The position numbers and the translations under genes are program-made. Shown here piece by piece: positions 1 through 25,522 of a stretch of DNA of 25,522 bases. The notes beneath the pieces are model-generated. The model searched no databases. It was not told the origin of the DNA and saw only the letters and a program-made list of their open reading frames with translations. The stretch's first letter is position 1. The number at the start of each line of letters is the position of its first letter. Origin of the DNA: Paraspadella gotoi (taxonomy: Eukaryota; Animalia; Chaetognatha); the NCBI GenBank assembly GCA_051294375.1, contig CM119268.1, positions 19,447,943 to 19,473,464 of the forward strand, read 5' to 3'.

Positions 1-606
1 AAAATAGTGAAACAAGTAATTTGCAAATTTTCATAAGTCGCATTAACTAAAATCTTTTTCTTTATTATAACCAATAAATACTCTAATTAAGCATAATTGG
101 ATGGATAGATTGAGTTAAAATTTTGGGTGTGGGTAGGAAAATGTGTGACAAAGCTTGATATAAAGTTTCGGTACAAGTGGAAATGAGTTTAAATGAAAAA
201 AATATGAGTAACATTTTCTTGACTCTTTTTACTTATTTTAACCCATAATAGATTGAGATGAATTGTTTTGAGCGGGAAGGAAAGTTTGTGAAGAAGCTAA
301 GAGTTTAAATGGAAAAAATATAAGTCACATTTACTTTATTTTAAGGACATCGATGATGATAAGCTGTATATAAATTTATAATTAATTATTTAAGCAAAGT
401 TCGAAAATAAGTTCTTCAACGATTTTATTTTTGTACGGACATGTTCTGACTCTTTTTTTGAGCCTTCATCAGCGTTAATAAACATTTACAATTTGCTTAA
501 ATCTCAACTCAACGAAACTGAAAGGATTAATACAATAATTAATATAATCGATTATATTAATATTAATTTTCGTTGGCAGATCCGACATTGTTTGCTCAAA
601 CTTGTT
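1..606 (+). mobile_element. 3' part of a Helentron-associated (HINE/DINE-1-like) element, same family as 16947-18715
   Basis: 1-340 holds the same 140-180-bp internal units (gggtaggaaa..gtggaaatgagtttaaatgaaaaaa..cacatttact) as 17090-18005. It ends in gcagatccgac-attgtttgctcaaa-cttgtt (576-606), nearly identical to 18685-18715, and sits in a T run. Confidence 0.7.
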
Positions 607-820
607 TATTACTGAATTAGAAAAATGTAATAGAGAGACATTTTTAAATTCAACTTGTATCCTTGAAAAGAAACGTTTTTTAACTTTAACCCTGAATTAT
701 TTTCTAACTGGAACATGTTTATCAAAATGTCTCTCTATTACATTTTTACAAAATGTTTTTAAGATTGCTAAATCAAATTTTTAATTTTTTGGTGGACTAA
801 CCCACTAACCGTTCATCAGG

Positions 821-890
821 CGCCATTGGTGCGGAAGGCAAGTCATTCGCCTCCCCAGCCCAAAGGTCCGGGGTTCTAGCCCGGTGGTCG
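821..890 (+). pseudogene. tRNA-derived (Gly-like) Pol III promoter head
   Basis: A-box-like tggtgcggaagg (827-838); ttcgcctccc resembles the tRNA-Gly(CCC) anticodon arm; T-arm/B-box ccggg-gttctag-cccgg (868-884); acceptor-like pairing ccat/gtgg. The anticodon stem is broken, so this is not a functional tRNA. Confidence 0.7.
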
Positions 891-893
891 TCT

Positions 894-967
894 GTCAGTT
901 AAGAGGGACGGGCGCTTAACCCGCCTGTAATATGGTGTACAGCCTGATCCGAAGCTCAGGGACTGGC
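894..967 (+). ncRNA. Putative twister self-cleaving ribozyme, type P5 permutation
   Basis: P5 gtcagtt(894-900)/gactggc(961-967); AA; P2 gagg(903-906)/ccc(920-922); conserved GA(907-908); T1 pseudoknot cggg(909-912) with tccg(948-951); UAA cleavage motif (917-919); T2 gc(923-924) with gc(954-955); P3 ctgta/tacag; P4 cctga/tcagg closing loop TCCGAAGC, which matches the twister UCCnAAGC consensus. P1 is reduced to a 4-nt linker. Confidence 0.75.
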
Positions 968-1044
968 TTATATTGAACGGTTCTATCAAAACTCATAACA
1001 ATAATTACTGTCTCTTCAATTTAATATTATTGCAGTCGTTTAGG

Positions 1045-1717
1045 GCTTAGGAGTCTAGTCGTTTTAGAAATCGAGGAAGACTTTTTCAATGGAGAATTTT
1101 CGTTAAAAATCTGACTACCAAATAATGTCAACGCCCCTGGGAAAAAATTTAGGTAAAAAATAGATGTAAAAACAGTCAATTCCGATCCTGGTTACGTCTG
1201 AAGGGCTTGCATTTTTTTTCTCTTGACAAGTAACCATATTTTGACATCGAACCATTCGATTCAAATGTACTGGTTCCCGCTCGGGAAAATATTTTGACAC
1301 AATTTTTATATATATAAAGGGATTTCTCAACTTCAATACAATGTCAACGCATTTAAGGTATGTTGTCATTTTACAATAAACTTCAAATTCAGGAATCCGA
1401 TAGCAATAATGTCTGAAGGCTCTCAAAATTTTTCTTAACATTTCATTTGGTATTTTAATATGATACGATCATGTCAAAGTGATTAGTCCATTTTGGTGAA
1501 ATTTTTATTTAAAGTAAAAGTAAAAGAGCAGCTAACGATCGGAATTCTAAGAATTCCAAAGAAGGGGTGGATTTTCCGAAGATTTTGGTTAATATTTTTA
1601 ATATTATGCTCGGATTTTTTTGAAACTAAAAATAGCAATATGCCATCATTCTACATTGGCCCGTCAAAGAATATAATAAAAAAAACCTCTGACTTTTTTC
1701 GTCAGAGCTTTGTCCTA
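1045..1717. mobile_element. Unclassified ~670-bp insertion
   Basis: Host sequence (gcagtcgtYtagg|ctgcaactc, contiguous in reverse complement at 7734-7755) is split here. The insert is flanked by tttagg at 1039-1044 and 1718-1723 and has a subterminal hairpin ctctgac..gtcagag near 1687-1707. Confidence 0.55.
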
Positions 1718-2791
1718 TTTAGGCTGCAACTCTTCAAATTCAGTGTAGATTCATTGTAGCTCGAATTTCTTTACCATCTTTTTAATTGAAGATTTTGTTC
1801 ATGACTGGAAAACCAACAGAGTAATTGTTTAATTCTCCCCTTCTAAACTAACCCATACCGCGTTTTAACTTCTTACCTAGAATTTTTTAACAACCAGATT
1901 GAAAAACAAATCTTTAAAAAATGAGCTTACCCATTTAACTTAACAATTTTGTTATTTACCCATTTTTAAAAAATGATTAAAAACAGAATGTTTACATATA
2001 AATAAAAACTTATTTTTTGTGATTACTGATGATTATAATGATTACGTATTGTTATTCTGAATGACCTTTCCTCTTAAAATGATTTATTTTTTTAAGAAAA
2101 TTAGTTTTTTTATATAATTTAATAATGGAAAATCGTAATAAAATATAGCGTCAGTCAGCGTAATGACCAAGGTCGTTATTCGACCGTGAATTCATAAAAT
2201 TATCGATTTATATAATTAACGTTAATAACTTTTATTTTTCATGTTTTTCTCGTTTGCCTTTTTGTTTTAACGAGGTTTTCCGCCGGTAGTCGACGTACCT
2301 CCTGTCACGCGCGTAGAATCAGGCTGCGTGCGACACGATGGCTCAACGTTTATGCAACCACTTGACGCGTGACAAGCTCCGCCTTTTTTCGGAGTACGCT
2401 TAACAAGAAAAACAAATTTGGAGTATTTATTCAGGAATACATGGTGACAATATTCCCAGCCAACCTTTAAAAACTTAAAAATTCTCCTTACGTTTAAATC
2501 GGGAACATCAAAAAAAAGCTTTTAAATAGGATGCGGTTTTTTTATACAGAGAGTGATCTGTACATATGATTTTAACTCAGATGAGGTGGTAATACATTAA
2601 TTATTCTAAAAAAACAGCCGCCTTACGTAATATTTAGCGGGTATTTTTGATGAAGCGGCATAGCGTAAACCTTTCTTGACGCAAATAACTTGTATATGGC
2701 ACATTATCCGTGAATATAATACCAAGAGTTGGTTGAACATGAAATAGAATCTGATTCTATGGTGGACTAAAATCGACGAGCCGTTCATCAG

Positions 2792-2861
2792 TGGCCATTG
2801 GTGCCGGAGGCAAGTCATTCGCCTCCCAGCCCAAAGGTCCGGGGTTTTAGCCCGGTGGTCG
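2792..2861 (+). pseudogene. tRNA-derived (Gly-like) Pol III head, copy 2
   Basis: Acceptor-like tggccat/gtggtcg; A-box-like tggtgccggagg; ttcgcctccca (Gly CCC-like); B box mutated to ggttttagcc. Confidence 0.65.
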
Positions 2862-2865
2862 CCTA

Positions 2866-2939
2866 GCAGTTAAGAGGGAAGTGGCGCTTAACCCGCCTGT
2901 AACACGGTGTTACAACCTGATCCGAAGCTCAGGTTCTGT
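2866..2939 (+). ncRNA. Twister-like ribozyme, copy 2, probably degenerate
   Basis: Retains gagg-GA, TAA-ccc-GC, P3 tgtaaca/tgttaca and P4 cctga-TCCGAAGC-tcagg. The T1 strand reads agtgg (2880-2884) instead of cggg, and P5 is only gcag/ctgt. Confidence 0.55.
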
Positions 2940-3038
2940 CACTAACACATAACTGGTAACAATAATTGCCGTCTCTTCACTGATTCGAAATTTTTTGGCG
3001 CAAACCTTTTCTTTTCCGTTCAGTTTCCCATTATTCAT

Positions 3039-3168
3039 CGGGCTTGCCTCTTGCCCCCAATTGGGCTTGCCAATAATTCCCTACTTGAGCTCGCCTCAAA
3101 TTTCTTCATTGGGCTTGCTTTGATTAAGGTCATTAAGCTAGCGTAAAATTCCGTTATTGGGCTTGCCT
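3039..3168. repeat. Degenerate 24-bp minisatellite, ~6 units
   Basis: A ttgggcttgcc-like core recurs at ~3039, 3061, 3085, 3109, 3133 and 3157. Confidence 0.7.
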
Positions 3169-3542
3169 CGAATTCCTCAACTTCGTTAAATCGCACTTTG
3201 AAACAATTATTTGAGGAAATCAAATCCCACGGGTCCAAGTGAGAGGAAATAAGTTTGAGGTAAGTTTCTCCCTCCAATTATCGACGAGAATCAAAATCCT
3301 GATTTCCTTGTGACGGGAAACTGCGTTCAGCTGACTGCGTCGTCGCGTCGGGACGCTGCCGTCGCTGCCGTCGCTGCCGCGAGATCGTCCGCCGCAAATG
3401 GGAGGAGCCTTCGTCGAGTTTACGGGTCGTTAACGCGAAATTAGTTCCTCGGATTAAAAATAAGCGAAATGATTATCGTCCGGAATTTTGAAGCCAAAAC
3501 AAAAACAAAAGGAGAATCGAGGCATTCCGTTGATCTTGAGAA

Positions 3543-3693
3543 ATGATGATGATGATGATGATGAATATTGATGATGATGATGATGATGATGATAATGATG
3601 ATTGATGAATGATAGAGCTCCCAGAAATACCATGCATTTTTGAAAGTTCCTGATACCTGCAAAGTTTCTTGTGCCAAATTTAGTGGAGAAAAC

Positions 3694-3727
<34 letters not shown>
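3543..3727. repeat. (GAT)n and (AAT)n microsatellites
   Basis: Direct reading: GAT run ~3543-3614, AAT run ~3695-3727. Confidence 0.95.
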
Positions 3728-4618
3728 CTCAATAAAAAATTTCCCTGAATGCTCTTGATGGATTTTCCATGCCAGTTTTTGCGTCGTACCACTTCCGGTT
3801 TTAAAAAATTAGGATTTTTAGAAAAAAAATGAGCTGTTATTTAGCCAGCATACTTAAATTAATCAAAATAATGTTATTAATAAACTTATTACTAAATTTT
3901 TTGTTGTGGTTTATAAATAAGGTTAAAAAATTATTATTATGAAAGACTTCAAATTAAAACTTATTAGTTTTTTTAAGTCAAATTGTCCCTGACCAAATTA
4001 CTCTACAAATTCAAATAAGATTTTATAAGAAAGTATGATTTGGTTATACAAATAGAACTCTCTAATGGATTTTAGATGATGCATGATGCAAAAAGAAAGT
4101 AGCGAATTAGATTGAAGGCGCCTTGGCCTTTGTGGCTAGCAAGCCTTCCCACCCAACCTTAACCCTAAACCTCTCCCCCAACCTAAACCTTAGCCCAGGC
4201 CTTTTATTCATTTGCAAGCCTCAACCCTAACCTTAACGTCCCTAGAACAAGCCTTTCTAAGCAACAGTAGCATCCGTCTGGAATTTCTGAGACGGCAAGC
4301 TCTGAAACTCAAGTACAAATGATAATTTGAAAGTCTGATTTTTTTCTCGTGCTTCTATTTATTTTCATGCTTTTATTTTTCTCCATTTTTCAAAATTTTT
4401 TCATCTGTTATGACGTCGCGTAGCGTCGCGTCGCGCGTGAAAATCCAACCGATTTCTTCTCATCATTTTTCACGTGTTTTTCGTTTTTGTTTCATTTTTT
4501 TTATTTTTCCTTTTTTTATTTTTTTTCGCCTAAAAACCTTCACAATTTTTTCCTCTTGCACGCAGAGGATTCAGAGGCCTGACCTCGTATCCCATCACCG
4601 TAGCCCGTGAACTTTTGA

Positions 4619-4619
4619 A

Positions 4620-4653
<34 letters not shown>

Positions 4654-4715
4654 GCTCTCTCTCTCTCCTCTCTTCTCTCAGCACTACCAATAAAGCGCCC
4701 ACCATATATTACTTA

Positions 4716-4788
<73 letters not shown>

Positions 4789-5105
4789 CAAGCCCTACCA
4801 AATAACAGCGCCCACCATATATTACTTACCATTACTCTTGATTGCCGCTAATCATCTAAAAACAAATATTGATTTATTTCTGCAACTTTTACGTTGATAA
4901 TAAAACGAAGTTTACGTAAGGATAAACTTAAAAACATCCGTCTGTTTATAAATCCGGTTTAGTCTGCAGTGGGGAAAAGAACAGAGATGGAGCCTTCGTT
5001 CTTTCCTCTCGTCTTATCTTTTCTCCTCTCTCTCTCTCTCTCTCTCTCTTCCTCTCTCTCTCTCTCTCTCTCTCCTTCTCCTCTCTCTCTCTCTCTCTCT
5101 CTCTT
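4619..5105. repeat. (CT)n microsatellite cluster with a duplicated ~38-bp spacer
   Basis: CT runs at 4619-4680, 4719-4787 and 5025-5103; ctaccaa..agcgcccaccatatattacttacca occurs at ~4684-4718 and ~4794-4831. Confidence 0.9.
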
Positions 5106-5409
5106 TCTTTTTTTTTTCTTTTGTTCCGGCGTCCTTTATCTCTTTTCATTTCTCCTATCTCTTTTCTTCTCTTCTCTTTCTCTCCCATCTTTTTTTTTCT
5201 ACTTTTTTTCTTCGCTCCTTTCCGCCCCGGTTCACAGAGGCGTCTATTTTCTCCGATTCTCCTATCACCCAAAGTTGGCCAAAATCATCATCATTTTCGT
5301 CGCTTCCATTACCATAATGGCGGTAAAAAACGGGAAGGGGGGCGGAGACGGGATAGGGAAACAAAGTGGGAGGGAATGGAAAGTGGGAAAAAAAGGAAAT
5401 AAAGAGTGA

Positions 5410-5645
5410 AAGACAAGAAAGAAAGAAATGAAAAAAAGAAGTAAAGAAAAAAATAAATAATTGAAAGAAAGAAAGAAAAAAAAAAGAAAAGAATTGAAAG
5501 AAATAACGAAATAAAGAAAGATAGAAGGAAAGAAATAAAGAAAAAAAAATGAAGAAAGAAAGAAAGAAAGAGAGAAAGGAAAAAAAATTTAAAAAATGAA
5601 AGAAAGAAGAAAAGAAAGAAAGAAAGAAATGAAAGAAAGAAATGA

Positions 5646-5681
<36 letters not shown>

Positions 5682-5886
5682 AAAGAATTGAAAGAAAGAA
5701 AGAAAGAAGGAAAAAATAAATAAACAAAGAAAGAAAGGAAGAAAAAAATATAGAAAGAAAGAAAAGAATTGAAAGGAAGAAATGAAGAAAGAAAGAAAGA
5801 AAGCAAGAAAGAAAGAAAAAAAAGAAAGAAACAAAGAAAGACAGAAAGAAAGAAAGAAATAAAGAAAGATAAGAAAGAAAAAAAGT

Positions 5887-5934
<48 letters not shown>

Positions 5935-5939
5935 AAAAA

Positions 5940-6014
<75 letters not shown>

Positions 6015-6015
6015 A
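5410..6015. repeat. (GAAA)n / (TAAA)n compound low-complexity tract
   Basis: Direct reading; it accounts for the long F/L/S-rich spurious ORFs. Confidence 0.95.
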
Positions 6016-6473
6016 GAGAAAAAAAAGGAGGAAAGAAAGAACAGATGGACAGACAACAAGATAGAGAGAAAAAGAATAGAAGGAATGTCGCAAAATTGGT
6101 AATTCCTTTGGTATATATATATAATATATATATATTGGTAATTCCTTTCCACATTAAGACGCCAACGAAGATGAATATGACGACGACGTCGACGACGACA
6201 ACGAGAGCAACGACGACGACAACGACGACGACGGCGACGACAATCTACTCAGTCCCTTTTCCTACCTCACCGAAAGTCTATTTTCGCCTCCCAGCAGAGA
6301 AGGTAATGACTGAATATTCCCGTTCATAACTTCTTTTTTTCTCTTTCTCTATTACATAAGTTATATGAAGAGAATTGAACTATTTATATGAAGATTTTGC
6401 TCTCTTAATGGCCTCGTTTTTAAGGACGGAGTCTGAGGAAGTTCGTCCCCGGGAGATTTTCGTCTTAGACTTG

Positions 6474-6520
<47 letters not shown>

Positions 6521-7126
6521 CTTTTTTACGTCGTTCTGTTAAATTCGTAATTTTTTGTCACGATTATTTTGAATTATTATTGTTACGTTGTTCCACTCCT
6601 ACTCTTTTTAGACTACTCCGTGCATCTTTATCCCGCATTCCAGCCTGCACCCACGGCCCCGTTTATAGAATTATCGTCGATTTTAGACTTCAGTCGTCAT
6701 GTACTCGTACATAGAAAGAAGACTATTATTTTCTCTCTCTCTTTCTCTCTCTCAGGTCTCTTTTTCAAATTGGTCCACTCAAAAAAAAAGAGAGATAGTA
6801 GAAATCAATAAAATAGAAATTAGAAAGAATTAAAGAATGAAAAGAGAAAGAAATAAAGAAAAAAAGAAAGAAAAACGAAAGAAAGAGAATAAAAAAGATA
6901 GAAAAGGAAAGAAAAAGAAAAGAAAAGAAAGAAAAAAGAAATCCTGCATATTATTTCCTTCTCACCCAGTTTCGAATCCATTTTGGTCCTCGTTTCAGAC
7001 AAGGGGCCCTCAGCCTCAGCTGGACGGAGACTGGGATGTAGGGGGGAGGGAGCGGACGGGGCGGAGGGGGGATTGGTTAGACTAGGTGGTGGTCCGAGGT
7101 CATTGAGAATGGAGTTAGCGATGGGA

Positions 7127-7192
7127 GGCCGTTAGAGATGCGAGGTGGTTAGAGATGGGAAGGGTGTTAGAGATGGGAAGGGTGTTAGAGAT
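7127..7192. repeat. Short 18-bp tandem repeat gttagagatgggaagggt, ~4 units
   Basis: gttagagat recurs at 7130, 7147, 7166 and 7184; also present in duplication copy B. Confidence 0.8.
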
Positions 7193-7349
7193 AGGTGACG
7201 AGCTATAGGAAATGAAATGGGGTCAACAAGACTTTTTTTTGTTGTTTGAGATAGTCACGGGTCTTTGCGACGATGTCGCTGTCCTAAAACGCTAAAGTTC
7301 TAATTGTTTTTTTTTTTTTTGTTTTGTTTTTTTTTTTCCCGGCCTTTAA

Positions 7350-8168
7350 GAGGAAAGGTCATTCAGCATAACAATACGTAATCATTGATGTATTAGAGCT
7401 AATACATCGAGAAATACATCGTAATCACCAGTAATCACCAAAAAAAAGTTTTTATTTATATGTCAACATTGTGTTTTAAAATATTTTTTTTGAAATCGGT
7501 AAATAAGAAAATTGTTAAGTTAAATGGGTAAGCACATTTTTTAAAGATTTGTTTTTCAATCTGTTTGTTAAAAAATTCTAGGTAAGAAGTTAAAACACGG
7601 TATGGGTTAGTTTAGAAGGGGAGAATTAAACAATTAATCTCGTTACTCTGTTGGTTTTCCAGTCATGAACAAAATCTTCAGTTAAATAGATGGTAAGAAA
7701 TTCGAGCTACAATGAATCTACACTGAATTTGAAGAGTTGCAGCCTAGACGACTGCAATAATATTGAATTAAAAATTTGATTAGCAATCTTAAAAACATTT
7801 GTTAAAATGTAATAGAGAGACATTTTGATAAGCGCGTTCCAGTTAGAAAGAATTCAGGGTTAAAGTTTAAAAACGTTTAATTTTCAAGGATACAAGTTAA
7901 AATTTAAAAATGTCTCTCTCTATTACATTTTTCTAATTCAGTAATAAAAAATTCATAAAAAATATCAGATGGATTGGCCTTTTCGTTTGACCTGCAACTC
8001 TTCAGATAGGTTTCTTTTATTTTAATATTATAATTAAAACCGATATAAAATGGGGTAGAATGCATCAAATGTTTAAAGTGAATACATTTTCGGATCGCCA
8101 GGAGCTCTGCTTTCTGAATTTGTACTCCATTTTTGGCATTTTGAAGTTGAACTGAATGACCCTTTTTC
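7350..8168 (+). mobile_element. Non-autonomous TIR DNA transposon with TTAA target duplication (Kolobok/T2-like)
   Basis: TTAA (7346-7349) gaggaaaggtcattcag ... ctgaatgaccctttttc TTAA (8169-8172); TIRs match 14/17; purine-purine start rather than the piggyBac CC start. Confidence 0.75.
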
Positions 8169-8291
8169 TTAAAAACTTTACTTTTACCCTTTGTGTCTTC
8201 ATCCATTTTTACGCATTTCCCGATTTCTTCTTTTCTTATTTTTATCCAATTTCGCTCTTTCCATTTCATTCCATTTTCTTGAGTTGCGGGG

Positions 8292-8362
8292 TAATTACAA
8301 GCTAAGCCGCTTGTAATTTACTTCTCGGTCGGTCGTTCGGTTTGTCCGTCGGAACAATATTA
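8292..8362 (+). mobile_element. Possible 5' end of another HINE/DINE-1-like element
   Basis: Hairpin aattacaagc-taagcc-gcttgtaatt followed by a ggtcggtcgttcgg..gtccgtc microsatellite-like stretch. No matching 3' end found. Repeated at ~14574-14634. Confidence 0.4.
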
Positions 8363-9209
8363 TAACTTCCGTTCTTCAGATTAGTTACCGCTAGCTATAG
8401 TTGATCTACTTTGCCCTGTTTCTATTTATCTTTTTATTCATTTTCCCCTCTTTCTTCTTATTTTATTGCATCTCTTTGATTCATTCAGACACTCCCTTAG
8501 TTTAGCGTTGTTTTTCTGGGGGTTTTTTTTGTTGGTTTTTTTTCATTGAATTTTTCTTCTTCCTTTTTTGTTTCTTTTTTTCCACCTAGTTATTTCCATT
8601 TTTCCTTCCAGTTTTTTTTTCGATTTTACCTCCTACTTTTTTTTCAACGGTTTTTTCATCTTTCCCTCCTCTGTCGTTTTTCCTTTCATTCTTTCCATTT
8701 TTCTTTCCATTTTCCCTCGTTTTTCTTGCCCGGTTTCGTCTTTTACTCTCGCTTTTCCAGCTTTTTAGTCTCCGTTTCCATTCAGACTTTTTGACGTTTC
8801 GTGAAAAACGGGTGACGTCTTTATGATCGAGTAATTCCCTCAAATAAGATTATTTTCCCACCTCTGACTGTCTGTCCCTCTCTCTCTCTCTCTCTGGTAG
8901 GAAAGTGTGTGATGAGCTGGATATAAAGTCTTGATGGAATTGTGCGAGTGGAAATGAGTTAAAATGGAAAAAAACAAAAGTCATATTTACTTGAAGTATT
9001 TTTAACTTAAATTTACTCATAATTATATGTTTATAAAAATTGGATAGATAAATCGAAATTGAATTTTGTGTGTGGGTAGGAAATAAGTGATAAAGCTGGG
9101 ATATTAATTTTTTGATTGGATCGTAGGAGTGGAAAAGAGTTCAAATTAGAAAAAACCAAAAGACACATTTATTTGAAATTTTTTAAAGTTTCTCTCTCTC
9201 TACTCTCTC

Positions 9210-9276
<67 letters not shown>
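9210..9276. repeat. (GATT)n microsatellite
   Basis: Direct reading. Confidence 0.95.
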
Positions 9277-9277
<1 letters not shown>

Positions 9278-9278
9278 A

Positions 9279-9630
9279 TTGACCAAATTATGCCAATTAA
9301 CAAAAATATGCCAGTTGACCAAATTCTTAAAGTTGACCAAATTATGCCAGTTGACCAAATTCTGCAAGTTGATCAAGTTCTGCAAGTTGACCAAATTATG
9401 CCTGTTGACCAAAATTATGCCAGTTGACCAAATTCGGACAGTTGATAAAATTTATGCTAGTTGACCAAATTATGCCGGTTGACCAAATTATCTTAATTGA
9501 TCAAATTATGTCAGTTGACCAAATTATGTCAGTTGACCAAATTATGTCAGTAGACCAAATTATGTCAGTTAACCAAATTATGTCAGTTGATCAATTTATG
9601 CAAGTTGATTAGATTATGCAAGTTGACCAA
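9279..9630. repeat. 18-bp minisatellite gttgaccaaattatgYca, ~19 units
   Basis: Head-to-tail units with no unique spacers. Confidence 0.92.
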
Positions 9631-10991
9631 GTTAGCTTATTACCACTTAATTATCGATTGACCTGGAATTTTGTATGTGAGTAGAAAAGTGTGTGATTGA
9701 ACAGGAAACCAAGTTTCGATCGGAATCGTTTGAGGTGGAATATGAGTTAAATGGAAAAAAACAAAAAAACCTGTTTCACAAATTGAGGTTATGCATTCTT
9801 TTTCCTTATTATATTAAATGTATATGCAGTGATGTATTATAAATCTTAAATATATATAATCAGTTAATTAATCAATTAGTCCAATTAATAACAATAATTA
9901 ATTAATCAAGTCAATCAATCCGTCCATCCGTCCTACCTTAGCAAAAGCTCCAACTAAACTCGTTACCGATATGGCTTGGAGGGTAGAAGTGGAGAAAGTG
10001 TGCGATAAAGCTGGATTATAAAGTTTCGATGGAACAGTCAATGGAGTAGGAAATGAGTTAAATGAAAAAAACATAAGTACATTACTAAAATATTTTTACT
10101 TATTTTAACCAATAAATACTCTAATTAATATAATTGGATGATAGATTGAGTTCAATTTTTGTGTGGTAGGAAAGTGATGTGATAACAGCTTGAAATAAAG
10201 TTTTGTGGAATTACGAGTGGAAATGAGCTTTAATGAAAAAATATGAGTCACATTTACTGAATCTTTTTGAATTAGGTTCATTGGTTGTTGCACTGAAGCT
10301 TTTAAATATTTTTTAATATATAACAAATGACAAAAAAAAAATTTAAAAATGTGATTTTTTTAAGAACGGGTTCTGTAGAGCTTAAAAGTTAAATGAAAGT
10401 TAGTACTATCATTTTTTTTTTCAAATTTTTACAATAATGGTTAAAATAGAAAAAACCTTAAAAAATCATCATCATCATCATTATTGGCGAATTTTATTTT
10501 TTTAAATTTTTTTATTAATAAACAAATTTTTTAAAAAGTTATTAATACCTTTATCTAACTTTTAAAGCCTTATCAGAATCTATAAAAAAATTGATAAGCA
10601 AAATTTTAAAAACTTTTAGTTTTCAACCTGTTCCGGCCTAATATATAGTAAGGCGGCCAAAATTGAACACTTTTATAACTTCTAGTTCTCTTTAAAAATT
10701 CTTTCCTTTTACTACTAAATCGATTTTTAATGTAACTTTTTGAATTAGTTCATTGGGTTGTTGCAACTGAAGCTTTTAAATATTTATTAATATATAATAA
10801 TTATATAAAGTTTTGACGGAATTGTGCCAGTGGAAATGAGTTTTAGATGGAAAAAACTTGAATCTTTAAATATTAATGATTACTAATAAATGGTTTTAAT
10901 TAATTAATTAATTAATTAATTAATGTTGAAAAAATGATGCAAGTTAAAAAAATCTAAAAGCATAAAGATCGGTCGCAATTGTATAAAAAAT

Positions 10992-11024
<33 letters not shown>

Positions 11025-11450
11025 TGAGAGAGAGAAAGAGAAGGAGACATAAATAAAATAGAGGATATTTGTTTTGTTTTGATAAAATGTAAACAAAACA
11101 TATTTAATAACTGCCTACCCAATTTTAAGGACATCGATGATGATAAGTTGAATATAATTTAAAATTAATTATTACATATTAAAATTAATTAATTAATTAA
11201 TTATTCGATTAATTAATTAATTATCGTAGGGAGATCCGACATTGTTTGTCAAACTTCTTTATTTATATTAAGGTTAGTGAAAACAACCTGAATCAGGATT
11301 CGAACGCAGATCTTTAGTTAAAAGAAATTAAAGTCTTATTATTCGAAAATTACATTACAAATTGAAATAATATAAAAATTACGAAATTATCATTAGTGGA
11401 TTGTTTTTATAAACTCCTCAATCTGCTTATTTTTTTGGTTCAATGTAAGG

Positions 11451-11638
11451 AGGGCGACTTTCGTCATCTAGGTCGAGAGTTCGCATCTCCAAACCTCTTT
11501 TTTTATATAAAAAAACGAATTTTTACAGCTTTTGAGGCGCGAAAGCAGGGCGACTTCGTCATCTAGGTCGAGAGTTCGCATCTCCAAATCTCTCTTTTTT
11601 TATATAAAAAAATAATTTTTTACGGCTTTTGTGGCGCC
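11451..11638. repeat. Two tandem ~96-bp units
   Basis: agggcgactt(t)cgtcatctaggtcgagagttcgcatctccaaa..ggcgc at 11451-11540 and 11547-11638. Confidence 0.9.
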
Positions 11639-11881
11639 CAGTGGCGCCCACAACGTGTCACAAAATAATTTTTGATTTGTTTGCTAATCCCCATATTTAA
11701 CCCCCGCTCTTAAAAGCCCCAGCCTTCCCCATATTTAACCAAAAAAAAATCACTATTTTTTTTAAAAAAAACATGAAATTTGAAAGGATCGAACTTGAAA
11801 CCTAGATCTTGTGTATTGGAAAATAAGGAAGAATTTTTCTTAATTTGGTGAGAACGTAAGAACGTAAGATAAATTGGTTGG

Positions 11882-11883
<2 letters not shown>

Positions 11884-11915
<32 letters not shown>

Positions 11916-12176
11916 AAAGAAATTGAAAGAAAGAAAGAAAGAAAGGAAAAAATAAATAAACAAAGAAAGAAAGGAAGAAAAAATATAGAAAGAAAGAAAA
12001 GAATTGAAAGGAAGAAATGAAGAAAGAAAGAAAGAAAGCAAGAAAGAAGAAAAAAGAAAGAAACAAGAAGACAGAAAGAAAGAAAGAAATAAAGAAAGAT
12101 AAGAAAGAAAAAAAGTAAGAAGAAAGAAAAGAAAGAAGAAGAAAGAAAGAAGAAGAAGAAAGAAAAATAAATAAAA

Positions 12177-12247
<71 letters not shown>

Positions 12248-12708
12248 AGAGAAAAAAAAGGAGGAAAGAAAGAACAGATTGGACAGACAACAAGATAGAG
12301 AGAAAAAGAATAGAAGGAATGTCGCAAAAATTGGTAATTCCTTTGTTATATATATATAATATATATATATTGGTAATTCCTTTCCACATTAAGACGCCCA
12401 ACGAAGATGAATATGACGACGACGTCGACGACGACAACGAGAGCAACGACGACGACAACGACGACGACGGCGACGACAATCTACTCAGTCCCTTTTCCTA
12501 CCTCACCGAAAGTCTATTTTCGCCTCCCAGCAGAGAAGGTAATGACTGAATATTCCCGTTCATAACTTCTTTTTTTCTCTTTCTCTATTACATAAGTTAT
12601 ATGAAGAGAATTGAACTATTTATATGAAGATTTTGCTCTCTTAATGGCCTCGTTTTTAAGGACGGAGTCTGAGGAAGTTCGTCCCGGGAGATTTTCGTCT
12701 TAGACTTG

Positions 12709-12753
<45 letters not shown>

Positions 12754-12763
12754 CTCTCTCTCA

Positions 12764-12794
<31 letters not shown>

Positions 12795-15177
12795 CTACGT
12801 CGTTCTGTTAAATTCGTAATTTTTTGTCACGATTATTTTGAATTATTATTGTTACGCCTTGTTCCACTCCTACTCTTTTTAGACTACTCCGTGCATCTTT
12901 ATCCGCATTCCAGCCTGCACCCACGGCCCCGTTTATAGAATTATCGTCGATTTTAGACTTCAGTCGTCATGTACTCGTACATAGAAAGAAGACTATTATT
13001 TTCTCTCTCTCTTTCTCTCTCTCAGGTCTCTTTTTTCAAATTGGTCCACTCAAAAAAAAAGAGAGATAGTAGAAATCAATAAAATAGAAATTAGAAAGAA
13101 TTAAAGAATGAAAAGAGAAAGAAATAAAGAAAAAAAAGAAAGAAAAACGAAAGAAAGAGAATAAAAAAGATAGAAAAGGAAAGAAAAGAAAAGAAAAGAA
13201 AGAAAAAAAAATCCTGCATATATTTCCTTCTCACCCAGTTTCGAATCCATTTTGGTCCTCGTTTCAGACAAGGGGCCCTCAGCTCAGCTGGACGGAGACT
13301 GGGATGTAGGGGGGAGGGAGCGGACGGGGCGGAGGGGGGATTGGTTAGACTAGGTGGTGGTCCGAGGTCATTGAGAATGGAAGTTAGCGATGGAGGCCGT
13401 TAGAGATGCGAGGTGGTTAGAGATGGGAAGGGTGTTAGAGATGGGAAGGGTGTTAGAGATAGGTGACGAGCTATAAGGAAATGAAATGGGGTCAACAAGA
13501 CTTTTTTTTTGTTGTTTGAGATAGTCCACGGGTCTTTGCGACGATGTCGCTGTCCTAAAACGCTAAGTTTCTAATTGTTTTTTTTTTTTTTTGTTTTGTT
13601 TTTTTTTTCCGCCTTTAAGAGGAAAGGTCATTTCAGCATAACAATACGTAATTCATTGATGTATTAGAGCTAATACATCGAGAAATACATCGTAATCACC
13701 AGTAATCAGCCAAAAAAAAGTTTTTATTTATATGTCAACATTGTGTTTTTAAATATTTTTTTTGAAATCGGTAAATAAGAAAATTGTTAAGTTAAATGGG
13801 TAAGCACATTTTTAAGATTTGTTTTTCAATCTGTTTGTTAAAAAATTCCTAGGTAAGAAGTTAAAACACGGTATGGGTTTAGTTTAGAAGGGGAGAATTA
13901 AACAATTAATCTGCGTTACTCTGTTTGTTTTCCAGTCATGAACAAAAATCTTCAGTTAAATGATGGTAAAGAAATTCGAGCTACAATGAATCTACACTGA
14001 ATTTGAAGAGTTGCAGCCTAGGACGCTGCAATAATATTGAATTAAAAATTTGATTAGCAATCTTAAAAACATTTGTTAAAATGTAATAGAGAGACATTTT
14101 GATAAGGCGTTCCAGTTAGGAAAGAATTCAGGGTTAAAGTTTAAAAACGTTTCATTTCAAGGATAACAAGTTAAAATTTTAAAAATGTCTCTCTATTACA
14201 TTTTTCTAATTCAGTAATAAAAAATTCATCAAAAAATATCAGATGGATTGGCCTTTTCGTTTGACCTGCAAACTCTTGCAGATAGGTTTTCTTTTATTTT
14301 ATATTATAATTAAAACCGATATAAAATGGGGTAGATATGCATCAAATGTTTAAAGTGAATACATTTTCGGATCGCCAGGAGCTCTGCTTTCTGAATTTGT
14401 ACTCCTTTTGGGCCTATTTTTGAAGTTGAACTGAATGACCCTTTTCTTAAAAACTTTTACTTTTAACCCTTTGTGTCTCAATCCTATTTTTACGCATTTC
14501 CCGATTTCTTCTTTTCTTATTTTATCCAATTTCGCCGGTTTCCATTTCATGTCCCATTTTCTTGAGTTGCGGGTAATTACAAGCTAAGCCGCTTGTAATT
14601 TCTTCTCCGGGTCGGTCGTTCGGTTTGTCCGTCGGAAACAATATTATAACTTCCGTTTCTTCAGATTAGTTACCGCTAGCTATGTTTTGATCTACTTTGC
14701 CCTGTTTCTATTATCTTTTTTATTCATTTTCCCTCTTTCTTCTTATTTTATTGCATCTCTTGATTCATTCAGACACTCCCTTAGTTTAGCGTTGTTTTTT
14801 TCTGGGGTTTTTTTTTGTTGGTTTTTTTTCATTGAATTTTTCTTCTTCCTTTTTTGTTTCTTTTTTTCGCACCCACTAGTTATTTCGGGCATTTTTCCTT
14901 CCAGTTTTTTTTCGATTTTTACCTCCTACTTTTTTTTACAACGGTTTTTTCATCTTTCCCTCCTCTGTCGTTTTTCCTTTCATTCTTTACCATTTTTCTT
15001 TCCATTTTCCCTCGTTTTTCTTGCCCGGTTTTGTCTTTTACTCTCGCTTTTTCCCAGCTTTTTAGTCTCCGTTTTCCAATTCAGACTTTTGACGTTTCGT
15101 GAAAAACGGGTGACGTCTTTATGATCGAGTAATTCCACTCAAATAATGATTATTTTTCCGCACCTCTGACTGGTCTG

Positions 15178-15200
<23 letters not shown>
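11884..15200 (+). repeat. ~3.2-kb direct duplication, copy B
   Basis: Colinear with 5645-8895; the differences are mostly 1-nt indels. Confidence 0.92.
13619..14446 (+). mobile_element. TTAA-flanked TIR element, duplicate of 7350-8168
   Basis: TTAA (13615-13618) gaggaaaggtcatttcag ... ctgaatgacccttttc TTAA (14447-14450). Confidence 0.75.
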
Positions 15201-15241
<41 letters not shown>

Positions 15242-15379
15242 CTCTCTCTTCTTGTCCTCGCTCTCTCTCAATATTTCCAACACTCACGCAATCTCACTAT
15301 CTTTTTTTATTTTTACTTTTATGTTTTTTCCTTGCCGTAATTTTTATAGCTTTATTAAATTTCGTTTTCCTGCTTATGT

Positions 15380-15428
<49 letters not shown>

Positions 15429-15474
15429 TTCATCTTTCCTTTTATAGTCTCAACTCTTTGTCCGCTGTTTTTCC

Positions 15475-15499
15475 NNNNNNNNNNNNNNNNNNNNNNNNN
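15475..15499. other. Assembly gap (25 N) with duplicated flanks
   Basis: N run; ~15253-15420 is repeated at ~15586-15740. Confidence 0.95.
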
Positions 15500-15505
15500 C
15501 TCTTC

Positions 15506-15586
<81 letters not shown>

Positions 15587-15711
15587 GTCTCGCCTCTCTC
15601 AATATTTCCACACTCACGCAATCTCACTATCTTTTTTTTATTTTTACTTTTATGTTTTTTCCTTGCCGTAATTTTTATAGCTTTATTAAATTTCGTTTTC
15701 CTGCTTAGTTG

Positions 15712-15742
<31 letters not shown>

Positions 15743-16310
15743 GCCTTCTCTCTCTCTCCTCTTCATTATTTTTCCATCTTTTCGCTTTTATATGAGTCCC
15801 GCCATTACTTTTTTTTTTCCTTCGGACGCAGGTTTTCCTCTTGGGTTGCGTTGGGTAAGAGATGGAAATATATGGATGGAGGTGGATTTAGATCCAAACT
15901 TCGAGATGGTTTTTATCAATATTAATTAAGTAATTATGTTCTGAGATTTACATCAATTGCAAATAAAAGAATTTGTGTGACATACATTTAAATTAACTCA
16001 TTAACTTTGAATAGTTTTTTTATAATTTTTATAGACATTACTAGGTCGGAATACTATTTTACATTCTTCAAAATCCAACCGCTCTGGTCATCCTTAGGTC
16101 TATTATTTTCACCCAGCCTTCGTCATCCTTTCCCCTTCTTCCCCTCATTCCCCTCTTCCCTCCTCCCCCCGCTCCTTCTTCTGGCGTCCCGTAGCGGTTT
16201 TCCAGCCTCATATTTTTTGTTTTGCGCCTTTTATTTCGCGAAATGGAGAAACGCGGGAGAATGACGCCATTTCCGCTGTCGTCATTACCGCGAGCTAAAG
16301 GCGGGAAATA

Positions 16311-16365
<55 letters not shown>

Positions 16366-16946
16366 CTCTCTCTCTTTTACTTCCCCCTTTCGATCTATTT
16401 ATAAAACTAGCAATGCGTTTCGTCATCAATGGTTTTGTTGCGATAATTTATGCATTTCTGCCTTCGACGTCGCAAAGCTGCCGCGACCGACGCCACCGCC
16501 TCCGCCACTTTCTCAACAACCCTTTCCCCACTGCCCACCACTGCCCCCCACAGCCTCCCACATCCCCTCAGCGACTTTCCCTCCACAAACGCCCGACAAA
16601 ACCACAAGCGCCTCCACGCTCCAGCCTCCGCTCCCGCCGCCGCTCCCGCCGCCGACGCTGCCAATTGAAACGCTACACTTGCCAGGAAACGAAGCGCGTG
16701 ACGTTTTCCGCCATCCGTCCGTCCCTTTGTCCGTCTATCGGTCCTTCCGTCCAACCCTCCTTCCGTCCTATCAAACCGTTTACCGCCAATCCGTCCGTCC
16801 ATCCGTCCTTACGTCTTCCTGTCCTTTCAGACCGTTCTCTCCATCCATCCGTCCTCAGAATTCATCGAATTGTTTGTCCATCTTTCCATCCATCTGTTTG
16901 TTCTTCCATTTTAGAGTCAAACAATCTCTCGCTTCAATTCTGATCC

Positions 16947-18715
16947 TTTTTAGTCGGATCTGCTTATCAGCAGATCCCGACTCTATAATTCACTTTGTCG
17001 GTCCGTCGGTCCGCCCCCTCAATATTGTCGGGCACTAAATTATATCATGTCAGAACATCAAATTATGATAAATGGATGGATGGATGGATTTGAATAAAAT
17101 TTTGTGTGTGGGTAGGGAAGTGTGTGATTGAGCTGGATATGAAGTCTCGATGGAATCGTCCGAGTGGAAATGAGTTTAAATGGAAAAAACAAAAAAATAT
17201 ATTTCACTATTTGAACACCAATTGCTCTTGAGTGGATGGGGCGCTTGACCTGGAATTTTGTATGTGGGTAGGAAAGTGTGTGATTGAACATAAAATCAAG
17301 TTTCGATGGAATCGTTTGAGTGGAAATGAGTTTAAATGGAAAAAAACAAAAAACCTGTTTCACAAATTGATTATGCTTCTTTTTCCTTTTATATTAAATG
17401 TATATGCAGGATGTATTATTAAATTAAATAATTAATCAGTTAATTAATTAATTAGTCAATTAATTAATCAATAATTAATTAATCAGTCAATCAATCCATC
17501 CATCCATCCTACCTTAGCCAAAAGCTCCAATAACTCGTGATTACCTGGTTGGATTGGAGGGTAGGAAAGTGTGGGTAGGAAAGTGTGCGATAAAGCTGGA
17601 TATAAAGTTTCGATGGAATCGTGTGAGTGGAAATGAGTTTAAATGGAAAAAACATAAGTCACATTTACTAAAATCTTTTTACTTATTTTAACCAATAAAT
17701 ATTCTAACTAATCATAATTGGATGGATAGATTGAGTACAAATTTTGTGTGTGGGTAGGAAAGTGTGTGATAAAGCTTGATATAAAGTTTTGTTACGAGTG
17801 GAAATGAGTTTAAATGAAAAAAATATGAGTCACATTTACTTGAATCTTTTTACTTATTTTAACCCATAAAAGATTAAGATGAAATTTTGTGAGCGGGAAG
17901 GAAAGTGTGTGAAGAAGCTAGATATAAAGTTTTGACGGAATTGTGCCAGTGGAAATGAGTTTAAATGGAAAAAAACATAAGTCACATTTACTTGAATCTT
18001 TATTATTTATGATTACTAATAAATGTTTTAATTAATTAATTAATTAATTAATTAATTAATTAATTAATTAATTAATTAATGTAAAAAAATGATGCAATTT
18101 AAAAAAATTATGCAAGTTGAAAAAATGATACAAGGTGAAAAAATCTTAATCTTAATCGTCGCAATTGGAGAGAGAGAGAGAGAGAGAGAGATAAAAACGA
18201 AATAAAACCATGATGTTGCGATAGCAAAATGATAACATGCACAAATGTGATGCTCAATTTTACGAGTTCAATCCTAATTAAATTTTTTTTTAATAAAAAC
18301 GCAGAGAGAGAGAGAGAGAGAGAGGCAGCAGCAGAGGCAGCCAGAAAAAAATAAAGAAATCAAAAGGCAGCAGTAGAAGCAGCAGGAGAAAAGAGAGAAA
18401 AAGAAAAAGCCCCTGCAGAGCCAGCTGCAGACTCGTTTTTTTTCCCGATGAATCAGCACTAAAAATGATCATAAAAATGGCACAAGTTGAAAAAATGATG
18501 CGAATTGTAAAAATGATGCGAATTGAAAAAATGATGTGAATTGAAAAAATGATGCGAGTGAAAAAAATGATGCGAGTTGAAAAAATGATGCGAGTTAAAA
18601 AAAAATTTGAAAAAATTGTAATTTATCATCTGATTAGTTGATTACCTACTATTTTCGTCTTCTACAACCACTTAATTATTGTAGGCAGATCCGACATTAT
18701 TTGCTCAAACTTGTT
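16947..18715 (+). mobile_element. Apparently complete Helentron-associated non-autonomous element (HINE/DINE-1-like)
   Basis: T run; 5' subTIR agtcggatctgc (16952-16963) hairpinned with gcagatcccgact (16970-16982); gtcggtccgtcggtcc microsatellite; central 140-180-bp tandem units (17090-18005); 18-bp repeats (18486-18600); 3' subTIR gcagatccgac (18685-18695); terminal cttgtt in a T-rich site. Confidence 0.75.
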
Positions 18716-18742
18716 ATTTTTTTATTTATCTATCGGCACAGG

Positions 18743-19076
18743 TTTTTGGTCGCGGCGCGAGTAATCGTGGAGCAACTCAAAAGGCACTTTTGGGTCGGTC
18801 GGTAGGAATGTATGACCGTCGGTCTGTCTCACTTACATTGAAATTGCATATAACTAGTTCCCTCATTTGCTCTTTTGTTATATTAGCTGAAACAAAAACA
18901 ACCTTGAATCTTAACGACTCCACCTTTTGTTTTTAAAGAAATCGTATAAAGAATAACAGAATTCCAATATAGTGCGAGTCGAATGCTCATTGGTAGCCAC
19001 GTGATGACTTGGTCATGTGATCTCATCTGATTAGAAAATCTTTGCGGAGCAACACATTGGAATTACCTTTCTTGTT
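18743..19076 (+). mobile_element. Short degenerate HINE-like element, second family
   Basis: ttttt-ggtcgcggcgcg imperfectly hairpinned with cgtggagcaac; ggtcggtcgg/gtcggtctgtc microsatellite; gcggagcaac repeated near the 3' end (19044-19053), then cttgtttttt. Confidence 0.45.
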
Positions 19077-19314
19077 TTTTTCTGTCGGTCAAATTAACAA
19101 TCAGAAGTCGCGTCTTTTTAGTCTAGAGTTTTTGAGTATAGAACGGAGCTTTTAACTCTGAACAAAACTGCTTAGGGAGAATCTCGAATATCTTAAATGA
19201 CGTCATGCCAAAGAGAGACAGAATGATACATAATAAATATAAAAGTTGTACAAACAATATAAATACATACAACTAATACAATTTAATTCACAATTAATTG
19301 AAATTATTGTTTTC

Positions 19315-19357
<43 letters not shown>

Positions 19358-19533
19358 ATAGATATAAAGCTAGAGCGACAGCGACATAGACAAAGAGGAG
19401 GAGATAGACAGAAAAAGTGCGATTAAACGCGTGCACACGTTTGTTTCTGCAGATCGCTTGCGTTGAGTGGGTGTAGTTCTGTAGGGGGATTGGTTATGGT
19501 CGCTGGTTCTAATTTCTTCTCTCGGCCTTTTCC

Positions 19534-19603
<70 letters not shown>

Positions 19604-19872
19604 TCTTCTCTCTTCTCTCTCTCTCTCTCTCTTCTCCTCTCTCTCTCTTCTCGTCGCCGACGCATCCCGGGTCGTTCTCTTGTTTTACTGCTAATTGCTT
19701 GTTGCTCTTCAACTCTCCAATCCTCAGCGCGAAAGGAGTTTTTTTCCGTCCGACGGAATTTCCATTTCAGTCGCTGCCAAAAAAAGGAAAACTTTTTATT
19801 TCTTTTTTTTTCGATCTGGAGCGAGGGAAGGAGTACAATGCGGTGGAAGGTGAAAGATATAAATAGATATAT

Positions 19873-19949
<77 letters not shown>
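19873..19949. repeat. (GATA)n microsatellite
   Basis: Direct reading. Confidence 0.95.
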
Positions 19950-20242
19950 TTAAATTAGATGACTTCCTAACAAGAATGATGTCTAATATCTAAGTAGAAA
20001 ACTAGGGCAGAAAGTAACTTTTTTAGTGTTGTATATATTCTCCCTCTATTTCCAGAAGAGAACATCCCTCATTATAATAAAGTATACATTATATAAGGAA
20101 TATAATTAAATCTAATACATGGTGAAATATATTAAACTTTTACATTCATTATTAAATTTAATCCAATTTAGTTTTCTATATTGATTGAAAGCTTACAGGG
20201 ACGTGAAATGTCATTATCTTGTAAGAGTGATGAAGGTCTTAA

Positions 20243-22053
20243 GGTCCGTGATTTCTCATTTCAAATTATAATTAGGCTAAAACCGAGCTCGGATTTTGAA
20301 AAGAGAGGTCCGAAAATGTATTCACTTTACTATTTTTTCAAAGGCGTCATCGTTTTTTCGATTTTTTTTGTACAATATAAAATAAAAGAAACATATTTGA
20401 AGAGTTGCAGCCCAAACGGTAACGCGGATTCTCATAAAATTTGGCATGAATTACCTTTAGGTCACAAACTCCAATTCTATGAAAAGATACTTTCAAAATT
20501 TGCCTTCCTTAATAGAAAATTTTATTATTTTAGTCAATTTTTGGGATTAATTCCTTGATATCTTTGAAACGAAAAACATTTTTTCAAAAACGCGCTCATA
20601 GAATCTCCCCCACCTTTCCTTTCTTGGCCAAGATATTTTTTTCTTCAAGAAGAGTCCAACGGTTTGAGCTGCAACTCTTTGTTTTTAACTTCACTTCGTC
20701 AAGAAAGTTAAATTCTGTACTCATTACTTTTGCAAGATTCACCACAACATTCACAAGCACGGGATGTGATGATTGAGTTTGTTCAACGCCAATGTATTAA
20801 AAAAATGGCTTACTGTTTTAGATTCAGATTTATTTTTTTTTCAGAGATTCCTTAGAAAATAGGGCAACTATTCCTTAAGGCCAGGGATCACTCAACCTAA
20901 AATTGTAGAAATCTTAATTTACTGTATCTTTGATGAGCGGGGTTTTCCGTCTCTTTTCCAACATCTTAATCATTTTCTCACATCTTGTAAGAGGTTTTCT
21001 ATNNNNNNNNNNNNNNNNNNNNNNNNNTAAAAAATAATTGAAAACTTTTCAAAACTACCTAAAATGTTCATAAAATTTAAACAAATTTTTTCTTCGGATA
21101 AAACTAGATTTATTCAAGAGAAAAATATTTTTTAAATGTAAGCTAAATTTCTACAACCAAATTTTTAACGTTAAAACTGGATTCTTTACAGTTAAGCTCA
21201 ATTTCTACTTCTTATCTTTCAATTCTTCCTTGGTACAAGTACATACTTGGAGTTGTATCACTAATAAGTCTAAAACATACTACTCTACACATTTTCCAGA
21301 TGGGTTTTTATGCTTTTATAGACTTTTATGAGTTAAAAAACTTATCAAATTATTTCAATATTGACTTTATGTAAATGTTTTATCATAAAATAGTTGCCCT
21401 ATTTCTAAGTAATCTCTGAAAAAAAATCAAATCTGATTAAAAAAATTAAGCCATTTTTTAAGACATCGGTGATTGAAACAAACTCCATCATCACAACCCG
21501 TGCTTGTGTATGTGTGGTGAATCTTGTGCTAAAGTAATGAGTACAGAATTTAACTTTCTTGACGAGACGCTGAAGTTAAAAACGAAGAGTCTGCATGCCA
21601 AACCACAGGACTCTTCTTTAAGAATAAAGTATGCTTGGGACAAGAACAGGAAAAGGGCGTGATCTTCATGGAGCGCGTTTTGGAAAAAATTGTTTTTTCG
21701 TTTCAAAGATATCGAAGAAATTTATCCCAAAATTGATAAATAACTCAAATTTTCATTGCAAGAAAAGCAAATTCTATGAAAGTATCTTTTCTTTAGAAAT
21801 TGAGGTTCGGTGATGAAAAGTAATCCATGCCCAAATATTAGATGGAAAACCGCTTACACGTTTGGGCTGCCACTCTTTAAATAGAGTTTCTTTTATTTTA
21901 TATAGAGCCAAAAAAGAAATCGAAAAACGGATGACGCCTTTGAAAAAGAATATAGAATACATTTGGAAATCGTCAGGAGCTTATCCTTCAAAAAATCCGA
22001 AGCTCGTTTTTAAGCCTAATTATAATTTGAATTGGAGCGTGGATCCCTGGACC
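20243..22053. mobile_element. Long-TIR non-autonomous element (~630-bp inverted arms) with TTAA-type ends
   Basis: 20243-20872 is the imperfect reverse complement of 21389-22053. Ends are TTAA-ggtcc ... ggacc-ttag (TTAA in the copy ending at 24652). Shares gagttgcagcc and aaagtgaatacatttt motifs with 7350-8168. Spans the N gap at 21003-21027. Confidence 0.65.
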
Positions 22054-23688
22054 TTAGCCTGGTGATCATTCAACAAGAATTGCATTAAAAGCTTTATACA
22101 AAATTATTTTTATGTAAAAGAAGTTATATTTCCTTCGTGTTTCAAAATAAAAAAAATTCAAATTTGAATAAGGTTTAGCTTCAAGAGCCAACCAAAAATC
22201 GGGCAATTTTTATCGTGAAACCGTAAAAAAACATTCATTCAAGACGGTAAAGTCTATTTTTTAAAAAGCGAATTTAATTCTTTTTATTCAATTAACATCA
22301 GCTACCCAGTGTAATACTAGTACCGTAAAGCCTAGTCCATTTCTTATGATGTAATGGATTCAAGTTAAGGAGTAAAAATTAACGTTTAGTGCTAGAGAGA
22401 AGTGCAGAATACAGGTATATTTAATGATGCCTGAATACCATTTTTTACATAAGAGTTAATACAAAAAATTTGTACAATTTTAAAGAGTCAAAGGACAATC
22501 GGACTCCATTGGCATCTGCCGCAATGCGGATCCTCTGAAGATTAGAAACACTAGTGGTGCCAGTAATGGTCTCTGATTCCACAGTAATGGACAATCAGTT
22601 TATGCTTCTCGCTCTTGTCACATTAGTTTCTAGTTGCCCCTGACATTCAAAACTGGCTATAAAGCTTGACCGTTTGCCACAGATGAAAATAAGGTAAACC
22701 CCTTGCAGCATTCCTCCATTTGTTCACCCATCTGTTTTGTTGTCACAGCATTTTTTTAAATTTTAAAAAAAAATTTTAAAAAATTTGATAACCACTTCAG
22801 AGAACTACTAATATACAAAAAAAACATATATCACCACCTATATATATCTCCAGATTTTACTAATATCTATGTCGAAAAAATAAAGAGGTTCTCTGCTCGA
22901 CTTTCAGTTCTTTAAAATCTACAGGAAAAAAAAAAAATAAAAAAAATAATATCACACAAAAAGAGTTGGAGCGAAAAACTGAGCTTGCACAAAAAATAAA
23001 CTAAAATTATTTTCGTAGTATGGACAATGTGGAGAAAATTCTATGAGGAGGGATTTGAAAATGTTATCGTTTTCAAGATATTTTAGCCATTTTAACCGCA
23101 CAAAATTATTCATATTCTTTTTTTTTTTCCTATGAAGAAAAATGGAATTTGGAAAATCCCTCTCATAGAATTGGGACCTTCCACCTCAAGTAAAATTATG
23201 TTAAATTTCATCAAAATCCGCTTTCGGCCGTTTGGCTGCAACTCTTCCGATTGAGGTTTCTTTTTATTTTATATTAGTAATAAAATTCGGAAAAAAAAAA
23301 CACCAACGGTTTGAAAAAATTAATAAAGTGGCATACATTTCGGGAATCGACTGGACCTCTACTTTCAAAATCAAGCTTTGTGTTACCTATTTATAACTTT
23401 TGGTGCAGTAGCATCCCAGGCCCTTAAACCAACAAAGGCCTGTCCGAATCAGGGACAGATAACTTATTTAATAAATTAGAAAGGATAGGTTTTTATTATT
23501 GTTGTACCAATTTCATAGGTAAACAGTAATCTTCAAGTTTGTTCATAGAGATGGATGTGAATGCATCAATCTTCGTATGGCAGAGATTTGGGTTGAGGGC
23601 GATAGAAACAAAAGCCATAAAGTTTATAGTGGCTGCGAAAGAGCTAAAGGCGCATAAGAACAGCGAATAGAGAGAGTTGTAAAGACGG

Positions 23689-23723
<35 letters not shown>

Positions 23724-24905
23724 TTAAATTAGATGACTTCCTAACAAGAATGATGTCTAATATCTAAGTAGAAAACTAGGGCAGAAAGTAACTTTTTTAG
23801 TGTTGTATATATTCTCCCTCTATTTCCAGAAGAGAACATCCCTCATTATAATAAAGTATACATTATATAAGGAATATAATTAAATCTAATACATGGTGAA
23901 ATATATTAAACTTTTACATTCATTATTAAATTTAATCCAATTTAGTTTTCTATATTGATTGAAAGCTTACAGGGACGTGAAATGTCATTATCTTGTAAGA
24001 GTGATGAAGGTCTTAAGGTCCGTGATTTCTCATTTCAAATTATAATTAGNNNNNNNNNNAATTAAAAAAATTAAGCCATTTTTTTAAGACATCGGTGTTG
24101 AACAAACTCCATCATCACAACCCGTGCTTGTGTATGTTGTGGTGAATCTTGCTAAAGTAATGAGTACAGAATTTAACTTTCTTGACGAAGTGAAGTTAAA
24201 AACGAAGAGTTGCATGCCAAACCACAGGACTCTTCTTTAAGAAAAAAATATCTTGGACAAGAAAGGAAAGATGGGGGAGATTCTATGAGCGCGTTTTTGG
24301 AAAAAATGTTTTTCGTTTCAAAGATATCAAGAAATTTATCCCAAAAATTGATTAAAATAATCAAATTTTCTATGAAGGAAGGCAAATTTTGAAAGTATCT
24401 TTTCTTAGAATTGGAGTTCGTGATCTAAAAGTAATCCATGCCAAATTTAATGAGAAACCGCCTTACCGTTTGGGCTGCAACTCTTTAAATAGGTTTCTTT
24501 TATTTTATATAGTACCAAAAAAAATCGAAAAACGATGACGCCTTTGAAAAAATAGTAAAGTGAATACATTTTTGGAATCGTCAGGAGCTTTCCTTTCAAA
24601 ATCCGAGCTCGTTTTTAGCCTAATTATAATTTGAATTGAGTGATCCTGGACCTTAAACCAACAAAGCCTGTCCGAAGTCAGGGACAAGATAACTTATTTA
24701 ATAAATGAAAGGATAGTTTTTATATTGGTTGTACCAATTTCATAGTAAAACAAGTAATCTTGCAATTTTTCATAAATGGATTGAATGCATCAATCTCGTA
24801 TGCAGAATTTGGTTGAGGCGATAGAAAAAAGCCATAAAGTTTTAGTGGCTGGAAAGAGTGAAAGGCGCATAAGAACAGCGAATTAAGTGAATTGTAAAAC
24901 GGTGT
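23689..24905 (+). repeat. Local re-duplication around the 10-N gap (24050-24059)
   Basis: 23689-24049 appears identical to ~19915-20275; 24060-24652 matches ~21437-22053; 24653-24903 matches ~23424-23689. Confidence 0.85.
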
Positions 24906-25193
24906 GCCCCAATTTTGACTTTGTGTGATTTATAATTGCGAGTAGAGCCAAACAAAGGAGACTTAAGTAACTAAAATCCACGTAAATCTTTCGTTGGATG
25001 ACTATATTTTTGCTTTTTGTGTGAGTCTGTGTGTTTGTGTGTGTGTTAGTGATTGAATGAGATCCGAAAAGATTTAACTATGAATCAAAACATAGTAAGG
25101 TCTGAAGACTAATAGAAAAAGGAGACAATAAAAAAAATTAAATCGAAACTTTCATGATAAAATTTAAAAAATAAGACAAGAAATTTTCTCTCA

Positions 25194-25224
<31 letters not shown>

Positions 25225-25443
25225 GCACCAAGAGAAAAGAAAAACAATGTCCGCGACCACGATCTCCGGACGAAGTCCTGTTGATCGCCGGATTTCTCCC
25301 GATCAGAGTTTTTTTTCTCTCGATCCGCGACCGTCGAGTCCCGGCGGCAAAGATTGGCCGGCGGACGTGGTCCGGCCATGGTGGACAAAGGGCTCGGTGG
25401 CCGGACACCATGGCTTTCCTCGCCGCAAATCTCGAGTATACCC

Positions 25444-25445
<2 letters not shown>

Positions 25446-25499
<54 letters not shown>

Positions 25500-25522
25500 A
25501 GAAGAGAGAGAGAAGAGAGAGA
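25446..25522. repeat. (GA)n microsatellite
   Basis: Direct reading. Confidence 0.95.

What the first reader, a model, noticed from the sequence alone, without database searches (positions are those of the whole stretch)
788..1018. tRNA-derived SINE-like element carrying a type-P5 twister ribozyme
Seen: a tRNA(Gly)-like A/B-box head (821-890) is followed 3 nt later by a 74-nt stretch with the twister landmarks in circularly permuted order: a 7-bp P5, GA, a T1 strand cggg complementary to loop tccg, UAA, GC complementary to the loop's aaGC, P3, and P4 with loop TCCGAAGC. A second copy lies 2 kb away. Known: twister ribozymes occur in P1, P3 and P5 permutations, and ribozyme-bearing non-autonomous retroelements are best known with hammerheads (Schistosoma Sm-alpha, retrozymes) or HDV-like ribozymes. 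Inference: this is a Pol III-driven, self-cleaving mobile RNA family. I do not recognise this tRNA-head plus twister combination, but cannot verify that it is novel.
Basis: partly seen in the sequence, partly recalled or inferred. Interest (0 to 1): 0.88.

Follow-up and report, generated by a model that had tools for sequence, protein, structure and literature searches.

The report
tRNA-headed SINE carrying weakened twister ribozyme
A 230-base jumping element with very many copies in what is likely an animal genome joins a tRNA-like front end to a rearranged "twister" self-cutting RNA motif that lacks one stem and has a flaw in another, so it likely cuts poorly and would let the element keep its promoter; I found this pairing in no paper I could search.

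Summary
788-1018 and 2758-2979 are two copies of a high-copy retroposon. They have 4- and 7-bp target-site duplications, and 4046 contigs of one run lie on the stretch. The body has the type-P5 twister layout. A model built only from 12 phage P5 twisters ranks the two copies first in the window (E 0.0006 and 0.03, next 2). A descriptor matches copy 1 but 0 of 100,000 shuffles. The CGG/CCG pseudoknot and a 3-nt P2 strand both occur in phage P5 twisters. Against activity: P1 is a 5-6 nt linker (14-25 nt in 82 of 82 phage examples), P2 has a mismatch, Rfam finds nothing, copy 2 has a broken T1, and no headless or tandem copies were listed. The tRNA(Gly) head is only weakly supported. Best reading (0.5): a SINE with an attenuated twister. 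A 33-nt leader upstream of the head is unexplained and keeps open an active cut-and-circle cycle (0.2). The scan holds no look-alike sequence, only parallel SINEs with disabled ribozymes.

The parts
788..1018 (+). Retroposon copy 1 (231 nt): leader, tRNA-like head, twister-like body, tail without poly(A)
   Evidence: (depth in X1 falls from 667,954 in bin 1008-1021 to 6,913 in 1022-1035)
784..787 (.). Left target-site duplication of copy 1 (ATTT; repeated at 1019-1022)
   Evidence: two empty sites of the host repeat in the window, which differ at one base of the site
788..820 (+). 33-nt leader inside the TSDs but upstream of the tRNA-like head; origin unexplained
   Evidence: in both copies (27 of 36 columns identical); 12 contigs of X5 run on before 802 with the copy-2 form of its start (table 7)
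821..890 (+). Degenerate tRNA-like head; A-box-like 827-837, B-box-like 872-881; Gly(CCC) identity weak
   Evidence: 65 of 70 columns identical between copies
894..967 (+). Twister-like motif in type-P5 order: P5, P2b, GA (907-908), T1 strand, 5-nt linker in place of P1, UAA (predicted cut U917^A918), P2a, T2 GC, P3, P4 with loop UCCGAAGC, P5
   Evidence: 19.2 bits, E 0.00057
968..1018 (+). 3' tail with a sharp end, no poly(A) or microsatellite; presumed recognition site for the mobilising enzyme (inferred)
   Evidence: 37 (X1) and 39 (X3) contigs run on behind 1018 into unrelated flanks, agreement 0.4
2758..2979 (+). Retroposon copy 2 (222 nt); T1 strand changed (2880-2882), P5 3' strand deleted, TTTT in the B box (2845)
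   Evidence: (12.6 bits, E 0.033)
2751..2757 (.). Left target-site duplication of copy 2 (7 bp; repeated at 2980-2986)
   Evidence: 14 of 20,000 random junction pairs give a 7-nt match, 206 of 20,000 with 3 nt of slack on each side

Best explanation
This is a high-copy short retroposon (SINE) whose likely tRNA-derived head would drive RNA polymerase III transcription, and whose body is a twister ribozyme in type-P5 order that has lost stem P1 and one P2 pair and so likely cuts slowly or not at all, letting whole transcripts be copied back into the genome by an unidentified partner's reverse transcriptase. Shown: the copies, the TSDs of different length, the sharp 3' end, the twister layout and its two defects. 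Inferred: Pol III transcription, target-primed reverse transcription, weak cleavage, and capture of the twister from a retrotransposon end. The P3 arms resemble, by eye, those of the Schistosoma RTE twisters. A head-to-tail doubling of a P1-type twister head would give P5 order with an unpaired junction where P1 should be.
For: Retroposon: TSDs of 4 and 7 bp, empty sites, 4046, 3344, 931 and 296 contigs laid in four runs. Twister origin; part-by-part match to Table 1 of PMC8501958 and to the Rfam Twister-P5 consensus; GACGG/UCCG pseudoknot in 5 of 10 tested phage loci that Rfam calls Twister-P5. Weakened: linker of 5 nt, or 6 nt in the +G form that is 32-73% of depth, against 14-25 nt in 82 of 82 distinct phage linkers. 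P2 is fully paired in 51 of 57 phage matches with a 3-nt strand but not here. Predicted P2 pairing is 0.0 in both copies against a median of 0.67 in 51 phage examples, 6 of which are also under 0.05. No pile of starts is listed at 918 and depth is not higher 3' of it. PMC5786205 section 23 argues that an active ribozyme behind a SINE head causes 5' truncation.
Against: Every conserved core base (GA, UAA, both GC, loop 4) is kept in copy 1, and no change at 3% or more is listed at these places except G951A; the head is about as invariant, so this shows no selection. P1 is dispensable in a mini-twister (PMC5408937), though PMC8501958 calls P1-less cleavage inefficient. The 33-nt leader lies where an internal Pol III promoter would not transcribe (established knowledge, recalled), yet it is inside the TSDs of both copies. 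The tRNA head is weak. The tail has no poly(A) or repeat, and no partner was found. Contigs cannot show starts reliably and 417 loose ends were not shown. The folding model ignores pseudoknots.
Confidence: 0.5

Rival explanations
1. The twister is active and the element runs a Schistosoma-SINE or retrozyme-like cycle. Pol III would read through rare tandem master copies, two cuts at U^A would free a unit-length RNA (tail-leader-head), a host ligase would close it, and reverse transcription once around from the tail end would insert leader-head-twister-tail. This would carry the upstream leader into every new copy.
For: It explains the leader inside the TSDs. The core bases are intact. Copy 1 has no TTTT inside the element, so read-through is possible. 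Precedent: Pol III hammerhead SINEs of Schistosoma need tandem copies (PMC6765202 section 11). Retrozyme circles are 170-400 nt and are closed by RtcB (PMC7229834).
Against: Both window copies are monomers. The 15 joints shown are all skips, none goes back (11 not shown). Loose ends behind 1018 are mixed flanks (agreement 0.4). P1 and P2 are defective. An exact one-round stop is an extra assumption.
Confidence: 0.2
2. The element is not driven by its own Pol III promoter. It is a non-autonomous derivative of a LINE or Penelope-like element, transcribed whole from outside promoters; leader and tail are the partner's ends, and the tRNA-like piece and twister are passengers.
For: The leader is retained, there is no poly(A) or repeat tail, TSD length varies, and the tRNA support is weak. 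Hammerhead-core-like words lie on the minus strand at both ends. Unchecked scan notes report a twister in a Penelope-like tail and a tRNA-bearing Penelope-style repeat.
Against: No partial-tandem or inverted structure in either copy. Leader and tail are not significantly alike (209 and 1229 of 3000 shuffles). The hammerhead-like words lack GAAA and stem III, and Rfam does not call them. The head is the best-kept part between the copies.
Confidence: 0.22
3. The twister likeness is chance in an ordinary SINE body.
For: No Rfam twister hit even at E up to 10. The minimum-energy fold of 894-967 is a different structure (-23.8 against -15.9 kcal/mol for the nested twister fold) and has z -0.98. No covariation was seen.
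Against: 0 of 100,000 shuffles; an independent model ranks both copies first. Rfam's P5 model has 58 positions, an 8-bp P1 and no P3, which can explain the miss.
Confidence: 0.05

Closest known systems
Twister ribozyme, type P5 (Rfam RF02684; consensus seen; review PMC5408937)
   Same: Order of parts, GA-N-GG strand, UAA, GC, P4 with the 8-nt loop, both pseudoknots; optional P3 and P5 present.
   Different: No P1 (5-6 nt linker), imperfect P2, no Rfam hit. It sits in a eukaryotic repeat, while the P5 examples I fetched are from phage contigs.
T-variant twisters at the 5' end of Perere-3 (RTE clade), Schistosoma mansoni (PMC8501958)
   Same: Twister in a retroposon with TSDs; P3 arms and the P4 junction look alike by eye (Table 1).
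   Different: Those are type P1, sit at the very 5' end with the TSD next to the cut site, and head an autonomous LINE. Here the motif is permuted, internal, and behind a tRNA-like head.
Hammerhead-bearing Pol III SINE-like repeats of Schistosoma
   Same: Short non-autonomous element with a Pol III-type promoter and a self-cleaving motif.
   Different: Hammerhead rather than twister; shown to cleave; often tandem. Here monomers with TSDs, activity untested.
tRNA SINEs with bodies from LINE 5' UTRs (RTE, Vingi; Kojima 2018, PMC5786205)
   Same: tRNA head plus a body probably borrowed from a retrotransposon end.
   Different: That paper never mentions twister (0 occurrences) and notes that SINEs often lack the ribozyme-bearing 5' end. 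Here the ribozyme core is all there. No donor LINE was identified.
Metazoan non-LTR retrozymes (PMC7229834, PMC7761336)
   Same: Size range, non-coding, ribozyme motif.
   Different: Tandem hammerhead repeats that make circular RNA; no tandem copies or circles were seen here.

Membership tests
Twister ribozyme (type P5) | Conserved bases of L1 and L4 (GA, UAA, UCC-N-AAGC) in P5 order | tested here: met
   copy 1 and, by per-site majority, the family
Twister ribozyme (type P5) | Pseudoknots T1 and T2 complementary | tested here: met
   copy 1; not met for T1 in copy 2; same T1 variant in Rfam-called phage twisters
Twister ribozyme (type P5) | Stem P4 | tested here: met
   5 bp in both copies
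Twister ribozyme (type P5) | Stem P2 (3 or 4 bp) | tested here: inconclusive
   2 Watson-Crick pairs plus a mismatch or bulge; fully paired in 51 of 57 phage matches
Twister ribozyme (type P5) | Stem P1 | tested here: not met
   5-6 nt linker against 14-25 nt in 82 of 82; P1 is part of the consensus but dispensable in vitro
Twister ribozyme (type P5) | Rfam model hit | tested here: not met
Twister ribozyme (type P5) | Covariation of stems across copies | tested here: inconclusive
   no phased copies beyond two; 0 compensatory pairs among 16 predicted pairs; G951A without a listed partner change
Twister ribozyme (type P5) | Self-cleavage at N^AA | not testable with these tools
   needs an in vitro assay
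tRNA-derived SINE | Short, non-coding, many dispersed copies | tested here: met
tRNA-derived SINE | Variable-length target-site duplications | tested here: met
   4 and 7 bp, 2 of 2 copies
tRNA-derived SINE | tRNA-related head with A and B boxes | tested here: inconclusive
   relaxed ARAGORN only, 3-5% of shuffles also called; boxes degenerate; one contig shows a better B box (table 5c)
tRNA-derived SINE | Head at the 5' end of the element | tested here: not met
   33-35 nt leader precedes it in 2 of 2 copies
tRNA-derived SINE | 3' tail shared with a partner LINE, or a poly(A)/repeat tail | tested here: inconclusive
   no poly(A) or repeat; no genome held in which to look for a partner
tRNA-derived SINE | Pol III transcription | not testable with these tools
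   only assembled contigs were on offer
Non-LTR retrozyme | Tandem units, each with a ribozyme, giving circular RNA | tested here: inconclusive
   both copies are monomers; no go-back joint among 15 shown, 11 hidden; rare arrays are not excluded

The most novel reading that the evidence does not exclude
An active, P1-less, P5-permuted twister drives a new SINE life cycle. Tandem masters are cut to unit length, circularised and reverse-transcribed once around, so each new copy regains an upstream promoter leader that Pol III could not otherwise transcribe: a ribozyme doing the job of an LTR.
Probability: 0.2. Interest if true: 0.85.

Novelty: new variant of a known kind. Interest (0 to 1): 0.62.

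Why it matters
Twisters in retroposons are described as type P1 at the 5' end of RTE LINEs (PMC8501958; PMC7761336 passage). A tRNA-headed, high-copy element with a complete P5-order core behind its promoter did not turn up in ten paper searches. If the motif is attenuated, the family tests directly the idea that a SINE must silence a captured ribozyme to keep its promoter (PMC5786205), with two defined lesions to assay. It also hints at how the P5 permutation can arise from a doubled P1-type head. If it is active, it is a natural P1-less twister and points to a circular route that would explain the leader. Either result comes from one transcription gel.

Tried and rejected
No whole genome is held, so no phased copies, partner search or family covariation test was possible. 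The family form of the leader and 5' end was not read from copy 2 and stays open.

Rfam: no twister or tRNA hit. No RNA holder was listed; X9 is only guessed to be RNA and is contigs, so it says nothing on expression. Summed contig depth was not used as a copy number.

Searches for relatives found none. The 7 viral hits of a 16-mer do not extend. The 3 viral and 27 metagenome hits of a twister pattern show no similarity to the element, and Rfam found nothing in the 3 viral loci and in 20 of the 27 metagenome loci tested. The 84 prokaryote-genome hits extend to 33 nt at most. The 5 viral hits did not look like twisters, and Rfam called neither of the 2 tested.

The register that uses GAGGG at 903-907 as the T1 strand was rejected because it leaves no P2 or P1. 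The copy-1 line used that register and was disregarded; searches give the right one. A 6-bp rival helix (898-903/915-920) predicted has probability 0.02 or less in single-copy folds.

Minus-strand hammerheads at both ends were rejected (no GAAA, no stem I or III), and leader-tail homology is not significant. A DNA-transposon reading was rejected by inspection (no terminal inverted repeats, TSD length varies). A non-circular permutation is not needed; PMC10085705 found no good twister candidates of that kind. The Kojima 2018 supplement has no loop-4 match in a twister context. Dfam, Repbase and SINEBase could not be searched, so the SINE itself may be catalogued without the ribozyme noted.

Full report
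Setting. The window is AT-rich, microsatellite-rich DNA of a eukaryote, probably an animal (inferred), with no convincing protein gene among 47 long frames. No genome is held. Nine runs of one coded organism hold the stretch, all as assembled contigs.

The element. 788-1018 recurs at 2758-2979 (81% over 239 columns). Copy 1 interrupts another repeat whose empty sites lie at about 7743-7790 and 14026-14064 on the minus strand; it is flanked by a 4-bp duplication. Copy 2 is flanked by a 7-bp duplication, which random junctions match 14 times in 20,000, or 206 times with slack. On 700-1100, 4046, 3344, 931 and 296 contigs were laid in four runs; these counts include the repeats on either side, but depth is highest over the element. 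The 3' end is sharp: depth drops about 100-fold after 1021, and 37-39 contigs run on into mixed flanks. There is no poly(A) or repeat tail. TSDs of different length point to target-primed reverse transcription (inference).

The head. ARAGORN finds nothing at default and calls tRNA-Gly(CCC) in both copies only at relaxed scores, where 33 and 52 of 1000 shuffles also give a call. Rfam's tRNA model does not hit. A- and B-box-like words lie at 827-837 and 872-881. A tRNA origin is likely; the Gly identity is weak. A 33-35 nt leader precedes the head inside the TSDs of both copies. Twelve contigs of X5 show its start, and six of the 32 listed long pieces begin at 802-808. An internal Pol III promoter should not transcribe it (recalled knowledge), so it is the main unexplained part.

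The twister-like body. Rfam misses it, so I fetched natural P5 twisters from phage contigs. Rfam called Twister-P5 in 16 of 20 loci and 13 of 20 loci. Its model has 58 positions, an 8-bp P1 and no P3. A model built from 12 phage P5 twisters that carry P3 ranks the two copies first in the window, at 19.2 bits (E 0.00057) and 12.6 bits (E 0.033); the next match has E 2, and these E-values are rough. A descriptor matches copy 1 only, 0 of 100,000 element shuffles and 0 of 300 window shuffles. Two odd-looking features prove natural: a 3-nt P2 strand (51 of 57 distinct matches fully paired) and the CGG/CCG form of T1 (5 of 10 tested loci called by Rfam). By eye, the P3 arms and the junction around P5 follow the S. 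mansoni twisters of Table 1 in PMC8501958, opened at P5.

Departures. P1 is replaced by 5 nt, or 6 nt where an extra G follows 909 (32, 36, 68 and 73% of depth in the four runs), with at most one G-U pair. All 82 distinct linkers in the phage set are 14-25 nt, although the patterns allowed 2-25. P2 has two G-C pairs and an A.C mismatch or a bulged A, and no change at 904 or 922 is listed at 3%, so this is the family state. Predicted P2 pairing is 0.0 in both copies against a median of 0.67 in 51 phage examples, 6 of them under 0.05. The best nested fold of copy 1 is 8 kcal/mol below the nested twister fold, pseudoknots not counted. Copy 1 also has a shortened P3. Copy 2 and the loose-end reads show a longer one that forms well (0.93). 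Per-site majorities suggest the family keeps a 7-bp P5 with A or G at 894 (unphased inference). Copy 2 has a broken T1, has lost the P5 3' strand and has TTTT in its B box, so it is very likely dead. No covariation was seen: G951A reaches 8% and 14% in X1 and X3 with no listed partner change. That the core is nearly invariant shows no selection, since the head is too.

How it likely works. A fast cut at U917^A918 would remove the promoter from the RNA to be copied (argument of PMC5786205 section 23). Both copies are whole. No pile of starts is listed (table 6 empty), depth is not higher 3' of 918, and the 15 joints shown are all skips (11 joints and 417 loose ends hidden). I therefore favour a SINE with an attenuated twister (0.5). 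The literature leaves activity open: P1-less twisters cut at almost wild-type rate according to PMC5408937 and inefficiently according to PMC8501958. I put detectable in vitro cleavage of the majority form at about 40% (judgement). The active alternative (0.2) follows the Schistosoma hammerhead SINEs and retrozymes, and alone explains the leader. A LINE- or Penelope-derived passenger carrier transcribed from outside (0.22) explains the leader and the tail-less end but has no structural support. Chance gets 0.05.

Novelty. Ten paper searches found twisters at RTE 5' ends and hammerhead or HDV-like ribozymes in SINEs, but no tRNA-headed twister element. The library lacks most subscription papers, and repeat databases were not searchable. 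Seen: PMC8501958 abstract and sections 3, 17, 19; PMC5408937 parts 1-2 of 7 and passages; PMC6765202 passages and the second part of section 11; PMC5786205 passages, section 23 and a supplement search; passages of PMC7229834, PMC7761336, PMC10085705, PMC8782182 and bioRxiv 2022.07.19.500677. Roth et al. 2014 and the original Schistosoma SINE paper were not seen; their supplements may list eukaryotic P5 examples. The scan's index has no look-alike sequence and no note with all the words. It has unchecked notes on SINEs with disabled ribozymes of another type and on twisters in RTE and Penelope-like elements.

Verdict: a real twister-derived, P5-order motif in a high-copy SINE-like retroposon; it works like a twister only if the missing P1 and flawed P2 are tolerated, and it is not filed as a canonical type-P5 member. 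New variant of a known kind; interest 0.62.

Noticed in passing
window 580-786, 1019-1044 and 1720-2078: Copy 1 sits inside another repeat (uninterrupted at about 7345-7951 and 13693-14244, minus strand). That host copy also seems to hold a second insertion of about 675 bp (about 1045-1720), whose start has high contig depth.
   Followed up: partly
window 813-819 and 1012-1017, minus strand: Hammerhead-core-like words (CUGAUGA; UGAAGA) near both ends of the element on the opposite strand, without GAAA or stem III; possibly relics of a Penelope-type end.
   Followed up: partly
window 2766-2773 and 2788-2792: The leader has an AT-rich word about 20 nt before, and a TCAGT word just before, the tRNA-like head in copy 2, as a natural tRNA-gene 5' flank might (recalled pattern, untested).
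   Followed up: no
L072-L180 (phage contigs): Type-P5 twisters with a 3-bp P2, or with a CGG/CCG pseudoknot, are common in phages; L113 holds five in 1.6 kb.
   Followed up: partly
window 5650-8895 and 11884-15198: 3.3-kb direct duplication at 95% identity.
   Followed up: no
window 19915-20275 and 23689-24049: 361-bp stretch duplicated at 100% identity, beside nested inverted repeats at 20239-24903.
   Followed up: no
window 9224-9684 and 18454-18621: 18-bp minisatellites, associated with a dispersed tandem repeat family also at 32-335, 8861-9185 and 17058-18080.
   Followed up: no
L024 and L037: Twister-pattern hits that lie in what reads as coding sequence (a ribosomal protein L4-like stretch, by recall); treated as chance.
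   Followed up: partly
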